Shown here one piece after another: positions 1-64,000 of a stretch of 64,000 nucleotides of DNA (positions are counted from its first letter, which is position 1; each line of letters begins with the position of its first letter). The DNA is from a phage. Below the pieces are notes generated by a model. That model made no database searches and was not told the DNA's origin. It saw only the letters and a list, made by a program, of their open reading frames with translations. The stretch lies in the NCBI GenBank assembly GCA_024614665.1, contig GCA_024614665.1_4861.1; one strand, given 5' to 3'. The position numbers and the translations under genes were made by a program.

Positions 1-1934
1 TGATCTTCACCTTTGCCGCGCGCGGGGTAGACAACGAGGCGTTCCCGTTAACCGGGGATAATGCACTGTCTCTGCTTGGTCGCAATGTCTTTGACTTGCG
101 AGGCCCCTACGCGACGTTCAACACGCCCTATCAGGCGATGTTCAACGCCAACGCAAACGAGTGTATGTATCAGCGCTTGATCCCTGAAGATGCGAAGACC
201 GCAAGTGTTCGCGTATTCGCCGACGTACTCGAAACGAAAGTTCCGTCCTACGACCGCGACAGCAACGGGATCGTTCAGTACGACAACTCGGGCAAGCCCA
301 AGATCAAAGAACAAGTTGACGGTTTGGTAATCGTCTTCCGTTCTGTCGTAATCGACGAAACTACCCCGGCCATCGGCGCAGGTGTGGTTATCGACGGGAC
401 GATGACTGGCGAAGGCGGCACGAAATCGAAGCTGTATCCGTTGTTCGATATCGCAGGCCCGTATGCGGGTGCTGACGTCAACGGTTTCGGTTTCAAACTG
501 ATCCCACTCAGCGAGAAATCCAGCCCGGCTCTGACCTCCTCCTATCAAAATGAAGTCGGTGGTCGTGTTTACACCCTGCAATGGTTCGAAACCCTGGCAG
601 GTGTGACTTCTCCGGTAGTGTGGAAAACTCTCACTGGCATGAGTAGCATCAATTTTAGCTTTAAGCCCGATGCATACTATCAGCCGATGAGAACGCAACT
701 CGACTTCGAAGTTGTTGTTGCGGATGCATATCGTCAGACGATGCCTGACATTGGCGAGCTGCCAGATTATGGTCCTTTCGAGCAGTTCTATCTGTATCGC
801 GAGAACCTGGAAACTGTACTGGGATTGGCTCAGGCCGCTATCACGACTGAAGCGCCTACTGACCCGTATATGGTTGACATCTTTGGCGGCTACGATTTAC
901 TGGGCCAGCCTTACGATGGTCTTCAGGTAAACCCGGCTACTGAAACCGGTAAAGTTGTGTTCTCCTCATCCAACATCCACTACCTGCAAGGTGGTAGCGA
1001 TGGTACCATGAACAACGACGTTTACGACGAACTCGTTCGCCGTGAAATGTTGCTGTTCCCGGATGGCGGTAAAGTCCGTTACGACAACGAGCTGAAATAC
1101 TCGCTGGGTTGTTTCTGGGACTCCGGCTTTAGCTTCGATACTAAAGCTGCGCTCGTGAACTTCATCGGTCGTTCACGTAACACCTTCTTGACGCTGGCGA
1201 CTCACGTTTACAGCCAAGGCCGTAACGATGAGCAGGCAGAAGAAAGTGCAAAAATCGCCCTGATCGAATTGATCACAGCGGTACCGGAATCTGCCTATTA
1301 CGGCACTCCGGCTGCACGTGGTATGGTCACCGGCCAATCGGCGTTCATCAAGAACTCTTCCTACAAGAAGCCTGTTCCGATGAACTATTCCCTGGCGAAC
1401 TTCTTCTCGAAGTACCTGGGTGCTGCTGAAGGTCGTGCAAAACCGGCTTATCGTTTCAGCCGTGGCGAACTGACGATTATCGAAGATCTGACTGACCTGA
1501 GTATGCCGTGGAAAGGCAACGAAGTGTATGCATCTGACTGGGATGTGTCGCTGATCACTGCCCGTTCCTACGACTACTATCGCTTGTTCATTCCGGCGAT
1601 TCAGTCAATCTACAGCGAAGATCGTTCTGTACTGAACAACGCCCTGTTCAACTTCATGATGACCTACGTCTATCGTGTTTCCGACCGTGTATGGGCGGAC
1701 ATGTCTGGCGAAGCGGCCATGACGGATGATGAACGTGCGAAGATGATTGAGAACAAAATTATCGAACGTCTGGAAGGCCGTCTCGATAACGTTGCTGTCG
1801 TCACTCCGAAGGCGTACTTCACTGCAGACGATAAATCCAATGGTTACTCTGTGACGCTGGACCTGATCGCTGAAGGCGGTGTGCTGCTCACCCAGTTCAA
1901 CACCACTATCAAAGTTTACCGTCGGGAGAGCTAA
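1..1934 (+). CDS. virion structural protein, 5'-truncated at window edge (possible contractile tail sheath)
   Basis: Frame is open from nt 3 to the stop at 1932-1934 with no upstream stop, so the N-terminus lies outside the window (more than 640 aa). Followed 3 nt later by a 291-aa gene and a strong terminator. Sheath assignment is inference from the size pair and context. Confidence 0.45.
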   Translation, partial: IFTFAARGVDNEAFPLTGDNALSLLGRNVFDLRGPYATFNTPYQAMFNANANECMYQRLIPEDAKTASVRVFADVLETKVPSYDRDSNGIVQYDNSGKPKIKEQVDGLVIVFRSVVIDETTPAIGAGVVIDGTMTGEGGTKSKLYPLFDIAGPYAGADVNGFGFKLIPLSEKSSPALTSSYQNEVGGRVYTLQWFETLAGVTSPVVWKTLTGMSSINFSFKPDAYYQPMRTQLDFEVVVADAYRQTMPDIGELPDYGPFEQFYLYRENLETVLGLAQAAITTEAPTDPYMVDIFGGYDLLGQPYDGLQVNPATETGKVVFSSSNIHYLQGGSDGTMNNDVYDELVRREMLLFPDGGKVRYDNELKYSLGCFWDSGFSFDTKAALVNFIGRSRNTFLTLATHVYSQGRNDEQAEESAKIALIELITAVPESAYYGTPAARGMVTGQSAFIKNSSYKKPVPMNYSLANFFSKYLGAAEGRAKPAYRFSRGELTIIEDLTDLSMPWKGNEVYASDWDVSLITARSYDYYRLFIPAIQSIYSEDRSVLNNALFNFMMTYVYRVSDRVWADMSGEAAMTDDERAKMIENKIIERLEGRLDNVAVVTPKAYFTADDKSNGYSVTLDLIAEGGVLLTQFNTTIKVYRRES

Positions 1935-1937
1935 TAG

Positions 1938-2813
1938 ATGGCAATCAAAGATCGTCTCATTTTGCCTGATCAGGGTCTGCACGTCGACGGCGGCCAGTAC
2001 GATATGGTCAACGCGTTCTCCTCGGGCCAAAACGGCCCGGTTGGACAGGTTGGCAAGTTCGTTACTAACGCCTCTCGTCTGCGTCGTAACGTCATTGCGC
2101 GCGTCATGGAATTCCCTCGTTGGGTGGATTACATGCCGAACCCGCAGATGTGGCGTCAGGCTATCAAGTCCTTTATCGAGGTTCACTCCGAGATTACTGG
2201 CTTGGATAAAACCCTGAGCCATGCGGCTGTTGAAACTCAGCAGGGTCGTAACAACCGTACCCAGTATGAAGCTGGTCTGGTAACGGAAGCACTGTCCTCT
2301 GTTACCTTCACCACCCCGGATAAACTCGGGAAGGTGTACCAGAACATGCTGTGGGCGTGGCTGGTTTACGGTGTTTGCGATCCCCAGACTGGTCACCCAG
2401 GTCTGGCCGCAATCAACCCGAACGTTCCTGACCACCTGCCGGATATGTACAGCATGACCGTGCTGTTCATCGAACCGGATGCATATCAGCGTAAACCGCA
2501 GAATGCGTGGTGGTTAACGAACATGATTCCGGAAACCGCTGGCCAGGATATCGGTGAGCGTGAAACCAACACCGGTCCGCAGATTAACGAACTGTCAATC
2601 GCCTTTACCTCCCAGCAATGGACAGGTTGGGGTCCGATGCAGGCCGCTGCGAAAGAGCTGGATCGTATGAAGCTGTACGGTCTGCGTCCTTACGAACGCA
2701 AACTGTGGCTTACTCCGTCTCAGCAGACCGACGGTATCAACCCGGACGTCAACGCAACCCCAGGTGGTTACAACTCTGTCTCCGACGAGCAGATGGCCAA
2801 CCAGATGCGCTAA
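1938..2813 (+). CDS. virion structural protein (possible tail tube)
   Basis: ATG at 1938 preceded by GGGAGAG Shine-Dalgarno; 291 aa; intrinsic terminator immediately downstream. Confidence 0.45.
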   Translation: MAIKDRLILPDQGLHVDGGQYDMVNAFSSGQNGPVGQVGKFVTNASRLRRNVIARVMEFPRWVDYMPNPQMWRQAIKSFIEVHSEITGLDKTLSHAAVETQQGRNNRTQYEAGLVTEALSSVTFTTPDKLGKVYQNMLWAWLVYGVCDPQTGHPGLAAINPNVPDHLPDMYSMTVLFIEPDAYQRKPQNAWWLTNMIPETAGQDIGERETNTGPQINELSIAFTSQQWTGWGPMQAAAKELDRMKLYGLRPYERKLWLTPSQQTDGINPDVNATPGGYNSVSDEQMANQMR

Positions 2814-2832
2814 GACAAAAAAAACAAGCGTT

Positions 2833-2870
2833 ACCTCTCTCCATTTGGAGAGAGGTACGTTTTATTTTTT
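2833..2870. terminator. bidirectional intrinsic terminator
   Basis: Perfect 10-bp stem ACCTCTCTCC/GGAGAGAGGT with ATTT loop, then TTTTATTTTTT; an A-run on the other side serves the convergent minus gene. Confidence 0.7.
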
Positions 2871-3404
2871 CGGTTGGCCAGCATCGATCTCACGCTGCGC
2901 ATTGGCACGAATCAGCAAGTTCTTGATTTGCAGCAATAATAGATAGGTTACGAGCACATCGAATTCAGACGGCGGTTGAACATCGCCCAAGTCGGGGTGG
3001 GCAATCTTCCAGAGAGACATCCCGTCTTTATAACCTTGTCCTGATTCTGCCGCGAGAATGTCGTTGGCGGACATGCTAATGAGTTCGTGTTCCAGTTGAC
3101 GGAGTACATCGTCACCCAGCTCTACTTGCAACAGGCACTTAAAGCGGATGATAAAGCCCGCGATAATACGACCGCTACTACCTTTGGTGATCGTGTCGAG
3201 AAAACGTTGGTAGCCGTTGATGGTGTGCGGAATAATCTCAACCGGATATTCGGCAATGGTTTCGAAAGCATCTTCCAGTATAGCTTTCATGGACAATGTA
3301 AACACGTCACCGATCTGATTGATGTGGCGGATAATGTCTTCACGTTTCATATCAGATGGAATCGGTTTGATATCGTCCTGACCGAGAGTATTAAGTTGCT
3401 TCAT
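2862..3404 (-). CDS. hypothetical protein
   Basis: 180-aa ORF, GGAG upstream of ATG; stop lies within the terminator T-tract. Confidence 0.55.
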   Translation of the reverse strand: MKQLNTLGQDDIKPIPSDMKREDIIRHINQIGDVFTLSMKAILEDAFETIAEYPVEIIPHTINGYQRFLDTITKGSSGRIIAGFIIRFKCLLQVELGDDVLRQLEHELISMSANDILAAESGQGYKDGMSLWKIAHPDLGDVQPPSEFDVLVTYLLLLQIKNLLIRANAQREIDAGQPKK

Positions 3405-3418
3405 TGTAGCTCCAAAAT

Positions 3419-3452
3419 CAAAAAAAATAGGGCAGTCATAAGACCACCCTAT
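3419..3452 (-). terminator. putative intrinsic terminator
   Basis: Imperfect hairpin ATAGGG...CCCTAT followed on the minus strand by a T8 run, between genes 3509-3997 and 2862-3404. Confidence 0.4.
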
Positions 3453-3508
3453 TGTTTACTGCTTCCGACCGAGTAGCTCAGCGAGTTACTTTGGGCTGGA
3501 CGGAATCA

Positions 3509-3997
3509 TTATTCGTCGTCTTCGTCTTCTTCATCAGTTGCCATCATGGACTTGGCAAACTCTTTACGCAGCTTGCCTTCCAACGCTTTAGACTTCGGAG
3601 AACCGAAACCGTAAGAGATGGACGCTGCCCATTCTTTCTGAGTTGGGTTTTCAGTAACCGGGCGAGAGAACACGGTAGAGAATGCTGCGTTACCGATATC
3701 GAGCGTTAAGTCCAGTGCACCGATTTCGCTATCCGCTTTTGCACGGTCGGCAATCAGACCACCGGCAACGCCACCGAACAGTTCAGTGAAGTTTGCGTCG
3801 TGCTGTCGCAGAGCGTCAGCGTCTTCCAGTGTGAAGCGATAGTCCACATCCCCAACTTTCGTTACCGGGAGCGTGGAAGTATATAGCTCGACGAGCGGCT
3901 CAGCGTTCAGCGCCAGGTCTTCGGACAGGGTTGCTGCCGGCGTGTCCAGTTCAGCGATCAGTTTGTGCAGTGCTTTCATTGAAGTTACTTCAGCCAT
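3509..3997 (-). CDS. hypothetical protein with acidic C-terminal tail
   Basis: 162-aa ORF ending EEDEDDE; AAGGAA SD upstream. Confidence 0.55.
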   Translation of the reverse strand: MAEVTSMKALHKLIAELDTPAATLSEDLALNAEPLVELYTSTLPVTKVGDVDYRFTLEDADALRQHDANFTELFGGVAGGLIADRAKADSEIGALDLTLDIGNAAFSTVFSRPVTENPTQKEWAASISYGFGSPKSKALEGKLRKEFAKSMMATDEEDEDDE

Positions 3998-4017
3998 CTT
4001 AATATTCCTTAAGGTCA

Positions 4018-4034
4018 GTGTGATTAATCGTGTG
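4018..4034 (-). promoter_or_regulatory. variant of the TTAATCGACTAT upstream element
   Basis: Minus-strand CACACGATTAATCACAC overlapping the stop of the upstream gene, then TTAAGGAATATTAAG ATG. Confidence 0.3.
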
Positions 4035-4695
4035 AAAGACGAGCTTCGAGGTCGTCGATAATGGTATCTGTGAAATAGCTAATATCTAGCTGCTCCACGA
4101 AATCCCTGCGTTCCAGAATGCGCTCTGCGAAGAGCGTACCGTACCAACTAGGGACATTACTAACGCCGTTGCGTCCGAACTTCTGCTGGACATGACCAAC
4201 GGCATGGAATTTTGCATCACCTTTGCTTTTACCCTGTTCACGGGCAAACAGATAAGAACGGTGCATGTAATTGCTCACGTCATCTACAGACGGTATACCA
4301 CGGTCAGCTGCGGCAACTATCTCAGAGACAATCCCGTTGTAGTTCCCTTTGTGAGAACTGCGGTGTTCTAAGACTGCATGGGCAATCGTCAAACATTCAT
4401 CATCGGTAAGTTTATACTTACGTTTGAGCACTGGCTTGTTATCCAGTATCCAGCTATACCCTTTGATGTGGTGCGACGCACGGTCTTCTTTGGTAGAGAA
4501 GATGTCGTGAGCTGCCACCGCAATCAGTATCAGCTTCAGGTGTTCGGTTTGCCCAAGCATATACGCGATACGAATCGCATTTGATTTAACTGAGTTGATG
4601 TGATCCATGCGATGCGCACTATCGGTATAACGATAGAAGTCGCGGAATTGACGAACCAGTTTTTCCCAAAGTTTGTTGAGTTCAGTGCCCTGCAT
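4024..4695 (-). CDS. HD-domain phosphohydrolase
   Basis: 223 aa; H...HD metal-binding signature (HRMDH ... AVAAHDIF) typical of the HD superfamily. Confidence 0.55.
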   Translation of the reverse strand: MQGTELNKLWEKLVRQFRDFYRYTDSAHRMDHINSVKSNAIRIAYMLGQTEHLKLILIAVAAHDIFSTKEDRASHHIKGYSWILDNKPVLKRKYKLTDDECLTIAHAVLEHRSSHKGNYNGIVSEIVAAADRGIPSVDDVSNYMHRSYLFAREQGKSKGDAKFHAVGHVQQKFGRNGVSNVPSWYGTLFAERILERRDFVEQLDISYFTDTIIDDLEARLSHD

Positions 4696-4710
4696 GTAAA
4701 TATTCCTTAC

Positions 4711-4730
4711 GGTAATGGTCGATTAACTAC
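4711..4730 (-). promoter_or_regulatory. TTAATCGACCATTACC element upstream of SD
   Basis: Minus-strand TAG TAGTTAATCGACCATTACC GTAAGGAATATTTAC ATG; fills the 34-nt gap between two genes. Confidence 0.45.
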
Positions 4731-5119
4731 TACGAGAATGTGTGATAACAACGTGTCAGTGTAACTTTCACGTTATCAGAATGGTCTTCGTTGGTATACA
4801 CCACCGGCCAGATAATGTTATCAGACGAAAGCGTCTTTGATAACCCTTCAATCAATTCCTTCATTGAGGTTCCCTTCAGCCGATGGGTCGTACGCCACCT
4901 GTGTGACGTCATACGGCTATAAACCACCATATCTGGTGTAAGGGTACTACTTTCCTCTTTAATCTCCTCTAAACGCTTCTCCTCGCTTTCTACGAAGCTT
5001 AGTAAAGCATCTGGATTTCGAACAAACTCACCGAAACGATCGTCTCGGCGCAAGCCACAAAGAACCCATAGCGTAAATGGATCTCTGCACGCATCTACCA
5101 ACCCCTCTGCGATTTTCAT
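4730..5119 (-). CDS. hypothetical protein (paralog of 5174-5572?)
   Basis: 129-aa ORF; N-terminal DPF...LC motif shared with the adjacent gene. Confidence 0.5.
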   Translation of the reverse strand: MKIAEGLVDACRDPFTLWVLCGLRRDDRFGEFVRNPDALLSFVESEEKRLEEIKEESSTLTPDMVVYSRMTSHRWRTTHRLKGTSMKELIEGLSKTLSSDNIIWPVVYTNEDHSDNVKVTLTRCYHTFS

Positions 5120-5173
5120 TTTATTCCTTCCTACACAGTCAAAGGATTTGTACGATTCGTTATTTTTGAGAGA

Positions 5174-5572
5174 TCAGATCAGCTGCTCGGCGCGCAAACG
5201 TCTCAAAGTGTTCGTTGCTGTAATAAGAACATCTTGCAGCTCTTGTATTGCTTCGCCATCAAAGTACGCTTTAAGATGCAGGTCGCTGGTGATGAGTCCG
5301 CCGTATTTGTAAGGCAGGTCTGTAATATCACAGACGATGGGATTTTCTGCTCGCCACTTTTCATCAGCAATGAGAATAAGAAACTTCCAGGCGTTTTGAT
5401 TGTCGAGCGCTTCGCCGGTTTCTGGCTTGTAGAGTTCTTTTAAACGTTTATCGCGCTCAGCGATAAGGTATTCGTCATCAGTCAACAGACGAATTAAATC
5501 GGCTTCGTTGCTCTCGGCTTTAGCACAAAGCATCATGGCAACAAAGGGGTCTTGGCGTAGTTGGTTAGTCAT
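5174..5572 (-). CDS. hypothetical protein
   Basis: 132-aa ORF; AAGGAG SD 8 nt upstream of ATG; preceded by promoter-like elements. Confidence 0.55.
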   Translation of the reverse strand: MTNQLRQDPFVAMMLCAKAESNEADLIRLLTDDEYLIAERDKRLKELYKPETGEALDNQNAWKFLILIADEKWRAENPIVCDITDLPYKYGGLITSDLHLKAYFDGEAIQELQDVLITATNTLRRLRAEQLI

Positions 5573-5590
5573 TGTAAATACTCCTTCTGG

Positions 5591-5606
5591 GTAATAGTCG
5601 ATTAAA
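5591..5606 (-). promoter_or_regulatory. TTTAATCGACTATTACC element upstream of SD
   Basis: Minus-strand TTTAATCGACTATTACC CAGAAGGAG TATTTACA ATG. Confidence 0.45.
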
Positions 5607-5631
5607 GCGTTAACGTGTAACGCTCACCTAA

Positions 5632-5647
5632 GTAATATATATCTCAG
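5632..5647 (-). promoter_or_regulatory. AT-rich promoter-like element (TATATTAC type)
   Basis: Minus-strand CTGAGATATATATTACTTAGGTGAG, repeated near-identically at 63690-63706; contains TATATTAC, which I recall as the early-promoter consensus of phiKZ-like phages. Confidence 0.5.
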
Positions 5648-5664
5648 TTCTTTTTGAATGCAAT

Positions 5665-5709
5665 TAATAAAATAAAAAGGCTCACCCGTATCCGAAGATA
5701 GGATGAGCC
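5665..5709 (-). terminator. intrinsic terminator
   Basis: Hairpin GGCTCA.../...TGAGCC followed on the minus strand by TTTTTATTTTATT, just after the stop of gene 5719-6267. Confidence 0.55.
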
Positions 5710-5718
5710 TAGTGGAGC

Positions 5719-6267
5719 TTAGACTTGCAGTAGTGTCCCCGAGTGAGTAATCGGGTCATTGTAGAACGCTTCACACTGGAGGCAAATGCCATCAATGTTC
5801 GGTTCTTCAGTTCGCGACCATATTGCCGCGCCACCTTGCAAAATCCATTCTCGACAGTTACGACCATAATCGTCGACAAGCAAATTACCTCGCGAGGCGT
5901 AAGCTTTCTTCTGCCCTGAACTTTCGGTGACGATGACTTTGTCAGCTGGTACCCCAAAGTGCTTCATGAACCACCGTTGTTTTGAATCCACAACCAATTG
6001 GTGGTCGTAGTGATCTTCTGACCCAGAGGTGAGTATTGCCCAACTGTCGCAAAGTCTATCTACCGTTTCCAGGATTCGCTCTACACCCTCAATTGGTTCG
6101 AGTTTGTAAAACAGGTCAGGATCGTTCTGATACATCGAACGAACCAAACTACGACGGCGGAGTTCAGGTAATGCGTTAAACTCTTTAATCGTCATTCCGG
6201 GAAAATGTGTGGATAAAACGTATTTACGCCAGCGTGCAAAAACGCCATCGCTATCCAGATAAAACAT
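5719..6267 (-). CDS. HAD-superfamily hydrolase, possible 5'(3')-deoxyribonucleotidase
   Basis: Start chosen at the internal ATG (MFYLDSDGVF) with AAGGA SD; the ORF track's longer TTG start at 6306 has no SD. DxDG motif at the N-terminus is the HAD motif I. Confidence 0.4.
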   Translation of the reverse strand: MFYLDSDGVFARWRKYVLSTHFPGMTIKEFNALPELRRRSLVRSMYQNDPDLFYKLEPIEGVERILETVDRLCDSWAILTSGSEDHYDHQLVVDSKQRWFMKHFGVPADKVIVTESSGQKKAYASRGNLLVDDYGRNCREWILQGGAAIWSRTEEPNIDGICLQCEAFYNDPITHSGTLLQV

Positions 6268-6320
6268 TTTCTTGTCCTTATTTTGTTCCCCAACACATGA
6301 AACCAACGTCGTGTAAAAAA

Positions 6321-6620
6321 CTACATTTGCTTTATTGCCATATTCGAACGATACGGCTCAGTGAGTAGAAAGTAAGTACGGCGATAGTCGATTGTCACTC
6401 CAGCCTCTTTAATGTCGCAATAGAGTGCCATGATATCTAGCGACGCGATTCCGGAGATAATGTTATTAACCTTGCGTTTTGTATCAAAACGTTCCGATAA
6501 GATTTCGGCAAGCACTTCCTTACCAGCCTTTCCTTGGATGGCGTAGATCGCTAACGCTTTCAGTTCTTCCGGCGTCAAACAACGAAGGGTCGGAGGTATT
6601 GCGATGTTAACGACCTTCAT
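6321..6620 (-). CDS. hypothetical protein
   Basis: ORF; start placed at ATG 6620 (MKVVNIAI) with GGGGGA SD. Confidence 0.5.
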   Translation of the reverse strand: MKVVNIAIPPTLRCLTPEELKALAIYAIQGKAGKEVLAEILSERFDTKRKVNNIISGIASLDIMALYCDIKEAGVTIDYRRTYFLLTEPYRSNMAIKQM

Positions 6621-6675
6621 GCGTCCCCCTACTGTAGTGGTTTTTAGTTGTGATTTGCAGACCACGAACTAGGCA

Positions 6676-7305
6676 CTACGGTGTAACGACGTATTCGTTC
6701 AGTGCGTTATCAAAAGCAGTACGCGCAGTGGCGACCGCCTCCGAGACCTTAACTTCACCGCGCTCCCAGTTGACGCTGATAATCAGTCGATAAAATTCGC
6801 CGGCTTTCAGCAGTTGACTGGTAGACAGGCGCACATCTTGTCCGAAACTTAAGTGATAGACAAAAACGTGGCCGCCGTTGCGAAGTTCTGACAACCGCAT
6901 CTCGCCCAGGTAAATCGGTTTGATATCCCAGTTCGACATGCGGTGCGGTACAATCCATACTTCACCCGCCCGATTCGGTTCCTGCGTCAGGTTGACCGAA
7001 GGCTGCGCTACATCACGTTCATCAAAACCGTAAAGATACAATCGTGTGGGTATTTCGATTGCAGAGAAGTTGTGACGTGCACCCTTAATCGCTCGCTCTA
7101 AATCTACCGAGCAGCAAATCCTGGGCACGGTCTTGTCTTCATCTGGCGCGCACGAAAGTGGGATACGCGGCGAAAACGTCGGTATCTTACACTTGCTTAA
7201 ATGCAGCGGCTGTTCAGTCAGTTTACGCAACGTCAACTTTTTGGCGACGTGCGGCATCTGGCGTTCACACCACCGCTCTAATGACGGGTCGATATGTTCT
7301 GCCAT
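6676..7305 (-). CDS. hypothetical protein
   Basis: 209-aa ORF with AGGAG SD 10 nt upstream. Confidence 0.55.
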   Translation of the reverse strand: MAEHIDPSLERWCERQMPHVAKKLTLRKLTEQPLHLSKCKIPTFSPRIPLSCAPDEDKTVPRICCSVDLERAIKGARHNFSAIEIPTRLYLYGFDERDVAQPSVNLTQEPNRAGEVWIVPHRMSNWDIKPIYLGEMRLSELRNGGHVFVYHLSFGQDVRLSTSQLLKAGEFYRLIISVNWERGEVKVSEAVATARTAFDNALNEYVVTP

Positions 7306-7308
7306 TTT

Positions 7309-8112
7309 TTACCAGCTCCTTACACCCATGCCCATTACCCGCAGATTGGACACTTTCGGAGCCAGCTGCAGGTATTCCTGCGCGAGTTGCTGGAGAGCAC
7401 CACGACGGGACTCAGTGGCAACAGCGCTGGTCGTTGTCGGATTGTACAGAATGTCTTCCAACACTTGACGACTGATAGGGCGGTCGACGTAAGTGCGAGT
7501 AGATTCCTGTGCCACTTTACTACCGCGTTGAATCGCAGAGTATTTGTTACAGATTTGCAGGCCATCTTCAATAACCCAGTCAAAGGTGACCAGTTTATCG
7601 ATACGGCGTACGATAGTCGTACCCAGACGACCTTCACGAACGATAGCACGCAGTGAGAAACACACGTTCTGATGTGGGTTCTCTAGTGCTTCCGCCAGAA
7701 GCGGACCACGTTCACGGTTAGGTTTAATCCAACCCCAGATTTCCATTACCGGCAGACCGTTACACATCTGGTCGGTCGGCTTCACTTCTACTTCGCGAAT
7801 GTGCATACACACGTTACGCGTTTCGATCCATTCGTTACGTTCGATCCACTGGGCTTCGCTCATGCCTTGTTCGTATTGCGGATGGTCTTCTTCACCGAAG
7901 AGATTCCCCGCCAAAACTTTACGCATGAAAACGTTAGAGCGCTCGAAGACATGTTTTGACTCGTTATAGGCGTAGTAAATATTCTCAGAGTTGAAAATAT
8001 TCAGTGCACCTAACAGGACGTAGTAATACCCGTCCGCATCTTTCTTTAGCGTTGCCCCTTTATTGACCCCAGCGAGTGCCACGCAGTTATAACGTAGTGA
8101 CAAGTTTTCCAT
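7309..8112 (-). CDS. hypothetical protein
   Basis: 267-aa ORF tightly packed in the array downstream of the RNAP genes. Confidence 0.55.
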   Translation of the reverse strand: MENLSLRYNCVALAGVNKGATLKKDADGYYYVLLGALNIFNSENIYYAYNESKHVFERSNVFMRKVLAGNLFGEEDHPQYEQGMSEAQWIERNEWIETRNVCMHIREVEVKPTDQMCNGLPVMEIWGWIKPNRERGPLLAEALENPHQNVCFSLRAIVREGRLGTTIVRRIDKLVTFDWVIEDGLQICNKYSAIQRGSKVAQESTRTYVDRPISRQVLEDILYNPTTTSAVATESRRGALQQLAQEYLQLAPKVSNLRVMGMGVRSW

Positions 8113-8174
8113 TGGTTTCCCCAGTTGTTATTACCGAGGCGGGTTATTGGGGACGTACAATAACCCTACCTCAG

Positions 8175-8903
8175 TTACCTCATATACAAATCCTCGAGTG
8201 GCTCTGCACGTACCGGATCGACCTGGAGTGCAGAACGGATACCCTGTTTCAGCTCCACATCTGCAATCTTGGCCAACCTGGAAGTTTTGTTCAATGAACC
8301 TGAACGCAGCGGAATAAACTGCACCCGATTCATCAAATCGCTGTCTTTTTTCAGGGTGTAGCGGAAATACGTCCGCGGGTCGCCAACCTTACGCTGTGTG
8401 TGGGCAGCATAACAGTCAGCGGTGATCTGGTCGTTAAAGACCGTAAAGCCGTTCCACGTCTTAGTGTCAGACAATAGCTCAGCGTCATCTACTGCGGTAT
8501 ACCAGAAAGGCCGGTTGCCGAAGTCGTAGATGTACGAAGCGATGTTGTAGACTGGCGAGGATAGCACTTGCAGCATTCGGTTGGGGAACACCACCGTGCC
8601 GGGGTCAAAACGGAACTCGTAATACGGCACACCCTGAACATCAATTTCCTCAAACGCCGACGGGGTAATTTCAATGAACGTCGTGACGTTCGATACCCCG
8701 TAGGTTTTGCGGTCAGTGGAGATAGCGAAAATACCGACGATTTCTACTTGCGAAGAAATTACCGCCAGCTCTTTAGCCACGAAGCCAACAGGGATGTAAA
8801 TGTAACATCCCCCTTTGGTGATGGTGGCCGTGCCTTGGTCCACTAAATCTGCATGAATTTTCGTCGCGTCACGACGTGCTGTTTCAATGGCGCTCACGAC
8901 CAC
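8175..8903 (-). CDS. hypothetical protein
   Basis: 242-aa ORF, GTG start with AGAGAGG SD. Confidence 0.5.
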   Translation of the reverse strand: MVVSAIETARRDATKIHADLVDQGTATITKGGCYIYIPVGFVAKELAVISSQVEIVGIFAISTDRKTYGVSNVTTFIEITPSAFEEIDVQGVPYYEFRFDPGTVVFPNRMLQVLSSPVYNIASYIYDFGNRPFWYTAVDDAELLSDTKTWNGFTVFNDQITADCYAAHTQRKVGDPRTYFRYTLKKDSDLMNRVQFIPLRSGSLNKTSRLAKIADVELKQGIRSALQVDPVRAEPLEDLYMR

Positions 8904-8912
8904 CTCTCTTTA

Positions 8913-10388
8913 TTAAACTTTGCTCGGTACAGAAATAACCACACCGCCACAAATCCAATCCAGAACGTAGTTAATCATCCAGTCGGTCGCTACCTCGTCA
9001 GGTTGACGGTTAGCAATCATACCACGATGAATATCCAGCATCAGCTTGGACAGCTCGTACTCACCAAAGACTTCGGTTGCTGAGACTTTGATAACGAACT
9101 CTGTGATGTCGGTGGTGTCGGTGGTGAAGAACTCGTCGATGAAGCTCGCCGTCGAACGCTTAATGAGTTCTGGCGTTGCTACCTGACCGTCTTCTCCACG
9201 CCAGAACAGTTCAGGATCGGTTGCATCGATGGCCACGTTAAACGCTTGTTTCAGTGACTGGCGATTGCGTGTTACCCAATTGCTATCGAGCTTAGCACGC
9301 TGAATCGCGGAACGGTGGCTCCAGGCAGCGATGTAGTCTTTCTGTTTTTCCAACAGTGAAGCTACACGCGTGGAGACATTGGTGTCACCTTCGTCCAGTT
9401 GGTAAATAGCGCCCAGTAACGCTTCAACGCTACCGCCTTTTTCCAGATAGTCATCCATAACTTCCTGGCAGATATACACTTTCTTCTCAACGTTGTCGTA
9501 TCCGAAGACAATGTTACCGGTCTTGATGCGGGTAACGATGTTCTGGGTGTAGGCGTAAACCCAGCCGATATAGCTGTAATGCAATGGCAGCATCTGTGCT
9601 TTCCACTGCCCGCTATTCAGACCAGAGTCTTTCCACGGCATTTCCAGGTAGTAGCCAGAAAGCAGCATAAACAGAATGTTGCGTTTCAGGTTGTGTGGTG
9701 CCTGGTCGCTTACCGGAGAGAGCATGTTCCCTTCGAGCATGGTGCGAACGGCTTCGTTGATGCTCCAACCCAGAGCATTCAGCAGTTCTTTAACCAGATC
9801 GTCGTAAGCTTTGCTGCCGGTTTCTGGCAGTTCGATATCAGCAGGGACGTTAGCTTTAACCGCGGGATGTGTGGTACCGTTACCCAGCGGGTTCTCTACC
9901 GAATCAATTAATGCTTGTACCACCGGGGAGTTCAACGCCGGGTCCATACCTGCCGGTACGAGTGCCCACTCTTCGCTAACTGCCTGGTTTTCAATACCCT
10001 GGTTGTTTTGGATGACCAGCTGAACAAACGGCTGAATAACGTTACGGGCAAAGTCAAGCATACCCTGACAACGCTGGATGGCCATGCGCTTCAGTTCAAA
10101 CAGCGTTGGTTCGTGGTCTTCGACGTTCAGCGTTTCTGGACCCGCTGCCGTATCCGCGATTACAGACGCTTCGCCCGTGCCAGCTTGCGGCGTTTTCAGT
10201 GCAGTGATATCCGGCAGAGACTGGAAGAACTCTTCGTCAGTTATCTGCGTATCGAAAACGCTCTGCTGCGTAGTCGCTTTTGTCAGTAGACCAACAGGAC
10301 TGTCAACGTCAGCTTCCAAACGAATCTGGTGTTGTTTCGCCAGTTTCATTGCGTTGGTGACAGCATTAAGTGAATATAAGTTGATCAT
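8913..10388 (-). CDS. hypothetical protein (possibly virion-associated)
   Basis: 491-aa ORF; overlaps the upstream gene stop by 4 nt (coupled). Confidence 0.55.
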   Translation of the reverse strand: MINLYSLNAVTNAMKLAKQHQIRLEADVDSPVGLLTKATTQQSVFDTQITDEEFFQSLPDITALKTPQAGTGEASVIADTAAGPETLNVEDHEPTLFELKRMAIQRCQGMLDFARNVIQPFVQLVIQNNQGIENQAVSEEWALVPAGMDPALNSPVVQALIDSVENPLGNGTTHPAVKANVPADIELPETGSKAYDDLVKELLNALGWSINEAVRTMLEGNMLSPVSDQAPHNLKRNILFMLLSGYYLEMPWKDSGLNSGQWKAQMLPLHYSYIGWVYAYTQNIVTRIKTGNIVFGYDNVEKKVYICQEVMDDYLEKGGSVEALLGAIYQLDEGDTNVSTRVASLLEKQKDYIAAWSHRSAIQRAKLDSNWVTRNRQSLKQAFNVAIDATDPELFWRGEDGQVATPELIKRSTASFIDEFFTTDTTDITEFVIKVSATEVFGEYELSKLMLDIHRGMIANRQPDEVATDWMINYVLDWICGGVVISVPSKV

Positions 10389-10678
10389 GCCTGACCCCCG
10401 TTTTTGGTGCTGATGGAATCCTGGATGCGACCAGTAATGCGCGCACCCACCATATCAGCGATGTCTCGTTTCAGCAAACGCTGATCGCCCATGCGGTCAG
10501 ACAGGCCATTGCTGCCCTTCAGCAGTCCGTGAATAATTTCGGTGGCCAATTCAACCGCATTGCCCAGAACAACAAAGTTCATGCGTTGCTGTGGGGAATA
10601 ACCTTCCGTTTCCGGATTCGTGCTATTACGACCCACCGGAATCCCATGCTGCTGCTTGAGCGTATCTAAAATTCCCAT
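10385..10678 (-). CDS. hypothetical protein
   Basis: 97-aa ORF with GGAG SD; preceded by a GC-rich hairpin. Confidence 0.5.
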   Translation of the reverse strand: MGILDTLKQQHGIPVGRNSTNPETEGYSPQQRMNFVVLGNAVELATEIIHGLLKGSNGLSDRMGDQRLLKRDIADMVGARITGRIQDSISTKNGGQA

Positions 10679-10725
10679 TATTAACTCCGGAGTTTATTTA
10701 CCGGGCGGGAGCGACCCGCCCTACA

Positions 10726-13700
10726 TTAGTTGATTTTAGCCGGCAAGGCTGGGACGTCTTCACCATCTAAGATGCGTCCGATGTTCTCCCCACCACGATA
10801 CCCGACAGCGTTGGTGGTTCCGATGCGCATGATAGAACCTACGATACGTGCGTCGACGGAATCACGACCAAAGATAATGTCGAGTTCCTGCCCGTCTTCC
10901 GTTTTGTTGGTTCCATACATCACTTCCTGAACCGTCGTTTTCAGCTGGTTAGCAATAACCATCTTATCCGCTGCTGCCATCTCTACCCGGTGTGTGATGT
11001 AGAATCGGACACACAGGCTATTGTACGCTAACGGCACCCCCTCAACACGAAAATCACCGTTGACTCGACCGTCCTTCGGCTCGTCACGTTTGAGAGCCAG
11101 CGCAGTCTTCCGACGTATACGGTCGTATTTACGAACCATCTCCGCCAAAGACGGGGTCATATCTTCCAACTCGCCGTGGTAAACCACTTCGATTTTGTCG
11201 ATAAACCCACGAACACCAGAGCGTGGTGCAAAGGAGCTTAACTCACGCAGCGTCTCCGCTGCTTCTTTACTGAACCCGCTCATATCGCCAGTCAGGTTGT
11301 CGGTGAAGGTGCATAGAATTGAATCCACGTCTACGTGGTCCCCTTCTTTTACCATCTCCAACAGGTTCTGGGTGAATGTCATTGTGACTTCTTTGAGTTT
11401 GGTAACATCGGCTTCGGCCTTAGCAGCGAACCGCTCACTAATGGCGTTGGAGTCCTCAATTACTTCTTCCCCTTCAATCAAAGCGACAGTTGCCAGTATC
11501 CCGTTTTTAAAACTGACCTGCGTTGGATCATAGATGTCTGGTTCAAAGTGTTGTTCGTTGTACGTGATAACGGCACCGGCAGGGAGTTTATCTCCGCGCT
11601 TCCATTTCGTTACCAGGGTGTGTGGGTAGTAAGTCCCTTCGTGCGGACCGAACCAACGACCCAGTGGGAAAGCTTCTTCCTCCCCGTCGTCGTATTTGAT
11701 TTTAACGTGGTCGTTAAGAACCTCCACAATCTTGCCAGGTTTATCGATTACGCGTGCGTGCTTCACAGAAGTACGGTGTGCCACGAACTTTTCTTGCTCG
11801 GTACGATACGGTGTGGTGGTTGCGCCAACACAACTGGTCGCAGAACCGAATTGAATCCCAACGAAGTTCTGACGCTTAGCATCGTCCATCAGGGTATCCG
11901 GCACCAAGCCATCAATAAACGACAGCGCCTCACCCGGCTTCAGTTTATCGAGGTCCTTTTTAAAGGTCGTGCCGTCCACGGTATCGTAGCGCGGGTTGTT
12001 TGTTGCAAAGGCGGTGATACCTACGTCGCCGTTATCGACCGTGTTACCGGAGACAATCCCCAGGTCGCTCGGTTGGAATTCACGGGTACTGTAGACCATG
12101 GTTTTGCGGTTACGACCGCCTGTACCGCCCATGGTAACGACATCCTTTTCTTTGATGTTCTGTACCGGGTTTGCGCCAGGTGCCAGCAAAACAGACGGGT
12201 CGGAGTTAATTGCACCCCACACCATGTCCTGTGTCAGCTCAAACTTACGATTCGAGTTAGGCGCGTTGTTGTAGTTACGCATCGCCCGCACCATCGCGGT
12301 GTAGATGTGATACGAAATACGTTGGTTCCCGATGAACATCATTTCGTCACCGTTAATTTCCGGTAACGTGTGGTCCGTCTGCAGCAGTTCGTTAGAACGC
12401 TCCAGTAAGCCGATAAAGGTTTCCGGCTCGCCCATTTTCCTGAGGATACGCGCGTGCATGTCGTCAACAAATGCGGTCCGCATCAGCTTCAGCTCTTTGA
12501 TGTAGCGTGGTGTTAGCCCATCTGCATCGCGTAACAGGTTCAGGTAAATGTCTTCCCGGTCAACTTCCGACTCGGTATACGTGGTAAAGTGTTTAATGTA
12601 ACGGTCTAAGCCGTTGACAATCATCCTCTGTTGATCGTTCTCGCAGACAATTGCAATTTTCGCATCCTGGAGACGAATAATGGAGTCGAACTGACCTTTA
12701 TCGATACGTTGTCCGACAGAGAGAACCTCGTAACTGATACCGAAGTGTTTCAACATCCCGGTTAATCCGAGATAGTACGCAAACACAAAGCCCAGCGAGA
12801 TTGATTTACCCATCAGTGACAATTCAGTCATTTCACGTGGAGCCTTAGCGGTGTCCACGCCAAAGACTTCGGCGAGTGTACCCAGTGGTTCGGTCTTATC
12901 CTTATCCACTCGATAGAGCTGGGAGTTTTTATCCATACCGACGATGACATGACTCCGCGGTTTCTTCGCCACAGGTACCAGCTCGACACGGTCCGCATCT
13001 GCCAGTTGCCCTTCGTTAAAGAATACCGCTTTCTGTTTAATGTCAAAGTTCCATTGGTACCCAATTGCGTTGAACGTTGCTACACGACGCGCTACTTCGG
13101 TATATTGGCGCGGCAGTTTAGACAGCGGATCGAACACATTCGCCAGTTTTGCATCAGTGATTTCGGTGTTCTTTGGATCGACTGCACGAGTAATAATCGC
13201 GTTAGTGAGCCAACGTCCGTAATCATTGACGACTTTATCGCTGCGACGGACAAAGTTCTTCCCGTAGGCAGTGGTTAACGCTACAGTATCGTGGGACACT
13301 TTACGGATAGGAACATCGACGCGCTGACGACGCATTGTATATTCCACACCATTTGCAACCCAAGTACCGTCTTCGGTTAATGCAGGAATTGAGAAACGTA
13401 CCGTGGTTGGTTCTCCGCCAATCGGCTGAATACGCAACGTGTGGTGTTCGATATTCCCGGTAACGGAAATCTCTTTCTCAACAGTGTGATTGTGAATCGC
13501 CAAACCGAGACGCTGAGATGACGCCACTGCACCCAGAACATCTTTCGGGAAGATTTCCTGGTTGTACTGACGAATGATTTGGTCGGTGGTATTTTCCGCC
13601 CAGGCTTCATCCGTAACTAAGCGTTCAATCTTCTTAGGCTCGGCTTTAACTTCGAGTTTCTTCGGATCAATGGTCAGACCTTCGCCGTACGTCTCTTTAG

Positions 13701-14931
13701 GATTGTACGGGTTGGGTAAGTTTACGAAACGTTTAGAAGATTCGTTCAGGAACTGATACGCTTTGGCGGTGACGCGGCCCGCTTCTGCCAGACGCTCAAC
13801 TTCCTGTTTAATCACAGCATCGTGTGGGATGGTGCGTTCTACGACGATGGTGGTTGGTTTGACATCTTCTTTCGGCGCTTCGATGACCAGATCTTCTTTC
13901 TCATCGAACTCATGATCGTTCAATGTGTCGTCGGCGTTGTCGCTTTGTGTTGCTTCATCGTCGACGATATCGAGGGTTTCTTCCGGTTTACTGGCAACGG
14001 TATCAACAGCATCGTCGTCCTCACCCAGATGTACGCGTTCGTCCCCTTCCGGTGTAACGAACTCGTCATCTTCGTAGTCGGTAGACGGCGGTGTGGTCAT
14101 CACAGTAGTCAGTGTACGGTAGAACATTCTGCCCATCTGCACGTCAGTCAAACGACCACCGGCAGACTTACGCATTCTTTCAATTACACCCATGTTCATG
14201 GATGTAAAACCACCGTTGTGCGTGAAGATAAAGTTCACACGTGACAGCTGGTTCATGTCCATACCGTCAAACAGGGTTGCTTGCTGATCGCCGTAAGCCC
14301 AACCGAACAGTTCCAGTAACCACAGGAGATTAAAGTCCTTAAAGCGCTCCAGTTTGGTTTTAACACGATCGTTATACGTCGTTTTAAAACGATCGAAAGA
14401 AGGCAGTACGTTACCCAGTTCGATGATGTAGTAGTTCTGACGCATGTACTCACGTGAGTCAGTTTTCATCTGGTTAGTTATCAGCAGCTGAATGTTGTGC
14501 AGACGTTCGTACCAGGACATCAGAGTATCAGGGTAGAAATAATGCGGCAGCATCGGGGTGTAGTTTTCGATGAGCAGCACTTTTGGATCGGAACGTACCA
14601 CGCCGTCTTCAATCATGCGACGAATACGACGGTTGTTACGATGGTACTGGAAGATTTGACGTTCTTGGCCAACAACCGGTTTCTTACGCGGATGGCCGAT
14701 AATGCCGTCTTCAGGCAGCTGGAAGTGGTGGCGAATCATCGCCGGTTTTTCCAGCTGGCCAAAACACGGTGTAGTTAACGGCGGCGCTAAAACCACCTGG
14801 TCTAAATCGATGGTGTGGTAGATAGAACCACGTGGGAGCTGGAGCTTCTCCAGCGGGATAATACGCGGGCGACCGAACTCATCGGTCTTGCGCACGGTAA
14901 AGCGCTGGTTAAACTGTTTCAGAAAAATCAT
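10726..14931 (-). CDS. large subunit of a phage multisubunit RNA polymerase (beta or beta'-like, divergent)
   Basis: 1401 aa directly downstream of, and co-oriented with, the beta'-like N-terminal subunit gene. Contains VDDMHAR and a later GDEMMF segment loosely resembling bacterial beta C-terminal motifs, plus a long acidic insertion. Assignment is mainly contextual. Confidence 0.45.
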   Translation of the reverse strand: MIFLKQFNQRFTVRKTDEFGRPRIIPLEKLQLPRGSIYHTIDLDQVVLAPPLTTPCFGQLEKPAMIRHHFQLPEDGIIGHPRKKPVVGQERQIFQYHRNNRRIRRMIEDGVVRSDPKVLLIENYTPMLPHYFYPDTLMSWYERLHNIQLLITNQMKTDSREYMRQNYYIIELGNVLPSFDRFKTTYNDRVKTKLERFKDFNLLWLLELFGWAYGDQQATLFDGMDMNQLSRVNFIFTHNGGFTSMNMGVIERMRKSAGGRLTDVQMGRMFYRTLTTVMTTPPSTDYEDDEFVTPEGDERVHLGEDDDAVDTVASKPEETLDIVDDEATQSDNADDTLNDHEFDEKEDLVIEAPKEDVKPTTIVVERTIPHDAVIKQEVERLAEAGRVTAKAYQFLNESSKRFVNLPNPYNPKETYGEGLTIDPKKLEVKAEPKKIERLVTDEAWAENTTDQIIRQYNQEIFPKDVLGAVASSQRLGLAIHNHTVEKEISVTGNIEHHTLRIQPIGGEPTTVRFSIPALTEDGTWVANGVEYTMRRQRVDVPIRKVSHDTVALTTAYGKNFVRRSDKVVNDYGRWLTNAIITRAVDPKNTEITDAKLANVFDPLSKLPRQYTEVARRVATFNAIGYQWNFDIKQKAVFFNEGQLADADRVELVPVAKKPRSHVIVGMDKNSQLYRVDKDKTEPLGTLAEVFGVDTAKAPREMTELSLMGKSISLGFVFAYYLGLTGMLKHFGISYEVLSVGQRIDKGQFDSIIRLQDAKIAIVCENDQQRMIVNGLDRYIKHFTTYTESEVDREDIYLNLLRDADGLTPRYIKELKLMRTAFVDDMHARILRKMGEPETFIGLLERSNELLQTDHTLPEINGDEMMFIGNQRISYHIYTAMVRAMRNYNNAPNSNRKFELTQDMVWGAINSDPSVLLAPGANPVQNIKEKDVVTMGGTGGRNRKTMVYSTREFQPSDLGIVSGNTVDNGDVGITAFATNNPRYDTVDGTTFKKDLDKLKPGEALSFIDGLVPDTLMDDAKRQNFVGIQFGSATSCVGATTTPYRTEQEKFVAHRTSVKHARVIDKPGKIVEVLNDHVKIKYDDGEEEAFPLGRWFGPHEGTYYPHTLVTKWKRGDKLPAGAVITYNEQHFEPDIYDPTQVSFKNGILATVALIEGEEVIEDSNAISERFAAKAEADVTKLKEVTMTFTQNLLEMVKEGDHVDVDSILCTFTDNLTGDMSGFSKEAAETLRELSSFAPRSGVRGFIDKIEVVYHGELEDMTPSLAEMVRKYDRIRRKTALALKRDEPKDGRVNGDFRVEGVPLAYNSLCVRFYITHRVEMAAADKMVIANQLKTTVQEVMYGTNKTEDGQELDIIFGRDSVDARIVGSIMRIGTTNAVGYRGGENIGRILDGEDVPALPAKIN

Positions 14932-14949
14932 ACATGTGCCTTATGGGTA

Positions 14950-16563
14950 TCATTTCAACAGCGCAGCAGTCGTTCTTTTAATCACGTTGTTAACCGGATT
15001 GATTTTGAAACTGCCGTCTGTTGCAAACCAGTAGTTTTTCGAACTGACCCACTTCCGATTTTCCTCGAGCGCTTCGGTTGACATCGGGCAGTTTGCTGAG
15101 CCGGTGTCACCATCGTAGTCACCACCCAATCCACCTAATCGGGATGGATGTGGTGCCATGGATTCCACAAAGGTTTTCACGGTACGGTCAGGGAAGCTAA
15201 TTGCACCCTTCTCTTTTAACGTGACCCAATCGTCTTCCAGTTCATGCAAATAGAGGGAAGAGGTGGTGGTCTCCAATCTTATGGTCGAGGAGTAAGTCGA
15301 ACCGCGTCCCGTAACCGGATAACGCGTGATGAACGAGAAGTAGTCATTCCAAATATCGTAACCTGACAAATAGAGGAGTTCTGCTAAGCTCAGTCCGCGG
15401 ACAAGCTTACGGTCACGTCCTTCCGGCAGGTCTTCAATATCGTAAAAGATTTTGAAGCTGCGTTTGTCCTGGTAGATTAATGCCACGTAATGGTCCGGAT
15501 CAATCATCAGCGGTTTATGTCGAAGCTCGCGCGCTTCCATTCTGTTGATGAGTGTTTCGATGCCATCGTCGGTAGTGAAAAGGTCATACACCCGCCCGGA
15601 GACTTCCAGGAACTCACGCTTGAGTGTTTTGGTGTTAACGCCGTATAAGTTGCCGTCCCCTGCCCGGATGTTACTGAGGTAACGTTCACGGATGTGGTAT
15701 TGAGCCACAGGCAGTAATGCCTTCAGGGTTTGGTACAAACCGATACGGGTATCCGTTGGACGAATCGCATCTTCGCGACCCATGACCTTGGAACCGGTTG
15801 AGAATGAAGACAGTACGTTACGCGTACCGTTCATTAACTTACGTGACGTCACTTTACGACGTGCAAAACCACCTTTACCGTCTTGGATGTTGAAAAAGTA
15901 CATCCAGATGTCATTAAAGGTTTGTTGGAGCTTCCAGCGAACCGGGTCAGTCAGTTCCGTTCGCGTACTGCGGTCGGGGATTGCACGTGCCAGAGAAATC
16001 AGACGGCGGTAGAGTCCGCCAATCTCTTCTTCTTGGTCGCGGCCATCCTGACGAATGACCAAATCACGTAATCCCGCAGGCAGAACCAGCACATAGCGGC
16101 TGAGACTGACCGGACGGAACTTATTGAAGAAATCGACTGTCTCGTCGCGACGCATTGATTCGTTGCGTCCTGGCGTCAGTTGTTCGTAGTAGCGTAGGAA
16201 GAAGTTGAAGCCGGTGTCTGCACCTTTATCACTGGGCAGAGCCGGCTCGAAATCTTTTTCTTTCTCATTCCAGATAGCGAATCGCTTCCCGGAACAGATT
16301 TCTTCGTACAGCTGTTTCAGCTGGAACAGTGCCAAACAAACGGTCGGCGAAATGATATCCAGTTTGATATCAATGTACGAGAACGTTGAGTCTCGTGCCT
16401 CGCTCCCTGTGAGGCCAAATATTTCAGTTGAATACAGTCCTTCAGGGTGAAAGTTTTTCGTCAGTCCCTGAAAGGTGTCTGTTGTTGTAACTGGTTTTAA
16501 ATGCGACACCAGGGACTTGTTGACGTTTAACAGGTAAAAGTCAACCCAGTTTAGCTTTCTCAC
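14950..16563 (-). CDS. multisubunit RNA polymerase beta'-like subunit, N-terminal fragment type
   Basis: 537 aa. YVLVLPAGLRDLVIRQDG...LYRRLI parallels the bacterial beta' segment LPVLPPDLRPLVPLDGGRF...LYRRVI; MAPHPSRLGG followed by DYDGD parallels NRAPTLHRLG ... NADFDGD (catalytic Mg-binding aspartates). GTG start with AGGAG SD. Confidence 0.6.
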   Translation of the reverse strand: MRKLNWVDFYLLNVNKSLVSHLKPVTTTDTFQGLTKNFHPEGLYSTEIFGLTGSEARDSTFSYIDIKLDIISPTVCLALFQLKQLYEEICSGKRFAIWNEKEKDFEPALPSDKGADTGFNFFLRYYEQLTPGRNESMRRDETVDFFNKFRPVSLSRYVLVLPAGLRDLVIRQDGRDQEEEIGGLYRRLISLARAIPDRSTRTELTDPVRWKLQQTFNDIWMYFFNIQDGKGGFARRKVTSRKLMNGTRNVLSSFSTGSKVMGREDAIRPTDTRIGLYQTLKALLPVAQYHIRERYLSNIRAGDGNLYGVNTKTLKREFLEVSGRVYDLFTTDDGIETLINRMEARELRHKPLMIDPDHYVALIYQDKRSFKIFYDIEDLPEGRDRKLVRGLSLAELLYLSGYDIWNDYFSFITRYPVTGRGSTYSSTIRLETTTSSLYLHELEDDWVTLKEKGAISFPDRTVKTFVESMAPHPSRLGGLGGDYDGDTGSANCPMSTEALEENRKWVSSKNYWFATDGSFKINPVNNVIKRTTAALLK

Positions 16564-16592
16564 TTTTAAGCTCCTGAATTGGAAGAAACATT

Positions 16593-19500
16593 ATGGCAAA
16601 AAGAGGCAAAGACGGTTTCGATGATATCGACTTAGATAGACTCGATGACTGGGATGATTTCGGTGAACCACCCCGTCCCAAAGACGAGAAAAAACGAAGC
16701 CCGATACTTAGTACCCTGAATGTTGCCAGGAAGTCGGCGTTGTCAACTATCTGGCCAGAAGGGAAACGCGACCAAGTTATCCTCAAGGGGATGCCTAAGC
16801 CGGCAGCTGATGCATACGAGGGCTATCAGTCAGCGGCAGCTGCAGCAAAGGATATTTACGCCCATACGAAAGGGGAGCTTGAGAAGACCGAGCGCACGCT
16901 GAAGATGCAAGCGCGCCAACTCGGTCCGACGATGAAGAAATACTTGCCTGATGCGGTTACTAAGCGCATCGACAAGTGGTCAAAATCTGACCAGTTGGAT
17001 TACCAAAATTACGATCCTAATCAGGCGTTGATGGATCGTGAACTGGGCGACGTTTTCTCAGGTGTGCCAAAGGACGCCGAAGAACAACGTCAGCTGCAGG
17101 ACAGCATGGTAGAGGATAAGCTCCGCGACAGCATCAAAGAGATGCGTGCGGATGCAATGCACCAAACCATGATTGGGATGGCGAAAGACATTAACCTGCT
17201 AACCGGGTTAAGCCGCGGGGTATTCTTAAACATCGAGCGTAAGAAACTCGAACTGCAATACCGTACCCTGTTTGCCATCCAAGACATCGTGAAGATGAAG
17301 CAGTCGGAGTTCGATCGTAATACGCCTGCTTTAGAAGCCATCGTGAAGAACACGGCATTGCCGGATTACGCGAAGGAAGATTTCTCAGAAGTCCGTTGGG
17401 CGAACGTTAAACGCCAGGCTGCGGAATGGATGAACCCGTTGCGGTATGCTGACGGGTTTATGGACATGATTCGCGAAAATACCAAGAAGAAAATTTCTGG
17501 TATATTTGGCGAAGGTCGCGGTTTGTTAGAATCTGTTCTCGGCATGGGCGTTGAAGATGATTTCGGCATGAGCGACAGCTCTTCGTTGACTGCTGAACGT
17601 CGCAAAACAAATGCTCGCGATAAAGCAACTGCATGGGGTAGCGGATTCCTTGCGAAGAAACTACTCGGTCCACAAATCGAGAAACTCCAGAAATGGACTC
17701 GCGAGGAGATGGAGAAAAATCCAGAGGTCATGAAACGCCTGCAGAAGGGCGCGTTCACCTTTGGTAATCTTTCCTCCATCTCGAACTCAGCCATCGCAGG
17801 CGAAACGCAAGGACCGTTGGCGGATTTGTTCCGGGTGCTGAATGAACTCGGTATTGTCCAACCGTTAAACCGTGAGAAAGCCTTCCTTGACGAACGTAAT
17901 GGCGAAACGTTAAGCCGTTCGGCGAAATTTGACCGTAAAGCATATCTTAGCCTGGTTGAAGTTATTCCTGCCTGGCTGGCAGAGATTAACAAATCTGTTC
18001 GTCGGGGTTATGGCGAACATGCCGACCTGGAATACGACATCACTAGTCGTGGGTTCGTAGACCGTAAAGTGGTCGGTAACCGCGTACGCAAGGCGGTTGC
18101 AAACGATGAACAACGCCTGCGTCTCCAAAATTCCATTAACAGCACTGTGGATTTTGTTGACCGCGGCAAAACGCTCTCGCAGAAGGATCGACAGCATCTC
18201 GCCGACTATATCGAGTCGCGAGCCTCGCAGGGCCGCGCATTCGACGTAGAAGCGATTCTGAAAGACCCGATGCATCTTCATCGGTATATGCCAGGAAACT
18301 CCGCAGAACGCATTAAGGAAGCCTTACAGGGGCATTCTGATAGCCTAACCGGTGGTAGTAACGAATTAAGTAACGAACTGGCTCGTAAAATCTCCACAGT
18401 ACAATCGTCTATCACCCAGCGTCAGGCAGTTATTGACGAAGCGGTGAACATTTACGGCGAACGTGCGCTGCGTGATGCAGGTATATTCAACTACGACGCA
18501 AAGAGTGACACCTTCGGCGTAGATAAAGACCTCTCCGATCCCTACACCTTGTTTAATGACTTGGCGATGGGTAAGACACGCAGTGGTCGTGCACTGACTC
18601 GTGACCAGGAGATTCAACGTAAACTGCAAAACGGTTCAGCGTTAGGCGACTACTTGCGCCGGATGAACCAAGGGGCAAATGGTGGTGTCGATGACACGTC
18701 GTTGCCGCCGGCTTTACGTGGCGGTGGTAAAGGCCGCGGAATGTCGCCTCGGCAGTTAGCCGCAGTTCTCTACGGTGAAACCTCGACTAACTTTGTTGAA
18801 TTGTTGAGTCAACGTAACCGCGGCGAAGAAGCACCACGGAATAACTTTGACGGCATCATCGAAGCGATTCGGGGTAATAACAACAGTGACACCCTCCAGA
18901 AAATTCTGGAACACGTCAGAAGTATGGACGAAGAAGGGGTTCTCCTGGCTTCGTTAGCAGGGGGTGCTGGTTCTGGTGACGAAGAGATGGGACCACCTCG
19001 TCCTGGTGGTGGTAGCGGTGGCGGTAAACGCCGCCGTATTATCATCGGTGAGGATGGGCTTATTCGTCGTTGGGGCGGTGTGTTGTTCGACACTGCAGCA
19101 GGAATCGGTGGCTTTGCAAAACGTGGTGTTAAAGGTGCCTGGAATAAACTGAATCAGTTCGGTGGCTGGGCACGCGGTAAAATCGCAGGGATGGGCGGCG
19201 GAGAAGGTCCTGGTTTCTTAACCCGGATGCGTGGCCTTATCAGCGGTAGTGTCCGTGGGGGCTTTGAAGCGGTAAGTTCCTTCGGTAAAGGACTACTGGG
19301 TATCCGCGACATTTACGATGACCACGGTAATGTTGTTCTGCAAGGTGCACGTCTGGAAGCTGGAGAATACTACCAGGTCATTGATGGTAAAATGGTTCAG
19401 CTGAAAACGCTGGACGACATCAAACTGGGGAGTGATATTGTTGACTCCGCAGGTAATCTGGTATTAGCAGCCGCTGACTTAGCCGCTGCGGGTAAACTCC

Positions 19501-22500
19501 GCTACTATAAAGGCGGGAAAATCCAAGCACTGACCCAAGGTCTGGCCAGTAAGATTGGCTTAGGCTTTAATAAAGTGGCTAAGCTACCGAAACGGTTCCT
19601 GGATTTCCTGTCGCCAAAAGCGGGCAGCATCGTTGGTAAGATTAAGGACTGGCTGAACGAGATTCCGGAAGGCGAAGAAAAGACACGTCTCCAGAAAGCG
19701 TTCAACCGCGTAACGAGCTTACCGGGTAAAGTGCTCGGTTTTGCGAAACGTGGTGTCGACCGTCTGAAAGACATGATTACCGACAACCCACTGACGCGTT
19801 GGTGGAAAGGCCGTAAAGATGGTGGGGGAGGTGGTTTCAGTCTCTTCTCATCGACCGGCAAGAAAACCAACCACATTCTTATCCGTATCTACAAACTGTT
19901 GAACCAACGTTTACCGGGTGATCCGGAAGACGAAAGTTGGACAGAAGAAATGGAGAAGGGTGTCGGTGGCGGTGGTAGTACGATCGGCCGTGCAGTTCGC
20001 GGGGCGTATAATCGTGCGAAAGCGTCATTGTCTGAACGTTTTGGTGGACGTTGGTCAAGAACAAAAGCGTTCTTTGGTCGTGGACGTGACCGCCTGCGTG
20101 GTTGGTTCAGTGGTTTCCGAGGCCGGGCTGGGGATATGCTCGATGGATATCGTGGAGCACGACACGACATTGCTACACGTTACGAAGTTGAACGTCGGTT
20201 GGCTGGACGTGATGATGATGTTGCTGAGTTTTATCGCAGTCATTTGAACGCGAAAGGTGGCCTTTCTGGCCGTAAAGTCTACGGTGATGCGAAGGAAGAC
20301 CTTGAGACCGCCCGTGATGCAGCAGGGAGAGTTATTAACAAAGGGAAGAATGCTGCCAAGTCTGCAGGTGCAAGATTGTTTGAACGCTTGGACCGAATGA
20401 TTGGCTTGCAAGAGATGTCGTGGTTTAACACCATGCGCGAATCAGTATCCCGTGCAGGTGGTGACGATGGCATTATTCGTACCATGTTTGCGAAGTTCGG
20501 TAAACGTAACAAGCCGCCTGAAGGTGATGAAAAACGCGACTACTTTAACTTCTTCAAACGTTGGCGTGAGAAACGTAAGGAGAAGAAAGAGAAAGCGCAG
20601 GGCTCCAAAGGGAAATCTGGCGGTCTGTGGGATATGGTGAAAGGCTTACCTATCATCGGTCCCATCGTCAGTATCTTGGGAACTGTGGGTAATATACTCG
20701 GTTCTATCACGAAATGGGGTGTGTTAAAACCCGTAGGCCTTTTAGGGAAGGCTGCGTGGAATGTTGGTAAGTTCGCAGTAACCCGCTTGGCGGCACCCGC
20801 GGTGTCCGCTGTGGCAACTGCGGCATCTGCCGTCGTGACCGCGGTGGGTTGGCCGGCAATTCTCATCGGTGGTGCGATCGCCGCGGCAGGTTACGCCGCG
20901 TACAAAATCGCAACGACTACCTATACCCAGTACCTGGATAAGATGCGTTTAGCTCAGTACGGTTTCCGTGATTACGATAAGTGGTCGTCGGACGACGGGG
21001 CGAAAGCGCGTTACTTAGAAGACGCATTGCGTGAGTATGTGTCTTACGCGGAAGATGGCCAAGCCAGTCTCCGTGGGCTAAGTGGAAAAGACGTTCAGAA
21101 GTTAGCTGAAGGATTCGGTATCAACGTTGAGGAAAAAGGCGAGATGTTGGCCTTCCAAGCGTTTATGCTTCAGCGCTTCATTCCGATTTATCTCCGTTGG
21201 ATTACGGCACTGAAATCAATGCCGAACAGTATCCAGTTGGCTGACGTCGGCGATGCGAAGAAAGTATCGAAAGAGGACATGCAGACACTCTTCAACAAAA
21301 TGAAGATGACTAAGGATGCAAAAGCGTTCTCTTCGTTAACTGACCCACGCAAAGTCAACCAAGGTTTCTTCTCGAAAGCTTGGGACGTTGTAACCTTTAC
21401 ACCGAAGGAGTTTTTGAGCGGTGAAGAGGTTATGGAAGTGCAGAATGAAGTCGAGCGTGCGATCAAGTTCAGAATGGACGATAAGAAAGCACGTAAGTAC
21501 GGAATGGCACCGGCCGTGGAGGGGATTAAATCCGCTGGCGTTGATGAAGCTATCAACAAACTCGGACAGCTGGATAACGAACGTAACAAAAATCTGGCGA
21601 AGGTAGAAGGTTGGGAAGACGGAACAGAGCAGGTTCAGATTCAGGTAGACTGGAATGCGGTGCTCGACCAGAAAGACATGAATGCGATGGAGTCGGTACG
21701 TTGGAAGACTTATGGTTTTACCACCATCGATAACGCCACTCGCACCATGATCACGGTATTCGAGAAGAACGTCATTAAGGACATTGACGTGAAAACCGCA
21801 AGCTACAAAGGAGATTGGAAGAAAGCAATCGCCTCGATGGTTCCAGACGCTATCGGTACACCGAAAGAAGATCGTTTGAAACGGTGGTTCTTTGACCGTT
21901 TCTTACCGGTATTCATGACGTATTTGGTTGGGGTGAAGCGTTACCTGCCAACAGCCGATCCGCTGAACTTGAAACTGACCGGCGGCTACCTGTACGAAAT
22001 CAGTCTGATGATGTCAACAGCCTACAGCTTGAAAGGCGGTATAAGACAGTCGGTGTGGGAAGTGAATATCAACCCATTAGGGGGTGAGGCTAACACGAAC
22101 CCATCGTCCATCAAAGCCGAACTGGAAACGCTGAAGCTGCTGTCAAAAGAAGCTGACCTTGCCGTGCGTAACATGATCAAAGCCATTAAAAATAATGGCA
22201 AGCGTGCACGCTGGAAGGATCGTAACAAGAACCGCAGTTCTCTGGAAGTCACCGGTGAAGATGATGAAGACTCGAACATCAGTTCGGGAGATTCTTTGTC
22301 ATCCGACGGTGCTCGCGCCTCAGGTTATATCCCAACGGGTACAAGCGGTGGCGTACCGGGTAACTTAGGCCAAGTCGTCGATGCGGTTGGTGGTGTGCGG
22401 AACTACGCTGCAATGACCACGGGTTCGTCTTCGATTAACCTGAGTGATGTGAAAGACGGTGATTATAAGTCACTGGCTGAAAAATACCCGATAGAAATGT

Positions 22501-23714
22501 TGGGTAGAAAGGGTGCGTTGAACGTTCCAAATATCAAAGCACTGATTACCGATGCAGCGAACATGATGGGCGTGCCACCTGCAGTGGCGTTAGCAATGGC
22601 TAAGGCGGAGTCTGGATTTAACTACACCGCTAAAAACCCGTATGCTTCGGCGTCTGGGTTGTTCCAGTTTGTTAACGGTACGTGGGACGGGATGATGAAG
22701 GGGTATTCGCGGAAGTTCGGTATTCCGCGTGTTAACCAGATGGACCCGTGGGCGAATGCTATATTGGGTGTACAGTTCATTCGTGACAACATCCAACAAG
22801 CACAACGTGACCTGGGTGGTAAAGCACCACCTCCAGCCGTGGCTTATTTGTATCACTTCCTGGGTGCAGGCGGCGGTAAGAAATTCCTGGAAGCATGGAA
22901 GCGTAATCCGAATATGGCGGCATCAAGTGCTCCTGGGATTACATCTGCAATACTGAGAGGGAATGCCAACGTCTTCTACAGCAACGGTCGTATACGTAGC
23001 GTAGACGGGGTTATTCAGGAACTGAACCGCCGCATGGGCGCAATTTCCGCCAACGAAGTCGCTGCCGATCCGAGTAAGACGAAGGATATGGTTGCAGGCT
23101 TGTCGCCTAATTCACCAACCAACCCGGCAGCAGCAATGGGTGCACCGGCCGCTAATGATCCGAGTCTGTCGCCAGCAGATAACCTGCCGGCAGATAATGC
23201 TAATCGTCGTGATGACGCATTGACGCAGAAAGGGGCCATGGCGGCACAAGATGCAATGGCTACCGCCGCAGGTAATGTAGGACCAGCAGCACCTACACCA
23301 ACTACAGGTGGTTCCGGAACATCCGATGCCTCAACAACAGCCGAAACCGTAGCGTCGCAAGCTGCAGCAGAAGGATTGTCTGCAACGGATGTTGCTAAAG
23401 TGAAAGCAGGCGCGGAAGCGCAGGTTAACGCAGCAGCTCGTCCAGTTGCCGCTCCAACTTCTGATGCTACAGCATCGACGCCAACGCTGAATGGTGACCC
23501 GATAGATGTTCAGCAGCTCAAGGTACTGATTCAGTCTCGCGATTACTTGAAAGAGATTCGTGATATTTTGAAATCAAATCCGAGAGCAGCAAACGACACG
23601 CGTGGTGGTAGTATCCAGCAAGCGGCAAATGTGGCTCCTCCGGGCTCAGCTGCACGCAGGCAGGAAATAACCCAACCGACACCGTCGTTAAACGTAAGTC
23701 GGAAAGCAAGCTAA
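16593..23714 (+). CDS. giant virion protein with C-terminal lytic transglycosylase (SLT) domain, tape-measure or cell-puncturing type
   Basis: 2373-aa ORF. SLT signature AKAESGFNY...SASGLFQF...GTWDG near aa 2000; hydrophobic transmembrane-like segment near aa 1350-1440; Gly/Arg-rich repeats (GFAKRGV twice); Ala/Pro/Thr-rich C-terminal region. Confidence 0.75.
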   Translation: MAKRGKDGFDDIDLDRLDDWDDFGEPPRPKDEKKRSPILSTLNVARKSALSTIWPEGKRDQVILKGMPKPAADAYEGYQSAAAAAKDIYAHTKGELEKTERTLKMQARQLGPTMKKYLPDAVTKRIDKWSKSDQLDYQNYDPNQALMDRELGDVFSGVPKDAEEQRQLQDSMVEDKLRDSIKEMRADAMHQTMIGMAKDINLLTGLSRGVFLNIERKKLELQYRTLFAIQDIVKMKQSEFDRNTPALEAIVKNTALPDYAKEDFSEVRWANVKRQAAEWMNPLRYADGFMDMIRENTKKKISGIFGEGRGLLESVLGMGVEDDFGMSDSSSLTAERRKTNARDKATAWGSGFLAKKLLGPQIEKLQKWTREEMEKNPEVMKRLQKGAFTFGNLSSISNSAIAGETQGPLADLFRVLNELGIVQPLNREKAFLDERNGETLSRSAKFDRKAYLSLVEVIPAWLAEINKSVRRGYGEHADLEYDITSRGFVDRKVVGNRVRKAVANDEQRLRLQNSINSTVDFVDRGKTLSQKDRQHLADYIESRASQGRAFDVEAILKDPMHLHRYMPGNSAERIKEALQGHSDSLTGGSNELSNELARKISTVQSSITQRQAVIDEAVNIYGERALRDAGIFNYDAKSDTFGVDKDLSDPYTLFNDLAMGKTRSGRALTRDQEIQRKLQNGSALGDYLRRMNQGANGGVDDTSLPPALRGGGKGRGMSPRQLAAVLYGETSTNFVELLSQRNRGEEAPRNNFDGIIEAIRGNNNSDTLQKILEHVRSMDEEGVLLASLAGGAGSGDEEMGPPRPGGGSGGGKRRRIIIGEDGLIRRWGGVLFDTAAGIGGFAKRGVKGAWNKLNQFGGWARGKIAGMGGGEGPGFLTRMRGLISGSVRGGFEAVSSFGKGLLGIRDIYDDHGNVVLQGARLEAGEYYQVIDGKMVQLKTLDDIKLGSDIVDSAGNLVLAAADLAAAGKLRYYKGGKIQALTQGLASKIGLGFNKVAKLPKRFLDFLSPKAGSIVGKIKDWLNEIPEGEEKTRLQKAFNRVTSLPGKVLGFAKRGVDRLKDMITDNPLTRWWKGRKDGGGGGFSLFSSTGKKTNHILIRIYKLLNQRLPGDPEDESWTEEMEKGVGGGGSTIGRAVRGAYNRAKASLSERFGGRWSRTKAFFGRGRDRLRGWFSGFRGRAGDMLDGYRGARHDIATRYEVERRLAGRDDDVAEFYRSHLNAKGGLSGRKVYGDAKEDLETARDAAGRVINKGKNAAKSAGARLFERLDRMIGLQEMSWFNTMRESVSRAGGDDGIIRTMFAKFGKRNKPPEGDEKRDYFNFFKRWREKRKEKKEKAQGSKGKSGGLWDMVKGLPIIGPIVSILGTVGNILGSITKWGVLKPVGLLGKAAWNVGKFAVTRLAAPAVSAVATAASAVVTAVGWPAILIGGAIAAAGYAAYKIATTTYTQYLDKMRLAQYGFRDYDKWSSDDGAKARYLEDALREYVSYAEDGQASLRGLSGKDVQKLAEGFGINVEEKGEMLAFQAFMLQRFIPIYLRWITALKSMPNSIQLADVGDAKKVSKEDMQTLFNKMKMTKDAKAFSSLTDPRKVNQGFFSKAWDVVTFTPKEFLSGEEVMEVQNEVERAIKFRMDDKKARKYGMAPAVEGIKSAGVDEAINKLGQLDNERNKNLAKVEGWEDGTEQVQIQVDWNAVLDQKDMNAMESVRWKTYGFTTIDNATRTMITVFEKNVIKDIDVKTASYKGDWKKAIASMVPDAIGTPKEDRLKRWFFDRFLPVFMTYLVGVKRYLPTADPLNLKLTGGYLYEISLMMSTAYSLKGGIRQSVWEVNINPLGGEANTNPSSIKAELETLKLLSKEADLAVRNMIKAIKNNGKRARWKDRNKNRSSLEVTGEDDEDSNISSGDSLSSDGARASGYIPTGTSGGVPGNLGQVVDAVGGVRNYAAMTTGSSSINLSDVKDGDYKSLAEKYPIEMLGRKGALNVPNIKALITDAANMMGVPPAVALAMAKAESGFNYTAKNPYASASGLFQFVNGTWDGMMKGYSRKFGIPRVNQMDPWANAILGVQFIRDNIQQAQRDLGGKAPPPAVAYLYHFLGAGGGKKFLEAWKRNPNMAASSAPGITSAILRGNANVFYSNGRIRSVDGVIQELNRRMGAISANEVAADPSKTKDMVAGLSPNSPTNPAAAMGAPAANDPSLSPADNLPADNANRRDDALTQKGAMAAQDAMATAAGNVGPAAPTPTTGGSGTSDASTTAETVASQAAAEGLSATDVAKVKAGAEAQVNAAARPVAAPTSDATASTPTLNGDPIDVQQLKVLIQSRDYLKEIRDILKSNPRAANDTRGGSIQQAANVAPPGSAARRQEITQPTPSLNVSRKAS

Positions 23715-23723
23715 TCGTAGGGG

Positions 23724-25985
23724 GTGGCAACACCCCCTAATCATCTTACAGAGAGGTTTTACGTGGAAGCAAGACAACTAAAAGATTCAGGATGGGTAAC
23801 CGGCCTGTTTGGCGGTACAACCGCACAACGCGATGAGCGTTTCCTGGGTTTGCGTCGTTACTCTAACGCGATGCTCTCGTTTGAAGATACCACGATGGGT
23901 GGTTCGCAAGCGTTAAATGCGCCGCCGCAGTTTACGATGTTTGCTGATCCGAGTTCAACAGGTGCCTTTGCACAACCTGATGCAGGTCGTGGTTCGTACT
24001 CAAAGTACGTTAAAGGTCAAGACCAACGTGGTTCCTATCGTCTAGGGACTTTCTATTACGAAGCTATTAACCAAAACAGTTTTTATCTTCATTGTCGTTT
24101 CGGTAAACCTCGATATATCGGGGTCGCTGCATTCTTCGCGAATATGTACGATTCCAACCTAGCGTATCTGGCACGCACAGGTGATTACCCAGGTATGTTA
24201 CGTGCGATGGGGACGTATGTTGCCGCCGCAGCAATATGGGCCGCAGTAGGTACGGTTGCCTTTGCGGTTATTCTGATTACGCCACGTATGTTGAAGATGG
24301 TGCTGAACAAGCAGACTTCTCGCTACTACTACGTGAAACCGACAATGCACTTGTATCTGCGCGCTGTGCAGAATATGGTCAACACCCAGTTAGTTTATCG
24401 TCGATTAGTACCAACGGGTGTGTTAGGGACTTTCCAGCTTGCTAATGCTGTAGATGGGTCTGAGAAAGGCGGTACTGCTAATAAGTACAACGGCGACCGT
24501 AAAGAGTGGTACTCCATGCTGCCAGAAATCTGGACAGCTGATGGTGAGTTCGATATCTATCGAATGATTAACCGCTACCAAACTTTGGCCAACTACCAGG
24601 CGAAAACCATCGATAAGATTCGTAAAGAGTCGAGTAACGAAGAGGACATGGCTCGCCGTTTGCGAAACTTCTATCTGGAAGCGACGTACTCAACAACCCA
24701 TTTGGAAAAAGCTGCGCAGTACGAGGTTTCTTTACGTAACCTTGAATACGTAGCCAAAGCTGGTAAAGGGTACGATGCTGGTTTTGAAAACGTCGACAAC
24801 AAAGAAGACGAACTGGTAGCAGGGATGAATGGAAGCATTCAGGATGCTCAGTCACAAGGAGGTAAAGCTGAAAACTTCGAAAACGAAGGTGACGTGCAAC
24901 GTAAAGAGCTTGCCGATCGCATGGCGCAGGTTGAAAAGAACCAGGCTCAGGTTGCTAAAAGTCAGACTGAAGCAAACTCGATGGATGAGAACAATCTCGA
25001 CATTGGGAAAATTGAAAACTGGATGGACCAAGGTCAGAAAGAATCTGTCGGTAGCGTCTTTAAAGACTATATCGATATTTTAGATGGCGCTATGGATGGC
25101 CTAACTTCGAACATCGCTTCGGAGATACGTAACGGTTCGCAATGGATTACTTGGCGTGTTGATGGGCGCGATACCGTAGGGCGTTCGTTCTCCAACACCA
25201 CCAAAGAACCTGAAATCTCTGGCACGGTTAACTCCGCCACGCAGAAAGCACGTTCTTTGGAAGTAAACCTCTCCGGTGGTAAGACTGGTTTCGACGCAGT
25301 CGATGGTCTCATTACTGGGCTGAAGTCCGCCTTTACAGGCGCACTCGATTTCTTACATTTATCAGGGATTATGTCACTGTACAACTCGTCGGTGATTGAC
25401 TTCCCGGAAGTGTGGGACTCCTCAGACACCTCAGGTGACGATATCTCGCTAAGTATTCCCCTTCGCTGTTGGTCGGGTAATGACTTAGATGTGTTTCAGG
25501 ATCTGATTGTCCCGTTGTCGTTCTGGTTAGCGGCAGTTTGTCCGTTAGCAACCGGTAAACAATCGTTTACACACCCGTTCTATCTGGAGTGCTATTCTCG
25601 CGGTCGTTATTCCATGCGTAATGCCATGGTAACTAACCTGAGTCTCCAGTTCGGTACAGGTGGTTTAGGTTGGCGTGCTGACGGTCTGCCGTTGTCGTGT
25701 GATATACAGGTAACTATTCGTGACCTGTCGCGTGTTATGTACATGCCGATTGTAACTGATATTGGTGTGTTTGATGATGATAACAAGTTCAGTGAATTTA
25801 TGTCTGTGTTGGGCGCTGCCACACTTTACGAGCGTACCAACGGCATCGCGCAGGCTAAAATCAATGCGTCTATCTGGGCGCAGAACTGGGCAAGTGCTTG
25901 GTCGCAGGGTAGCATCGTCAACGCCGCCTTAGATATCATACCAGCCCGACAAATCGCGAACATTTTCCTACCACAAGCGCGTTAA
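23724..25985 (+). CDS. virion structural protein (hypothetical)
   Basis: Long ORF directly after the giant gene; more likely start is GTG 23763 with GAGAGG SD. Contains one hydrophobic helix. Confidence 0.5.
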   Translation: MATPPNHLTERFYVEARQLKDSGWVTGLFGGTTAQRDERFLGLRRYSNAMLSFEDTTMGGSQALNAPPQFTMFADPSSTGAFAQPDAGRGSYSKYVKGQDQRGSYRLGTFYYEAINQNSFYLHCRFGKPRYIGVAAFFANMYDSNLAYLARTGDYPGMLRAMGTYVAAAAIWAAVGTVAFAVILITPRMLKMVLNKQTSRYYYVKPTMHLYLRAVQNMVNTQLVYRRLVPTGVLGTFQLANAVDGSEKGGTANKYNGDRKEWYSMLPEIWTADGEFDIYRMINRYQTLANYQAKTIDKIRKESSNEEDMARRLRNFYLEATYSTTHLEKAAQYEVSLRNLEYVAKAGKGYDAGFENVDNKEDELVAGMNGSIQDAQSQGGKAENFENEGDVQRKELADRMAQVEKNQAQVAKSQTEANSMDENNLDIGKIENWMDQGQKESVGSVFKDYIDILDGAMDGLTSNIASEIRNGSQWITWRVDGRDTVGRSFSNTTKEPEISGTVNSATQKARSLEVNLSGGKTGFDAVDGLITGLKSAFTGALDFLHLSGIMSLYNSSVIDFPEVWDSSDTSGDDISLSIPLRCWSGNDLDVFQDLIVPLSFWLAAVCPLATGKQSFTHPFYLECYSRGRYSMRNAMVTNLSLQFGTGGLGWRADGLPLSCDIQVTIRDLSRVMYMPIVTDIGVFDDDNKFSEFMSVLGAATLYERTNGIAQAKINASIWAQNWASAWSQGSIVNAALDIIPARQIANIFLPQAR

Positions 25986-26007
25986 TATACCATAGAGGTA
26001 GTGCGTT

Positions 26008-26559
26008 ATGAGTTTATTTGGAAAGACCGCAAAAGAGCTGGTTTACGATCTCATCGTGTCTCAGAATCCTGGACTGACTGGTAAGGGCGTGACCATCGAT
26101 AAATTGTCGTTCGGTAACCCGGCACACATCACCGCAGCCGATCCTGACCCAGAGCAATACACCAGACTGAACACCAACCTTGATGTTTCTGGTATCATTG
26201 AGAAGGGTACGTTCGGTAAGATGGGTCTTACTTATCGACGATTGGACGTAGCACATTTGTTTGAGAACGTCGTGTTGTCTGTCGATGGCACCGGCGTGTC
26301 GACCGCTGCCGATCTTGTTCCCTTGCTGCGAACCAAATACAATTGGTTAATCGACGCAACCGAGATTTACGCGACAGAATCAATGACTTCCCCCACGAAA
26401 CACAATCTGCGTTTCAATGGAAAGTCGCTGGCGTGGACAGGTACGGTTGAGGTTTATTTGACCGAAGTTCCGAGCGATGGTGTCGATATCAGTAAACTGA
26501 TTACCGTTACTGAGTTGAACGGTTTGGTTTATGACGTTTCCGACATGGCTCAAGCGTAA
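26008..26559 (+). CDS. hypothetical protein (possible small structural protein)
   Basis: 183-aa ORF; last gene of the plus-strand operon before a strong terminator. Confidence 0.5.
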   Translation: MSLFGKTAKELVYDLIVSQNPGLTGKGVTIDKLSFGNPAHITAADPDPEQYTRLNTNLDVSGIIEKGTFGKMGLTYRRLDVAHLFENVVLSVDGTGVSTAADLVPLLRTKYNWLIDATEIYATESMTSPTKHNLRFNGKSLAWTGTVEVYLTEVPSDGVDISKLITVTELNGLVYDVSDMAQA

Positions 26560-26577
26560 CAAAAAAATAAGTAATGC

Positions 26578-26615
26578 GAGTACCCCTAACGGGGTACTCG
26601 TTTGCTTTTATTTTT
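26578..26615. terminator. bidirectional intrinsic terminator
   Basis: Hairpin GAGTACCCC TAAC GGGGTACTC then GTTTGCTTTTATTTTT; A7 run on the other side serves the convergent minus gene. Confidence 0.7.
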
Positions 26616-27036
26616 AGCGTTCGATAATCACTTTTACGATATCTTCTACCGGAGGGTAATACCACAACACCACACTGTTTCGTCCCAAGTCTTTTGGAAA
26701 CGTTTGGCAATATGCAATGTCGGTGCCGAAGCGCTCAGAGAGCTTTAAAACGTTCTCTGGGAACTGACAACCACCACGCCAGTCGTGCGTATAGAGTACC
26801 TGCTGTAATAATTTCACATTAGCATCGAAGAAGTACAGATTTTCTACCGGCGCAATGTGAGGTACCGGAATTGGTGTGTCGGTGAGTACGAACTCCAAAC
26901 CACCGCATTGTTCTGAACGCTCCGCTAGGAATTTCAGATGCCATGGCATTAGACCGTGGTCTTCCCAGACGATATTGTTGACCAGTAAACGATCAACGTA
27001 TTCGTCGTAATCAACCGTGAACAGTTTCTTCGCCAT
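26614..27036 (-). CDS. hypothetical protein
   Basis: ORF; start placed at ATG 27036 (MAKKLF) with GAGG SD. Confidence 0.5.
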   Translation of the reverse strand: MAKKLFTVDYDEYVDRLLVNNIVWEDHGLMPWHLKFLAERSEQCGGLEFVLTDTPIPVPHIAPVENLYFFDANVKLLQQVLYTHDWRGGCQFPENVLKLSERFGTDIAYCQTFPKDLGRNSVVLWYYPPVEDIVKVIIER

Positions 27037-27952
27037 CGGTAAACGCCTCATCTTTTACAGTAAGGGAACCGTTTACTTCGATTTCAGCAGCAGTCATGTC
27101 TGCTTCTTTAACGAAGATACCGTCCGCGTTCAGGAAACCCTTACGGTCTTTGATTTCATCCCACGCCAAGGAGAAGCACTGTTCCAGAGTCATATCGTAC
27201 GCAATAGCCAGCGCATTGGCGTATTCGACCATCTGAGCGAAGTGACATTCGATCATTACCGCGTCGCTGTTCTCGAAGTGTTTATATTCGAGTTGCTTAG
27301 CTGAGTCGATGCCTGCCTGATCCCAGATATAATCAACCGCACAAGTAAGATGGAAACGCATTTTGTGGAACAGGTAATGACTGTTCCCGGCGTGTGGTTT
27401 CTTTGAACGTGCGTCGTTGACGTATGTGCTGATATCGGTTGAGTCAAACTTAATGAGTTCCATCAAGTTAACCAACACGACCAGAGCATCACCGATACCG
27501 TCCATGATGTAACGACGTTTGTTTTTACTGATACCGGTTGCCGCTTCACCGTCTTCTTCGTAGAGTTTGGTGGCTTGGCTATACCAGACGCCGTTATCCA
27601 GAATACCACGCGCTTTAGACCAACCCATAACGTTAGTAATACATTGTGGGATGGTGTACAAAGGTACGTAACGCGGACGATCAACCGTACCACGATACTC
27701 GACACCTTCCAACGTCCACGGCATTTCGAAATCATTTATTTCCAAACTCTGGTCGCCTGTGAATACTTTACCTTCGACGTAAGTGTGACCGGTTTCACTG
27801 TTCACGCACAGGGTGTACAGTTTCTCAAAGGACCACGGTTCAACAAACTGACGTTGGCAGAATCCAGCCAGAAGCTCATTAATCTGTGCCAGGTACTGGT
27901 TAGGTTCAACAATAACGTTATACGGAATCTGGATAATGAAACGGTCGCCCAT
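27011..27952 (-). CDS. hypothetical protein (weak resemblance to all-alpha MazG-like NTP pyrophosphohydrolases)
   Basis: 313-aa ORF with AAGGAG SD; spaced acidic residues in an apparently helical region; function not established. Confidence 0.5.
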   Translation of the reverse strand: MGDRFIIQIPYNVIVEPNQYLAQINELLAGFCQRQFVEPWSFEKLYTLCVNSETGHTYVEGKVFTGDQSLEINDFEMPWTLEGVEYRGTVDRPRYVPLYTIPQCITNVMGWSKARGILDNGVWYSQATKLYEEDGEAATGISKNKRRYIMDGIGDALVVLVNLMELIKFDSTDISTYVNDARSKKPHAGNSHYLFHKMRFHLTCAVDYIWDQAGIDSAKQLEYKHFENSDAVMIECHFAQMVEYANALAIAYDMTLEQCFSLAWDEIKDRKGFLNADGIFVKEADMTAAEIEVNGSLTVKDEAFTDGEETVHG

Positions 27953-27968
27953 TTTGATAGCTCCTTAA

Positions 27969-28004
27969 ACAAAAAAATAAGTAGGGTGTCCATATGGACA
28001 CCCT
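27969..28004 (-). terminator. intrinsic terminator
   Basis: Perfect hairpin AGGGTGTCC ATAT GGACACCCT followed on the minus strand by ACTTATTTTTTTGTT; the same flanking sequence as at 26560-26580. Confidence 0.65.
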
Positions 28005-28014
28005 AATACGTATT

Positions 28015-28203
28015 TTAAATCTTGCACGCACCACCGGTGCAGTTGTCGTCGTCTTTCGACGGGTCAACGCCACCTTCCACACCTGCGTCAGGGTCAAGTC
28101 CAGGGATAACCATCTCGTCATCCGGAGACATGTTTACATCCGCACCTAACCCATCACGATACATGAACGTTGTGGCTTGCCCACGACCGAGTTCTCCAGC
28201 CAT
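28015..28203 (-). CDS. small acidic Cys-containing protein
   Basis: 62 aa, own GAGGAA SD, immediately followed by a terminator. Confidence 0.4.
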   Translation of the reverse strand: MAGELGRGQATTFMYRDGLGADVNMSPDDEMVIPGLDPDAGVEGGVDPSKDDDNCTGGACKI

Positions 28204-28215
28204 ATTTTCCTCTAC

Positions 28216-28695
28216 TTAATTAATCAGGTGTATCACAACGTCTGGCGTTACTACGTCGACCAGACTGCGATAGATTTTATCGTAACTGAACTTGTTGAAG
28301 AAGAAACCCGCTTCATCGACAATAACCAAGCCGAATTTCTCGTAGCCGGATATACCAGCACCCGTCGCGCGTTTCCAACCCTCAGGCAAGTAGTTACAGT
28401 GCACGGTCAGCCAACCGTTCCCAGCGGCTTTTTCATGGAATTTCTCCACCACTTCGCTCCGTAACGCTTCATTGTGAACCAGATACAGAACGCTGCCGTG
28501 GAACTTTGCTGACATATCAACAGCGTGTGTTGTAACGCCTTTCTGACGACCAGCGCCATAGCGGATAGTGCGGAACTCGCTCAGTGCAATATGCGGTAAA
28601 AAGCCACAGCTACGGGCTTCATCGGAGTCCAGTTCGATAAGACCTTTGGACAGTTCTTTTACTACGGCGCGATAATCGATCCGAGTTATAGACAT
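28216..28695 (-). CDS. hypothetical protein
   Basis: 159-aa ORF; LVIVDEAGFF resembles a Walker B box but no Walker A was seen. Confidence 0.5.
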   Translation of the reverse strand: MSITRIDYRAVVKELSKGLIELDSDEARSCGFLPHIALSEFRTIRYGAGRQKGVTTHAVDMSAKFHGSVLYLVHNEALRSEVVEKFHEKAAGNGWLTVHCNYLPEGWKRATGAGISGYEKFGLVIVDEAGFFFNKFSYDKIYRSLVDVVTPDVVIHLIN

Positions 28696-28706
28696 CTGTT
28701 TTCACC

Positions 28707-29504
28707 TTATTTGTAGTTAACCATATACGGCGCGCCCTGCTTAGTAAAGCCAACCGTCAGCTTGCTCGCCTCTTCTTTTACCCATGCGGGTAATTCTTCA
28801 CGGAATGCCGGGTTCAGGAACCAAATCTGCTCATAGCGCCCGTCAATCTTTTCAACAACACGTTCCCAACCTTCGACGTACGTCAACGAGAACCATTTAA
28901 AACGCGCATGGCGTGCCCAGTAGTGGTATTCGATGGTTCGACCGACGTGAGTCAATACATCAATCAGAACTTGGTAGAAGCTCGGCTTTCCGATGACATG
29001 GGTATACTCGAAGATAACAGACTCTTCGCCAGGGACGAAGTTATCTTCAAAATTCTTCTCCCCTGTTAAAGGTACCATTATCGTGTCGTTGTTGATACAC
29101 AGCAACCAGTGCTTATTCGAAAATATCGGCGTGTCGCCTGAGAAACGAGCCCAGCGATAATTTTCAATCGCGACGCCAATCTGTGGCCGTAATGTATCGA
29201 CCACCTTCGCTATCGCTGCAGGGTCTATCGGCTCATAGACCAGACAAATCGCTTGCACTTGCTCTCTTTCCTGCTCAGGTTCCGCAGGTCGTGGTCGCCG
29301 CCCCAGCATCAAAATCCCACTAAGATTAGTTTCCCCAATCTCAATGATTTCTATTTCGCTAGTAGGAAGCTGCCGTTTAGCGTCCTCCATGTCGACGGCT
29401 CCTAATAACCCGTATTCGTAGTCGTCGAATTCCACCGTGTAGAATTCATCGGAGAACGCAAAGAGTTTCATCATCTTATTTCTCCATTGTTTTAAAGAGA
29501 ACAT
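28707..29504 (-). CDS. hypothetical protein
   Basis: 265-aa ORF in the array. Confidence 0.5.
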   Translation of the reverse strand: MFSLKQWRNKMMKLFAFSDEFYTVEFDDYEYGLLGAVDMEDAKRQLPTSEIEIIEIGETNLSGILMLGRRPRPAEPEQEREQVQAICLVYEPIDPAAIAKVVDTLRPQIGVAIENYRWARFSGDTPIFSNKHWLLCINNDTIMVPLTGEKNFEDNFVPGEESVIFEYTHVIGKPSFYQVLIDVLTHVGRTIEYHYWARHARFKWFSLTYVEGWERVVEKIDGRYEQIWFLNPAFREELPAWVKEEASKLTVGFTKQGAPYMVNYK

Positions 29505-29739
29505 CTACGCTATTACGGAGCATATTCAGTTCTTCTTCTTTCTTACGCAGCAGCATTTCAGGAGCGTTCTTTGCAAACTCTTTCAGTGCCATTTGGACGA
29601 CATGCGAATCGGTTTCGTCCGGGAACAGAGCTTTTAATGCGACCCATTCTTCCGCGGTGAATACGTCGCCCTTGCGGACATTACGCTGTTGTGGCAGTCG
29701 AATTGTTTTACTGAGACGGTCTGTCATAACTCCACCCAA
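29476..29739 (-). CDS. hypothetical protein
   Basis: 87-aa ORF overlapping both neighbours slightly. Confidence 0.4.
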   Translation of the reverse strand: MGGVMTDRLSKTIRLPQQRNVRKGDVFTAEEWVALKALFPDETDSHVVQMALKEFAKNAPEMLLRKKEEELNMLRNSVDVLFKTMEK

Positions 29740-30260
29740 ATCAGTTTAAAGGTATTACCTTCTAAGCCAGTAGGATGGATAATCATCGCTTCGGTATAGA
29801 TAGGCTCTTCTTCCGCAATACGGTGCTCAGCTGCTAAGCCTGAAAGGTGCATGTAGAGGTCTTCATCCATATCCCCGTTAAAAGACGAAGTCAGGATAAA
29901 GGGTGTGGACTCAGCGATTTGCAAAAGCGTTTCTTTGCTAATCTGTATTTCCATTGTCCGACGCCGTTCCATCCAGCTACCTTGCTCGTGGATATATGGG
30001 TCGGTATTAATGCGAACGACAGGTTCCGTAGACACACCCAGACCACGCGACATCATCTGGATAGCCAGAAGCGTCCACCATTCTTGTTCGGATATCGGGA
30101 AACCGATAGCCTTCATTGTACCGTCCGGTTGTGGAACGTGTAATTGTCCACGATGTTCGTCTGGAAGCTCGATGATCTTCTGTCCGTTGATAGGAATAAA
30201 CGGCGATTCGTCCGTAGCAACCGCCGCTTTAGGCTTGAAGGGAACGATGTTGTCAACCAT
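29724..30260 (-). CDS. hypothetical protein
   Basis: 178-aa ORF directly downstream of thyA; no DHFR motifs. Confidence 0.5.
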   Translation of the reverse strand: MVDNIVPFKPKAAVATDESPFIPINGQKIIELPDEHRGQLHVPQPDGTMKAIGFPISEQEWWTLLAIQMMSRGLGVSTEPVVRINTDPYIHEQGSWMERRRTMEIQISKETLLQIAESTPFILTSSFNGDMDEDLYMHLSGLAAEHRIAEEEPIYTEAMIIHPTGLEGNTFKLIWVEL

Positions 30261-30272
30261 AAACGCTCCTAA

Positions 30273-31310
30273 TTAGATAGCGACTGGTGCTTTAATTGGG
30301 TCGTGTGATACATAATCCCGGATCTCAAAATCTTCGAACTTATAATCGAAGATAGATTCCGGTTTACGCTTGATGACCAGTTTCGGTAAAGGTAAATGTT
30401 CGCGCGTCAGCTGCAGCTTGGCCTGCTCCAGATGGTTGGAGTACAGATGCACATCGCCGCCACTCCAAACGAAATCGCCCGGCACCATGTTAACTTGCTG
30501 TGCTACCATGTGTACGAGTAATGCGTAAGACGCGATGTTGAACGGTGTTCCCAGGAAGAAGTCTTGGGAACGTGCGTACAGTTGACATGAAAGAACGCGG
30601 CGAGGTATTTCAAGTGCGTCCATCTCAACGTGGAACACTGTGTCATCTGCTACAGCTTCATTACTAAAGCGGGAATCGTTAAATTGATCTGGAAGGTTCT
30701 TTTCAAACCAATCAAGACGCTCGTCGATAGACAGCTCACGAGTGTAGAACTGAAAGAACGCATGACACGGAGCTAACGCCATTTGATCCAACTCACCCAC
30801 GTTCCATGCGCTGACAATAATACGGCGACTGTCAGGATCGTTACGCAGCTGGTCAATCACCTTAGAGATCTGGTCGTGCTCTTTCAGAAGTACACGCGCA
30901 TCGAACATTTGTGAACCGTCGTCCGCGTCGCCATAATCCGCGTATCCAGCAGCTTGCAGTTTCTCGAGTAAAGCTGCATTTTTCTTAGGCACCAGTTTCA
31001 CATCTTTCCAACGTCTCCATTGTGCACCATACAGGGGTCCAAGGTTCCCATTCTCATCTTGCCACTCCCGCCAAATGGTAACGCCGTTATCTTCCAGATA
31101 TTTGGTGTTGGTATCACCACTAAGGAACCACAGCAATTCATGGATAATAGAACGCAGGTGGAGTTTCTTAGTCGTGACTAACGGGAAACCTTTACGCAAA
31201 TCAAAACGCATCTGGCGACCAAAGACAGAAAGCGTCCCCGTTCCAGTACGATCGCCTTTAACATGACCCTCGTCCAGAATGTTCTGCATCATCTCAAGAT
31301 ATTGTTTCAC
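30273..31310 (-). CDS. thyA: thymidylate synthase (ThyA family) with two insertions
   Basis: Near-collinear match to E. coli ThyA as I remember it ([63 protein letters not shown]-terminal KAPVAI). Start placed at GTG 31310 with AAGGAAA SD. Confidence 0.85.
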
Positions 31311-31312
31311 AA

Positions 31313-32251
31313 TTATTTTCCTTTCAATAAATTCAAAATGTCTCTTAAATCGTCGTTCGCACAAATGTTTACAGCGTTACCATCGAACTTAACATCAACA
31401 CGAGGGTTACGATTGAACAACATTTGTTTTCTTACTATCCACGGTTCAAAGTGCGCCTTGAGAAGCTCTTGCAGCTTTTCGTTCATAATGTCCTCCATCC
31501 GCAGCAATAGCTGCGGCATGGCGACTTCACCGTTATGTTTGGTTTGTAAATCATTCGATGTGGCCAAAAGGCAATTTACAATAATGTCGTGAACTGACTC
31601 GTTGGTTTTGTACACCGCCTGATAGGTTTGTTTCGCCAAATCGTTGTCGGGTAACGGCAACGTTGCTTTAAGCAGTTCGCCGAGCGTGCTTAATGTTTCG
31701 GGAGTCTTAACGAGCTTACGATGACCGTTAAAAACAACGCGGTCAAACTCCAGCCCGCAGCGACACGCTAACAATTGATACTGCCTCATCAACTTACGAA
31801 GCAGCGCGCTGTAACTCTTAGGGTCGTGTTCTGGTTCTCGCAAAACAACACTAACGGCCTCGACCGCAATTAACATGAGTTGCTGCAGCTGCCCTTCTTT
31901 CGTTCCAGTTGTAGTACGAACGGATAGCGCGTCACTCAGCGGAACGATAATATCGCCGAAGTTAGAATGTGGACCGAGGTGTAGCAGCGCGGCAAATGTC
32001 CAAATCGATTCGCCGATACCGGCAGCCACCTTTAGGTTATCCAGTTCATCGACACCTGCTGAGATCCTGCCGAGTGTGACGTAATACTTTACCAACTGAC
32101 GCTCAGTCGCTTTCTGTTGGTAGATATCCGTCTTGCGAAACCACTCTTCGACTGCCTGAACTTGCTGAATGATGCTAGGCACAGACTTCTTCCTCCCGAT
32201 ACGCGTAGCAGATTGCAAAGTTAAGCTGGCCGGTTGCGCGAGAAACCACAA
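31313..32251 (-). CDS. hypothetical protein
   Basis: 312-aa ORF; start uncertain because it overlaps the next ORF. Confidence 0.5.
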
Positions 32252-32597
32252 CGGCGATAGTCTGGTCTTCTACACCCGACATCGGTGTGCCCTGGTTAAC
32301 CATCTGGCCAGCGGCTTTACTTACCGGACCCAACAAACGCCAGCTGTACAGACGACTACGTAACGCCGCGTTTTGTAAGAAAGCGGAACCGCAATCATAG
32401 TCGACGTTAAACGCTGCAAACATTGGACCACAGTCCGCCATCGTGCCGTTAAACGGCAGCTCGCTCGTTACCACAATCTTCACAGGCTTGTCTTTGAGAC
32501 GTTGCGCTAACGCTTCCCAGTTAGCGTTATTAGTGCCAGCGACGATGGTGTTGTTCAGAAGTAACCCAACGCCTTTTTCAAACGCGATATTGTTCAT
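32175..32597 (-). CDS. hypothetical protein
   Basis: 140-aa ORF. Confidence 0.45.
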   Translation of the reverse strand: MNNIAFEKGVGLLLNNTIVAGTNNANWEALAQRLKDKPVKIVVTSELPFNGTMADCGPMFAAFNVDYDCGSAFLQNAALRSRLYSWRLLGPVSKAAGQMVNQGTPMSGVEDQTIAVVVSRATGQLNFAICYAYREEEVCA

Positions 32598-32645
32598 TAT
32601 AGTTCTCCTTGAGGTCTTTTACATACGTACAGCCGTGGCCGTAAA

Positions 32646-33008
32646 TTATCGAAGAATAAGAATTTGGCTACTGTCGTGCACATTGTACGTATTCATCCTG
32701 GGCTTGCTAGGCGGATTGAATCCCATCAATAATTCGCTCAATACACGACCAGGCTGCCCACTGAAGATAACCAGGTGTGTGGTGTCTTCGCCGTCTCCAA
32801 GTCGGGAGAAAGCCACGCGTGGCGACGCAGCTTGCGTGTAGAGTTGCAATAGTTGAAACTTACCTTCTGCGAAGGGAGCAAGTTTCTCTTTCCACTCGAC
32901 CATAGATGATTCGTCGAGTTCTAACGTGCGTACACGTCTCCCGTCGCTATCCGCAACCCCACAAACAAACACGATTCCGTGACGATTAAAGAAAAAACCG
33001 ATTTGCAT
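32646..33008 (-). CDS. hypothetical protein
   Basis: 120-aa ORF with AAGGAG SD; preceded by a terminator. Confidence 0.5.
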   Translation of the reverse strand: MQIGFFFNRHGIVFVCGVADSDGRRVRTLELDESSMVEWKEKLAPFAEGKFQLLQLYTQAASPRVAFSRLGDGEDTTHLVIFSGQPGRVLSELLMGFNPPSKPRMNTYNVHDSSQILILR

Positions 33009-33023
33009 TTACATACTCCTTAA

Positions 33024-33062
33024 GATAAAAAATGAAGATACCCTCCCCCGAAGGAGAGGGTA
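33024..33062 (-). terminator. intrinsic terminator
   Basis: Hairpin TACCCTC...GAGGGTA followed on the minus strand by TCTTCATTTTTTATC. Confidence 0.6.
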
Positions 33063-33066
33063 CGAC

Positions 33067-33729
33067 TTAGATGCGGGTTTCATTATCCCAGTAGTCCCGA
33101 ATGACTTCTTGGTCATCGGGGTTAGAAGGATTGCCTGGAATAGCGTCTTCTACTGCAAACGGCAATACGTCCTTGATAGACGTCAGCTCAAATCGCTCAA
33201 CTTCCAGTTCGACTTTTACCCACTCGCCGAATGTAGTGGAGTCGCGCAGTTCGTTGACAAGGTCTTCAAACCCCGCTTGCGATTCGATAACCGGATGACC
33301 TGCCAGTTTAAAGAACAGGTCGATATCCCAATGTTTCGCACCTTGCTCTGCCAGCTCGCCTGGCTCGAGTTTGATACGACGCACGAGATGCGCAAGATTG
33401 CCATCTTCGTAGAAGGTCAGACCGGAAGCAAACCCGATATCCGAGTTCTCTTCGATACGACCATCAGATGCTTGCCTTTTTAACGTCAGTACCGCGGTTT
33501 TATCGGTGGACAACCGCACCCGGCGTTTGCCGTTAACGACCGGCATAATCACATCCAGGAAGGTTTCGCCTGTCTGACCAAACAGCCATTGCCAACCTTC
33601 TTCAGTGGGCTTAACCCACATGCAATACTCACGTTCCTTCTCCGTAGAGATAGACTCACGCGCAACAGTAATGACTTCTTTTTCCTGCTGCTCGTCTAAG
33701 TTTTTGAGAATATCAAATAGTCCCATCAT
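33067..33729 (-). CDS. hypothetical protein
   Basis: 220-aa ORF. Confidence 0.5.
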   Translation of the reverse strand: MMGLFDILKNLDEQQEKEVITVARESISTEKEREYCMWVKPTEEGWQWLFGQTGETFLDVIMPVVNGKRRVRLSTDKTAVLTLKRQASDGRIEENSDIGFASGLTFYEDGNLAHLVRRIKLEPGELAEQGAKHWDIDLFFKLAGHPVIESQAGFEDLVNELRDSTTFGEWVKVELEVERFELTSIKDVLPFAVEDAIPGNPSNPDDQEVIRDYWDNETRI

Positions 33730-34564
33730 CGATTCCTAGTTTCTTCAAAAGTTCGGTTCGATCAAACGTACTGTCCTCAGGATCGATATGTTCAGCTATC
33801 ATCTCAATCAGATTTGGTAGCCAGTCCCAGTGTGCTGGGAATATCTTACGCCCTTGCATCATGTAATAATGCTTAAGCGGGATACGTGCTCGCAGAATCT
33901 CTGCAAATACATTACCTAACGATGTCCCGTCGACCGACAGTATAAAGAGTTTATTTACCAGCGCATGGATAAAACGGCTTTCTGTAACCGGGGTAAATGA
34001 ACCGGGCTTATAACTGGTTCCTCCGTAGATTTCCGCTTTCAGATTACGACCTAGCCGGATACAGTCGGTGCCATCTAGTGCACGCAACTTCTCAATATCA
34101 GGCCAGGTGTTCACTGCCTGTCGCATGATATCAAATTCCATCACCAGAGTGCGGTCATCAATCTCACGCATCAGGTAATCCAGAATACGCAGATAGTGGT
34201 AATAACCCTCGAGCGTTCGGAAAGGCCCGTGGGGGGTAACAAAATACTCACCAGGGCGAGCATAGAAGTTACTCGCCATCCGACCTATCTCAGTTCGACC
34301 CTGCGAATAGATGTTGAAGTGATTCAGACCGTCTGTAGACGGCGTGATATCCACCAAGGTACTCTGGTAACCCATACGCAGTAAATAGCGTACAAAGGCT
34401 TCCTTTTCTTCTGGTGGGAGGATGGGACGTAAAACAGGATATGTGGCTTCTACCGAGGCGGGCAACGTAAACCCAAAAGCAGCCGCCAAAGCATCCACCG
34501 ATGCACCATCGACACGTAGACGTTCCAACGCACTACGCAAAAACTTACCTTCATCTTTCGACAT
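33713..34564 (-). CDS. hypothetical protein
   Basis: 283-aa ORF. Confidence 0.5.
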   Translation of the reverse strand: MSKDEGKFLRSALERLRVDGASVDALAAAFGFTLPASVEATYPVLRPILPPEEKEAFVRYLLRMGYQSTLVDITPSTDGLNHFNIYSQGRTEIGRMASNFYARPGEYFVTPHGPFRTLEGYYHYLRILDYLMREIDDRTLVMEFDIMRQAVNTWPDIEKLRALDGTDCIRLGRNLKAEIYGGTSYKPGSFTPVTESRFIHALVNKLFILSVDGTSLGNVFAEILRARIPLKHYYMMQGRKIFPAHWDWLPNLIEMIAEHIDPEDSTFDRTELLKKLGIDDGTI

Positions 34565-34573
34565 AGAGGTACC

Positions 34574-35848
34574 TTACAAGGCGAAATAGCTCTGCACCAG
34601 CGTACTGGCAGACTGATATTGGACACTACCACCGGCGATAACGTACGGACGTTTCTCGGTGGTCAGGAGTGCTTGAATCGCATTACTGTTGGCGTACGTG
34701 TAAAGCTTAAGCTCAACCATTCCAGGATTCGTTTTAGAGATATCCCAGTTCGGATTAAGCGCTTTAAACAACGTCAACAGTCGTTGGCCGTAGGTGCTGT
34801 AACCCACACCCGGCTCAACGTTAAGGTTCATCAGAAGATTCTGAATAACAGTATCTGCAATCTCAGCACCTTGACCTGGCTGTAGTTTAGGCAAGTAATA
34901 CTCAACAGAATTGAGATTGCCCGAAGCCGCAGCCTGTATCATCAGTTCGCCGTACAACGCTTGTTGTGCAACAGGATCGGTGATAGCCTGAATCATCGGA
35001 TCGATGCGATTCGGCAGACCGTATTGATTGAGCTTCGTGGACATACCGTATATCAACGCAGACGAGGTGTTGATATCCAGCGAGGAGAAATTCCCACTCC
35101 CGCCCGTAAAGCTATCAATGATCCCGTCGATAGACAAGAAGTCGTCCAGGTCCTTAAAGCTATCGAACGTGTGTGTAACATCGTCAATCAGTGCAGTGAC
35201 TTGCCATTTGGCGCTATTGGCCATGTCGACGTAGTTACCGATTTCACGTTGCACCTCACCAGGCAGTTTGGCAAGCTGTCCCGCGATGTTCATCGTGGAC
35301 TCCAGGCGAGCTTTCACCGACGCATAATCTGTCCCGACCGCGCTTAAAGCGCTATCGCGAAGATCAGTCAGCGTATCCCATCCCTTACTTAACAGGCTAC
35401 CTGCGCCACCCGGTGAGAGATAGCTCAGTGCAGTTTTCCCTTCCTGGTTTACCTTCTGAAAGGGTTCGGACACATCGCGCTTCTGCGGATCGATAACCGG
35501 CAGCGCTTCTTTCGTGTTGGAAGCAAAAGTAGGCACACGTTGTGGCGGCGATACTCCGGAAGCCGCTGAACCTGCTGCCTTTTTACCGCCTACCGTGACT
35601 TGGTCACCACCACCGAACACGTTACCAAATTTCTCACTTATCGTGTTGCCAATGTTGGAGATCTTGTCGAACGTCTCTCCGGCTTTAGCAGTTGCGTTAT
35701 TGTACAAATTTTGAGCACTTTCAATACCGCGCTCGGCATTACCAATCGTTGACTGGACACGGTTTTGAACATCGTTAACTTTGTTCTCTATTGCGCCCGT
35801 TGTGCTGCTTATCTGGTTGGTAATCCCATCAAGGTTGTTCAGTTTCAT
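34574..35848 (-). CDS. hypothetical protein (Gly/Ser/Asn-rich, possibly structural)
   Basis: 424-aa ORF. Confidence 0.5.
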   Translation of the reverse strand: MKLNNLDGITNQISSTTGAIENKVNDVQNRVQSTIGNAERGIESAQNLYNNATAKAGETFDKISNIGNTISEKFGNVFGGGDQVTVGGKKAAGSAASGVSPPQRVPTFASNTKEALPVIDPQKRDVSEPFQKVNQEGKTALSYLSPGGAGSLLSKGWDTLTDLRDSALSAVGTDYASVKARLESTMNIAGQLAKLPGEVQREIGNYVDMANSAKWQVTALIDDVTHTFDSFKDLDDFLSIDGIIDSFTGGSGNFSSLDINTSSALIYGMSTKLNQYGLPNRIDPMIQAITDPVAQQALYGELMIQAAASGNLNSVEYYLPKLQPGQGAEIADTVIQNLLMNLNVEPGVGYSTYGQRLLTLFKALNPNWDISKTNPGMVELKLYTYANSNAIQALLTTEKRPYVIAGGSVQYQSASTLVQSYFAL

Positions 35849-36707
35849 TGGAACTCCAGAATCTATACGTCGCTAACGGAACGTTGTCGCTGACCTCATA
35901 TTCTCTACCACTGCGATGGCGAACTTTGAAAGTGATTTCGAACTCACGTACGTCCAGCGCTTGTAAGATTATTAGAAACCAACGCCAGGTGATTGCCTCG
36001 GTGTGACGCATCGCCTGTTTCATGTTGTTTCGTCTGTCCCCACGTTTGGATGATGTGCCTGGGCACAACTTAGGGTTGTTGACGTAGTTCGTCGTCCACC
36101 GTTCCAGTTTATCGCCATCGATTTTATACCCACGAATAACTTTGTAGATTAGACGCAGGAGAATATGCTTCATCACATGTTCGATGGTGTGGTCGATGTT
36201 CGCAACATACTCGTTAACGTCGTGAGATGCAGGATGCTCGAAACGCTCTTTACGTTTCTTCCTGTTCTCATTACGTAAGTTCTTAATGAAGTCCTCACGC
36301 ACAAACGTACTGTCGAATACAAAACACTTCGTGTCAAAGCTTCCCCGCTTAGTCAGCAGGGTGACTGTTAGCGTTTGCATCTCCAGGATAACTAATCCCT
36401 CGATGAAACGTTTCCACGTAAAATCGACTGTCAGGTTACGTACTGAACCACCCGTAAGTGAGGTGTTCAGCCGGTTAACGCGGTCGGTCATCGTGGTCAG
36501 TTTGCTGTCGCGAAACTGTTTCAGATACTCCGGGTCGTTGACATGTTGACGGATAAGGTTTTTCCATATCCCGTCGCTAATACCCATCAACTTAACCAGA
36601 TTCCAATAAGCTTTCCTTAACGGGTAGCTGGAATCTGACGCCGGTGGCGTACCGTGCCAAATTTGCTCGCGTGTGCTATTCAGCGGCGGCTTTTTCTCAT
36701 CATCCAT
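35829..36707 (-). CDS. hypothetical protein
   Basis: 292-aa ORF; AAGGTG SD and a variant upstream element. Confidence 0.5.
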   Translation of the reverse strand: MDDEKKPPLNSTREQIWHGTPPASDSSYPLRKAYWNLVKLMGISDGIWKNLIRQHVNDPEYLKQFRDSKLTTMTDRVNRLNTSLTGGSVRNLTVDFTWKRFIEGLVILEMQTLTVTLLTKRGSFDTKCFVFDSTFVREDFIKNLRNENRKKRKERFEHPASHDVNEYVANIDHTIEHVMKHILLRLIYKVIRGYKIDGDKLERWTTNYVNNPKLCPGTSSKRGDRRNNMKQAMRHTEAITWRWFLIILQALDVREFEITFKVRHRSGREYEVSDNVPLATYRFWSSNETEQP

Positions 36708-36724
36708 ACATCACCTTGTTACAA

Positions 36725-36740
36725 GGGAATAGATTAAAAG
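36725..36740 (-). promoter_or_regulatory. variant of the TTAATCGACTAT upstream element
   Basis: Minus-strand CTTTTAATCTATTCCC then AAGGTG SD and ATG; preceded by hairpin GATAGTG/CACTATC. Confidence 0.3.
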
Positions 36741-37271
36741 TTAGAGATAGTGTTCCACTATCACTTCTAACTCGCGGAAGATATGTGCGGTTTGATTAAA
36801 CAGCGTATCCTGTTCGGGTGTTTGTTTATCAAATGCACGCTGATACTGTTCTAACATAGCGAAGACCGTGCGCAGTTTTTCGCGCGCGACTTCAGGATCG
36901 GATGCACCGAAATAGTGATCAAGCCATCGTGGTTCTGAACTCTCTCCTTTTCTATCGATTGCCTCAGGCAACTCTAACCAACGTTGATTGGGAATGTTGC
37001 TACTGGATACACGGTTATACTCAGAAATGAAGAATTCCAATCGCTCCACCAACGTGTCAAAATCTCGAATACGTAATTCGAGTTGTCCACGCAATGAAAA
37101 AGGAAGGTATTCTTTCCCATTATATTCCAGAGGCTCTGTAATGAGTTCTAAGCCCACCATCACTCTGTGCAGGGTGTTATGGGTATTCTTATGAAACTCA
37201 GCCTCCAAAGAGCGTCTGCGAGCTTCTACAGCCTTACGACGCAGGAGTGTTGAAAGCCATTTAAAAAGCAT
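36741..37271 (-). CDS. hypothetical protein
   Basis: 176-aa ORF. Confidence 0.5.
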   Translation of the reverse strand: MLFKWLSTLLRRKAVEARRRSLEAEFHKNTHNTLHRVMVGLELITEPLEYNGKEYLPFSLRGQLELRIRDFDTLVERLEFFISEYNRVSSSNIPNQRWLELPEAIDRKGESSEPRWLDHYFGASDPEVAREKLRTVFAMLEQYQRAFDKQTPEQDTLFNQTAHIFRELEVIVEHYL

Positions 37272-37302
37272 AGGTGTTATCCTATTATGAGATGTTGTCT
37301 CG

Positions 37303-37323
37303 GATAGATAATATCTGTCTGAG
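37303..37323 (-). promoter_or_regulatory. AT-rich promoter-like element in divergent intergenic region
   Basis: Minus-strand CTCAGACAGATATTATCTATCCGAG between divergent genes 36741-37271 and 37348-37818. Confidence 0.4.
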
Positions 37324-37347
37324 TTCTTTTTGAGATGAGGTTATCCC

Positions 37348-37818
37348 ATGAGCGAAGAAGTGAAATACCAAGCGTTCGACGGAGATGTGGACAACGAAGA
37401 TTCGCTTCTCCGCCAAACACAACAGCTACGCGTTAAGCTCGTCACAGATATGGTTAACGACGGTGAAGTACACAAAGACTTAAAAGCCGTCGACCGAATC
37501 GAGCGCCTAATCAACGGCATCGACAAACAGGTCATGACGAAGCGGAAAATTAAAGCTGCTGAGAAAGGCGCTGAGGCGACTCAAGATTTGGCCAACAGTT
37601 TAAACGGCTTCTTAATGACCCGTGCAGGCGTTGGTATCAAACGTCACGACGATGAAGAAGATTTAAATAACGGATACCAACCCACCGTCCCACAGATTGC
37701 CGCAGTACGGCCTCCGAAAGAAGGTGAGTTGGCACCAGTAGGCGAAAAGATTGACGTTGACCAGATCATGGCATCTGCGTTTGCGAGTCGTCGTCCTGCT
37801 GATGACGACGAAGACTAA
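37348..37818 (+). CDS. hypothetical acidic protein
   Basis: 156-aa ORF with GAGG SD; C-terminus ADDDED. Confidence 0.5.
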   Translation: MSEEVKYQAFDGDVDNEDSLLRQTQQLRVKLVTDMVNDGEVHKDLKAVDRIERLINGIDKQVMTKRKIKAAEKGAEATQDLANSLNGFLMTRAGVGIKRHDDEEDLNNGYQPTVPQIAAVRPPKEGELAPVGEKIDVDQIMASAFASRRPADDDED

Positions 37819-38494
37819 ACAGCGCAGTGTCCTTTACGTCAGTACCGACGTATTGGGCAAGAAAACGGGTGGACTCCTTAAAGGGGTTCACCTTATCTCT
37901 TTTTATTTGCGCGATTGCTTCTTCCGTTAATTCGCTGGTCAGCATACTCGGTCGGGTAATCGTAAAATCCGGAATCGGTTTCTGGAAATGGCTCGCGTGT
38001 TGTTCTATCCACGGATACCAATCGTACATTATCCAACCATCCCATGCAGAAGCAAGTCGTCCTGGTGTAAGATCGCTGTGAGGAATAACAACGACGTCTA
38101 CTTGCACTTCGTTGTAGTAGTAGCGCAGTTCTTCCAAAAACGCATGACGTTCTTCATCATCGAGATCGGCGTATGGCCACAGGTTAAACGTTAAGACAGG
38201 TCGCTCGATAGGAGCGTGCATCTGTATCGTCATTAACATTGCCTGTACTTCGTTCTTTAGCGTAAGCAACATTTCTGTTGGCTGCGCGTTCTGCAACGCG
38301 CGTTTATCACGCTCCGCGAACTTTTTATTCCAGTCCTGAATTCCTACCACTTCGGCCCACGCATCCGTGAACCGCATCCGATACACTTCTAAATCAAGCT
38401 TCTCTAATACATCAGGCTGCAACACTTTCGCCCAACCAATTCGTGTATCGAAGATTGTGTCGATATCGACTAAGAAACGGCGTCCTAATCTCAT
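37766..38494 (-). CDS. hypothetical protein
   Basis: 242-aa ORF; 3' end overlaps the convergent plus gene by about 50 nt. Confidence 0.45.
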   Translation of the reverse strand: MRLGRRFLVDIDTIFDTRIGWAKVLQPDVLEKLDLEVYRMRFTDAWAEVVGIQDWNKKFAERDKRALQNAQPTEMLLTLKNEVQAMLMTIQMHAPIERPVLTFNLWPYADLDDEERHAFLEELRYYYNEVQVDVVVIPHSDLTPGRLASAWDGWIMYDWYPWIEQHASHFQKPIPDFTITRPSMLTSELTEEAIAQIKRDKVNPFKESTRFLAQYVGTDVKDTALFSLRRHQQDDDSQTQMP

Positions 38495-39159
38495 TCCGGG
38501 CGTCCTAAGTTGTTACCGATGTGCATTGCTTTAAAGTACGAAGACCATGTACGCGGTGCTTTTGAACTGGTCCGCTCAGCCCCTTCCAGGTTGATGCGAC
38601 CTTTACCGGTTTGCCGTAGCGATTGATAGAACGCACGTTGTAACGTATCGTTACCACCACGCGCCCACAGGAACTCCTGGAGCGTTGAGTCGTGTCCATC
38701 CGAGTACATGATGTACGCTTCTGGAAACGAAACACCTGAAGCTTTGGAAGGCCCTACTACCTGACCTGAGAGTTTATCGCGGACTTTATCGTTCTTCGCC
38801 ACCGCCATTTTCTTCTCTTGCATCTGCGTCTGGCGACGTGCAGGTAAACGGAAGACTAAATGGGGGTAACGGGTACGCTGCAGGATACCGGTTTTCGGTT
38901 CCGTGAGCCACAGGCGCTGACACAAGTTCAGTCCCATCGCTTCGCAAATTTTAATATTGCGCATATGGTCAATTTTGACCTTGCCACCAGTTGGGTTGTA
39001 AACAGGCAACCCTTCGCGCAGACGATTGAACTCTTCGTCAGACATTCGCGAGAAAGCGCGCTTGGCAGCTTCCGCGTTAATCCCGGTCGGGTCAACTAAG
39101 TTCAGTAACTGTAAAGCATAAGCTTCTGCTTTTTTTCGCCGTGCCGGGTCTAATCTCAT
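38491..39159 (-). CDS. hypothetical protein
   Basis: 222-aa ORF. Confidence 0.5.
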   Translation of the reverse strand: MRLDPARRKKAEAYALQLLNLVDPTGINAEAAKRAFSRMSDEEFNRLREGLPVYNPTGGKVKIDHMRNIKICEAMGLNLCQRLWLTEPKTGILQRTRYPHLVFRLPARRQTQMQEKKMAVAKNDKVRDKLSGQVVGPSKASGVSFPEAYIMYSDGHDSTLQEFLWARGGNDTLQRAFYQSLRQTGKGRINLEGAERTSSKAPRTWSSYFKAMHIGNNLGRPE

Positions 39160-39431
39160 TTTTTCATCCTCTCACGGAGCACTGGAAGAACCACACGTTC
39201 CAGGTCTTCAATCCAGTACGGGATATCTTCATTGTGTTCAGGCACACCGACCGCATCAACCTTCGGTTTATCATTAATCAGGTTGCCGTAGTGGGCATTT
39301 ACCTGATGACTAAATTCAGACAGTGCATGTCGCGGTGCTGAGAACTCGTTATGGAACGCAGTGCTAAGCTCCTGGCTAATGCCAGCGAGGCCCAGACAGA
39401 GACGCTCTACAATATCTTTCTGATAACGCAT
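39156..39431 (-). CDS. hypothetical protein
   Basis: 91-aa ORF overlapping the downstream start by 4 nt. Confidence 0.45.
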   Translation of the reverse strand: MRYQKDIVERLCLGLAGISQELSTAFHNEFSAPRHALSEFSHQVNAHYGNLINDKPKVDAVGVPEHNEDIPYWIEDLERVVLPVLRERMKK

Positions 39432-39474
39432 CGCTAATCCTCAGGGGAAAACAGGCGGGTTGCCCCGCCCATGC

Positions 39475-40968
39475 TTATTTCTTCTTAGTCAAGAACTTCG
39501 GTTCCAGACCATCCACGGCCATCGCTAGTAATGACATTGCTGTTAAACAACGCTTACCACCTTTGACTTCCTGATCCTTGAACATCCAGTATTCCACCGT
39601 ATTGTCCAGAATTTCATTCCAGTCCCACTTTTCGTCGATAACCTTATAAAGCTCCGCCGGTGAGAGATGATATTTCATTTCCAGTCGGTGGTAGTTGTTC
39701 TGCATATACGCTAACGCAGCAGTGATTTCCAATGCCCTACGTAAACGCGGATTGCTGTCACACATGTCGCGAATCGTGGTACGCATGAAAGATGTACCAG
39801 GTAACAAATCGAGGGTATAATTAGCACCACTACGTTTGTAGCCCCATTCATCTTTCAGTGTGTCGCTCAGGTAATGCCACAGAGAGAGGTGATAAAGCAG
39901 ACCCATCTCCTGTGAGAAGACCATTTTGAACTTAACGCCTGTGTGACCACCTTTCGCACGGTACTGCGTGAAGACGATTTCTTTCAGGTCGTTTACCGAA
40001 GCATTCATCGCTTTTGAACGCGCAGTCGGGTATTTCTCTTCGTTTACACCGGTCTTCGCGTTGTAAGTCTGATCCTGCTTCAACTCACCAGACTTGGTTG
40101 CAACCAGCAGGGAGTTAGTTAAGAACGACAACTGACGACGCGGAATACCCGCAAACTTCAAATCATCGCCAGCATCGTCTAGCAGTTTACCGTTCGCTTT
40201 CGGTCCACCGCGACCGCCGGCAGCCATCGCCTTACCAGCATCGTCGGCCAGTTGAGCAACAAAGCCCATGTAGAAACCGCCACGCGCGAATGCAGATGGC
40301 CAACGACTCATCATGTTAGACTTTTGCAGCGCGTCGTGGGCGTTCAGGATGTTCTGTTCGGAGTCACCGACTTCTGATTTGGCATGTTTCTCTTCCAGAG
40401 AAGAGGTGTGCCATTCAGACAGGGAGTCAATCGAGTACAACCACGGGTCGAGAATCTTTTTCGCAGAGCGGCGAATTGGGTCCGGGAACGGCGTTTCGCG
40501 CGCTTTACCAGCCATATACTCTTTGAAACGTTTTTCGACTTCATCACGAATATAGGCAGAGTAATATTCTTCACCTGCCATGATATCCGAGCCAACCATG
40601 TTGTAACGACCTTCGTGGATCAGGTCCAGCACGCCGCCTGTTGGTGATACTTCTAATCCGTTTGCTTTCGCAGCGGAGATGTACCCCGTTTCCAGACGAC
40701 TTAATGCTGCCGTAACTTCGGTATCGTATTTCGATCCCCAGGCTGCATTATAACGTTGCAGAATCATGAAAATGCAGAAGTCTAATAAGGTAGACTTAAA
40801 AGTGTTCCCACGACCTGCGAAGCCCATGATGTGGGCAAAACCACCGTTGAGGTAGTACAAACCATCTTCCCCGCGCTCGTAGTTACCGAGAGCGTGGTCC
40901 ATGATGGTATATACGTTAAAACGAGGGCGAATTACTTCACCCATGACTTGTTTAGCTGGACCTGCCAT
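39475..40968 (-). CDS. RecA-fold ATPase, UvsX/RecA-like recombinase candidate
   Basis: 497 aa; atypical Walker A GRGNTFKST (compare T4 UvsX GPSKSFKS as I recall it) and Walker B-like LYSIDSLSE (compare UvsX VVFIDSLGN); spacing between the motifs is longer than in RecA. Confidence 0.35.
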   Translation of the reverse strand: MAGPAKQVMGEVIRPRFNVYTIMDHALGNYERGEDGLYYLNGGFAHIMGFAGRGNTFKSTLLDFCIFMILQRYNAAWGSKYDTEVTAALSRLETGYISAAKANGLEVSPTGGVLDLIHEGRYNMVGSDIMAGEEYYSAYIRDEVEKRFKEYMAGKARETPFPDPIRRSAKKILDPWLYSIDSLSEWHTSSLEEKHAKSEVGDSEQNILNAHDALQKSNMMSRWPSAFARGGFYMGFVAQLADDAGKAMAAGGRGGPKANGKLLDDAGDDLKFAGIPRRQLSFLTNSLLVATKSGELKQDQTYNAKTGVNEEKYPTARSKAMNASVNDLKEIVFTQYRAKGGHTGVKFKMVFSQEMGLLYHLSLWHYLSDTLKDEWGYKRSGANYTLDLLPGTSFMRTTIRDMCDSNPRLRRALEITAALAYMQNNYHRLEMKYHLSPAELYKVIDEKWDWNEILDNTVEYWMFKDQEVKGGKRCLTAMSLLAMAVDGLEPKFLTKKK

Positions 40969-40983
40969 TTAGCGCTCCGTCAA

Positions 40984-41283
40984 TTAGCGTTTTTTCAGTG
41001 GGAGTAACAGACGACGTTTATGCCAAACTTCGAAATGCATTTCTGCCCACTCGGTGACTTGATTGTCATCCTTAGGATTGATGTTAGAAATGCTTTTGAA
41101 GCGGTTACGGTTACGTTCGTCGATTTCGATTTCTAGAACGCGCTTACCATCAGCACGAGTGGTCACGTTCAGGATTTTACCAACCACGATAGGACTACCA
41201 TCGGCATTCTTCTTCGTCGGGGTGGTGTAAATCTCAGGTTCGATACGAGAGGTTAAAGCACGAGTCAGTAATTTGATTCTCAT
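40984..41283 (-). CDS. hypothetical basic protein
   Basis: 99-aa ORF. Confidence 0.45.
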   Translation of the reverse strand: MRIKLLTRALTSRIEPEIYTTPTKKNADGSPIVVGKILNVTTRADGKRVLEIEIDERNRNRFKSISNINPKDDNQVTEWAEMHFEVWHKRRLLLPLKKR

Positions 41284-41358
41284 CAGGTGTTACCTTTTTG
41301 CAGTTCTCGTACATAAGGTTTGGGTGATACGTAAAAGACTTACTATGTAGCCCAATCC

Positions 41359-41373
41359 CTTATATATTCGAGG
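41359..41373 (+). promoter_or_regulatory. AT-rich promoter-like element (plus strand)
   Basis: CTTATATATTCGAGG 9 nt upstream of ATG 41382, in a divergent intergenic region. Confidence 0.35.
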
Positions 41374-41381
41374 TTGATAGA

Positions 41382-42137
41382 ATGAATGTTAATCCACTTG
41401 CAGCGTTGTCGGGCTTTGTTGCCAAAGCATCCACGATTCTGCCTAAAGCCTTTAGCGGCTCTCAACAGGAACTCGCGCTGACCACCTATGACGACATGTC
41501 TGATGTGTCCAAGTGGATGCAGCAAGAGAAGTTTTTAAACTTTACCGGAATGCTTGTACCCGTACCTCCGGGCTTCAACACGTATGTGATGGACCACATA
41601 GAACGGTTGGAATCTGTATGGGCTGTGCTCCAGAAGATTCAGGAAGGGGTTTTAACACCCATCGATAAACGTTTCGGTGCGATGACCCATGACCTGGGCA
41701 TGTTAACTCTGCCGATTGGGTTTAAGTTCAAAGACCTGAACTACCCGCTGAAAAATATCAATCCAAAAGATCTGGTTGAGAAACTGGCGAAGTCGTATAC
41801 CAACAACGTCATTGACCAGCGTCCGATTGAAAAGACCTACCACAGCGCAGGCGAGATCGATGTTGCATTTAATCGTGCCAAAGCGCTGAACCTGGAAGTG
41901 ACTAAGAAACTTCAGAAAAGTATTGACCGTACAGTTGAAAGCATCAATGTCTCTGTGGATATTATCTCTAATTCACAAGTCCATCCTAATGTGGCGGCAG
42001 AGTTAGTGAAAATGGCTGACATGGGTGCTGACTGGGTTGAGCTGTTCGGACTTTTTATGAAACAGATTAACGAACTGACAGAATGTCTGAACGTAACTGG
42101 TGATCGCCTCAAGACCCTGAAAGCAAACAAAAAATAA
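41382..42137 (+). CDS. hypothetical protein
   Basis: 251-aa ORF followed by a strong terminator. Confidence 0.55.
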   Translation: MNVNPLAALSGFVAKASTILPKAFSGSQQELALTTYDDMSDVSKWMQQEKFLNFTGMLVPVPPGFNTYVMDHIERLESVWAVLQKIQEGVLTPIDKRFGAMTHDLGMLTLPIGFKFKDLNYPLKNINPKDLVEKLAKSYTNNVIDQRPIEKTYHSAGEIDVAFNRAKALNLEVTKKLQKSIDRTVESINVSVDIISNSQVHPNVAAELVKMADMGADWVELFGLFMKQINELTECLNVTGDRLKTLKANKK

Positions 42138-42146
42138 AACGTGATA

Positions 42147-42188
42147 CCTCCCACCTACCGTAACTGGTAGGTGGGAGGGTTTTATTTT
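42147..42188. terminator. bidirectional intrinsic terminator
   Basis: Long stem CCTCCCACCTACC / GGTAGGTGGGAGG then GTTTTATTTT; A-rich run on the other side. Confidence 0.7.
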
Positions 42189-43110
42189 AAACGGTAAGGA
42201 AACCACGAACGAGCGTTGGTGGAATCCATCTTACGACTTTCTGGCGTACGCCATCGCGCGGACCTTTCCAGAAAGTGTGCCAATGTGCACGCCGCATATG
42301 TGCTTTACGACCACCTTCTCTTAATCCGCTCGTGGTTGTTCCGTACTGATTGAGATAGCGTTCCTGTTCGTTTATGGTTGAAATAACAATTGGCTTAGAT
42401 CGTGGCTGGACATGATAATCCGGCATCGTTTTTCTTTTCTTCCTTTTTGGGTATACCGTAGGTTCGGGATAACGCGGGATGAGAGAACAGGTAAAGAGCA
42501 TTGCAGTGACTAGCCGATGGGGTGCCTCTGTCCATTCATCGAACACCCCACTAAGTTTAACAAAGCCGTTCCCCACATCTACGATTTCTGCGGCATCAAC
42601 CTGTACACAATCGACCGCGTTACGAAAAATACTTAGAATCAAACAGTCTTTTCCTTGAATCCACCGCCTGGAGATATAATAAACCAATTCCAGTTTTTCA
42701 CCAGTCTGCTGTATGATCTCTAGGGGGAATTCTACGGTCCATCCTGGGATTTTATCAAACCAGTCACGCGGCAATTCATCGAGAAGATCGGAGCCTATCA
42801 TCTGTTCAAACACAAAAGAGTCACCGATAAGTAACACACCACCATAACGGTAACCGTGTGCGATAGTGGCGTAAAGATTTTGAACTTCAAGGTTTTTCGG
42901 AGTAGACGATAAGAAATATTCCGGTGGAATGAACCGCTGACCTATGCACCCCTCGTGCTCAGACGCATATTTCTCAACCAAGTTGATGCCCCTGGAACGT
43001 TCATTTGCTTTACTCAACATGACAAGGAAATCACCATCGGTTTTCACTCTATCAGCATCAATACCCAGCAATTTTAATGCTACTTTATCACTTTCACTAA
43101 TGTTAAACAT
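42187..43110 (-). CDS. hypothetical protein with basic C-terminal region
   Basis: 307-aa ORF. Confidence 0.5.
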   Translation of the reverse strand: MFNISESDKVALKLLGIDADRVKTDGDFLVMLSKANERSRGINLVEKYASEHEGCIGQRFIPPEYFLSSTPKNLEVQNLYATIAHGYRYGGVLLIGDSFVFEQMIGSDLLDELPRDWFDKIPGWTVEFPLEIIQQTGEKLELVYYISRRWIQGKDCLILSIFRNAVDCVQVDAAEIVDVGNGFVKLSGVFDEWTEAPHRLVTAMLFTCSLIPRYPEPTVYPKRKKRKTMPDYHVQPRSKPIVISTINEQERYLNQYGTTTSGLREGGRKAHMRRAHWHTFWKGPRDGVRQKVVRWIPPTLVRGFLTV

Positions 43111-43126
43111 TTTAATACACCTTACG

Positions 43127-43144
43127 TAAATAGTCGATTAAAAA
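43127..43144 (-). promoter_or_regulatory. TTTTTAATCGACTATTTAC element upstream of SD
   Basis: Minus-strand order: terminator, TTTTTAATCGACTATTTAC, GTAAGGTG SD, ATG. Confidence 0.45.
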
Positions 43145-43175
43145 ATAAAACTGCGGACACCCCGAAGAGTGTCCG
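43141..43175 (-). terminator. intrinsic terminator
   Basis: Hairpin CGGACAC TCTTCGGG GTGTCCG followed on the minus strand by CAGTTTTATTTTT. Confidence 0.6.
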
Positions 43176-43180
43176 TTTAA

Positions 43181-43723
43181 TTAGAAGTTGCCAATAGCGA
43201 TAGGCTGCATTGGCTCGACCACAATCAGTATTTCTTTCAGACGCGAAACGATATGCTCCCAGACTTGTGCTTCGAGGTGACGTAACATGGTGGTGAACTC
43301 GCCCATGTACATCTCTTTAAACTCGTCGCGATTGAGATGTTCCCACGCTTCTTTCAATGGGCCTGCTTCTGGACCAGACATCTTGATCATCATTTCGATG
43401 TCTTTCATCTCATCAAACGCCTTGCCGACTTTATCAATAACCTCGTCGGTCTTGAGTTCGAGTGAGAAACGACCCATCTTAGACTGCAGGAAGCCATCTT
43501 CAATATCTTCGTCGTTGTATTCGAAACACGCAATACGTTGCGCGAGTTGATGAACTTCATTTACCGCGATGTTGACGTACGCCGCAGAAATAAGTCCAGC
43601 GAGGTGCTGACGATCGATATTCTTTGGTATCAGATAGTCTTCACACTTACGCTTAAACTCGAACAACGCCGCTGGAAATATTTCACGAAATTCGTCATCG
43701 AGTAAATCAATGAATATTTTCAT
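43181..43723 (-). CDS. hypothetical protein (paralog pair with 43720-44259?)
   Basis: 180-aa ORF; similar N-terminus and shared DKVG segment with the neighbouring gene. Confidence 0.5.
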   Translation of the reverse strand: MKIFIDLLDDEFREIFPAALFEFKRKCEDYLIPKNIDRQHLAGLISAAYVNIAVNEVHQLAQRIACFEYNDEDIEDGFLQSKMGRFSLELKTDEVIDKVGKAFDEMKDIEMMIKMSGPEAGPLKEAWEHLNRDEFKEMYMGEFTTMLRHLEAQVWEHIVSRLKEILIVVEPMQPIAIGNF

Positions 43724-44259
43724 TCAACAGGTTTCCCATATTTCTCGCCGAGATACAGCAGTTCACGACGACAGATAGCCAGCACTTTCATTTCCGCTTC
43801 ACGATACAGCTTGGTGATTTTGTCAATGATTGGCTGGTCAACGATATCAGACCAAGTTACCGTATCCGTAACGTTCGATGATTGCCCGTTAATGACCACA
43901 GCAACGTATGTCTCGCCCAGGTTCTCTTGATGTAACCCCGCCAGAGATTCACCAACCTTATCAAAGGCTTCACTCAATAAGTCGGTGATTTGGTCCGTCC
44001 CTTCTACCAGTTCAAAACGATGGGGATAGTTCAGAATGTTACGCAGCCGCGTGAACATGCGTTCAATAAGCTGATTTACCATATCCTCAGTGTCACAGAT
44101 AGCCACATCTACGCCCGAACCTATTTCGTCAGACAAACGATTTTCGTGGACGACCAACGCGTCGTGAAGTTCAAATTCCACGTCTCGTTTTAATCCTAAC
44201 AGAATTTCATCTAGCTGACGTCTCGACTCCGACAGAGCGAAGTCTATTACGATTTGCAT
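43720..44259 (-). CDS. hypothetical protein
   Basis: 179-aa ORF. Confidence 0.5.
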   Translation of the reverse strand: MQIVIDFALSESRRQLDEILLGLKRDVEFELHDALVVHENRLSDEIGSGVDVAICDTEDMVNQLIERMFTRLRNILNYPHRFELVEGTDQITDLLSEAFDKVGESLAGLHQENLGETYVAVVINGQSSNVTDTVTWSDIVDQPIIDKITKLYREAEMKVLAICRRELLYLGEKYGKPVE

Positions 44260-44269
44260 CTAATACTCC

Positions 44270-44677
44270 TTAGAAGTTACTTACCTCGGGCTGCGTATAC
44301 CAGTATCTACACGCTACGAGATCCACAACGTTATATTTCAGTTGTCCGCCGTGCTGTGACGTATCTGCTAGTTCATGTGCAAGCTTGTACGCCAAATCTT
44401 CACGGTTGTCGAGGATAAGCAACACAACACGCTGCACCTCATTGAAGATATCTGGTTCACGTAAACAACTGTAGCGGTCGCCAAGATGCTTAATAACGCC
44501 TTTATAAACATCTCCTGGTACAGCAGTGCCATTTTCTGCCGCGTGGAATGAAACAAGCACGATTTTAATTAAAATCTCGACAACCATGGAGTATATCATT
44601 CCACGGTTGCCGTTAATTTCCACGTGCTTTAGATACTCTTGCAAATCCATCAGTGACTCGCTATACACCTTTAACAT
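44270..44677 (-). CDS. hypothetical protein
   Basis: 135-aa ORF. Confidence 0.5.
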   Translation of the reverse strand: MLKVYSESLMDLQEYLKHVEINGNRGMIYSMVVEILIKIVLVSFHAAENGTAVPGDVYKGVIKHLGDRYSCLREPDIFNEVQRVVLLILDNREDLAYKLAHELADTSQHGGQLKYNVVDLVACRYWYTQPEVSNF

Positions 44678-44687
44678 AGCGACCTCG

Positions 44688-45059
44688 CTATTTGTTCGCT
44701 GGCCATACCCCCGGTGAAGGTATTGCCGTTAATCCTCGCCACTTCTTGACGGTTATTTGATCCTGTCCAGCCACGCCGAATATGTCGAACCCCACAGTTG
44801 CCACCACATCGACTTCACGGTCAAGTGACGATTCGCTAAAGGGAGAGATATGCACAAACGACACCAGTTTGCCGCCGTTGATGGCCGTGTCGCGAACAAG
44901 ACGTGCCATCTTACGCAACTCTACGGTCACATCGCCGCGGATAGCCGTGCTTGCGGTAGTGGGATTTAACCATTGTTCATGGCCAGGTGCCACAATATAC
45001 AGAATAGCACCTTCTTTGTAATACTGTTTTACCATTGTTTCAAATTCATCTTGCGTCAT
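44688..45059 (-). CDS. hypothetical protein
   Basis: 123-aa ORF. Confidence 0.5.
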   Translation of the reverse strand: MTQDEFETMVKQYYKEGAILYIVAPGHEQWLNPTTASTAIRGDVTVELRKMARLVRDTAINGGKLVSFVHISPFSESSLDREVDVVATVGFDIFGVAGQDQITVKKWRGLTAIPSPGVWPANK

Positions 45060-45072
45060 GTTAAATACTCCT

Positions 45073-45807
45073 TCAGTAGTTTAGCTTCTCAGAGACTTCT
45101 TTACGGATGCGACACATCACCACCATCGCACCATTCGGAATTTGGCTCACGCAGTTATCCGTGTAAAACTTACCTTCACACAGATAAAAGTCCAGACACA
45201 TGGCATCGGTCAGCTCGTGCCACAGGGTGCCGAAACCATACTGCCAAGGGCCGGAATGAACGACATCGTAATCGCCATCAGTTATGCCAAATGCGGCAGT
45301 AGCGGAAGACCACAGTGTTGAGGAGGTGGTATAAGTGTCATACCAGTAACCGAGCAGTCGATGGTTACGACGTATCTCAGCTAACCGCTCGTACATTGGG
45401 ATGAATACGTCCTCCACTTGCGTGACAAAATCAGCCAGCATCAACTTTTCCGTGAACCACTCGATCCACGCAAAGATTTGTTCTTCAACGTCTTGCTGGC
45501 TTAACCCCGTGGCAGTAATGCCTTCTTCGTAGGAGTAACCTTCGTAGACGTCAACAACATTAATCTCTACATGTTCTAGCGTGAACAACCGTTCGGTGTT
45601 GATGCAGTCGTACATCTCTTGTAACCACGCAGTGAAGACTTCTATACAGACGTTGATGGCTGTATACTTGAACTCGTCACGCAGAGGATACCACTGTGGG
45701 TTATCCTTTAGTTCGTTCTTCGCGAACGCGGGCCAATGCTTTTCGAACAACGCTTCAAAGAACTGGGGCGTGAGGTTTAAAAGCACTGGCACTTCGACTT
45801 TAAGCAT
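45073..45807 (-). CDS. hypothetical protein
   Basis: 244-aa ORF with AAGGAG SD. Confidence 0.5.
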   Translation of the reverse strand: MLKVEVPVLLNLTPQFFEALFEKHWPAFAKNELKDNPQWYPLRDEFKYTAINVCIEVFTAWLQEMYDCINTERLFTLEHVEINVVDVYEGYSYEEGITATGLSQQDVEEQIFAWIEWFTEKLMLADFVTQVEDVFIPMYERLAEIRRNHRLLGYWYDTYTTSSTLWSSATAAFGITDGDYDVVHSGPWQYGFGTLWHELTDAMCLDFYLCEGKFYTDNCVSQIPNGAMVVMCRIRKEVSEKLNY

Positions 45808-45840
45808 CGTGAATAAATTCTCCTTAAGGTTACGTCCCTG

Positions 45841-45859
45841 TAGATAATATCTATCTCAG
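45841..45859 (-). promoter_or_regulatory. AT-rich promoter-like element
   Basis: Minus-strand CTGAGATAGATATTATCTACAGG overlapping the stop of the upstream gene, about 35 nt before ATG 45807. Confidence 0.4.
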
Positions 45860-45860
45860 A

Positions 45861-46601
45861 TTACTTTAAGAGATGCAAGAAGCGTGCTGCCTGTTCTGTA
45901 AAGTGAAAATACTCGATGGTATCAGGTTCGTCCGAGTGAATGTCATCCGGGTCCAGCAGGTAGCCCGAGATATCATCCGTTAAAACCCAAGCGTCCCCTT
46001 GCAGGAAAATACCCATCGGTTTTTCTACCACGGGCATCACTAAGTCCGAATAAGAGTTACCTTCTGCTACCCTTACAATGTCTACACACGGGTCAACAAT
46101 ATACAGGTTGCAGAGACTGCGATCTTTAAGACTGCGATGAAACATCGCTCGATCGTACCAAATAACCTGAGAACAATTATCTTCGTCACCCGCCACATCG
46201 ACCAACTCTGTCCAGAAACGATGTAAGAACCAGTTCAACGCACCGGTTATTAGCTCGTTCGGTTTCAGCATTCTAACGTGTTCGTCGTACAACTCTTCCA
46301 TTGTCCAGATTCGACACTGCTCACGATCGATTGTCGGTAGGGGAGGTATTTGCGGCGGGACTTGTTTAGGCATCGGTTCATCACATCTTGCATTGTAACG
46401 CGCAATTGTTTCGGTAACCAGCTCTGCCACAACATCACAAGCCGCTTCAAATCCCCACTTGTACAACACGTCGTAATCTTCCATGGGCGCAGCACCGAAC
46501 TCACGGTTCGTTGCCATCCACGACATCCATCCGTATTGCTCCACACAGTTAATCAGACTTTGTGTGTGGAGCGTGAGCGATTCACTCACGACTCGCAACA
46601 T
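45861..46601 (-). CDS. hypothetical protein
   Basis: ORF; start placed at the ATG (MLRVVSESL) to avoid overlap with the RNase H gene. Confidence 0.5.
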   Translation of the reverse strand: MLRVVSESLTLHTQSLINCVEQYGWMSWMATNREFGAAPMEDYDVLYKWGFEAACDVVAELVTETIARYNARCDEPMPKQVPPQIPPLPTIDREQCRIWTMEELYDEHVRMLKPNELITGALNWFLHRFWTELVDVAGDEDNCSQVIWYDRAMFHRSLKDRSLCNLYIVDPCVDIVRVAEGNSYSDLVMPVVEKPMGIFLQGDAWVLTDDISGYLLDPDDIHSDEPDTIEYFHFTEQAARFLHLLK

Positions 46602-46602
46602 G

Positions 46603-48117
46603 TTACACCTCTTCTTCTCGCAGTATGCGACGGTTTGCGTAATACGCACACCACAACCCATGATACTCTTTACCGATATAGATTAAGAAGTAACGGATGT
46701 AGTATTTTTCAGGACGACACACCGCGATGTAATAACGGCCTTCCGGTTCTTTAATACGGTTGATTTCCGTACGCGATGGAATATCGATGCCGCGAGTCAA
46801 AATAACCGAGACAGGTCGTTTACCCATCGGAAAGTCAATCTTTAACGTTATTGACTTATCGACGCTACGGTAGTATTCCTTGACAGGTTTACCTTTGTCG
46901 TCGAATAGCAAGTCGGTAATGTCGTTTAAGACATAACCCTTTTCCTGATGCAGAACATCTCGCAACGTTGTAGCGAGTTCGTCACGAATATCCAGCGCAC
47001 GGTACGACAATAAGGGCGGGCGAAGCATTCTGGAGATGGCCAGGTCTTCAAAGAACCAGACATTGGAATCTTCTCCACTGAAATGCATCTTGTCTGCCGG
47101 TAATCCATCACCTGCCACATCAACGAACTTCTTACGTTTAACGAACTCATTGTTAACAACACCGATTGGATCATACTGCCGCATCTTCGGTGTATCTTTC
47201 CATGCCAGGGCGGCGTGGGTGTTTACAATCGTGTAGATGTTATCCCACGGTTGTTTAGTGAACATTACGGAAAAGTGTGCATCAGGAATCATTTTCCCAA
47301 TAAACACCAAGTCGTCCTTGTTCTTTGCATGGTTACCACCAAACATGTAATAGAAAGTTTCATCTTTCACTTTTACAGTAGGATGGTCCTCGTTCACCAA
47401 CGGATAGCAATATTTAACCGTACAAATCGGCGGATATGCCGCAAGGTTCATCCCAGCGGCGATGGGCTCGGGTTCCGCGGATGCAGGCAACTCATCTTTC
47501 GACCAGTACGGCTGATATGGAACGCCGTCGTTGGTCGCAGTGATAGCTGAACCTTTTCTAGCCAATTCGTCCGCCCGGTCGTTACCGTAGTGGCCGGAGT
47601 GTCCTTTGATTTTGATAACCTTAACACCCCGTCCTTCTTTTTTCATCTGCTGTTTGATTTCCCAGATACGAACAATAAGTTCTTTGTTCGCCAGCGGAGT
47701 ACCGTCAGCACGAACCCAACCACGTTTATGCCAGCCGTCTATCCACTCGTTAAAAGTGTTTACAACGTAACTGGCATCCACGTAGATGATATAGTTCTTC
47801 GCGCGGAAGGGTGCGTTCTCAAACAACGTGATGAAGGCGATTAACTCGCCCACATCTGAGTAGAACTCTTTCGGAACGGGAATAACGGCGTCGACAAATT
47901 GAACGGTGTCCGGCAACTCCGGACACTTCACATCCTGCGGCACTTTTTTGTATCCAACAGTGGTAATCCGTTCTGAAACACCCGGATGGCTATAAGCCTG
48001 ACTGTCTTCCAAATCTCCGTTGTTGAATAAATAACCATGAATACCAGCCCCCGAACCTTTCGGGGACTCAGTATGACTACCATCGGTATAAATAACCGCT
48101 ACGTCGACGTCTTTCAT
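46603..48117 (-). CDS. RNase HI-domain protein fused to a C-terminal domain of unknown function
   Basis: N-terminal 200 aa align to E. coli RNase HI as I remember it (VAVIYTDGS, YVDASYVVNTFNEWIDGWHKRGW, KGHSGHYGNDRADELA); about 300 additional C-terminal residues have no recognisable motif. Confidence 0.65.
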   Translation of the reverse strand: MKDVDVAVIYTDGSHTESPKGSGAGIHGYLFNNGDLEDSQAYSHPGVSERITTVGYKKVPQDVKCPELPDTVQFVDAVIPVPKEFYSDVGELIAFITLFENAPFRAKNYIIYVDASYVVNTFNEWIDGWHKRGWVRADGTPLANKELIVRIWEIKQQMKKEGRGVKVIKIKGHSGHYGNDRADELARKGSAITATNDGVPYQPYWSKDELPASAEPEPIAAGMNLAAYPPICTVKYCYPLVNEDHPTVKVKDETFYYMFGGNHAKNKDDLVFIGKMIPDAHFSVMFTKQPWDNIYTIVNTHAALAWKDTPKMRQYDPIGVVNNEFVKRKKFVDVAGDGLPADKMHFSGEDSNVWFFEDLAISRMLRPPLLSYRALDIRDELATTLRDVLHQEKGYVLNDITDLLFDDKGKPVKEYYRSVDKSITLKIDFPMGKRPVSVILTRGIDIPSRTEINRIKEPEGRYYIAVCRPEKYYIRYFLIYIGKEYHGLWCAYYANRRILREEEV

Positions 48118-48836
48118 TATTCTCCTCGCAACTGCGGTGGAATGTATTCACCTGTGCACATTTCGCGGTGGGCTTCTAACATGCGCTCGAAGCCGTACGT
48201 ACGCGCGACCAGGGCCAAATGATAGATGCGTGCCGTAGAATACGCTTCCTTCGCAGCATCAAAGCTAGCGTTATGCTCGTACGCTTCTTTGCCACGGGTC
48301 CAATGGTGCGCTTCTGCGTGCCAGTTAGGTTCCAGGCCAAACGCATATGCAATACGCTCTGCAGTCCGGTCAGAGTCCAATATAGAAAACTTGCGGTACT
48401 TGCCCGGCGGGATATCGCACTGCGCGAACGCGTTCATCAGAATTGGAGCATCGAAATCGGGACCGCGCATGGTGATAACCATTTTCACGTTGCCCAGATC
48501 ATCCAACCATTTTTTGGCCGCCCACAGTGCTTCTGGCAGTGGCGTGGTCCCAGAAAACGCTTCAACACGTGCTTTCTCGCTCGGTGCGTATTCGGGGTCG
48601 CCTTTACCTTCCCAATAGCCGACCGTTTGTGGATCGATGTAGAAGATTTCTTTTGCTTTTGCATCGTTAGGGTCGATTTTGTGGTAACACGAACCGATCA
48701 TTTTCATTGTCGGAACATCGAATGCCACGTTTGCCAACGTTAAGATGTAGGCATCTGGACGTAAAGCCAGGGTCTCTAAGTCTGTACCAACAACCACGGT
48801 TGGTGTTAAAACAGGCAGAATTTTAGGATAGGTCAT
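48117..48836 (-). CDS. DnaQ-like (DEDDh) 3'-5' exonuclease
   Basis: 239 aa; GTDLET (Exo I D-x-E), PDFDAPIL (Exo II) and HNASFD (Exo III H-x4-D) in the expected order. Confidence 0.6.
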   Translation of the reverse strand: MTYPKILPVLTPTVVVGTDLETLALRPDAYILTLANVAFDVPTMKMIGSCYHKIDPNDAKAKEIFYIDPQTVGYWEGKGDPEYAPSEKARVEAFSGTTPLPEALWAAKKWLDDLGNVKMVITMRGPDFDAPILMNAFAQCDIPPGKYRKFSILDSDRTAERIAYAFGLEPNWHAEAHHWTRGKEAYEHNASFDAAKEAYSTARIYHLALVARTYGFERMLEAHREMCTGEYIPPQLRGE

Positions 48837-48851
48837 TTCAACTCTCCACGA

Positions 48852-48864
48852 GATTATATATCAC
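48852..48864 (-). promoter_or_regulatory. AT-rich promoter-like element
   Basis: Minus-strand TTAATAGTTAATAGTGTGATATATAATCTCGTGGAGAG directly upstream of ATG 48836; contains a tandem TTAATAG repeat. Confidence 0.4.
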
Positions 48865-48881
48865 ACTATTAACTATTAACG

Positions 48882-48918
48882 TAAAAAAGGAAATCCCTCT
48901 TACCCGAAGGTAAGAGGG
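48882..48918 (-). terminator. intrinsic terminator
   Basis: Hairpin CCCTCTTAC CTTCGG GTAAGAGGG followed on the minus strand by ATTTCCTTTTTTAC. Confidence 0.6.
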
Positions 48919-48924
48919 GAATTT

Positions 48925-49404
48925 TCATTGCACAAGGCAACTACTTCTGTGCCGTTCGTAGGCACGATTAAAAGACACTCTGTCTTCGCGATAGCCGCGA
49001 ATGAGAGACTTAATCTGTCGTGACAAATCACGACTAATGTCTTGAGGGCTACGAGAACCAGGGTCGAGATATATCCCAGTGGGTATATCATGAAGAGTGG
49101 GGCGAATAAACTCTTCACAAAGCGGTGCGGCCATCGGGGTGCGCCACCCCTTAGCTTCTGCGTAATTGTTCAACGACTTAGCGTACAGATAAACGTAATA
49201 AGCATAAGCGTTCACATCCGCAACAAACATTTTCCCTGCCAGCTTTTTCGCCTCAGGACTGTTCCCACCGACATAAACTGGTGGGTGTTCTAAAGGACGA
49301 AAAGGCCAATCTCCGGTTGAGGAGTAATCTGGGTCTACGTGACGGATGACCCCAGGGCATCCTGTCAACAATAGCACCAATATCGCCGCCAAAAATAACT
49401 TCAT
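48925..49404 (-). CDS. lipoprotein (o-spanin-like candidate)
   Basis: 159 aa; N-terminal signal with lipobox LLTGC. Confidence 0.5.
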   Translation of the reverse strand: MKLFLAAILVLLLTGCPGVIRHVDPDYSSTGDWPFRPLEHPPVYVGGNSPEAKKLAGKMFVADVNAYAYYVYLYAKSLNNYAEAKGWRTPMAAPLCEEFIRPTLHDIPTGIYLDPGSRSPQDISRDLSRQIKSLIRGYREDRVSFNRAYERHRSSCLVQ

Positions 49405-49413
49405 GTATGCTCC

Positions 49414-49923
49414 TCATGGATTATTAAGCGTACTGATAATCTCCTGTCGGAAATCATTTGCCTCCTGCGACCCTACCGGGCGAGAAGCGGCCTGGTGTTT
49501 CTTGGCAGGTGGGCTAGACGGATTTAACGGTGCCGGCGGTGTTACCGGCTTGGGTTCTACAGGCGGAACCGCGGCCCCAGTGCCTGTTCCTGTTGGAGAT
49601 TTGGTACCATCATATGGCGGTCGAGAACCCAGGCACGTGAAGAGACGATCGTACAACTTATTGTTCTCCACTTCGCCGTGATCGGACTTCTCTTTTAGCT
49701 CCTTATAGGATATCTCCAGATACTGAGTACGCGATTGAACGCTAACCAGTGTGTGGTATTGAACAATATAGGCATATGAGACAAATGCAGAGAACGCGAT
49801 CAGTGCCACTATCACTAGTGTCACTATTTTCCCGGCTCGTGTTACTTTCTCCCCCTCGCCCGGTTTAAATGCTTCCCACAGTATCTGTAAGAATGGAAGC
49901 AGTTTGAAAACTGATGCTATCAT
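49414..49923 (-). CDS. membrane protein with N-terminal TM helix and Pro-rich C-terminus (i-spanin-like candidate)
   Basis: About 169 aa from ATG 49923; TM segment IVTLVIVALIAFSAFVSYAYIV, then a charged, apparently helical stretch and a Pro/Thr-rich tail; immediately upstream of the lipoprotein gene. Confidence 0.45.
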   Translation of the reverse strand: MIASVFKLLPFLQILWEAFKPGEGEKVTRAGKIVTLVIVALIAFSAFVSYAYIVQYHTLVSVQSRTQYLEISYKELKEKSDHGEVENNKLYDRLFTCLGSRPPYDGTKSPTGTGTGAAVPPVEPKPVTPPAPLNPSSPPAKKHQAASRPVGSQEANDFRQEIISTLNNP

Positions 49924-49947
49924 GCTCACCTCGGAGAGTTTTTAATT

Positions 49948-51327
49948 ATGTATGATTTACAAGGCTTTATTCAAATAGCGGCTCTGATTGATAATGGCCC
50001 TGGCAACACCGCTCCGGTAGGTGAGTTGTCTGAGCTGTCATATTCGTTCGCTAAAAGCAAGCAGTATTTTACTAAAGAAAATCTGCAGGTGGAACTGGTT
50101 GCTTTTACTTCTAAACGTGACGAGTTGCCTATTAAGACCCCGGCCGTCTTTAGCGACCACGTTCTTACTGTTTCCCAATGGATCTACCAACAGTCTATCC
50201 TTGGCAACTTAAGAAACGACGAAGTTGAATTCCAGCGTTTGCTGTTGGGGCAATTTAATAGTGTCATCAGCGGTGTTCAGTCTGGCGCGATGATTCAGAC
50301 TAACAGTAACTGGTTCCCACGTTGGGTCAGTTGGAAACTTGAAACCACAGCAGATAAAGTCGAAGACCCATCTGATGTGAATAACCAGATTATTCTCTGG
50401 TTTGCTGATGAAGATTTCAATCAGGACTATACCGGATTTGAAATTGAAGTCCAAATGCCGATATTACCGGTTGATACTTTCTTGGCTGTGAAATCTGTAG
50501 TCGAAAAGGCAATGGAAGGGTTCAACCTTCCGGATCACCATAATAAGATTAACGAATTAGCTGACGGTTATCCGTACACTAGCCTGATTACTAACATCTA
50601 TACTTGGCACGACCAGGAAGACTTTGATTCCACCCTACCGATACCGATGTCGGCTATCATCTACGGACGCGCGGGTCGTAACCCGAGCAGAATTAAACAA
50701 GCGTTACGTGATTACATTTTGGCAAACTCCAGTTTTACTGTGGCGTTGGGTGTCAAGGTGTTCCCAGAAATCTTTACGACCACCAAGTTCACAATTGTTC
50801 CCGGTTGGTCAATTCGTGGGATTCCAAATGAGGAAGATGTTGCGGCATTATACTCGCCGATTCTCCCATATGATTTCTGGGTCAAAGCAATCTCCCGATT
50901 TGGGGAGTGGACTGTTCAAACCATTACGGAAAAAAATAGTGGAGCAATCTCAACTCCAACTACCGATGTAACGGATTTACCGTCCATCTATAAATCACTA
51001 AACGCTGTAGTTATCGCAGGCCCTGAAAACGATTCACGCAAAACGACCCTGCACGATACGATTCCCGACTACGCATTAATCGGCACTAACAATGCAGATA
51101 TTGCGAGAATGTCGAAGAAAACCACCGAGTGGCTGGACCTGTTCTTCCAGGCGTTAATCGCAGCGGAAGAGTATCACCCACATTCCACCCCGCTGGATAT
51201 CGTGAAGCTCGTAGACGACGTTGATCCTAATGTTTACTTCTACGTCTTCGAATTCGATAACGTGGAGTATCGTGTCTTGGCCCGCAAAGCTGTTTGGGAT
51301 GTCCCTGCGGTAGAGCCAGAAGCCTAA
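49948..51327 (+). CDS. hypothetical protein
   Basis: 459-aa ORF with GGAGAG SD; divergent from the minus gene only 24 nt away. Confidence 0.55.
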   Translation: MYDLQGFIQIAALIDNGPGNTAPVGELSELSYSFAKSKQYFTKENLQVELVAFTSKRDELPIKTPAVFSDHVLTVSQWIYQQSILGNLRNDEVEFQRLLLGQFNSVISGVQSGAMIQTNSNWFPRWVSWKLETTADKVEDPSDVNNQIILWFADEDFNQDYTGFEIEVQMPILPVDTFLAVKSVVEKAMEGFNLPDHHNKINELADGYPYTSLITNIYTWHDQEDFDSTLPIPMSAIIYGRAGRNPSRIKQALRDYILANSSFTVALGVKVFPEIFTTTKFTIVPGWSIRGIPNEEDVAALYSPILPYDFWVKAISRFGEWTVQTITEKNSGAISTPTTDVTDLPSIYKSLNAVVIAGPENDSRKTTLHDTIPDYALIGTNNADIARMSKKTTEWLDLFFQALIAAEEYHPHSTPLDIVKLVDDVDPNVYFYVFEFDNVEYRVLARKAVWDVPAVEPEA

Positions 51328-51337
51328 GGAGGGTTAA

Positions 51338-51961
51338 ATGGCACAACTGTTGCCTAATACGCCTCAGGTTAACCTTGAGGGGTTGTTCAAGGTTAAGGCA
51401 CCTTATACGTTGCCAGATAAAGTGATTTACCGTGTTGACGCGGTACAGAACTTTCCGAAGCTCCAACGTAATAATATTGACGTTTATAGCAAGTATTATA
51501 AACCCGTCGGCCTAACTCGTGACGACTATATCAGCGACGCTAATGTCGAAGCTTCGATTGTAACATTAAAGTCGAGGGACGGTCAAGTCTACGAGTTGCC
51601 TGATACGTACATTGAGACGTATCCCGGACTGAACGGGTTAAATTATAGACGCAATGTTGTGGTTATTGACCTGGCATTAATACCCGAATACGTCGACGTC
51701 ACACTGCTAACGAACGACCTGAAAAGCATTTTAGAACGCGGTTTAGGAATCGATGCACGTGTGGACATCACATCGATGGATTACGAAGGGACGGTGACGG
51801 AAGAAGAACACTTGCAAATGGAAGCGGTGCGTAAAGCCAAAATCCGTGAGCAGGTTCCTCTGACAGAACAAGTTGCAACACTCACTAAGCAGAATCAAGA
51901 ACTGCAGGCGTTGAATGATGCGATGTTGAAAATCCTGAAAGATAACGGGTTAACAAATTAA
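51338..51961 (+). CDS. hypothetical protein
   Basis: 207-aa ORF with AGGAGGG SD; followed by a terminator. Confidence 0.55.
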   Translation: MAQLLPNTPQVNLEGLFKVKAPYTLPDKVIYRVDAVQNFPKLQRNNIDVYSKYYKPVGLTRDDYISDANVEASIVTLKSRDGQVYELPDTYIETYPGLNGLNYRRNVVVIDLALIPEYVDVTLLTNDLKSILERGLGIDARVDITSMDYEGTVTEEEHLQMEAVRKAKIREQVPLTEQVATLTKQNQELQALNDAMLKILKDNGLTN

Positions 51962-51973
51962 AGAAAAAAAGAA

Positions 51974-52013
51974 CTACCTACTCCCTTGGGAGTAGGTAGG
52001 CTTTTATTTTTTA
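51974..52013. terminator. bidirectional intrinsic terminator
   Basis: Hairpin CTACCTACTCCC TT GGGAGTAGGTAG then GCTTTTATTTTTT; A-run upstream for the opposite strand. Confidence 0.7.
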
Positions 52014-52018
52014 TCGCA

Positions 52019-53152
52019 TTATTTACCGACGATGTCGCGGACCATTGCTTTGATTGTGGCAGCAGTACGTTTCTTTTTCGGCAGCTTGCGGATTTCCGCG
52101 TACAGTTTATCCAGGTTCAGAGTTTTCTGTACCTGAGCAACAATCTGCATTTGCTCTTCGTCGATTTTCACTTCGACGGTCTGCTCCTGCATTTTGCCCA
52201 GTTCCTGAATCACACTGGCAACCGACACCGGATAAGCTGTTGATTTTGGACGTTCGATACCGAGGGTAACAAAGATTTCGTCGTCAATAAACACATTTTC
52301 GATATCAGCCAAGTTTTCCAGAATGATTTCATCGTGGTCTTCATCTTCTGACGCATTCGGATATGGACGTTTGTAGGTGTAATCCCACACGTCATAGCCG
52401 AGTTTATCTGCGAGTTGTACGAAACCTTCCCAGGTTACTTCGCCGGGGTTGATAGTCTGACCACGGAAACCAGGGTTGGCCGTAAAGACTTTCACCCAGT
52501 CGATGTTTGCGATGCTGCGACACTCTTCCAGCGGCGCGTAACGATCTCCCACTTCGTCATTGTCAGACTCTTCAACATGCTCTGCTTCACAACGCTCGAA
52601 AGTAACTGAGTGTGGTTTACCGTCACCGAAGATAACGGAGGCAGAACGCCAGTCTTCGATAGTCCACTGGACATGAGTCAAATCAATGTAACAATGCCCA
52701 ACTTTAACACGACCTCGTGGGGCACTTACTGGTTTAATCAGTTCACCTGGTTCGAAGAAGAATTCGTCAGAATGTGCAATGGCATACCAGACACCATCAA
52801 CACCTTCAACGAGAATAGACCAGTTATACGGCGCATGGCAACTTTGGAAAGCTACGCCCAGCATACTTCCCCAACGGTCATCTGGCGAATATTTCAGCGG
52901 CGGTAGGTTATCAAACTGAAGAGTTTGAGAAGAAAGGCACAACTTATTACGCAGGTGCGGCAGCGGCAGATAAGCCTCCACATTGTTATCGAACAGCGCA
53001 TTGTAAAGATCCGGGTTGATAACACCGGTGCCAGTGACGTGTTGTGCAATCAGAGCTTCGGAATATGCACGAAAACCTTCGTAGCTAAGCACATACGCAC
53101 GGTTACGTACTACACGAGCCATATCTTCGATTACGGAAATTGGAAATTGCAT
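52019..53152 (-). CDS. hypothetical protein
   Basis: ORF; start placed at ATG 53152 (MQFPIS) with AAGGA SD. Confidence 0.5.
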   Translation of the reverse strand: MQFPISVIEDMARVVRNRAYVLSYEGFRAYSEALIAQHVTGTGVINPDLYNALFDNNVEAYLPLPHLRNKLCLSSQTLQFDNLPPLKYSPDDRWGSMLGVAFQSCHAPYNWSILVEGVDGVWYAIAHSDEFFFEPGELIKPVSAPRGRVKVGHCYIDLTHVQWTIEDWRSASVIFGDGKPHSVTFERCEAEHVEESDNDEVGDRYAPLEECRSIANIDWVKVFTANPGFRGQTINPGEVTWEGFVQLADKLGYDVWDYTYKRPYPNASEDEDHDEIILENLADIENVFIDDEIFVTLGIERPKSTAYPVSVASVIQELGKMQEQTVEVKIDEEQMQIVAQVQKTLNLDKLYAEIRKLPKKKRTAATIKAMVRDIVGK

Positions 53153-53211
53153 GTTAATAGTCCTTATAAAAGTCAATGGTATTTTCAGATGATTAGTTAC
53201 TGCTGTAAAAA

Positions 53212-53478
53212 CTAGTTACGGTCGGAATTAAAGACGTGCCAGGTACTACGCCAGCGAAAGAATCGGGTCATGAAACCACGCACGTGGTAGCCTGAGAACA
53301 ACATCCAGATCGTGAGAAAAAGCTGCGCCCATGGAGTGGTGAGTTCCATCAAATGTGCGACTATCGCACCAACTATCAACATTACCGTGGAGAATAACAA
53401 ACCATACATCATCGGAATGTTGTGGCTATAGTGTTTCTCCATCCAGTAGAGAAAATTTATTAAACGTTTCACGAACAC
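53212..53478 (-). CDS. small membrane protein (holin-like candidate)
   Basis: About 75-88 aa; two hydrophobic helices and a basic C-terminus; two genes downstream of the endolysin. Start codon uncertain. Confidence 0.4.
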   Translation of the reverse strand: MFVKRLINFLYWMEKHYSHNIPMMYGLLFSTVMLIVGAIVAHLMELTTPWAQLFLTIWMLFSGYHVRGFMTRFFRWRSTWHVFNSDRN

Positions 53479-53490
53479 ACATCCAAGAAT

Positions 53491-53524
53491 TAAATAAAAG
53501 GTGGTCAGACCCGAAGGTCTGACC
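53491..53524 (-). terminator. putative intrinsic terminator
   Basis: Hairpin GGTCAGACC TTCGG GTCTGACC with a weak T-tract (ACCTTTTATTT) on the minus strand. Confidence 0.4.
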
Positions 53525-53529
53525 GTTAA

Positions 53530-54123
53530 TTACGCATCGGCCTCAAAGAACGGCTGGTTTGGTACCACTGCGTATTCGAGCACGAACAGATGTTCTGGGG
53601 CATCTTCTGCTCGCCACAGTTTGTGACACGTTGCCAGTTTTTCCAGGATGGTCAGCCAGCTGAGTTGGCAAAACGCACGATCGCCGAAGAACAGTTTCTG
53701 CAGTGCAATTGACACATCCATATACGCCTGTTTGAAGTCGAGCCCTTTATCGTAACCTGCCGACTGTCGCCAGGTCAGCACGAAACCTGCTTCGGTTTCG
53801 TTAATTGCTGGACGTAAACCACAAATCCACATCAGTGCCAGATTAACGTTCCAGTCGAATTCGATACCTTCGTCTTCGTCATCACCAAACGCCGCGTTTA
53901 ACGCGTCGTAGAAACCGTGGTTCTCTGCGAACCATTCGCCGTACTCAACGTAGACCGGTGCTTCGACAGCCTCCCCATCGACTTCACCGATAGGGCGCTC
54001 TACATAGTTCGGGTTGGTTTGAACGTGTTCCGCACCCGCGCGAATCAGTTCGTAGACATCTTTGGCGGTGATTTGTGCGGCTGTTTTAAGACCTGGATAC
54101 CAGGGGCGTGTTACGAGTGTCAA
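53530..54123 (-). CDS. hypothetical protein
   Basis: 197-aa ORF overlapping the endolysin stop by 4 nt. Confidence 0.5.
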   Translation of the reverse strand: MTLVTRPWYPGLKTAAQITAKDVYELIRAGAEHVQTNPNYVERPIGEVDGEAVEAPVYVEYGEWFAENHGFYDALNAAFGDDEDEGIEFDWNVNLALMWICGLRPAINETEAGFVLTWRQSAGYDKGLDFKQAYMDVSIALQKLFFGDRAFCQLSWLTILEKLATCHKLWRAEDAPEHLFVLEYAVVPNQPFFEADA

Positions 54124-54842
54124 AGCAGTGCTCCTTTCATGATGGTGTTATTTGCCAGTAATGTACCGGCCGCAGGTGATATTTTGGTGTACAGCGTATC
54201 CCAGATTTTCTGAAGTTCAGCGACGCGTTGGTCGTGGTCTTCCTTCGCAAAAGCAAGCTGACGTGTTTCAGCTTTCGGTGGCGTCATTTTCGCACCGTAG
54301 AATGCTGCGTCTTTTCGGTAACTGGCCATCCAGCGTTTCCCGACCGGTGATTTCTTTTTAATCATCGCAACAGCAGCACTCTCACCGAAGCGGTAGCCTA
54401 ATGCGATTTCGGCTGTGCTCGGCTTGCGTTTGAGTTGTTTCGTCAGATGATCCTCGATGTGTTTCATGTAAACAGCAGCAAGCTGTACAGCATATTTCGG
54501 TTTATTAAGGTCTGCGTTCTTTGGGATGTTAAGTTGTTTCCCATACAGACGTATCATGGAGCGTTTAGTGCCTGTCGTCATTTGGACAACACTACTAGCA
54601 CTGCTCGATTTATTCTTACCCACGTTTTTATTAAAACGGGATTCACGGTAAATAGTGGTCGCAAGCATCCCGGCGTGTACACCTTGCTTTTGAGATGCGG
54701 AGACGATGAGAGGTTTAATCTCATTGAACTGGTCCTGGATAAGGACAAATTCTTTTTGATGTTTGTTACTGGTGGACTGGTAAGAAGCGTTGCTGTTGAA
54801 TGTGGTCACTGCTACCAGAAGAAATAAAATGGTGCGAAACAT
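54120..54842 (-). CDS. lytic transglycosylase-type endolysin with N-terminal signal peptide or SAR domain
   Basis: Start placed at ATG 54842 (MFRTILFLLVAVTTFNSNA, signal-like) with GGAG SD; SLT-type catalytic region YRESRFN ... SSASSVVQM. Confidence 0.55.
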   Translation of the reverse strand: MFRTILFLLVAVTTFNSNASYQSTSNKHQKEFVLIQDQFNEIKPLIVSASQKQGVHAGMLATTIYRESRFNKNVGKNKSSSASSVVQMTTGTKRSMIRLYGKQLNIPKNADLNKPKYAVQLAAVYMKHIEDHLTKQLKRKPSTAEIALGYRFGESAAVAMIKKKSPVGKRWMASYRKDAAFYGAKMTPPKAETRQLAFAKEDHDQRVAELQKIWDTLYTKISPAAGTLLANNTIMKGALL

Positions 54843-54861
54843 GGATGTTCTCCAAATGGAT

Positions 54862-54906
54862 TTATACTTTTCCGTTCCCAATCCGGGAAGACGGCGCGGA
54901 CGGCAT
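54862..54906 (-). CDS. possible 14-codon upstream ORF (leader peptide) before the endolysin gene
   Basis: AAGGAG then ATG CCG TCC GCG CCG TCT TCC CGG ATT GGG AAC GGA AAA GTA TAA, ending 19 nt before the endolysin ATG. Confidence 0.2.
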   Translation of the reverse strand: MPSAPSSRIGNGKV

Positions 54907-54929
54907 TGTGCTCCTTTGTAATGTGCCCT

Positions 54930-54947
54930 GATAATAATATCTATTTG
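54930..54947 (-). promoter_or_regulatory. AT-rich promoter-like element
   Basis: Minus-strand CAAATAGATATTATTATCAGGG overlapping the 3' end of the macrodomain gene, upstream of the endolysin region. Confidence 0.35.
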
Positions 54948-55441
54948 AAACTTTTTGGGATGATTTTCTCTGCTTCCCTCAGCAGGGTGTCTGGTAAATA
55001 GAATCGATAAGTCTGCTCCGTGTGCTGTAGTCGTTTCTGTAAGTGTATAAAGATTTCCAATCGCTCATGGTAACGTAACCAACCGTTAGCCATCCCTAGG
55101 GGCGGTATCGCAATCCCTCCTTCTAAGTCTTCCCCTAGTCGCGCCAGCGCATCAATGCCGGACGTGACATAGTAAATCTGCGATTTATAGCGAAAATGGG
55201 TTTTAGTAGGAAGGAGTATTACCCCTTCCTCAGGATAACAATAGACCTCACCGATAACGATTTGCTCTTTACGACATTTCTGGCGATAGTCGTTATAAAG
55301 CGATGGGAAGCGTTCTCGGCACGCCAAGGCAATGCCCCTTCCCATCGCACCAACACAGTTAACTGTAACGACCTTGAAGCGCTCAGGCGCGTTAAACAGG
55401 TCGTGGGAGATAATAGCCTCGTCGATCAGTTCGAGTGACAT
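54941..55441 (-). CDS. macrodomain protein, TARG1/DarG-like ADP-ribosyl hydrolase candidate
   Basis: 166 aa; DLFNAPERFKVVTVNCVGAMGRGIALACRERFP and IAIPPLGMANGWLRYHERL parallel human TARG1 segments [34 protein letters not shown] and LSMPRIGCGLDRLQWENV (from memory). Confidence 0.55.
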   Translation of the reverse strand: MSLELIDEAIISHDLFNAPERFKVVTVNCVGAMGRGIALACRERFPSLYNDYRQKCRKEQIVIGEVYCYPEEGVILLPTKTHFRYKSQIYYVTSGIDALARLGEDLEGGIAIPPLGMANGWLRYHERLEIFIHLQKRLQHTEQTYRFYLPDTLLREAEKIIPKSFK

Positions 55442-55640
55442 CTATTGCCATACCCCATTGTGAAATAACCGGAGACTGAAGCAGCGATTCCAGCTCAGTA
55501 AGAACTCTGGCTTTTGCTTCTTCGCGCAACTTACGGACTTCCGGATCAGGTTTGCCTGCGCCCAAATATTGGGGTTCTGTCTGCGGGGTAGGGAAACCAC
55601 AGAAAGAACTAACCATTATTCCGATGATTGTTTTTTGCAT
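55392..55640 (-). CDS. hypothetical small protein with hydrophobic N-terminus
   Basis: 82-aa ORF; overlaps the macrodomain gene start by 50 nt, so one of the two start calls may be wrong. Confidence 0.3.
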   Translation of the reverse strand: MQKTIIGIMVSSFCGFPTPQTEPQYLGAGKPDPEVRKLREEAKARVLTELESLLQSPVISQWGMAIDVTRTDRRGYYLPRPV

Positions 55641-56063
55641 TTAGCTATTCCTTTTCGCCCAGGCATGTACCGCTGACTCGAAACCTTCGTGTTCGATACC
55701 GAGCCGTTTCATTGCCAACATAGTGTTGAGGCTATTCGTAATTTCTTCACGGTAGCGATGGTCATCCATCTTACGCCAACACTTCTCCGGGTCAACGCCT
55801 AAACGCTGGAGTAGATACGCCTCACGCACCATACCAGGCCGCCAGAATTTAGGGCGGGTAATCGCGATTTCAATCATGGGCGTCATGTCCAACGTGTGGG
55901 CGAGAATACTAACCGGCGTTTCCCCAACTTTATCACGTAGCGCTAAACGTAACCACCACTGAACATTTGCTTTGGTTTCAGGTAACAGGTCGTAGAATAA
56001 GGCTGTTTCTTCTTCTGATAAATGATCGTATAGTGATTTTGTTTCGCGAATAGCGGTAACCAT
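55641..56063 (-). CDS. hypothetical protein
   Basis: 140-aa ORF. Confidence 0.5.
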   Translation of the reverse strand: MVTAIRETKSLYDHLSEEETALFYDLLPETKANVQWWLRLALRDKVGETPVSILAHTLDMTPMIEIAITRPKFWRPGMVREAYLLQRLGVDPEKCWRKMDDHRYREEITNSLNTMLAMKRLGIEHEGFESAVHAWAKRNS

Positions 56064-56074
56064 TTTAATGCTCC

Positions 56075-56338
56075 TTAGGGTAAAGTTGCCTCCCAGTCGT
56101 AACGGTGAGGCTCAGGCAGCGTACCAAGCGCTGCTTTAATACACGTACTCAGCGGAGTATCATCGAACGCAACACGCCCGATAGTACCCACGTTGATGTG
56201 TTTTGGATTTACGGGTAAGAACTCCTTCACCCGCTCGTACTCAGCCCAACAGATATCGGTGTTTAAAGCTGAAAACCCAGGACGGTGAAACATAAATAGC
56301 ACTCCTCGCGTAAAAATACCCCACTCATAGTGAGGCAT
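56075..56338 (-). CDS. hypothetical protein
   Basis: 87-aa ORF. Confidence 0.45.
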   Translation of the reverse strand: MPHYEWGIFTRGVLFMFHRPGFSALNTDICWAEYERVKEFLPVNPKHINVGTIGRVAFDDTPLSTCIKAALGTLPEPHRYDWEATLP

Positions 56339-56363
56339 AATCGTAAGGAGTGCTAAAACAGGA

Positions 56364-56852
56364 CTATGCTACCGCAGTCCTTAAAGGTTCATCTGCTTCC
56401 GCAGGAACCTGCTTCGTAAATTCAAGCCATTGTCCGTCTGTAGAGACGGTCTTGCCAAAGCCGCGAGCGGTAAAGAACGCAATACCAGCTTCCTGGCAAG
56501 CGTATATTCCCCCATGCGCACTGGTGAACCGTTCATTCACATCAAGCGCATCAAAAATCTGCGTCATCGTTTTGCGACGGCGTGCCATTTCGGACACGAA
56601 CATCGTACGAATCTTCAGAACCCCGGCGATTACGCGATAGAGACAGTAACCAATAGGGGTGCCCCCTTCCAGAGCAACGCAAGCACGGTTCCCCGCCAAC
56701 AGTTTCTCCAGAGTGAGGTTCGGAATCTCACCTTTTTCGATATGGAGTATGGTACGTTGGTGGTTCAGAAATTTATAATGCAGCCCCAACAGCTGTTTAT
56801 TTTGTGCTTCCGTTAAATCTGAGGATGAGGTAAGAATGACAATTTCGGCCAT
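56364..56852 (-). CDS. hypothetical protein (possible acyltransferase-like fold, unverified)
   Basis: ORF; start placed at ATG 56852 (MAEIVIL) with AGGA SD. Confidence 0.45.
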   Translation of the reverse strand: MAEIVILTSSSDLTEAQNKQLLGLHYKFLNHQRTILHIEKGEIPNLTLEKLLAGNRACVALEGGTPIGYCLYRVIAGVLKIRTMFVSEMARRRKTMTQIFDALDVNERFTSAHGGIYACQEAGIAFFTARGFGKTVSTDGQWLEFTKQVPAEADEPLRTAVA

Positions 56853-57013
56853 GAGCTGAATTCCTAAGTGAGCTTTCACCTGCAATGAAAGCGTGTGACG
56901 AAGAATTGCGTTTGTGTTTTCTTAAGTTTACCGGTAAAGCTTAGCGGTGTATACCGCCACAGATGAAGACCAGTTCTCTATCGGAACTATGTCTTTAATC
57001 AGCAACGACGTTT

Positions 57014-57277
57014 TCAACGTCGTGATGCTGAGGTAACCTTCCGTCGCCACATTCGCTCATGGCGCTTCTGATTACCACGCCAGTCTTCCCCGACTGTACG
57101 TGAAACTGCAAAATCATCCGGCCCGCAGACTTCCGCGATGTCTGCTAAAAGGTTCTTTGAAGACCCTATAGCCATCCCCACGCTAGAAAGAACGATACGC
57201 CGGGTTGGCTCGGCCGCCCCTAAACCCACGACCACGGGATCAGAGACTGTTTCACTGCTACATGTTGTTTCTCCCAC
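57014..57277 (-). CDS. hypothetical protein
   Basis: 87-aa ORF, GTG start with strong AGGAGGG SD; its stop lies inside a long hairpin. Confidence 0.5.
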   Translation of the reverse strand: MGETTCSSETVSDPVVVGLGAAEPTRRIVLSSVGMAIGSSKNLLADIAEVCGPDDFAVSRTVGEDWRGNQKRHERMWRRKVTSASRR

Positions 57278-57295
57278 TTCGTAATTACCCTCCTG

Positions 57296-57391
57296 TTAAA
57301 ACCAACCTTGCGTCAATGCAAGGATTGCGCCTAGGGCGTATGCGCCTGCTCCTAGTATCAGGCTACAGACGATACACCCAATCCATTTCAC
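57296..57391 (-). CDS. mini membrane peptide (31 aa), cassette member e
   Basis: GTG start overlapping the stop of the upstream peptide (TAGTG); sequence KWIGCIVCSLILGAGAYALGAILALTQGWF is one hydrophobic helix. Below the ORF-track size cutoff; found by manual translation. Confidence 0.3.
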   Translation of the reverse strand: MKWIGCIVCSLILGAGAYALGAILALTQGWF

Positions 57392-57522
57392 TAAAATAGC
57401 CACGTTACTACAAACGCTCCGATTGCGCAAACGATAAACGTGATACCAACATCTGTCCAGGTGGCACCGTCATACGCACCCGTTGCAATCATCGCCGCGT
57501 TGACACTATTCACGACTGTCAT
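57391..57522 (-). CDS. mini membrane peptide (43 aa), cassette member d
   Basis: ATG with AAGGGA SD; MTVVNSVNAAMIATGAYDGATWTDVGITFIVCAIGAFVVTWLF; start overlaps the upstream gene end. Confidence 0.35.
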   Translation of the reverse strand: MTVVNSVNAAMIATGAYDGATWTDVGITFIVCAIGAFVVTWLF

Positions 57523-57709
57523 AAGCCGGGTCCCTTAAACGTGGGGGCTTGCTCCACAGATTACCGAAGTAAACCCCTTCTAAGAACACCAAAACAACTA
57601 ATCCCCAAAAGGCAGGCGTGGCACGAGACAAGAAAATACCCAGCAGCACCGCAGTGTGCATTACCACAACTGCCCAAAACTTTAAACGTCGCGGTTTACG
57701 TGTTGCCAT
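57506..57709 (-). CDS. small membrane protein (67 aa, two TM helices), cassette member c
   Basis: Start placed at ATG 57709 (MATRKPRRLKFWAVVVMHTAVLLGIF...) with AAAGGA SD; overlaps neighbours on both sides. Confidence 0.4.
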   Translation of the reverse strand: MATRKPRRLKFWAVVVMHTAVLLGIFLSRATPAFWGLVVLVFLEGVYFGNLWSKPPRLRDPAYDSRE

Positions 57710-57800
57710 GGAATGCCCATCCTTTCGTGCGGATAATCCAATCCCAGGCACCACGAATTAACCACAGCGCAATACCGGTTAGTACAATACCTTCGATCAT
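57696..57800 (-). CDS. mini membrane peptide (34 aa), cassette member b
   Basis: ATG overlaps the TGA of the upstream gene (ATGA); MIEGIVLTGIALWLIRGAWDWIIRTKGWAFHGNT. Confidence 0.3.
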   Translation of the reverse strand: MIEGIVLTGIALWLIRGAWDWIIRTKGWAFHGNT

Positions 57801-57988
57801 GACCGTTCCCCTACATCTCGCCACTCACAACGTGTGTCGAACAGACGTTCTTTAAGAGCAGCAGCTAAATAAACAACCGCAGCGATAACCACTACGGTTG
57901 CACAAAAGGAGAGGTACAGTACCATCACAACAAACTGAAGGAACTGAAAACCCCACCAAGCCCATAAGCGCCAACCTTTATGATGCAT
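57797..57988 (-). CDS. small membrane protein (63 aa, two TM helices), cassette member a
   Basis: ATG lies within the last codons of the SbcC-like gene (11-nt overlap); hydrophobic WWGFQFLQFVVMVLYLSFCATVVVIAAVVYLAAAL. Confidence 0.4.
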   Translation of the reverse strand: MHHKGWRLWAWWGFQFLQFVVMVLYLSFCATVVVIAAVVYLAAALKERLFDTRCEWRDVGERS

Positions 57989-60488
57989 ATTTGATTATTA
58001 CCCCTTCGTTATAAACCGGTGGAAGCGTTACACCTTCTGGCTCGACGACACAGTAGGTGGCTTCGTTAAGTTTAGAATGAACTTCCGCTTCATGCGAAAC
58101 GACCAGTAATTGAGAAAACTCTCCCGACAACGCCAACGATTTAATGAAGTTAACTAATCGGTTTTTGTGTTCTTCATCCATGCCTTCAGATGGTTCATCC
58201 AATAACAAAGGATAGTTTTGTAAACCAAGCGCTTTATACGCCGTTAAACGAAACATCATGTTAAAGATAATACGCTGTGCTTTTGAACCTTTCTTCACAT
58301 CCGGTACCAGTTCTACATGGTCTTTTAATCGCACAGGGAACGTGTAGTCCAGATCCCCGTCGGTTAGATCGCACGGAATAACCTGCATCGGATATGCCCA
58401 CACCATTTCGATATACCGATTCATTAAATCCATGATGCGGGTAATCGCAGCGTAGAAGTAACGTCTCAGTAAACCTTTTTCAGGAGAAACCGCATTAATA
58501 ATCAGTCTGGCATGGTGGTGTTCTTTGAGCAACTCAGCTTGCTCTTTTTCCAGTTCCGCTAAACGTGCAATAGCCCCTTCCATTTGACGAAACCGTTCAC
58601 GAGCTGAAGTATACGCATCGAGCTTCGCTTCGCGGCGGTTTAACAACTCACGAACTACGACGTTGTTAACGGAGATGTTCATTTCCGATACCAGATGTTC
58701 GTAGCCCTTTTGGAAACGTTCGATTGCTTCTTTGGTTTGTTGCAGTTGGGTGGTTTCGCGTTCCAGCTCATTGGCTTGTCTGCGGTATTCTATCAGTCGA
58801 CGGTTAGCCCCGTCTAGTTGTGAACGGATATGTTCAATTTTCTGGCTCAGAGCACCATCAACATTACCTACTGCGGCAACAGCCTCTTGCCATTCCCGTT
58901 CCGCTGTTGCAAGCTTCGCTGATTGACGCAGATACATCATGGCCGAATCTAACTCTTCGGTAAAGGCACGTGCAATGGCACCATATCGATCCCGCGCCGT
59001 GGTGAAGATATCCAGCTCCTGTAGTTTACGGAAAAACAAACCGACAACGGGATGATTGGAATACGACATGACAATTTCGCGAATCGTACGTAGGCTACGG
59101 ACGTCCTCTTCAATCTCTTTGCGGTCACGCAAAAGACTATCCATTTCGTCTTTCAGCTGTTTTTTCCAACCTTCATTATCGTTGATGGCCTTTTCAATTT
59201 CAGGTAACGACTTACGAATCCCAGGACGGAAACGGTGGTTACACTGTGGACAATCAACTTCTGCAGTTTCTAAGAAGTGTTGACGGTCGTGGTATAAACC
59301 GTGTAGCACATTCTCACAACGTTGCAACTTTTCAGATAGACCCGCAGAGGTTAAATCCATACCCTGTAAACGCTTCTCTAACGCTCCTAGGCGCTCTGTT
59401 GTCTTTAACTGGTCCAGATGCATGGACAACGGTAAATTCCAGTTACAGGCGTCGTTTAACGCGTTCTGAATGCTATCCACGTCGATGCGGGTACCTTCAA
59501 ACAGAGCCGGGAACATCCAGTTCTGTTGGAACGTTGCCAGTTCCTGTTTTAAGCTGTCGATTGTTTGTTTTAGACCGGTATGGTTACGCATCAGATACGC
59601 TTGACGCGACTCCTCATCCAGTAGCTGTGACAACTCTTTATTGTACATGTTGCATTCAGTTTCAGCGGAGGCAGCTTGCTCACGCCAGGCAACCACACGA
59701 CTTTGAAACTCGTTAATCAGTTCGTCAGAAGGCAGAACGCCATAACGTTCCATAATGAGTTTTACAGCCGGTTGCAACGAAGCAATGCGTTTCCGGATAC
59801 TGTCAACCGAAACAGCGTTATCTAAACCGGGCCTTGCTTCAATTGTGCGGTTTAATTCTTGAAGCTCAGCATCGAGTTCTTTCAAACGAACTTCTAAACG
59901 TGCACGATCTTCTTCATCGTCAACGACGCGCATTTTTGCTTCGCCGATTTTTCGTCCGGTGTGTTCGATGGCCCCGCTTAAACTGGAAGCGAGTTTACGC
60001 AAACGTCGATAGCAGCCAACAACGTACGTCAGATCAGATTCTGACATTAACGTAAACCATTTACGACGAACTTCGGTAGTGGCGTCAGTTAATAAGGTCT
60101 CACCATTAATTAACTCTTTGATTTCTTTGGTGATTCCGGTTAATTGCTCCACCATGGAGTTGTAAACTTTGGCGTTTACCGAGTCCACAATGGGGACGCC
60201 TTTGGTGATATTGAAAATACTACAAGACAAAGAAGACCCACGTCGCAGGACTTCAAACTTAAGACGGTCGTCCCCGACTAACGCGTAGTTAGTGTAAGAA
60301 CCACCTTCACGGAATTCAGATTTTGCTGGAGCTAAGGGGAGAAAAACAGATAGGAGGCTTGTTTTACCGCAACCATTCCCACCAAGGATAATGGTAACGG
60401 TTGATTTAAGGGTGAAATCAAACGTTTCGATTTCATGTAACCCCATGCCGGTAAATCCTTTCAAAATGATACGTTCGACCTTGAGCAT
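57978..60488 (-). CDS. Rad50/SbcC-like SMC-family ATPase
   Basis: 836 aa; N-terminal Walker A GGNGCGKTSLL, long central coiled-coil-like region with CPQC zinc-hook-like motif, C-terminal Walker B LLLDEPSEGMD and H-loop-like VVSHE. Confidence 0.6.
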   Translation of the reverse strand: MLKVERIILKGFTGMGLHEIETFDFTLKSTVTIILGGNGCGKTSLLSVFLPLAPAKSEFREGGSYTNYALVGDDRLKFEVLRRGSSLSCSIFNITKGVPIVDSVNAKVYNSMVEQLTGITKEIKELINGETLLTDATTEVRRKWFTLMSESDLTYVVGCYRRLRKLASSLSGAIEHTGRKIGEAKMRVVDDEEDRARLEVRLKELDAELQELNRTIEARPGLDNAVSVDSIRKRIASLQPAVKLIMERYGVLPSDELINEFQSRVVAWREQAASAETECNMYNKELSQLLDEESRQAYLMRNHTGLKQTIDSLKQELATFQQNWMFPALFEGTRIDVDSIQNALNDACNWNLPLSMHLDQLKTTERLGALEKRLQGMDLTSAGLSEKLQRCENVLHGLYHDRQHFLETAEVDCPQCNHRFRPGIRKSLPEIEKAINDNEGWKKQLKDEMDSLLRDRKEIEEDVRSLRTIREIVMSYSNHPVVGLFFRKLQELDIFTTARDRYGAIARAFTEELDSAMMYLRQSAKLATAEREWQEAVAAVGNVDGALSQKIEHIRSQLDGANRRLIEYRRQANELERETTQLQQTKEAIERFQKGYEHLVSEMNISVNNVVVRELLNRREAKLDAYTSARERFRQMEGAIARLAELEKEQAELLKEHHHARLIINAVSPEKGLLRRYFYAAITRIMDLMNRYIEMVWAYPMQVIPCDLTDGDLDYTFPVRLKDHVELVPDVKKGSKAQRIIFNMMFRLTAYKALGLQNYPLLLDEPSEGMDEEHKNRLVNFIKSLALSGEFSQLLVVSHEAEVHSKLNEATYCVVEPEGVTLPPVYNEGVIIKYAS

Positions 60489-60508
60489 GTTTGCCTTCTA
60501 ATGAGAAA

Positions 60509-60521
60509 GTATTAGTCGTTC
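60509..60521 (-). promoter_or_regulatory. variant of the TTAATCGACTAT upstream element
   Basis: Minus-strand order: terminator, GAACGACTAATAC, GAAGG SD, ATG of the SbcC-like gene. Confidence 0.35.
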
Positions 60522-60540
60522 ATATCCAAAAGGTCATGCG

Positions 60541-60573
60541 TAAAAAAGAAGAAATGGAACCCCGAAGGGTTCC
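60541..60573 (-). terminator. intrinsic terminator
   Basis: Hairpin GGAACCC TTCG GGGTTCC followed on the minus strand by ATTTCTTCTTTTTTAC. Confidence 0.6.
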
Positions 60574-60584
60574 AGAGAGGAGAG

Positions 60585-61211
60585 TTATTGCGGAATAAAC
60601 TTACGGTGTCCGAGTGATTCCCAAAAACTATCGGTGCGCTCTTTGGTTAATTCATACCACGCACGCCCGGCATCAGAATCGACAACCTTTAACGTTTCAG
60701 TAAGCAGGAATTTGAACAGTTCAGCGCTACGACCGGGTGCTACACCGTCGAGATATATCGGAATTAAATAACCGGTTTTGATTTCTTCGTACGGTTGCGA
60801 TTGGTGCTGACCAACAACCCAGGCGTCAGCCGCGCTACCGACCAAAGTGGTGTTTACAGTTAACTCATCAGAAATCCAGTTAACGGTATCAGCCATTATT
60901 GAATCGCCATTGACGTAGAAGAAAACTAAACGTTTAGGTTGCTCCACCGAACCGGCCAAATCTAATGCAGTAGTTCCGGTGAAGATCGTATTATTGGGAT
61001 TACGTTCTGCAATAGGTAGAGCAAACCACGCTTCGAGCTGTTCCCAGCTACGCGGCAGTGCTTCTTTAAACCACTTCACCAATCGCGGGTATTCCAGAAA
61101 CCCTTCTACCTCTTCTTCCATCAGATTGATACGCAGTTTGGTATCCTGACGATTCGCTTTCTGACATGTCACCATGTCATCGATGAAACGAATCAGGGTA
61201 ATTTCGTTCAT
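60585..61211 (-). CDS. hypothetical protein
   Basis: 208-aa ORF; no Mre11/SbcD phosphoesterase motifs. Confidence 0.5.
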   Translation of the reverse strand: MNEITLIRFIDDMVTCQKANRQDTKLRINLMEEEVEGFLEYPRLVKWFKEALPRSWEQLEAWFALPIAERNPNNTIFTGTTALDLAGSVEQPKRLVFFYVNGDSIMADTVNWISDELTVNTTLVGSAADAWVVGQHQSQPYEEIKTGYLIPIYLDGVAPGRSAELFKFLLTETLKVVDSDAGRAWYELTKERTDSFWESLGHRKFIPQ

Positions 61212-61265
61212 GTTTAATCCTTCTTCAACAAAAAAAGAAGGTAGCCCGTAGGCTACCTCTCGTAT

Positions 61266-61766
61266 TTACAGCCCCATATGCATAAGGGAAATGATAGGGA
61301 CTTTTCGGCCACGTATCATTGCATACGGTTCGTACATTTGTGCGTTAGTTTCGAATAACTCACAGGCCGGAATACGATCGCCGGTAGAGAGTTGTAAGAC
61401 TTCGATTTGGTCGCCCCAGAAGTTATTCACTAATACGTGGTCGACAGTGTTGTCTTCACGACCTTCAGGGGTTTTGCAATAAGTGGCGGCATCGTACCAA
61501 CCTTTGCGGTATACTTCATAACCCGCGTGAAGCATCCGGTAGTACGGACGCAGTTGTGGGGCATTCAACGCAGCATCTAGCCACTCGCTGTGAATGCTGT
61601 TAATCAACACGGTCGCTTCTTCTGGCCACTCGCTGCGGTTTAGGGTTAACTCGCCTAACAGCTTTAACTTCCAGCCAGTGGAAAGAATAGCGCGGGTACG
61701 TTCTGGATTGACGTTCATCTGAGTAAAGAAAGTAGAACGAGTATCGTCAAGAATGTTCATGTTCAT
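61266..61766 (-). CDS. hypothetical protein
   Basis: Start placed at ATG 61766 (MNMNILDD) with TAAGGA SD; the longer ORF-track start would run through the regulatory element and terminator. Confidence 0.5.
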   Translation of the reverse strand: MNMNILDDTRSTFFTQMNVNPERTRAILSTGWKLKLLGELTLNRSEWPEEATVLINSIHSEWLDAALNAPQLRPYYRMLHAGYEVYRKGWYDAATYCKTPEGREDNTVDHVLVNNFWGDQIEVLQLSTGDRIPACELFETNAQMYEPYAMIRGRKVPIISLMHMGL

Positions 61767-61782
61767 TTGCTTAGTCCTTACG

Positions 61783-61802
61783 AGTAATAGTCGATTAAAA
61801 AG
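61783..61802 (-). promoter_or_regulatory. TTTTTAATCGACTATTACTC element upstream of SD
   Basis: Minus-strand order: terminator T-run, TTTTTAATCGACTATTACTC, GTAAGGA SD, ATG. Confidence 0.45.
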
Positions 61803-61804
61803 GA

Positions 61805-61866
61805 CCCTGCGGCTATGTGTTGGGGATATCACCGCAGGGCCAAAGTGAGATGGGTCGTCATCTCAC
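61805..61866 (-). terminator. tandem hairpins, putative terminator
   Basis: Hairpin GTGAGATG/CATCTCAC (61845-61866) and hairpin CCCTGCGG/CCGCAGGG with a large loop (61805-61839) followed on the minus strand by TCCTTTTTAAT. Confidence 0.4.
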
Positions 61867-61883
61867 GTTATAACATCTGTCTG
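61867..61883 (-). promoter_or_regulatory. AT-rich promoter-like element (weaker variant)
   Basis: Minus-strand CAGACAGATGTTATAAC just after the stop of gene 61896-62279; resembles the element at 37303-37323. Confidence 0.3.
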
Positions 61884-61895
61884 AAAACTTTTCGG

Positions 61896-62279
61896 TTACT
61901 GGTCGAGCGCTACTGAACCACGCACCACTCCTTGCTGTTCAATAACCAGGAGGCGTTGTTTGGTTTTCGTATTGTAAGCGAGCGACGCGCGAAGCGTCGG
62001 GTCGCACGTTATTGTCTCTACTGGCACAATCTCTTGTGCCTTTGAGTTCAACAAAAAGTAGTAACCTGCCGGACAAGTTTCCTCGCCCTTTGCGTGGACC
62101 AGGATGTACTCGTCGTGCCGGCTGACTTCTTCACATCTACCATCATCCCCAGTACAGACTTCGAACGAAGGCGGGTTGTACTGATACGGTGTGCCTGGTA
62201 GTAAATCTTCTACGCTAGTTGTAGCTGAAGCAGAAGCGGTAAAGAACACCGCCACGATAATACCCATAAATCCACGCAT
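61896..62279 (-). CDS. secreted protein (signal peptide)
   Basis: 127 aa; N-terminal MRGFMGIIVAVFFTASASA signal-like segment; AAGGAA SD. Confidence 0.5.
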   Translation of the reverse strand: MRGFMGIIVAVFFTASASATTSVEDLLPGTPYQYNPPSFEVCTGDDGRCEEVSRHDEYILVHAKGEETCPAGYYFLLNSKAQEIVPVETITCDPTLRASLAYNTKTKQRLLVIEQQGVVRGSVALDQ

Positions 62280-62292
62280 GTTGTTTCCTTAC

Positions 62293-62703
62293 TTAAAAGT
62301 CGAGTTTATTGATGCCTACGTTTTTCTTAATCGTAGGGTCATACATGATAACCGTCAGGGCATTATCACCTGGGTCGCGAGTAAACTCAGCAACGGCTTC
62401 ACCACTGCAGGCCTGGTTATCATTATAGTTCATGGTTTCGGCTTGCCCGGTTGCCATGTTAATAACCCCGTATTCCGGGTCGCCACATGCGACGCCGCCC
62501 ATCGTTTTCACTAACAGGTAACGGTTGTTATCGGACATCGCAACGATCTGGCAGCTACCGCCTTGTACGTCAGAGTTCTGGCACCAGAACTGGCCGCCGT
62601 ATTCGTGATCGTTAACAACTTTTGGTAACTCGATACTTCCAGCACGAGCGAAGAAGCTAATGGCCAGAGTAGCAAGTAAAACTGGTAATAAAAAATGTTT
62701 CAT
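62293..62703 (-). CDS. secreted protein (signal peptide)
   Basis: 136 aa; N-terminal MKHFLLPVLLATLAISFFARA signal; GAGGTG SD. Confidence 0.5.
   Translation of the reverse strand: MKHFLLPVLLATLAISFFARAGSIELPKVVNDHEYGGQFWCQNSDVQGGSCQIVAMSDNNRYLLVKTMGGVACGDPEYGVINMATGQAETMNYNDNQACSGEAVAEFTRDPGDNALTVIMYDPTIKKNVGINKLDF
62296..62308 (-). promoter_or_regulatory. variant of the TTAATCGACTAT upstream element
   Basis: Minus-strand AAACTCGACTTTT AAGTAAGGAAACAAC ATG. Confidence 0.3.
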
Positions 62704-62725
62704 AATAGCACCTCAATTTTTTGAG

Positions 62726-63217
62726 TTATTCTGAATAGTCGATTGTTTTGATAGTTTCCATACCGTAGTACATAGCGATGGAGGCCAGAGTTTTGGTATC
62801 CGGTCGCTGTACAAAACCGGCCCTGAAATCTTTGCTGCAAATTTTCTCCACTGATAGTTCATCACGATTAGGGATAAGCCATAACGCGTCACCGTTGTGA
62901 CGGTCGACTGCACCCCACCAACCACCTGGGCAATCTTTATCGCCCGGACGGTGTACGATAGCGACACGTCCGTTGAAGGATATGTCAACTACACGACACT
63001 GTTTCTTAAGCAGCTTACGCGCATTGCACCAGAACGGCTTATCATTAAGATTGATGGTGCGGGTATATGCTGGAATGCTGCCGTTAATACTGCCCTGGAA
63101 CCCGCTGAATTCGTCAGCGCGTGCCTTAGAAATCCGTAGCCCAACAACAAGTGCCATCAACAGCACAGTAAAAAGCACCACTTTGGCCAAGTGGCGATTA
63201 ACGTTATTGCATTTCAT
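62726..63217 (-). CDS. secreted protein (signal peptide)
   Basis: Start placed at ATG 63217 (MKCNNVNRHLAKVVLFTVLLMALVVGLRISKARA) with GGAG SD. Confidence 0.5.
   Translation of the reverse strand: MKCNNVNRHLAKVVLFTVLLMALVVGLRISKARADEFSGFQGSINGSIPAYTRTINLNDKPFWCNARKLLKKQCRVVDISFNGRVAIVHRPGDKDCPGGWWGAVDRHNGDALWLIPNRDELSVEKICSKDFRAGFVQRPDTKTLASIAMYYGMETIKTIDYSE
62733..62745 (-). promoter_or_regulatory. AATCGACTATTC element
   Basis: Minus-strand CAATCGACTATTCAGAATAA overlapping the last codons of the upstream gene, about 35 nt before ATG 62703. Confidence 0.4.
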
Positions 63218-63605
63218 TTTTAATATCTCCACGATTAAGGGTGATGCGACCGACGAGCACATCGTTGTGATAAAAACTCACAGCAACCAGATCTGGCAAT
63301 TCCAACGGCGATACACTGACCGAGGTGACTTTTGGTTGATTGCACGATATGTCGATTAATCGCTGATACATTTTCAATTTCTTATCAGCGATAACCAGCC
63401 CTGTGCAGTTCTTACCGTCCGTCAGTCTGTAGATTTGTAACTGTTCGACCTCACGCATCAGTTCCGGTTTTTCATTCGGTGCAATGGCATAATCCGAATC
63501 AGCTGATGTGTATTCAGTCACGTCTGGCTTATCGAAAGCATAAGTTGCTGCAATACCACATGCGGCCAGAACTACTACTGCTTGTAAGAACTTCTTGATA
63601 GTCAT
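63204..63605 (-). CDS. lipoprotein
   Basis: 133 aa; signal peptide with lipobox VLAACG. Confidence 0.5.
   Translation of the reverse strand: MTIKKFLQAVVVLAACGIAATYAFDKPDVTEYTSADSDYAIAPNEKPELMREVEQLQIYRLTDGKNCTGLVIADKKLKMYQRLIDISCNQPKVTSVSVSPLELPDLVAVSFYHNDVLVGRITLNRGDIKNEMQ
63227..63240 (-). promoter_or_regulatory. variant of the TTAATCGACTAT upstream element
   Basis: Minus-strand CCTTAATCGTGGAGATATTAAAA ATG. Confidence 0.3.
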
Positions 63606-63614
63606 GTTTTGCTC

Positions 63615-63627
63615 TATAGTCGATTGG
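63615..63627 (-). promoter_or_regulatory. AATCGACTATAG element
   Basis: Minus-strand order: terminator, AACCAATCGACTATAGAGCAAAAC, ATG. Confidence 0.4.
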
Positions 63628-63630
63628 TTT

Positions 63631-63659
63631 AAAAAAGAATAGGCTACCCGAGGGTAGCC
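63631..63659 (-). terminator. intrinsic terminator
   Basis: Hairpin GGCTACCC TC GGGTAGCC followed on the minus strand by TATTCTTTTTT. Confidence 0.6.
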
Positions 63660-63689
63660 AGTTGAGTTAATCTCTTAACTCTCACCTAG

Positions 63690-63706
63690 GTAATATATAT
63701 CTGAGA
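63690..63706 (-). promoter_or_regulatory. AT-rich promoter-like element (TATATTAC type)
   Basis: Minus-strand CTCAGATATATATTACCTAGGTGAG, near-identical to the element at 5632-5647. Confidence 0.5.
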
Positions 63707-63710
63707 TATT

Positions 63711-63971
63711 TTACAATGTGAAGGTTGTGTTAAGAATACGAAAACCCAATGCTCGCTTAGCGATTTGCATATTTGCAGGCGTGAAGTCCACCAGTTTGAT
63801 TTGAACGATCGATAAATCGTAAAGCTTGTGAAGCACTTCGATTTTGTGCCGCCAATCTGTTTTTTGGTGCAGCTCTATCGTCGTTGGTATCTCGCCTAGT
63901 CTCGGCAACTGTGCCCCAAGTAAACGATGATGGACTTTACCGTTTATAGTTGGGGTACCTTCCGTAACCAT
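63711..63971 (-). CDS. hypothetical protein
   Basis: 86-aa ORF close to the window edge; upstream region not fully visible. Confidence 0.4.
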   Translation of the reverse strand: MVTEGTPTINGKVHHRLLGAQLPRLGEIPTTIELHQKTDWRHKIEVLHKLYDLSIVQIKLVDFTPANMQIAKRALGFRILNTTFTL

Positions 63972-64000
63972 CAGTCGTGCATCGATGTAGTTATTTCGCT

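Follow-up and report, generated by a model that had tools for sequence, protein, structure and literature searches.

A predicted Sec-exported transglycosylase in a conserved two-gene operon of SPN3US-like jumbo phages

The question raised by this locus is whether positions 53212-54906 of the window (the whole analyzed stretch of phage DNA, 64,000 nucleotides) hold a lysis module, as an earlier note had labeled them, with an exported endolysin, a leader open reading frame (ORF) and a holin-like protein. The window shares 97-99% identity with published genomes of SPN3US-like (Seoulvirus) jumbo phages, and the host group of its phage is Salmonella. Among nucleus-forming jumbo phages, phiKZ is the only one whose lysis has been elucidated, as recently as 2026, and the SPN3US/Erwinia group has no recognizable copies of the phiKZ lysis cassette. 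According to our analysis, the cell-wall-cutting enzyme with a predicted cleavable export signal is gp198, already annotated as a putative endolysin; the evidence does not support the leader peptide and the holin (gp200) as conserved components of such a module. The genes gp198 to gp201, the promoter motif, the leader and the 14-codon ORF all lie on the minus strand. The features of the enzyme gene are as follows.

54120-54842, minus strand: gp198, predicted lytic transglycosylase with a Sec signal peptide, 240 aa from the ATG at 54842 (Pfam, PHROG and structure matches)
54842-54786, minus strand: predicted signal peptide of gp198, residues 1-19, with predicted cleavage between A19 and S20
54644-54642, minus strand: codon of the catalytic E67, placed by alignment with gp144
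54853-54850, minus strand: SD GGAG of gp198

The ORF 54842-54120 is SPN3US gp198, and the earlier view of it as an endolysin candidate with an SLT-type catalytic motif was borne out. It matched the Pfam family SLT (PF01464) with 27.6 bits against a cutoff of 21.3, and phrog_4067 “transglycosylase”, the PHROG to which phiKZ gp144 also belongs, with an E value of 5.6e-57. The identity to gp144 was 31% (E 1e-9), and the best match among solved structures was again gp144 (3BKH, E 4e-12). Residues E67-S68, aligned to the “ES” of the gp144 motif “IESAF”, were invariant across 8 gp198 orthologues, as were the downstream Q and Y motifs, VVQM and GYRFG. The AF2 model was of moderate quality, with an overall pLDDT of 62.6, a core at 70-95 and low values at both termini. 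By profile and catalytic motif, gp198 is confirmed as a predicted family 1 lytic transglycosylase of the gp144 type, and its sequence places it as a relative of the catalytic domain of gp144, an experimentally proven endolysin (PMC12894885; PMC12571901). The Moabite orthologue has been annotated as an endolysin by phage-lysis specialists, who found no holin, and a literature search, with infection-proteome data outside its scope, found no experiments on gp198.

The N-terminus of gp198 consists of M-F-R, the segment TILFLLVAVTTF, and then NSNA followed by S, and the position of ATG 54842 is the start in all orthologues. A signal-peptide layout was present in 17 orthologues from many genera, down to ~29% identity, including those of RisingSun, CR5, Moabite and pAEv1810. 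Position -1 was A in 17/17 and position -3 was S, A, V, T or L; the core residues drift among the orthologues, while the tripartite layout, the A at -1 and the small residue at -3 stay. The core comprises 12-13 strongly hydrophobic residues (8 of the 12 in TILFLLVAVTTF are Leu, Phe, Val or Ile) and is followed by a polar c-region with a conserved A-x-A. Assessed by rules and not by a trained predictor, this N-terminus reads as a cleavable Sec signal peptide of the classic kind rather than as a SAR domain, with the N/H/C organization expected of SP-type endolysins, in which the A-x-A lies distant from the catalytic domain.

The earlier note had allowed for either a Sec signal or a SAR-like segment at ATG 54842, and only the first part of this has stood. 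As a SAR endolysin, gp198 would be tethered to the membrane through an uncleaved N-terminal helix. A hydrophobic segment does precede the muralytic domain, but its core is short and rich in Leu, Phe and Val, the polar c-region and A-x-A follow it, cysteine is absent from gp198, and the segment carries no catalytic residues (criteria as in PMC7692668). A weakly hydrophobic, Gly/Ala/Ser-rich, uncleaved TMD does not describe TILFLLVAVTTF with its conserved cleavage site; cleavage is predicted with no membrane release step, an outcome that the earlier note had itself named as refuting, and we regard SAR-type tethering as extremely unlikely. Since the N-terminus appears to be genuinely of the Sec type, export should not need a canonical holin, in agreement with the earlier expectation.

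Downstream of gp198, the following features were delineated.

53530-54123, minus strand: gp199, conserved acidic cytoplasmic protein, 197 aa, TTG start with AAAGGAG 6 nt upstream
53492-53524, minus strand: intrinsic terminator (9-bp GC-rich stem, UUCG loop, T-run) that ends the gp198-gp199 operon

The TTG start of gp199 overlaps the stop of gp198 by 4 nt and, because of this overlap and the nearby AAAGGAG, the two genes are considered translationally coupled. A strong hairpin with a T-run was found behind the gp199 homologue in 8/8 lineages examined, with differing stem sequences. Positions 53492-54944 form a self-contained operon of two genes, which several genera of enterobacterial nucleus-forming jumbo phages share in the order promoter motif, structured leader, gp198, coupled gp199 and intrinsic terminator. 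SbcC-like and RNase H genes flank this operon. The fold search for gp199 gave no informative match, PADLOC returned nothing for gp198-201, and nothing was found with NCBIfam. A role of gp199 as a gp143-like lysis regulator was rejected, with the two proteins in different PHROGs (8114 vs 2935) and no supporting evidence.

The operon is preceded by a single promoter feature.

54932-54944, minus strand: early-class promoter motif ATAGATATTATTA, overlapping the stop codon of the upstream macro-domain gene

The core TAGATATTAT, with at most one mismatch, has ~13 intergenic copies in SPN3US, located 30-110 nt upstream of non-structural genes, among them the RNA polymerase subunit gene at 29014 (inferred to be non-virion). 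The window contains 6 matches to the motif against 1.6 expected, and all related genera, as well as Aeromonas phage pAEv1810, keep the motif ahead of the transglycosylase gene. In these phages, AT-rich motifs of this kind serve as early promoters for the virion RNAP (PMC7598289), and we infer that the gp198 copy belongs to the same early class. A reading of the sequence found the phiKZ-type TATG late-promoter motif upstream of late genes only and not in the gp198 leader. A promoter of this presumably early class is unexpected for a lysis gene, and the motif and the lack of TATG in the leader weigh against gp198 as the lysis enzyme, although the conserved leader could delay its translation. Host RNAP is not used by these phages, and the sigma-70 promoter scan (15 found vs 11.3 expected) was uninformative.

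Between the promoter motif and gp198 lies a leader with the following elements.

54862-54928, minus strand: conserved 5' leader, with GGGCAC, an SD-like box, GTCCGCGCCGT, a hairpin and then AAAAGTATAA
54917-54911, minus strand: SD-like AAAGGAG
54901-54891, minus strand: invariant GTCCGCGCCGT block
54894-54872, minus strand: leader hairpin
54906-54862, minus strand: 14-codon ORF encoding MPSAPSSRIGNGKV and a stop, inside the leader, with AAAGGAG four bases upstream

In an alignment of 10 leaders from at least six lineages, each leader folds into a hairpin of 8-11 bp with a fixed CCGU/ACGG base and an upper stem that differs in sequence and stays paired, so that the hairpin is kept through compensatory changes (covariation). 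Compared with shuffles of the inner segment, the real leader folded better in every lineage (p 0.01-0.13 each). Fisher's method gave a chi-square of 61.1 with 20 df for all ten, partly related, leaders, and recombination by hand of the p values of seven lineages gave ~1e-4; the overall minimum free energy of the leader was not unusual (z 0.59). The Rfam scan of 52000-56000 returned nothing relevant, and no family matched the leader. The conserved items of this region are the early-type promoter motif, the SD-like box, the invariant GTCCGCGCCGT and the covarying hairpin.

The 14-codon ORF pointed out in the earlier note does exist, with its AAAGGAG, at 54906-54862, but the ATG is restricted to Seoulvirus, and the aligned frame in six other lineages has 4 codons, 14 codons or is fused to the main ORF. 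Neither the start codon, the frame nor the peptide is conserved among the orthologous leaders, and a regulatory leader peptide (uORF) is not supported on these grounds; an ORF of 14-codon size is at chance level. It is best explained as a by-product of a conserved RNA/DNA leader. Translation of a mini-ORF might nevertheless melt the hairpin and set the translation rate of the transglycosylase, with ribosomes loading at AAGGAG, starting at AUG in Seoulvirus and at CUG or UUG elsewhere, and reading conserved first codons S-A-P. Consistent with this, every lineage keeps the SD-like AAGGAG and has an xUG codon 4-8 nt after it, the codons TCC-GCG-CCG are invariant, and 14-codon versions ending in N-G-K/N-V and a stop occur in three lineages (window, pSal-04, L026). 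However, CUG is a very poor start codon, length and frame vary as described, and all three codon positions are equally invariant, a sign of constraint on the nucleotides themselves; we consider such control by translation very unlikely.

Beyond the conserved strong terminator, whose narrower limits are 53524-53503, and outside the gp198-gp199 operon, lies a second unit.

53212-53478, minus strand: gp200, 88-aa protein predicted from hydropathy and reading of the sequence to be a two-helix membrane protein, N-in/C-in
52019-53176, minus strand: gp201, conserved protein (phrog_11818), co-oriented with gp200
51974-51999: bidirectional terminator closing the gp200-gp201 unit

The hydropathy scan of gp200 gave a single peak above threshold at ~residues 20-48, in which helices at ~22-43 and 49-65 were read from the sequence, the second by eye. 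The protein has a short ELTTP loop, a C-terminus of ~+4, two in-frame GTG starts two codons apart and a weak SD. Relatives were found only in Seoulvirus and, with 38-41% identity, in SPAsTU/STsAS and pEa_SNUABM_29, and comprise 6 cluster representatives among 1.84 billion. Searches against PHROG, NCBIfam and PADLOC assigned no family and matched no holin family, and the Pfam matches, to DUF4231 and ExoD, all stayed below threshold. The slot occupied by gp200 is hypervariable: Erskinevirus (Stratton, phiEaH2-like L020) retains gp198-gp199 but has nothing in the slot, and most genera have some unrelated two-TMD protein there.

The small membrane protein with a basic C-terminus that the earlier note had placed in the lysis module is therefore real (53478-53212, 88 aa); its membership in such a module was not upheld, given the terminator, the narrow range and the lack of a holin family. 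Being small, with one or more TMDs and a charged tail at its C-terminus, gp200 appears to be holin-like in shape only. Homology does not support it as a holin, with no described holin family matched, and linkage does not support it as a lysis partner, with the terminator in between, nothing in the Erskinevirus slot and unrelated proteins in that of other genera. If gp198 and gp200 nevertheless formed an endolysin-pinholin pair, gp200 would depolarize the membrane and activate the exported enzyme. Its class II/pinholin shape, including the two GTG starts, agrees with such a pair, and unrelated two-TMD proteins in the same slot are compatible with holin diversity, but the terminator, the empty slot in Erskinevirus, where gp198-gp199 persist, the near-orphan status, the weak SD and the frequency of small two-TMD proteins among phage accessory genes all argue against it, and we find it quite unlikely. 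In the best explanation, gp200 evolves fast and is an accessory membrane protein whose slot is variable.

Other candidates for lysis functions are encoded elsewhere. Seoulvirus and Machinavirus encode, outside the window, a canonical cytoplasmic GH108 + PG_binding_3 endolysin (gp156), whose annotated start lies directly behind a terminator and is not preceded by an SD; this enzyme could be the actual endolysin. The best candidate for the holin is gp86, a conserved core membrane protein of a late structural operon, also outside the window, which directly follows the orthologues of phiKZ gp139 and gp140 and hence occupies the position of the phiKZ holin gp142. It has two TMDs versus one in gp142, and sequence similarity between them was not detected; IMG/VR scans toward a profile comparison of gp86 with gp142 yielded 3 loci and 1 locus. 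When all ORFs of the window and of SPN3US were searched by BLASTP and phmmer, phiKZ gp141, gp141.1, gp142 and gp143 had no hits, and only gp139, gp140 and gp144 had detectable relatives. The window also includes a spanin-like pair, gp204/205.

49414-49929: spanin-like first protein, with a TMD, a charged helix-prone segment and a Pro-rich tail (by inspection)
48925-49404: spanin-like lipoprotein, with lipobox LLTGC and SD GAGGAG, 10 nt downstream of the first gene

The lipoprotein, with 159 aa, is long for an o-spanin, the PHROGs of both proteins have no assigned function, and BLASTP showed no similarity of the pair to phiKZ gp156.1 and gp156. The link between the two pairs rests on synteny, architecture and the low-stringency pairing of gp205 with ORF156 (Thomas et al. 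supplementary table). Overall, the label “lysis module” for 53212-54906 overstates the content of the locus, because of the early-class promoter motif, the replication/repair gene neighbors, and the presence elsewhere of a GH108 endolysin and a better-conserved holin candidate.

We propose, with slightly better than even confidence, that gp198 is a Sec-exported SP-type endolysin, the counterpart of gp144, in a conserved two-gene operon. In this protein a cleavable type I signal peptide would replace the N-terminal peptidoglycan-binding domain of gp144. The precursor would be exported by Sec and cut after Ala19, and the soluble, basic, cysteine-free enzyme would build up in the periplasm without any holin, where it most likely acts in the manner of Oenococcus Lys44 or Campylobacter phage F352 Lys. 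Late in infection, a holin encoded elsewhere (gp86 being the best candidate) would collapse the membrane potential and unleash wall destruction, and the spanin-like pair at 48925-49929 would finish the outer membrane. The conserved leader could delay the translation of gp198.

Alternatively, gp198 may be an accessory periplasmic transglycosylase made early, with lysis left to the cytoplasmic GH108 enzyme (gp156) and a holin. Possible tasks are wall remodeling during swelling of the infected cell around the phage nucleus, the opening of passages for an envelope-spanning complex, as with the specialized transglycosylases VirB1 and EtgA, or an action on superinfecting phage. The early-class motif and the place between the SbcC-like and RNase H genes fit this role, and the placement is ancient, since the transglycosylase gene directly follows SbcC in RisingSun and pAEv1810. 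The co-occurrence of the GH108 + PG-binding endolysin in Seoulvirus and Machinavirus also speaks for it, as does the small, signal-peptide, family 1 layout, which we take to resemble that of secretion-system transglycosylases. On the other hand, the nearest characterized relative, gp144, is an endolysin, Moabite-type phages are annotated without any other endolysin, the annotated GH108 start has the terminator directly before it and no SD, and the build-up of an SP-type endolysin before lysis is an established mechanism. We regard the accessory role as possible but doubtful. An extension of the SP-type endolysin proposal appears unlikely when its parts are taken jointly: the periplasm would be pre-loaded with the endolysin from early infection by a leader-restrained gp198-gp199 operon, and a separate late holin would set the timing of lysis. 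The restraint would come from a gene-specific leader (SD-like box, mini-ORF and covarying hairpin), and gp199 would be an obligate cytoplasmic partner, a new kind of export/lysis regulator with no known fold relative.

As gp198 has been annotated as a “putative endolysin” since 2011 and SP-type endolysins are an established class, our results are a refinement and not a discovery. They provide a map for genetic tests in SPN3US, for which an amber-mutant system exists: a gp144 counterpart with a conserved, predicted cleavable signal peptide, placed in a tightly delimited operon with gp199 and a conserved leader, alongside a GH108 endolysin and a membrane protein in the gp142 position. For enzybiotic use, the mature residues 20-240 should be expressed, not the full ORF.

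Among known systems, class II holins and pinholins (phage 21 S68) are like gp200 in being small, with two TMDs, N-in/C-in and a basic C-terminus, but show no homology to it, and gp200 is neither co-transcribed nor co-conserved with the enzyme. For the phage T4 lysozyme gene e, McPheeters et al. in 1986 reportedly described early transcription and control of the time of translation by a leader RNA structure; unlike in gene e, the conserved hairpin of gp198 has no SD inside, and a late promoter within the leader or gene was not detected. The SAR endolysins (P1 Lyz, phage 21 R, phiKMV gp45) would share with gp198 the holin-independent, Sec-mediated export of a muralytic enzyme, but a SAR domain has low hydrophobicity, is not cleaved and leaves the membrane, in contrast to the strongly hydrophobic core and conserved cleavage site of gp198. 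The SP-type endolysins F352 Lys and Oenococcus fOg44 Lys44 resemble gp198 in the cleavable N/H/C signal peptide before the catalytic domain. Such enzymes are exported via Sec and need a holin or depolarization for activation, and Lys of the Campylobacter Fletchervirus F352 is an SLT enzyme with a signal peptide, Sec-dependent and holin-activated, in a phage with scattered lysis genes (PMC7692668). The likeness is one of architecture; in contrast to both, gp198 belongs to an operon with an early-type promoter, a structured leader and a coupled cytoplasmic partner.

The closest comparison is with phiKZ gp144 (PDB 3BKH/3BKV), which shares with gp198 phrog_4067, the ES motif and the wider group of nucleus-forming jumbo phages. 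It requires the holin gp142, and its N-terminal domain binds peptidoglycan, with no signal peptide; in gp198 a predicted signal peptide takes the place of that domain. The gene for gp144 stands within a contiguous late cassette (gp141-144) with spanins, holin and regulator (PMC12894885); that for gp198, in contrast, has moved into an early-type operon with gp199.

According to our analysis, the region 53000-55500 shares 97-99% identity with Seoulvirus Salmonella jumbo phages (SaP7, 98.8%; SPN3US, 97.2%), and the window corresponds to approximately 166-230 kb of SPN3US in reverse orientation. The genes under discussion all lie on the minus strand, as counterparts of SPN3US_0198 ("putative endolysin"), 0199, 0200 and 0201.

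54906-54862, minus: 14-codon ORF, MPSAPSSRIGNGKV and stop, with AAAGGAG four bases upstream
54842-54120, minus: gp198, transglycosylase gene, 240 aa
54123-53530, minus: gp199; its TTG start overlaps the gp198 stop, with AAAGGAG six bases upstream
53524-53503 plus T-run, minus: strong intrinsic terminator directly 3' of gp199
53478-53212, minus: gp200, membrane protein, 88 aa; five-residue loop, basic C-terminus

The gp198 product scored above the Pfam SLT threshold (27.6 vs 21.3 bits) and matched phrog_4067 "transglycosylase" (E 5.6e-57), the PHROG that also holds the experimentally proven phiKZ endolysin gp144. Among solved structures gp144 was again the best match (3BKH, E 4e-12), and its "IESAF" motif lines up with E67-S68; the earlier note's SLT-type catalytic motif is thus borne out. 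The AF2 model was confident in the catalytic core only. The "putative endolysin" annotation dates from 2011, the supplement of Thomas et al. gives weak homology between gp198 and the phiKZ endolysin, and the Moabite orthologue has already been named endolysin by lysis specialists. The window's strongest gp144-like transglycosylase domain (E 1e-16) belongs to a tail/virion-associated lysin separate from gp198.

About 16578-23711, plus: giant tail protein (SPN3US gp239, phiKZ gp181-like), SLT domain at about 22560-23040

The start shared by all gp198 orthologues is the ATG at 54842, not the upstream TTG. The N-terminus reads M-F-R, then TILFLLVAVTTF, then N-S-N-A and, after the predicted cleavage point, S-Y-Q. 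It was compared among eight close orthologues, four further genera, six uncultivated relatives and, at ~29-32% identity, four remote jumbo phages (RisingSun, CR5, Moabite and pAEv1810). Position -1 is Ala in all of these and -3 is Ser, Ala, Val, Thr or Leu; because the hydrophobic core varies freely while -1 and -3 stay constrained, the pattern indicates selection for cleavage by signal peptidase I. Under the criteria separating endolysins with a cleavable Sec signal peptide (SP) from those with an uncleaved, membrane-released N-terminal domain (SAR) (PMC7692668), a rule-based call places gp198 in the SP type. Of the "Sec signal or SAR-like" N-terminus proposed earlier from this ATG, the start and the Sec signal stand, but the SAR reading is rejected on the short Leu/Phe/Val-rich core, the conserved cleavage-site pattern and the lack of cysteine in the mature protein. 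We lean, with slightly better than even confidence, toward gp198 as an SP-type endolysin, which would be exported, cleaved and held in the periplasm until unleashed by depolarization from a holin encoded elsewhere.

A gp199 homologue follows the transglycosylase gene in every genus having gp199, CR5 included, and an equivalent hairpin and T-run with another stem sequence lies 3' of it in 8/8 lineages checked. Because both the linkage and the terminator are conserved across lineages, promoter, leader, gp198, gp199 and terminator form one conserved unit. The gp199 model was confident (pLDDT 87.5), and fold comparison of it found no informative relative.

The leader, between the upstream macro-domain gene and the gp198 ATG, was aligned for 10 genomes from at least six lineages. 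The 14-codon ORF with a strong SD, described in the earlier note as directly upstream of the endolysin, is present with its AAAGGAG, but its ATG is kept in Seoulvirus only; in the other leaders CTG stands at the aligned position, or TTG one codon earlier. The aligned frame has four codons in Stratton, Caitlin and the related genomes L020, L022 and L027, fourteen in pSal-04 and L026, and continues into the main ORF in ChrisDB. In the invariant TCC-GCG-CCG, the third position of each codon is held as tightly as the other two, so the constraint seems to act at the nucleotide level. The conserved elements are, in order:

(i) ATAGATATTAT(T/C), overlapping the upstream gene's stop codon
(ii) GGGCAC
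(iii) SD-like A(A)AGGAG
(iv) GTCCGCGCCGT
(v) hairpin with fixed base CCGU/ACGG and an upper stem varying by lineage
(vi) AAA(A/T)GTATA(A/T)ATCC
(vii) the real SD GGAG, then the gp198 ATG

The upper stems (UCCC/GGGA, UUCU/AGAA, CUC/GAG, UAUUC/GAGUA, CGAA/UUCG, UUUCG/CGGAA) differ per lineage with pairing kept. Every hairpin was more stable than shuffles of its own inner segment (p 0.01-0.13; Fisher chi-square 61.1, 20 df, for the ten leaders together, which are partly related to one another; ~1e-4 when recombined by hand over seven lineages). Whole-leader stability was not unusual (z 0.59), and no Rfam family matched the leader. The 43-aa ORF in GenBank/RefSeq antisense to the leader and transglycosylase start (54800-54931, plus; SPN3US_0197/ACQ60_gp069) is probably spurious, because conservation tracks the leader motifs and not its frame. 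The product of the macro-domain gene (54941-55441, minus) gives a match to the macro domain of the antitoxin DarG (PADLOC PDLC02990, E 4e-32) and may provide counter-defence against DarT DNA ADP-ribosylation.

The core TAGATATTAT (at most one mismatch) has ~13 intergenic copies in SPN3US, each of them preceding a non-structural gene by 30-110 nt. Among these genes is one at 29014 for an RNA polymerase subunit, which we infer to be non-virion. The window has another two copies, both on the minus strand (45842-45854 and 37306-37318). The motif, written (C/G)AGATAGATATTATCTnnnG(T/G)GA, is partly palindromic and so scores on the opposite strand too. Where tested in RNAP-encoding jumbo phages, AT-rich motifs that recur in this way, centred near -10, have all been virion-RNAP early promoters, whereas middle and late promoters are not findable by such repetition (PMC7598289). 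The motif is probably this early consensus for the Seoulvirus group. A phiKZ-like TATG, often present upstream of SPN3US structural genes, was not found in the transglycosylase leader; with the early-type motif upstream, we infer early transcription of the gp198-gp199 operon.

Early expression would bear on the main rival, that gp198 is an early accessory transglycosylase and final lysis falls to a GH108 enzyme. SPN3US encodes a GH108 + PG_binding_3 protein without export signal (NC_027402 135425-136042, outside the window), a canonical endolysin architecture; GH108 also occurs in Machinavirus (pSal-04 ORF158; PMC7823757) and many Erwinia phages. This alternative appears possible, at a little under a one-in-three level of belief. 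The GH108 gene lies in a cluster beside tail-fibre genes (133169-138766, locus L006, outside the window). Also encoded there are a gp38-like adhesin, an M15-like phrog_894 "endolysin" and a DUF1353 chaperone, with an LLAGC lipoprotein gene on the opposite strand; a further product, of 175 aa, falls in PHROG 2935, as does the phiKZ lysis regulator gp143.

A pairing of gp198 with gp200, the earlier note's holin-like protein, as endolysin and pinholin is possible but weak, and we regard it as improbable. The two helices and basic C-terminus described in the note are recovered on reading gp200, although a hydropathy scan flags only the first helix (about 20-48); from the two helices, short loop and basic C-terminus, an N-in/C-in topology is likely. 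No family matched gp200 in Pfam, PHROG, NCBIfam or PADLOC. Its relatives (six representatives among 1.84 billion) are limited to Seoulvirus and two nearby groups; in the latter, identity is 38-41% for gp200 against 75-77% for gp198. In other genera (L010-L012, L022, L025-L028) the slot between gp199 and gp201 (window 53212-53478) holds unrelated membrane proteins of 88-197 aa, mostly with two TMDs and sometimes two per slot; in Erskinevirus (L009, L020) it is empty. This variability is compatible with holin-like diversity and, equally, with an accessory-gene hotspot, and the conserved operon does not require gp200. A perfect 11-bp bidirectional terminator (51974-51999) separates convergent gp201 (minus) and gp202 (plus).

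By position and shape only, a better holin candidate is gp86.

SPN3US NC_027402 84978-85550 (34978-35550 of locus L005), outside the window: gp86, 190 aa, cytoplasmic domain of ~100 residues and two TMDs

It comes immediately after the SPN3US counterparts (orthologues) of gp139 and gp140 of phiKZ, a position held in that phage by the class IIIb holin gp142; in phiKZ, the spanin-holin-regulator-endolysin cassette comes directly after gp139/gp140 (PMC12894885). A core gene of the clade within a late structural operon, gp86 is kept at 40-62% identity in all genera carrying gp198-gp199. The window also has a spanin-like pair, as judged from its sequence, followed by a bidirectional terminator (48894-48919).

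49929/49884-49414, minus: N-terminal TMD, charged helix-prone segment, Pro-rich tail
49404-48925, minus: lipoprotein, 159 aa, MKLFLAAILVLLLTGC, LLTGC, GAGGAG SD, 10 nt downstream of the first gene

By synteny these genes correspond to phiKZ gp156.1/gp156, a TMD protein plus an LISGC lipoprotein encoded next to RNase H; the phiKZ spanins defined by experiment are a different pair. Another lipoprotein is predicted at 63204-63605, minus (MTIKKFLQAVVVLAAC..., 133 aa, phrog_9424), and shows a weak relationship to a signal-peptide protein from SPN3US 87265-87654.

In conclusion, the literature searched did not describe a clade-wide conserved signal peptide, a tight gp198-gp199 operon or a covarying leader behind an early-class promoter; these refine the picture and leave its kind unchanged. 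SP-endolysins are an established class, and one of SLT type is known from a Gram-negative phage whose lysis genes are scattered. For gp199, the closest analogies may include the chaperone-like export helper Ms6 Gp1 and the overlapping-gene lysis modulator F379_024 of Firehammervirus.

Follow-up and report, generated by a model that had tools for sequence, protein, structure and literature searches.

A probable AdfM-family counter-defence macrodomain in an SPN3US-like jumbo phage

Background

What does a jumbo phage do with a small, stand-alone macrodomain? The question is raised by a gene for a 166-aa protein in a 64,000-nucleotide stretch of phage DNA, called the window here (NCBI GenBank assembly GCA_024614665.1, contig GCA_024614665.1_4861.1). 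An initial annotation, made from the letters of the sequence, had read the product as a TARG1/DarG-like macrodomain, had proposed that it acts against the ADP-ribosyltransferase DarT of the anti-phage system DarTG, and had placed it beside the lysis genes. We examined the gene, its fold and family, its active site, its closest relatives and its neighborhood, and weighed the proposed function against three others.

The phage and the gene

At the nucleotide level, the window shares 96-99% identity with SPN3US-like jumbo phages of Salmonella and Escherichia and corresponds to approximately 229.1 to 165.4 kb of SPN3US, in reverse orientation. Judged by this match, the source belongs with the SPN3US-like jumbo phages (Seoulvirus), which ICTV/NCBI taxonomy assigns to the nucleus-forming family Chimalliviridae. 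A published report describes a chimallin-like lattice in SPN3US (PMC9365700), and SPN3US "gp244" is named in the literature as a highly diverged chimallin with 10% identity. The numbering of that protein conflicts with GenBank, where SPN3US_0244 is just 240 aa long and falls in a PHROG labelled "virion structural protein", while its neighbor SPN3US_0243 has 491 aa. The region of the SPN3US_0244 and SPN3US_0243 homologues lies at 8175-8903 and 8913-10388 of the window, on the minus strand; these homologues gave no match in Pfam, none to PDB sequences (solved chimallins) and no informative PHROG match.

The macro gene occupies 54941..55441 on the minus strand, running from an ATG at 55441 to a stop codon ending at 54941, and is the orthologue of SPN3US_0196 (ACQ60_gp070). 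The coordinates and length given by the initial annotation are confirmed, and we add the strand, which it had left out. The gene has gone by several names: ACQ60_gp070 is already a "macro domain-containing protein" in RefSeq, and other records call it a "phosphatase", an "Appr-1-p processing protein", a "protein-ADP-ribosylation protein" or a "hypothetical protein".

More than 20 SPN3US-like phages carry the ORF intact, with proteins 98-100% identical to this one, and full-length homologues reach the jumbo phages of Erwinia and Cronobacter. In the comparison with the Erwinia phage Asesino, synonymous sites are saturated (pS 0.71) and pN is 0.20, for a dN/dS of about 0.10. Sequence comparison thus indicates that this is a real gene under strong purifying selection. 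Its 5' part overlaps the 3' end of an upstream 82-aa ORF (55392..55640) by 50 nt (55392-55441); scans of that ORF against Pfam and PHROGs returned no family. The overlap seems to be real, because the N-terminus of the macro protein is conserved and confidently modelled. In three records, from Salmonella phages SPFM1, SPFM6 and SPFM14 (P0037, P0043 and P0050 in our set), segments of the macro protein are joined in reverse order and carry a foreign tail. By their sequence arrangement these look like annotation artefacts, produced by mis-joined CDS pieces, rather than true variants.

A DarG2-type macrodomain

The initial call of a macrodomain is borne out by profile searches and by structure prediction. 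The protein matches the PADLOC DarG profile (E 4e-32, positions 6-147 of 329) and the NCBIfam family antitoxin_DarG (NF048014; E 9.7e-31, positions 7-150 of 338), the latter over the N-terminal macro half of the family only, and these DarG profiles are the sole defence or NCBIfam families that it matches. It also matches PHROG 335 (E 6.6e-30), which is labelled "phosphatase". Against Pfam Macro (PF01661) it scores 21.7 bits, just under the gathering threshold of 22.0 (E 2.1e-4), and many of its homologues have a precomputed PF01661 match. We do not take the sub-threshold Pfam score as evidence against a macrodomain, as the DarG profiles, the matches to PDB sequences and the structure are concordant. 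Among sequences of solved structures, the best match is the DarG macrodomain of Mycobacterium tuberculosis (5m3i, E 1.9e-20), with that of T. aquaticus (5m31/5m3e) at E 8e-19 and T. africanus DarTG (7omu) next.

An AlphaFold2 model of the protein (pLDDT 93.6, pTM 0.90) has the macrodomain fold, and all 166 aa belong to one domain. In structural comparison it is closest to DarG macrodomains, with TARG1 next. The description "TARG1/DarG-like" needs a correction: identity to DarG is 30-32%, and TARG1 is clearly the more distant relative (16-18%). From the profiles and the model together, the protein is a stand-alone macrodomain of the DarG2 type, with nothing outside the macrodomain.

It is not, however, a DarG in the strict sense. 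The DarG2 antitoxins whose macrodomains have been solved (PDB 5M31, 5M3E, 5M3I, 7OMU) carry a C-terminal DarT-binding domain, which the macro protein is without, and they come from bacterial toxin-antitoxin operons, whereas the macro gene is that of a lytic phage and has no darT next to it. In keeping with this, its NF048014 score of 107.3 bits lies far below the equivalog cut-off of 250, and we rejected strict DarG membership. The macro protein is better described as an "orphan antitoxin" for use in counter-defence.

Membership in the Poa1p or Tk.4 families was considered and rejected as well, and a place in the TARG1 family specifically is not indicated. Human TARG1 (C6orf130; PDB 4J5Q, 4J5S) shares with the macro protein its macrodomain subclass and the position of the catalytic lysine. 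A Poa1p-type ADP-ribose-1''-phosphate phosphatase is not indicated, the closest similarity being elsewhere, to DarG. Tk.4 of phage T4 is, like the macro protein, a stand-alone phage macrodomain, and it follows the same functional logic: its loss sensitises T4 to DarTG2, and it too has been named AdfM, in the HIDEN-SEQ preprint (10.1101/2025.11.20.689424). Nevertheless, the two belong to different macrodomain lineages and are not equivalent. BLASTP aligns them at E 0.01 with 27% identity over 63 residues, and Tk.4 lacks the lysine of the PTK motif. T4, moreover, does not form a nucleus, unlike the Chimalliviridae from which the macro gene comes.

Catalytic and ligand-pocket residues

The catalytic lysine on which T. 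aquaticus DarG depends is K80: the K80A variant is inactive, and in TARG1 the same position is held by the catalytic lysine. N22 ranks second in importance, and G117, G119, N120 and G121 contact the ligand (PMC5179494). In AdfM of phage PhiKZ, discussed below, the catalytic residues are N23 and K78, and the N23A variant has reduced activity (PMC13309987). By alignment with both, Asn28 of the macro protein (codon 55358..55360, minus strand) corresponds to DarG N22 and AdfM N23, and Lys80 (55202..55204, minus strand), in a P-T-K-x-H motif, corresponds to DarG K80, AdfM K78 and the catalytic lysine of TARG1. Both residues are invariant in all 54 of the 54 homologues aligned, as are T26, T79, G116 and G120, the counterparts of ADP-ribose contacts in DarG. 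A catalytic Lys/Asp pair, in TARG1 the lysine and Asp125, had been named in the initial annotation; its lysine is conserved, and the conserved signature observed here is the Asn/Lys pair of DarG, N28/K80.

The loop that grips ADP-ribose, G116-M-A-N-G-W-L122 (55076..55096, minus strand), is the equivalent of G117-L123 in T. aquaticus DarG. By alignment column counts, residues G116, N119 and G120 of this loop are conserved, and across the pocket as a whole most positions that contact ADP-ribose carry the same residue or a conservative replacement. Two positions stand out. W121 is invariant in the clade formed by the SPN3US-like and Erwinia phages, where DarG and PhiKZ AdfM have a glycine in the ADP-ribose-clamping loop, and F83 (codon 55193-55195, minus strand) is the usual residue of this clade in place of the tryptophan of DarG and PhiKZ AdfM, a residue proposed to stack on the thymine. 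These replacements may mean a difference in substrate preference or tuning, to go by the sequence.

Orthology to the AdfM proteins of chimalliviruses

The name AdfM was given to the DarG2-like macrodomains of chimalliviruses by Morgan et al. (Cell Rep 2026, published April 2026; PMC13309987), with PhiKZ gp104, PhiPA3 gp108, Goslar gp83 and Asesino gp217 (YP_009290835.1) as members. According to that study, PhiKZ gp104 strips ADP-ribose from a DNA oligonucleotide modified by DarT2, an activity impaired in N23A, and it protects E. coli fully against the toxicity of DarT2. Both PhiKZ and PhiPA3 need their AdfM on hosts that express DarTG2, with losses of 3-6 logs without it, and a PhiKZ lacking gp104 loses 3-6 logs of titre on such hosts. 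The same study reports that the AdfMs of PhiKZ, PhiPA3 and Asesino enter the phage nucleus in a PicA-dependent manner, that protection depends on this import, and that import is specific to cognate pairs of phage and protein. Only about half of the chimalliviruses carry AdfM, which makes it a non-core gene (PMC13309987).

The macro protein is 69.3% identical to Asesino gp217 over 100% of its length, and the order SMC/SbcC-like gene, GNAT gene, macro gene, transglycosylase gene is common to the window and Asesino. Sequence and gene order together identify the macro protein as the orthologue of Asesino gp217 and thus as a member of the AdfM family. PhiKZ gp104 is more distant, at 36% identity and E 2e-25, but the macro protein is its sole significant match in the window. 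Every feature of AdfM that can be computed was found: a DarG2-like fold, the Asn/Lys pair, a stand-alone domain, a chimallivirus genome, and orthology. Like the chimallivirus AdfMs, it is a single DarG2-like domain in the range of approximately 160-185 aa, encoded by one of the Chimalliviridae, and it has their catalytic Asn and Lys. It differs from PhiKZ AdfM at W121 and F83 (Gly and Trp in PhiKZ) and in its calculated pI, about 7.7 for the SPN3US/Erwinia clade as against 5.05 for PhiKZ gp104.

Genomic neighborhood

The macro gene lies within a run of co-directional genes that extends from an SbcC/SMC-like ATPase gene (57978..60488) to a gene for a 197-aa protein. The ATPase gene is followed by several small ORFs, then by a GNAT acetyltransferase gene (56364..56885), three ORFs without assigned function, and the macro gene. 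Directly downstream, on the same strand and after a gap of 59 nt, is the gene for a transglycosylase with an SLT domain, a putative endolysin (54120..54881, minus strand; Pfam SLT 2.2e-06, PHROG 4067 2.2e-57). The 197-aa ORF comes next, and 3' of it is a terminator-like hairpin (53503..53524, minus strand) with a 9-bp stem containing six G-C pairs and a T-rich tail, which may terminate a co-directional unit of the macro, SLT and 197-aa genes. The hairpin comes from a consensus scan and is a pattern match only; such terminator-like sites number 10 in the region, compared to 3.8 +/- 2.3 in shuffled sequence. Hits in a sigma-70 promoter scan were no more frequent than in shuffled sequence, and as the phage uses its own RNA polymerases, that scan is not meaningful here. 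A 43-aa ORF on the plus strand at 54800-54931 (SPN3US_0197, ACQ60_gp069), lying between the macro gene and the SLT gene, whose 5' end it overlaps, is probably a spurious gene call.

The statement that the gene sits beside the lysis genes thus stands for one gene, the SLT transglycosylase. Pfam and PHROG scans of nine flanking ORFs gave the SLT, GNAT and SbcC-like proteins, the remainder being without assigned function, and identified no holin, spanin or DarT among the nine. With the SLT gene as the sole lysis-related neighbor, we rejected a functional link to lysis. The pairing of macro and transglycosylase genes recurs in Asesino (gp217-gp218), and among the phages seen here it was found only in the SPN3US-like phages and Asesino.

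We also looked for genes that might form an ADP-ribose pathway with the macro gene. The annotation of SPN3US at 165-205 kb (RefSeq) and 205-232 kb (GenBank), in which many genes are hypothetical, lists no DarT, ART, Tpt1, 2H, RNA ligase, NADAR or Nudix gene. A partner pathway of RNA repair or ADP-ribosyl transfer is therefore unsupported, with no partner gene annotated over the span of the window, many of its genes being hypothetical.

One difference from SPN3US lies close to the macro gene. A segment of approximately 513 bp is missing from the window at 56064-56115, between ORFs 55641..56063 and 56075..56338. In SPN3US it carries SPN3US_0193 (ACQ60_gp073), whose 172-aa product falls in PHROG 14325 (function unknown) and in no Pfam family. 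The segment is present in SPN3US, SEGD1, EC001, Proteus phage 7 and JN03, and absent from SaP7 and from the SPFM and SPLA phages among the matches listed. By this distribution SPN3US_0193, which lies two genes upstream of the macro gene, is accessory and varies among these phages.

Proposed function

We consider it likely, with good confidence, that the macro gene encodes an AdfM-family enzyme of the DarG2 type that would counter DarTG2 by removing ADP-ribose from phage DNA. The anti-DarT role suggested by the initial annotation finds its support in the orthology to Asesino gp217, in the published experiments on relatives and in the retention of N28 and K80. Released on infection, the host toxin DarT2 modifies thymidines of single-stranded phage DNA with ADP-ribose, which depresses replication and, in PhiKZ, stops the genome from being packaged. 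The pocket of the macrodomain (T26, N28, T79 and the loop G116-G120) would bind the ADP-ribosyl-thymidine, with F83 at the proposed base-stacking position; Lys80 would cleave the bond between ribose and base, with Asn28 positioning the substrate, and normal DNA would be restored. Catalysis is presumably the protein's whole mode of action, with no sequestration of DarT, because the C-terminal DarT-binding domain of DarG is missing. It would be a catalytic "orphan antitoxin" at work inside the phage nucleus, which houses the DNA, and import of the macro protein into the nucleus is probable, given that its 69%-identical orthologue from Asesino is imported. This layer of the mechanism, shown for the AdfMs of PhiKZ, PhiPA3 and Asesino, had no place in the initial annotation, and the neighboring lysis gene, which did, tells nothing about function.

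To the gene, fold, catalytic residues, orthology and synteny observed here, the relatives add the expectation of enzymatic activity, protection from DarTG2 and nuclear import, with PhiKZ gp104, 36% identical to the macro protein, as the only AdfM tested biochemically. This distance and the pocket changes W121 and F83 weigh against the proposal. As for potential hosts, DarTG2 systems that modify thymidine are described for E. coli in PMC7003065, and a darTG2 plasmid has been used in E. coli K-12 (10.1101/2025.11.20.689424).

The macro protein may be set beside other phage answers to DarTG. It resembles AdfN (T4 gp30.3), another phage enzyme of the orphan-antitoxin sort that removes ADP-ribose from DNA, although AdfN adopts the NADAR fold and acts specifically on guanine marked by DarT1, while the macro protein is a macrodomain. 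AdfA and AdfB, by contrast, are direct inhibitors of DarT and not hydrolases.

Alternative functions

A variant of the proposed function is that the AdfM branch of the SPN3US-like and Erwinia phages has diverged from that of PhiKZ. The combination of W121, F83 and a pI of about 7.7 rather than 5.05 could mean that this branch acts on the motif or base of another DarT, or on an RNA substrate, or that it works outside the phage nucleus; we regard this as unlikely. The same pocket changes, being specific to the clade, would allow another substrate for a different sort of enzyme as well, a TARG1-like hydrolase of ADP-ribose on protein or RNA. Such an enzyme could reverse marks made by a host defence (CmdT on mRNA, for example) or by a transferase encoded by the phage. 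TARG1 is the next-best structural relative after DarG and shares the catalytic lysine, and "protein-ADP-ribosylation protein" is the name in some records, yet we consider this function distinctly unlikely. A substrate smaller still is implied by the "phosphatase" label of PHROG 335 and by the words "Appr-1-p processing" in many phage records, that is, ADP-ribose-1''-phosphate for a phosphatase or O-acetyl-ADP-ribose for a deacetylase. The protein would then clear what NAD-dependent RNA repair leaves behind, or else degrade immune signals derived from ADP-ribose (Thoeris, for example). Roles of this kind have been proposed for the Macro domains of jumbo phages by comparative genomics (PMC7824862), and there are weak sequence matches to Poa1p (E 0.05-0.13 over 39 residues). 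We find it quite improbable that the macro protein processes small molecules.

We give only a very small chance to the possibility that the macro protein has no catalytic role, either as a reader of ADP-ribose or as a decaying remnant without current function. AdfM is a non-core gene, found in only about half of the chimalliviruses, and depleting PhiKZ gp104 by knock-down changed little when the host was permissive. A dN/dS of 0.10 nevertheless speaks for strong purifying selection; neither N28 and K80 nor the Gly-rich loop varies, more than 20 phages keep an unbroken ORF, and the PhiKZ orthologue is an active enzyme. Similarity specific to DarG, the invariant lysine and the lack of partner genes count against all three of these functions, the TARG1-like, the small-molecule and the non-catalytic, which are less well supported than the removal of ADP-ribose from DNA.

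Significance

The anti-DarT reading of this gene is correct but already known, as RefSeq carries the macrodomain label and the role of the family against DarTG2 was published in 2025-2026. The macro protein adds to the published AdfM family one further member, with a predicted function. The first-stage reading did recover from raw sequence what is, on the argument above, a genuine counter-defence gene. There is a case for correcting the labels "phosphatase", "Appr-1-p processing protein" and "hypothetical protein" where they are attached to the macro gene. SPN3US-like jumbo phages are biocontrol candidates against Salmonella and E. coli, and carriage of AdfM predicts resistance of the phage to strains bearing DarTG2.

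Homologues of the macro protein also turned up outside phage records. Three of them (P0001, P0014 and P0016), at 99% and approximately 62% identity, come from contigs of 79-243 kb in assemblies that bear the label Salmonella enterica. It seems that entire jumbo-phage genomes have been carried along with these assemblies of bacterial isolates, either through a carrier state or as contamination.

Follow-up and report, generated by a model that had tools for sequence, protein, structure and literature searches.

A cassette of five overlapping small genes for predicted membrane proteins behind the SbcC-like gene of an SPN3US-like jumbo phage

Phage T4 carries small accessory proteins directed to the inner membrane or periplasm within its early and middle replication-recombination clusters: imm, encoding 83 aa with two transmembrane domains (TMDs), lies between genes 43 and 42, and sp adjoins 61.4/41. 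Class II holins and pinholins (phage 21 S68), together with multi-component lysis regulators (lydA-E of phage P1, gp19-25 of phage Mu), form a further comparison set for short hydrophobic phage proteins. Another T4 gene, 47.1, lies upstream of the SbcD-like gene 47 as a single ORF; its product was proposed as a membrane tether or partner of gp46/47, an idea also raised for SPN3US gp187 by Thomas et al. 2016 (PMC5105663), and the function of 47.1 itself is unproven.

Here we describe five small ORFs, P1 to P5, in a window of 64,000 nucleotides (the whole stretch of DNA analysed) from a Seoulvirus, an SPN3US-like nucleus-forming jumbo phage of Salmonella. Like imm and sp, they would encode, as far as predictions go, small accessory proteins directed to the inner membrane from within a replication-recombination cluster. 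However, the T4 genes are single genes and not an overlapping array, share no sequence similarity with P1-P5, and have a demonstrated exclusion activity. The resemblance to 47.1 lies in a tiny hydrophobic ORF overlapping the gene for an SbcCD-type subunit (4 nt in T4, 11 nt for P1), although here five ORFs follow an SbcC-like gene and the cassette accompanies SbcC only in the SPN3US-like clade. P3 and possibly P1 are holin-like in being 60-70 aa long, with a two-helix hairpin and a charged C-terminus, and the same unit also encodes an endolysin whose N-terminus has a hydrophobic segment; unlike class II holin genes, the cassette adjoins neither the endolysin gene nor the spanin-like genes.

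Organization of the five small genes

The five ORFs occupy positions 57988-57296 of the minus strand, directly behind the SbcC-like gene and with zero gap. The features of this region are the following:

57978..60488, minus strand: gene for the SbcC-like (SMC/Rad50-type) nuclease subunit, 836 aa; phrog_77, E=4e-96
57797..57988, minus strand: P1 (SPN3US gp187), ATG start, 63 aa; phrog_16515, E=6e-29
57696..57800, minus strand: P2, ATG start, 34 aa, ATGA overlap with P1; phrog_13448, E=4e-9
57506..57709, minus strand: P3 (SPN3US gp188), ATG start, 67 aa; phrog_18173, E=3e-37
57391..57522, minus strand: P4 (SPN3US gp189), ATG start, 43 aa; phrog_29196, E=8e-28
57296..57403, minus strand: P5, GTG start at 57403, 35 aa (31 aa from the GTG at 57391 in the original prediction)

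The SbcC-like product is 99.8% identical to SPN3US gp186, the product of an essential gene (PMC5105663), and the final 11 nt of its gene are shared with the start of P1, in agreement with the original prediction that the cassette begins within the last SbcC-like codons. The overlaps SbcC/P1, P1/P2, P2/P3, P3/P4 and P4/P5 measure 11, 4, 14, 17 and 13 nt, respectively, when P5 starts at 57403. With the starts first proposed, the neighbouring small ORFs overlap by 4 (ATGA), 14, 17 and 1 nt (TAGTG), so that the predicted range of 1-17 nt holds. Each of the five frames differs from that of its neighbours, and comparison of P1-P5 among themselves found no paralogy. A five-long chain of abutting hydrophobic small ORFs occurs only once in the window, at P1-P5, and such chains reached 1-2, not 5, when the strand was shuffled 20 times. 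Moreover, a hydrophobicity of KD15 >= 2.0 is found in only 4.5% of the six-frame ORFs of 30-70 aa in the window. SD-like complementarity is present at all five starts and, as measured in the window only, falls within the best ~13% of random positions.

The sizes of 63, 34, 67, 43 and 31 codons originally given for these minus-strand ORFs stand for P1-P4, and the fifth ORF also exists, but its start most likely lies further upstream. An ATG is present 12 nt upstream of the position equivalent to GTG 57391 in 7 of 9 Seoulvirus genomes, where the window has the GTG at 57403, and the SD-like pairing is stronger at 57403 (-6.4 kcal/mol) than at 57391 (-1.5 kcal/mol). Due to both observations, a P5 of 35 aa that shares 13 nt with P4 is the most likely reading of the sequence.

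A hydrophobic helix had been expected in each peptide. This is borne out for P1, P3, P4 and P5, each of which has a segment of 17-21 residues whose summed Hessa insertion energy is negative and whose Kyte-Doolittle(19) value is >1.6, and is marginal for P2. P1 shows a Trp-rich N-terminus, a hydrophobic helix of ~38 residues and a charged C-terminal tail (KERLFDTRCEWRDVGERS) with a conserved RCEWR motif; a single-sequence AF2 model gave a lone helix at 4-62 (pLDDT 86), a model that does not separate a long helix from a hairpin. Its SD-like pairing is -8.0 kcal/mol. In P2, a short N-terminal hydrophobic helix is followed by a conserved amphipathic segment, W-x-W-I-I-(R/K)-x-K-G-W-A-F; as the hydrophobic stretch covers only about 12-15 residues (dG +0.6 over 15 aa, Hessa), it may be a marginal transmembrane or an interfacial helix. 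P3 combines a basic N-terminus, a two-helix hairpin (H7-28/H32-53 in the single-sequence AF2 model, pLDDT 78) and a charged C-terminal tail (SKPPRLRDPAYDSRE) with the conserved pattern PP(R/L)LRDPAYD(S/N)RE. P4 is devoid of basic residues; its N-terminal half is acidic, and its hydrophobic helix, at the C-terminus, extends to the final residue. P5 consists of a single hydrophobic helix with small-xxx-small motifs and a conserved C-terminus, ALTQGWF. Neither P4 nor P5 has a charged C-terminal tail, both ending inside the hydrophobic helix, and the tail of P2 is short and amphipathic. Jointly, P1-P5 account for about 6-7 predicted membrane helices and, by these sequence features, they are likely membrane proteins.

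P1-P4 matched PHROG profiles over nearly their full length (E = 4e-9 to 3e-37), all of them families of unknown function, which implies that gene calls for such peptides already exist in some phage genomes. What these families (16515, 13448, 18173 and 29196) leave out is that the genes form one cassette of modular composition with a fixed place behind SbcC. P5 had no PHROG family, its best match being a weak one (phrog_8626, E=0.02). Searches with P1-P5 gave no match above threshold in Pfam and none in PADLOC, and no exclusion, defence or anti-defence homologue was detected with Pfam, PADLOC and BLASTP against T4 Imm. BLASTP against T4 47.1, 46.1, 46.2 and Imm returned nothing significant (best for gp47.1, E=0.9). 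A P2 profile and searches with P1, P3 and P4 against 5.8 billion and 1.84 billion proteins retrieved only like relatives with no informative name or domain, and no fused full-length homologue was found in either collection. Where the hits of these searches, among them 17 clusters collected by the P2 profile, carry a source name, it is that of a phage or phage-like record, and most lie on contigs of 170-250 kb; P4 had only 6 close clusters among the 5.8 billion proteins.

The claim that such genes are rarely annotated holds only in part. Records of relatives carry from none to all five: SPN3US RefSeq has P1, P3 and P4 and lacks P2, P5 and the downstream gene P6 described below, SPFM4 has P2, P3 and P4, Lh1B has P1, P3, P4 and P5, SPAsTU has all five, SPLA1a has one, and Proteus phage 7 and JN03 have none. 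On the other hand, the reference contains three of the five, four PHROG families exist, and P1 had already been noted, and discussed as gp187, in 2016 (PMC5105663). The gp190 of SPN3US RefSeq is probably spurious. Supplements of mass-spectrometry studies of SPN3US do not mention gp187-189, which says little, as those studies concern capsid assembly and maturation.

Conservation and distribution of the cassette

In 9 Seoulvirus genomes none of the five ORFs is interrupted, and across these genomes variation in P1-P4 is biased to third codon positions (variable sites per codon position 4/2/15 for P1 and 6/2/13 for P4). Against relatives at 68-75% nucleotide identity, in comparisons that include SPAsTU and Erwinia phage pEa_SNUABM_29, dN/dS of P1-P4 ranged from 0.08 to 0.29: 0.22-0.29 for P1, 0.08-0.13 for P2, 0.19-0.21 for P3 and 0.12-0.16 for P4. 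P2, for which 13 homologues were aligned, is the most conserved among P1-P5. P1-P4 are very probably real, expressed genes.

P5 is the least certain of the five genes. Its dN/dS was 0.24-0.72 in divergent pairs (0.24-0.65 in the comparisons with SPAsTU and pEa_SNUABM_29) and 1.39 in the closest pair, which has only 5 nucleotide differences, and its codon-position bias within Seoulvirus is weak (variable sites 4/1/3). The C-terminal ALTQGWF is preserved through synonymous changes in two related loci, L015 and L016. A terminator-like hairpin with a T-run at the 3' end of P5 (57323-57306) was considered as the main cause of this conservation and rejected, since both loci retain the motif with other codons and without an equivalent hairpin. 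P5 is probably a real, expressed gene as well.

Further away, between 2 and 5 small hydrophobic ORFs separate SbcC from the gene for a GNAT protein in 11 jumbo-phage loci of IMG/VR, in 10 of which SbcC is 50-63% identical, the remaining one being SPN3US itself. The GNAT gene is present in all ten more distant loci, and P6 follows the small ORFs in six of them. In every cassette-bearing relative the start of P1 falls within the last SbcC codons or a few nt from the SbcC stop, and the junctions overlap as a rule, with varying overlap lengths. The original prediction had named a lack of conserved reading frames in related genomes as grounds for refutation; what we found is that both the frames and the overlapping junctions are conserved.

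Membership of the cassette is variable. P1 and P2 are present in every cassette-bearing relative, while P3, P4 and P5 come and go; P3, for instance, is absent from pEa_SNUABM_29 and from L009-L011 and L017. From this comparison, P1 and P2 are the invariant core and P3, P4 and P5 exchangeable add-ons, which points to a modular accessory cassette and not to an obligatory five-subunit machine. The cassette was not found behind the orthologous SbcC genes of a phiKZ-like phage, pVa-21 and Ea35-70, and in a Derbicusvirus a two-TMD protein is encoded directly behind SbcC. As judged from the genomes compared, the cassette is restricted to nucleus-forming jumbo phages of the SPN3US-like clade.

Transcription unit and neighbouring genes

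The limits of the unit and the gene following P5 are listed below:

60521..60574, minus strand: upstream boundary, with a TTCG-tetraloop terminator (60574-60555) followed by a promoter-like element (60545-60521)
57014..57277, minus strand: P6, 87 aa, 18 nt behind P5; phrog_15402, E=9e-12
53503..53524, minus strand: downstream boundary, at the next strong intrinsic terminator; the stretch from the cassette to the endolysin gene has no strong terminator

These terminators delimit a unit of ~7 kb comprising SbcC, P1-P5, P6, the GNAT gene, four small genes, the gene for an SLT endolysin and gp199. P1-P5 are likely to be co-transcribed with SbcC, given that they are separated by neither intergenic space nor a terminator and would be read from the SbcC mRNA. 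The four small genes include one for a macro-domain protein, likely an anti-defence factor of the AdfM type, that is, of the anti-DarT macro-domain type (PMC13309987). Just upstream of the unit, four signal-peptide proteins are encoded.

The promoter-like element, TTTTTACG-N15-TATG (TTTTTAC-N15-TATG), recurs before SbcC in 9 relatives, but its motif has only 4 matches in the window vs 1 expected, one of which probably overlaps a start region. Middle promoters of phiKZ carry TTAC around -24, with TATG at +1 (PMC4666361), and by analogy the element before SbcC is a candidate middle promoter of the phiKZ type. Matches in a sigma-70 promoter scan were no more frequent than in shuffled sequence, and such promoters were judged irrelevant because the phage has its own RNA polymerases.

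P6 has its own strong SD (SD-like pairing -10.8 kcal/mol). With positive Hessa sums it is not predicted to be a membrane protein, and its sequence combines a conserved EDWRGxxxxHER motif with a basic tail. It accompanies the cassette in most relatives, with homologues in loci L004, L005, L007, L008, L012 and L014-L016, and its dN/dS against the Erwinia phage is 0.24. The ~400 nt behind P5, where two frames looked conserved, had been considered as a structured RNA and are better explained by P6 as a conserved protein; an Rfam scan of 55000-61000 (E <= 1) detected no RNA family.

Possible roles of the cassette

That the ORFs are open by chance, or are pieces of a once larger membrane-protein gene broken up by frameshifts, is a highly improbable account of the cassette. 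The missing PHROG family and weak codon-position bias of P5, the several genome records in which none of the five is annotated and the different frame of each ORF relative to its neighbours would all fit it, but purifying selection acts in the proposed frames, separate ORFs are kept where SbcC is only ~50% identical, each start in the window has its own SD-like sequence, no fused homologue appeared among the 5.8 billion or 1.84 billion proteins, and shuffled sequence fails to produce a chain of five. A role in lysis control, in which one or more of the peptides, P1 or P3 above all, would serve the SLT endolysin as a holin, pinholin, antiholin or releasin, is more plausible but still unlikely. 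The basic N-terminus, hairpin and charged tail of the 67-aa P3 and the charged tail of P1 would suit such a role, the SPN3US annotation is devoid of any holin, and the endolysin (54842-54120), whose N-terminus MFRTILFLLVAVTTFNSNA is a signal- or SAR-like segment, belongs to the same terminator-delimited unit as the cassette. However, the endolysin gene sits about 2.4 kb and eight genes beyond P5, a closer holin candidate exists in a two-TMD ORF of 88 aa (53478-53212, gp200) adjoining the endolysin unit, and a spanin-like pair (49929-48925) lies about 7.4 kb from the cassette. In phiKZ, holin, regulator, spanins and endolysin are encoded adjacently, and the holin is of class III with a large cytoplasmic domain (PMC12894885). 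Moreover, P1-P5 matched no holin family in Pfam or PHROG, the upstream promoter-like element resembles a middle and not a late-only type, and cassette membership varies among phages that retain the endolysin.

Somewhat less likely than lysis control is a tether, in which P1, perhaps with P2, would be produced in a fixed ratio to SbcC through translational coupling and would anchor or regulate the SbcC(D) nuclease at the membrane. The location of the P1 start at the SbcC end in all cassette-bearing relatives and the two-TMD protein behind SbcC in a Derbicusvirus speak in its favour, as does the T4 precedent of 47.1 (46 aa, a predicted membrane protein), with its 4-nt overlap with gene 47. A membrane-tethered recombination nuclease fits poorly, though, with the replication of SPN3US and Asesino DNA inside a proteinaceous phage nucleus (PMC13282480), and the SbcD gene (gp27) is distant from that of SbcC (PMC5105663). 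In addition, the orthologous SbcC genes of the phiKZ-like phage, pVa-21 and Ea35-70 have no such neighbours, P1-P5 show no sequence similarity to T4 47.1, and a tether would leave 2-5 different peptides of variable membership unexplained.

We consider the best explanation to be an accessory, probably middle-class module of inner-membrane mini-proteins that would act on the host envelope, with a probability of roughly 0.4. According to this proposal, an mRNA carrying SbcC and P1-P5 would probably begin at the TTTTTAC-N15-TATG element and be translated by coupling, the SD-like sequence of each start lying inside the preceding gene. During the replication (pre-late) phase the products would enter the cytoplasmic membrane of the host, and the inner membrane of the infected cell would thereby be modified to the benefit of the phage, which is the weakest step of the proposal. 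The benefit may be T4 Imm/Sp-type superinfection exclusion or a shield from host functions that act on the membrane, rather than lysis or DNA repair. That P1-P5 serve specifically in envelope-directed exclusion or anti-defence is a tentative suggestion, with which the middle-type promoter motif, the macro-domain gene and the nearby signal-peptide genes are compatible and for which imm and sp of T4 are a precedent. The role in host takeover or superinfection exclusion put forward in the original prediction would likewise fit this context.

A more speculative and rather improbable extension is that the P1 and P2 core and the exchangeable P3-P5 form a new modular hetero-oligomeric inner-membrane complex, specific to SPN3US-like phages and made in a fixed ratio with SbcC, with a new function. 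This function could be, for example, to block abortive-infection effectors that act on the membrane, to keep out competing phages, or to couple DNA processing to a membrane-bound step in the cycle of chimalliviruses. If such a complex existed, it would establish a new class of phage factor for anti-defence or exclusion, assembled from peptides of 34-67 aa.

The outcome of this analysis is a sound annotation and conservation result, from which we only infer a function. Annotation tends to miss small membrane proteins of phages as a class, which the records of near-identical genomes, with anything from 0 to 5 of P1-P5, illustrate. SPN3US serves as a genetic model for jumbo phages that form a nucleus, and a clean map of the unit with its essential SbcC-like gene helps mutant design, as P1 will be hit by amber mutations or deletions placed close to the 3' end of gene 186. 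Work on chimalliviruses has so far centred on the nucleus; should the cassette prove to serve exclusion, anti-defence or the timing of lysis, their biology would gain an envelope module specific to one clade.

Gene models and coding evidence

Reading of the minus strand bore out the original prediction of five consecutive mini-ORFs behind the SbcC-like gene, designated here P1 to P5 and together the cassette:

57978-60488, minus strand: SbcC-like gene, SPN3US gp186 (phrog_77, E = 4e-96; 99.8% identity to gp186)
57988-57797, minus strand: P1, ATG start, 63 aa (ORF reading)
57800-57696, minus strand: P2, ATG start, 34 aa (ORF reading)
57709-57506, minus strand: P3, ATG start, 67 aa (ORF reading)
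57522-57391, minus strand: P4, ATG start, 43 aa (ORF reading)
57391-57296, minus strand: P5 as originally predicted, GTG start, 31 aa (ORF reading)

P1 starts 11 nt ahead of the SbcC stop, and the overlaps that follow comprise 4 nt (P1/P2, ATGA), 14 nt (P2/P3) and 17 nt (P3/P4). The first four models stood as proposed, and the P5 start was corrected from 57391 to 57403. The codon at this upstream position, 12 nt before the proposed GTG, is ATG in seven of nine Seoulvirus genomes and GTG in the window and in Salmonella phage SaP7, and its Shine-Dalgarno-like (SD) pairing reaches -6.4 kcal/mol versus -1.5 at 57391. Because of this upstream ATG and the stronger pairing, P5 probably has 35 aa and a 13-nt overlap with P4. 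Its C-terminal ALTQGWF is kept in relatives despite other codons (ctc act caa ggc tgg ttc in the related locus L015, ttg acg caa ggt tgg ttt in the window), so it is conserved as protein and not merely as an overlapping weak hairpin. That hairpin (57306-57323, minus strand; 6 bp, CCTTGC...GCAAGG, then TTGGTTTT) overlaps the final P5 codons, is conserved in Seoulvirus and not in distant relatives that retain ALTQGWF, and may be a weak attenuator or functionless.

Conservation of the frames in related genomes was checked: nine Seoulvirus genomes keep all five open, the sole apparent frameshift being that of P3 in Lh1B, whose record carries ambiguous bases. Within Seoulvirus, P1 to P4 vary mostly at third codon positions (variable sites at positions 1/2/3: 4/2/15, 1/1/7, 4/4/13 and 6/2/13, respectively), but P5 does not (4/1/3). 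Against the divergent relatives SPAsTU and Erwinia phage pEa_SNUABM_29 (68-75% nucleotide identity over the cassette region; for pEa_SNUABM_29 the 75% refers to the aligned ~34%), Nei-Gojobori dN/dS was 0.22-0.29 for P1, 0.08-0.13 for P2, 0.19 for P3, 0.12-0.16 for P4 and 0.24-0.65 for P5. SD-like complementarity at every cassette start was within the best ~13% of random positions. On these sequence criteria, confidence that the ORFs are genes is high for P1 to P4 and moderate for P5.

P1, P3, P4 and P5 each contain a segment of 17-21 residues with negative summed Hessa insertion energy and a Kyte-Doolittle value (KD19) above 1.6; in P2 a short hydrophobic run of ~12-15 residues precedes an amphipathic Trp-rich segment. 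Single-sequence AlphaFold2 models gave a helix-turn-helix hairpin for P3 (H7-28, H32-53; pLDDT 78) and a continuous helix for P1 (residues 4-62; pLDDT 86), whose 38-residue hydrophobic stretch may either cross the membrane once, with an additional interfacial segment, or fold back as a tight hairpin. Among ORFs of 30-70 aa in the six frames of the window, just 4.5% are as hydrophobic as the cassette members, and the cassette is the only chain of five abutting hydrophobic small ORFs in it, shuffled strands producing chains of 1-2.

Distribution among phages

The region shares 99% identity with SaP7 and 92-96% with SPN3US and about 30 further Seoulvirus genomes. SPN3US, which belongs to the Chimalliviridae, is a nucleus-forming jumbo phage of 240 kb (PMC13282480); its gp186 is essential according to amber mutants (PMC5105663). 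The SbcC-like protein matched 11 jumbo-phage loci in IMG/VR, ten with 50-63% SbcC identity and the eleventh (L013) being SPN3US itself. All 11 carry 2-5 small hydrophobic ORFs, their junctions overlapping or abutting, in the interval that separates SbcC from a GNAT acetyltransferase gene; P6, a conserved ~80-aa protein with the motif EDWRGxxxxHER, usually comes next.

Cassette members by phage group (L numbers denote related loci)
Seoulvirus: P1-P5
pEa_SNUABM_29: P1, P2, P4, P5
Asesino/PhiEaH2-like (L007/L008): P1, P2, P3, P5
L009-L011, L017: P1, P2, P4
L012: P1-like, P2-like
Huxley/ChrisDB/Caitlin-like (L014-L016): P1-like, P2-like, two-helix ORF in P3 position (similarity to P3 not significant), P5 (in L014 only a P5-like ORF, match not significant)

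P2 homology was recognisable by alignment in all groups compared. Junction overlaps are present throughout with varying lengths, a pattern suggesting that coupling and compaction are selected for rather than a particular sequence. In the more distant Derbicusvirus, SbcC is followed by a 109-aa protein with two transmembrane domains (TMDs) and a 28-aa ORF; no small cassette-type ORFs follow it in pVa-21, a phiKZ-like phage or Ea35-70. Homology searches that covered 5.8 billion and 1.84 billion proteins and used a P2 profile as well as P1, P3 and P4 yielded just 6-17 clusters, none with a domain or informative name; those named were phage or phage-like records, most on 170-250 kb contigs. Mutual comparison detected no paralogy among P1 to P5.

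P1 to P4 are members of PHROG families without an assigned function; P5 belongs to none. The SPN3US RefSeq record annotates only P1 (gp187), P3 (gp188) and P4 (gp189), and other records between zero and five of the genes. Thomas et al. (2016) pointed out that the 63-aa gp187, encoded directly after SbcC, has a predicted transmembrane domain, and likened it to T4 gp47.1, a membrane anchor of gp46/47 according to a suggestion by Miller et al. (PMC5105663). The finding was thus already known in part; no description of a conserved, modular, coupled five-gene cassette was found in the literature searched.

Probable transcription unit and neighbouring genes

60574-60555, minus strand: strong TTCG-tetraloop terminator just upstream of SbcC (terminator scan)
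53524-53503, minus strand: strong TTCG-tetraloop terminator after gp199 (terminator scan)
56315-56291, 41336-41312 and 37967-37943: further matches of the promoter-like pattern (pattern scan)

As no terminator of comparable quality lies between these two, the unit would comprise SbcC, P1-P5, P6, GNAT, four small genes (one encoding a macro-domain protein), the SLT endolysin and gp199. TTTTTAC(G/A)-N14-17-TATG follows directly after the upstream terminator, about 35-45 nt ahead of the SbcC start, both in the window and in nine relatives; the pattern has 4 matches in the window versus 1 expected. Terminator and element together occupy 60521-60574 (minus strand) in the window and about 3870-4000 in L007-L017. 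The element resembles the layout of phiKZ middle promoters, in which AAanTTACc is centred near -24, TATG with G at +1 marking late and some middle promoters (PMC4666361). By this likeness, a phage RNA polymerase probably transcribes the unit as a middle-class message, with an inferred start.

P6 (57014-57277, minus strand; 87 aa, GTG start) has a very strong SD (-10.8 kcal/mol), the conserved EDWRGxxxxHER motif, a basic tail and a phrog_15402 match, and is found in most relatives. It is missing from the SPN3US RefSeq annotation, which has in its place a 40-aa gp190 in another frame, probably spurious. The window P6 ends 5 codons earlier than those of SPN3US and Lh1B, its stop being read through also by the other six aligned Seoulvirus genomes. 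The macro-domain protein (gp196; 54941-55441, minus strand; Pfam Macro 21.7 bits, cut-off 22) is probably the counterpart of the chimallivirus anti-DarT factor AdfM, known from Asesino and phiKZ (PMC13309987).

The SLT-domain endolysin (gp198; 54120-54842, minus strand) has a hydrophobic N-terminal segment, MFRTILFLLVAVTTFNSNA, which suggests a secreted or SAR-type rather than a cytoplasmic enzyme. Directly after the terminator closing its unit, gp200 (53212-53478, minus strand) is an 88-aa ORF with two hydrophobic helices, a basic C-terminal tail and no PHROG match; as a holin candidate, it lies nearer than the cassette. At 48925-49929 (minus strand), the adjacent gp204/gp205, annotated as hypothetical and in function-unknown PHROG families, are i-spanin/o-spanin-like: the first product (171 aa) combines a single TMD (residues 35-53) with a Pro-rich tail, and the second (159 aa) has the lipobox-bearing N-terminus MKLFLAAILVLLLTGC. 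Four consecutive genes at 61896-63605 (minus strand) encode 127-178-aa products with signal-peptide-like N-termini, one with a possible lipobox (LAACG) and two paralogous (cross-hits phrog_8968, phrog_17072); with the cassette they form a 6-kb stretch rich in envelope-directed proteins.

Possible roles of the cassette

Open frames, selection and kept overlaps uphold the original interpretation insofar as it called these real coupled membrane mini-protein genes. Its proposed role in host takeover or superinfection exclusion is tentative: as no homology links the peptides to a known mechanism, function has to be judged from anatomy and context. A weakly favoured reading, with a probability of roughly 0.3, is that the cassette is an envelope-directed accessory module, either comparable to T4 imm/sp or countering membrane-acting host functions. 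Such a role would fit the clade-specific, modular occurrence typical of host-interaction genes, the neighbouring AdfM-type anti-defence gene (PMC13309987), the four signal-peptide-protein genes upstream, and a position similar to that of imm and sp among T4 replication genes.

A role of these peptides in lysis seems less likely. P3 and possibly P1 are holin-like in size and charge layout, and an endolysin with a signal- or SAR-like N-terminus shares the unit, but it is not adjacent to the cassette, the two-TMD gp200 (53478-53212) lies closer to it, the spanin-like pair with its TMD and LLTGC lipobox is elsewhere (49929-48925), and the promoter is of middle-type appearance. Moreover, in phiKZ the lysis genes, which were defined experimentally, form one contiguous cassette with a holin of a different kind (PMC12894885). 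That the cassette tethers SbcC appears more doubtful still: the conserved coupling of P1 to the SbcC stop and the T4 parallel (47.1/47) speak for it, but in SPN3US-like phages DNA replication takes place within a protein nucleus, the cassette is missing behind orthologous SbcC genes elsewhere, and tethering would not call for 2-5 peptides in varying combination. The cassette is no surprising new system; it is a good result at the level of annotation and offers a reasonable lead for experiments in a phage that serves as a genetic model.
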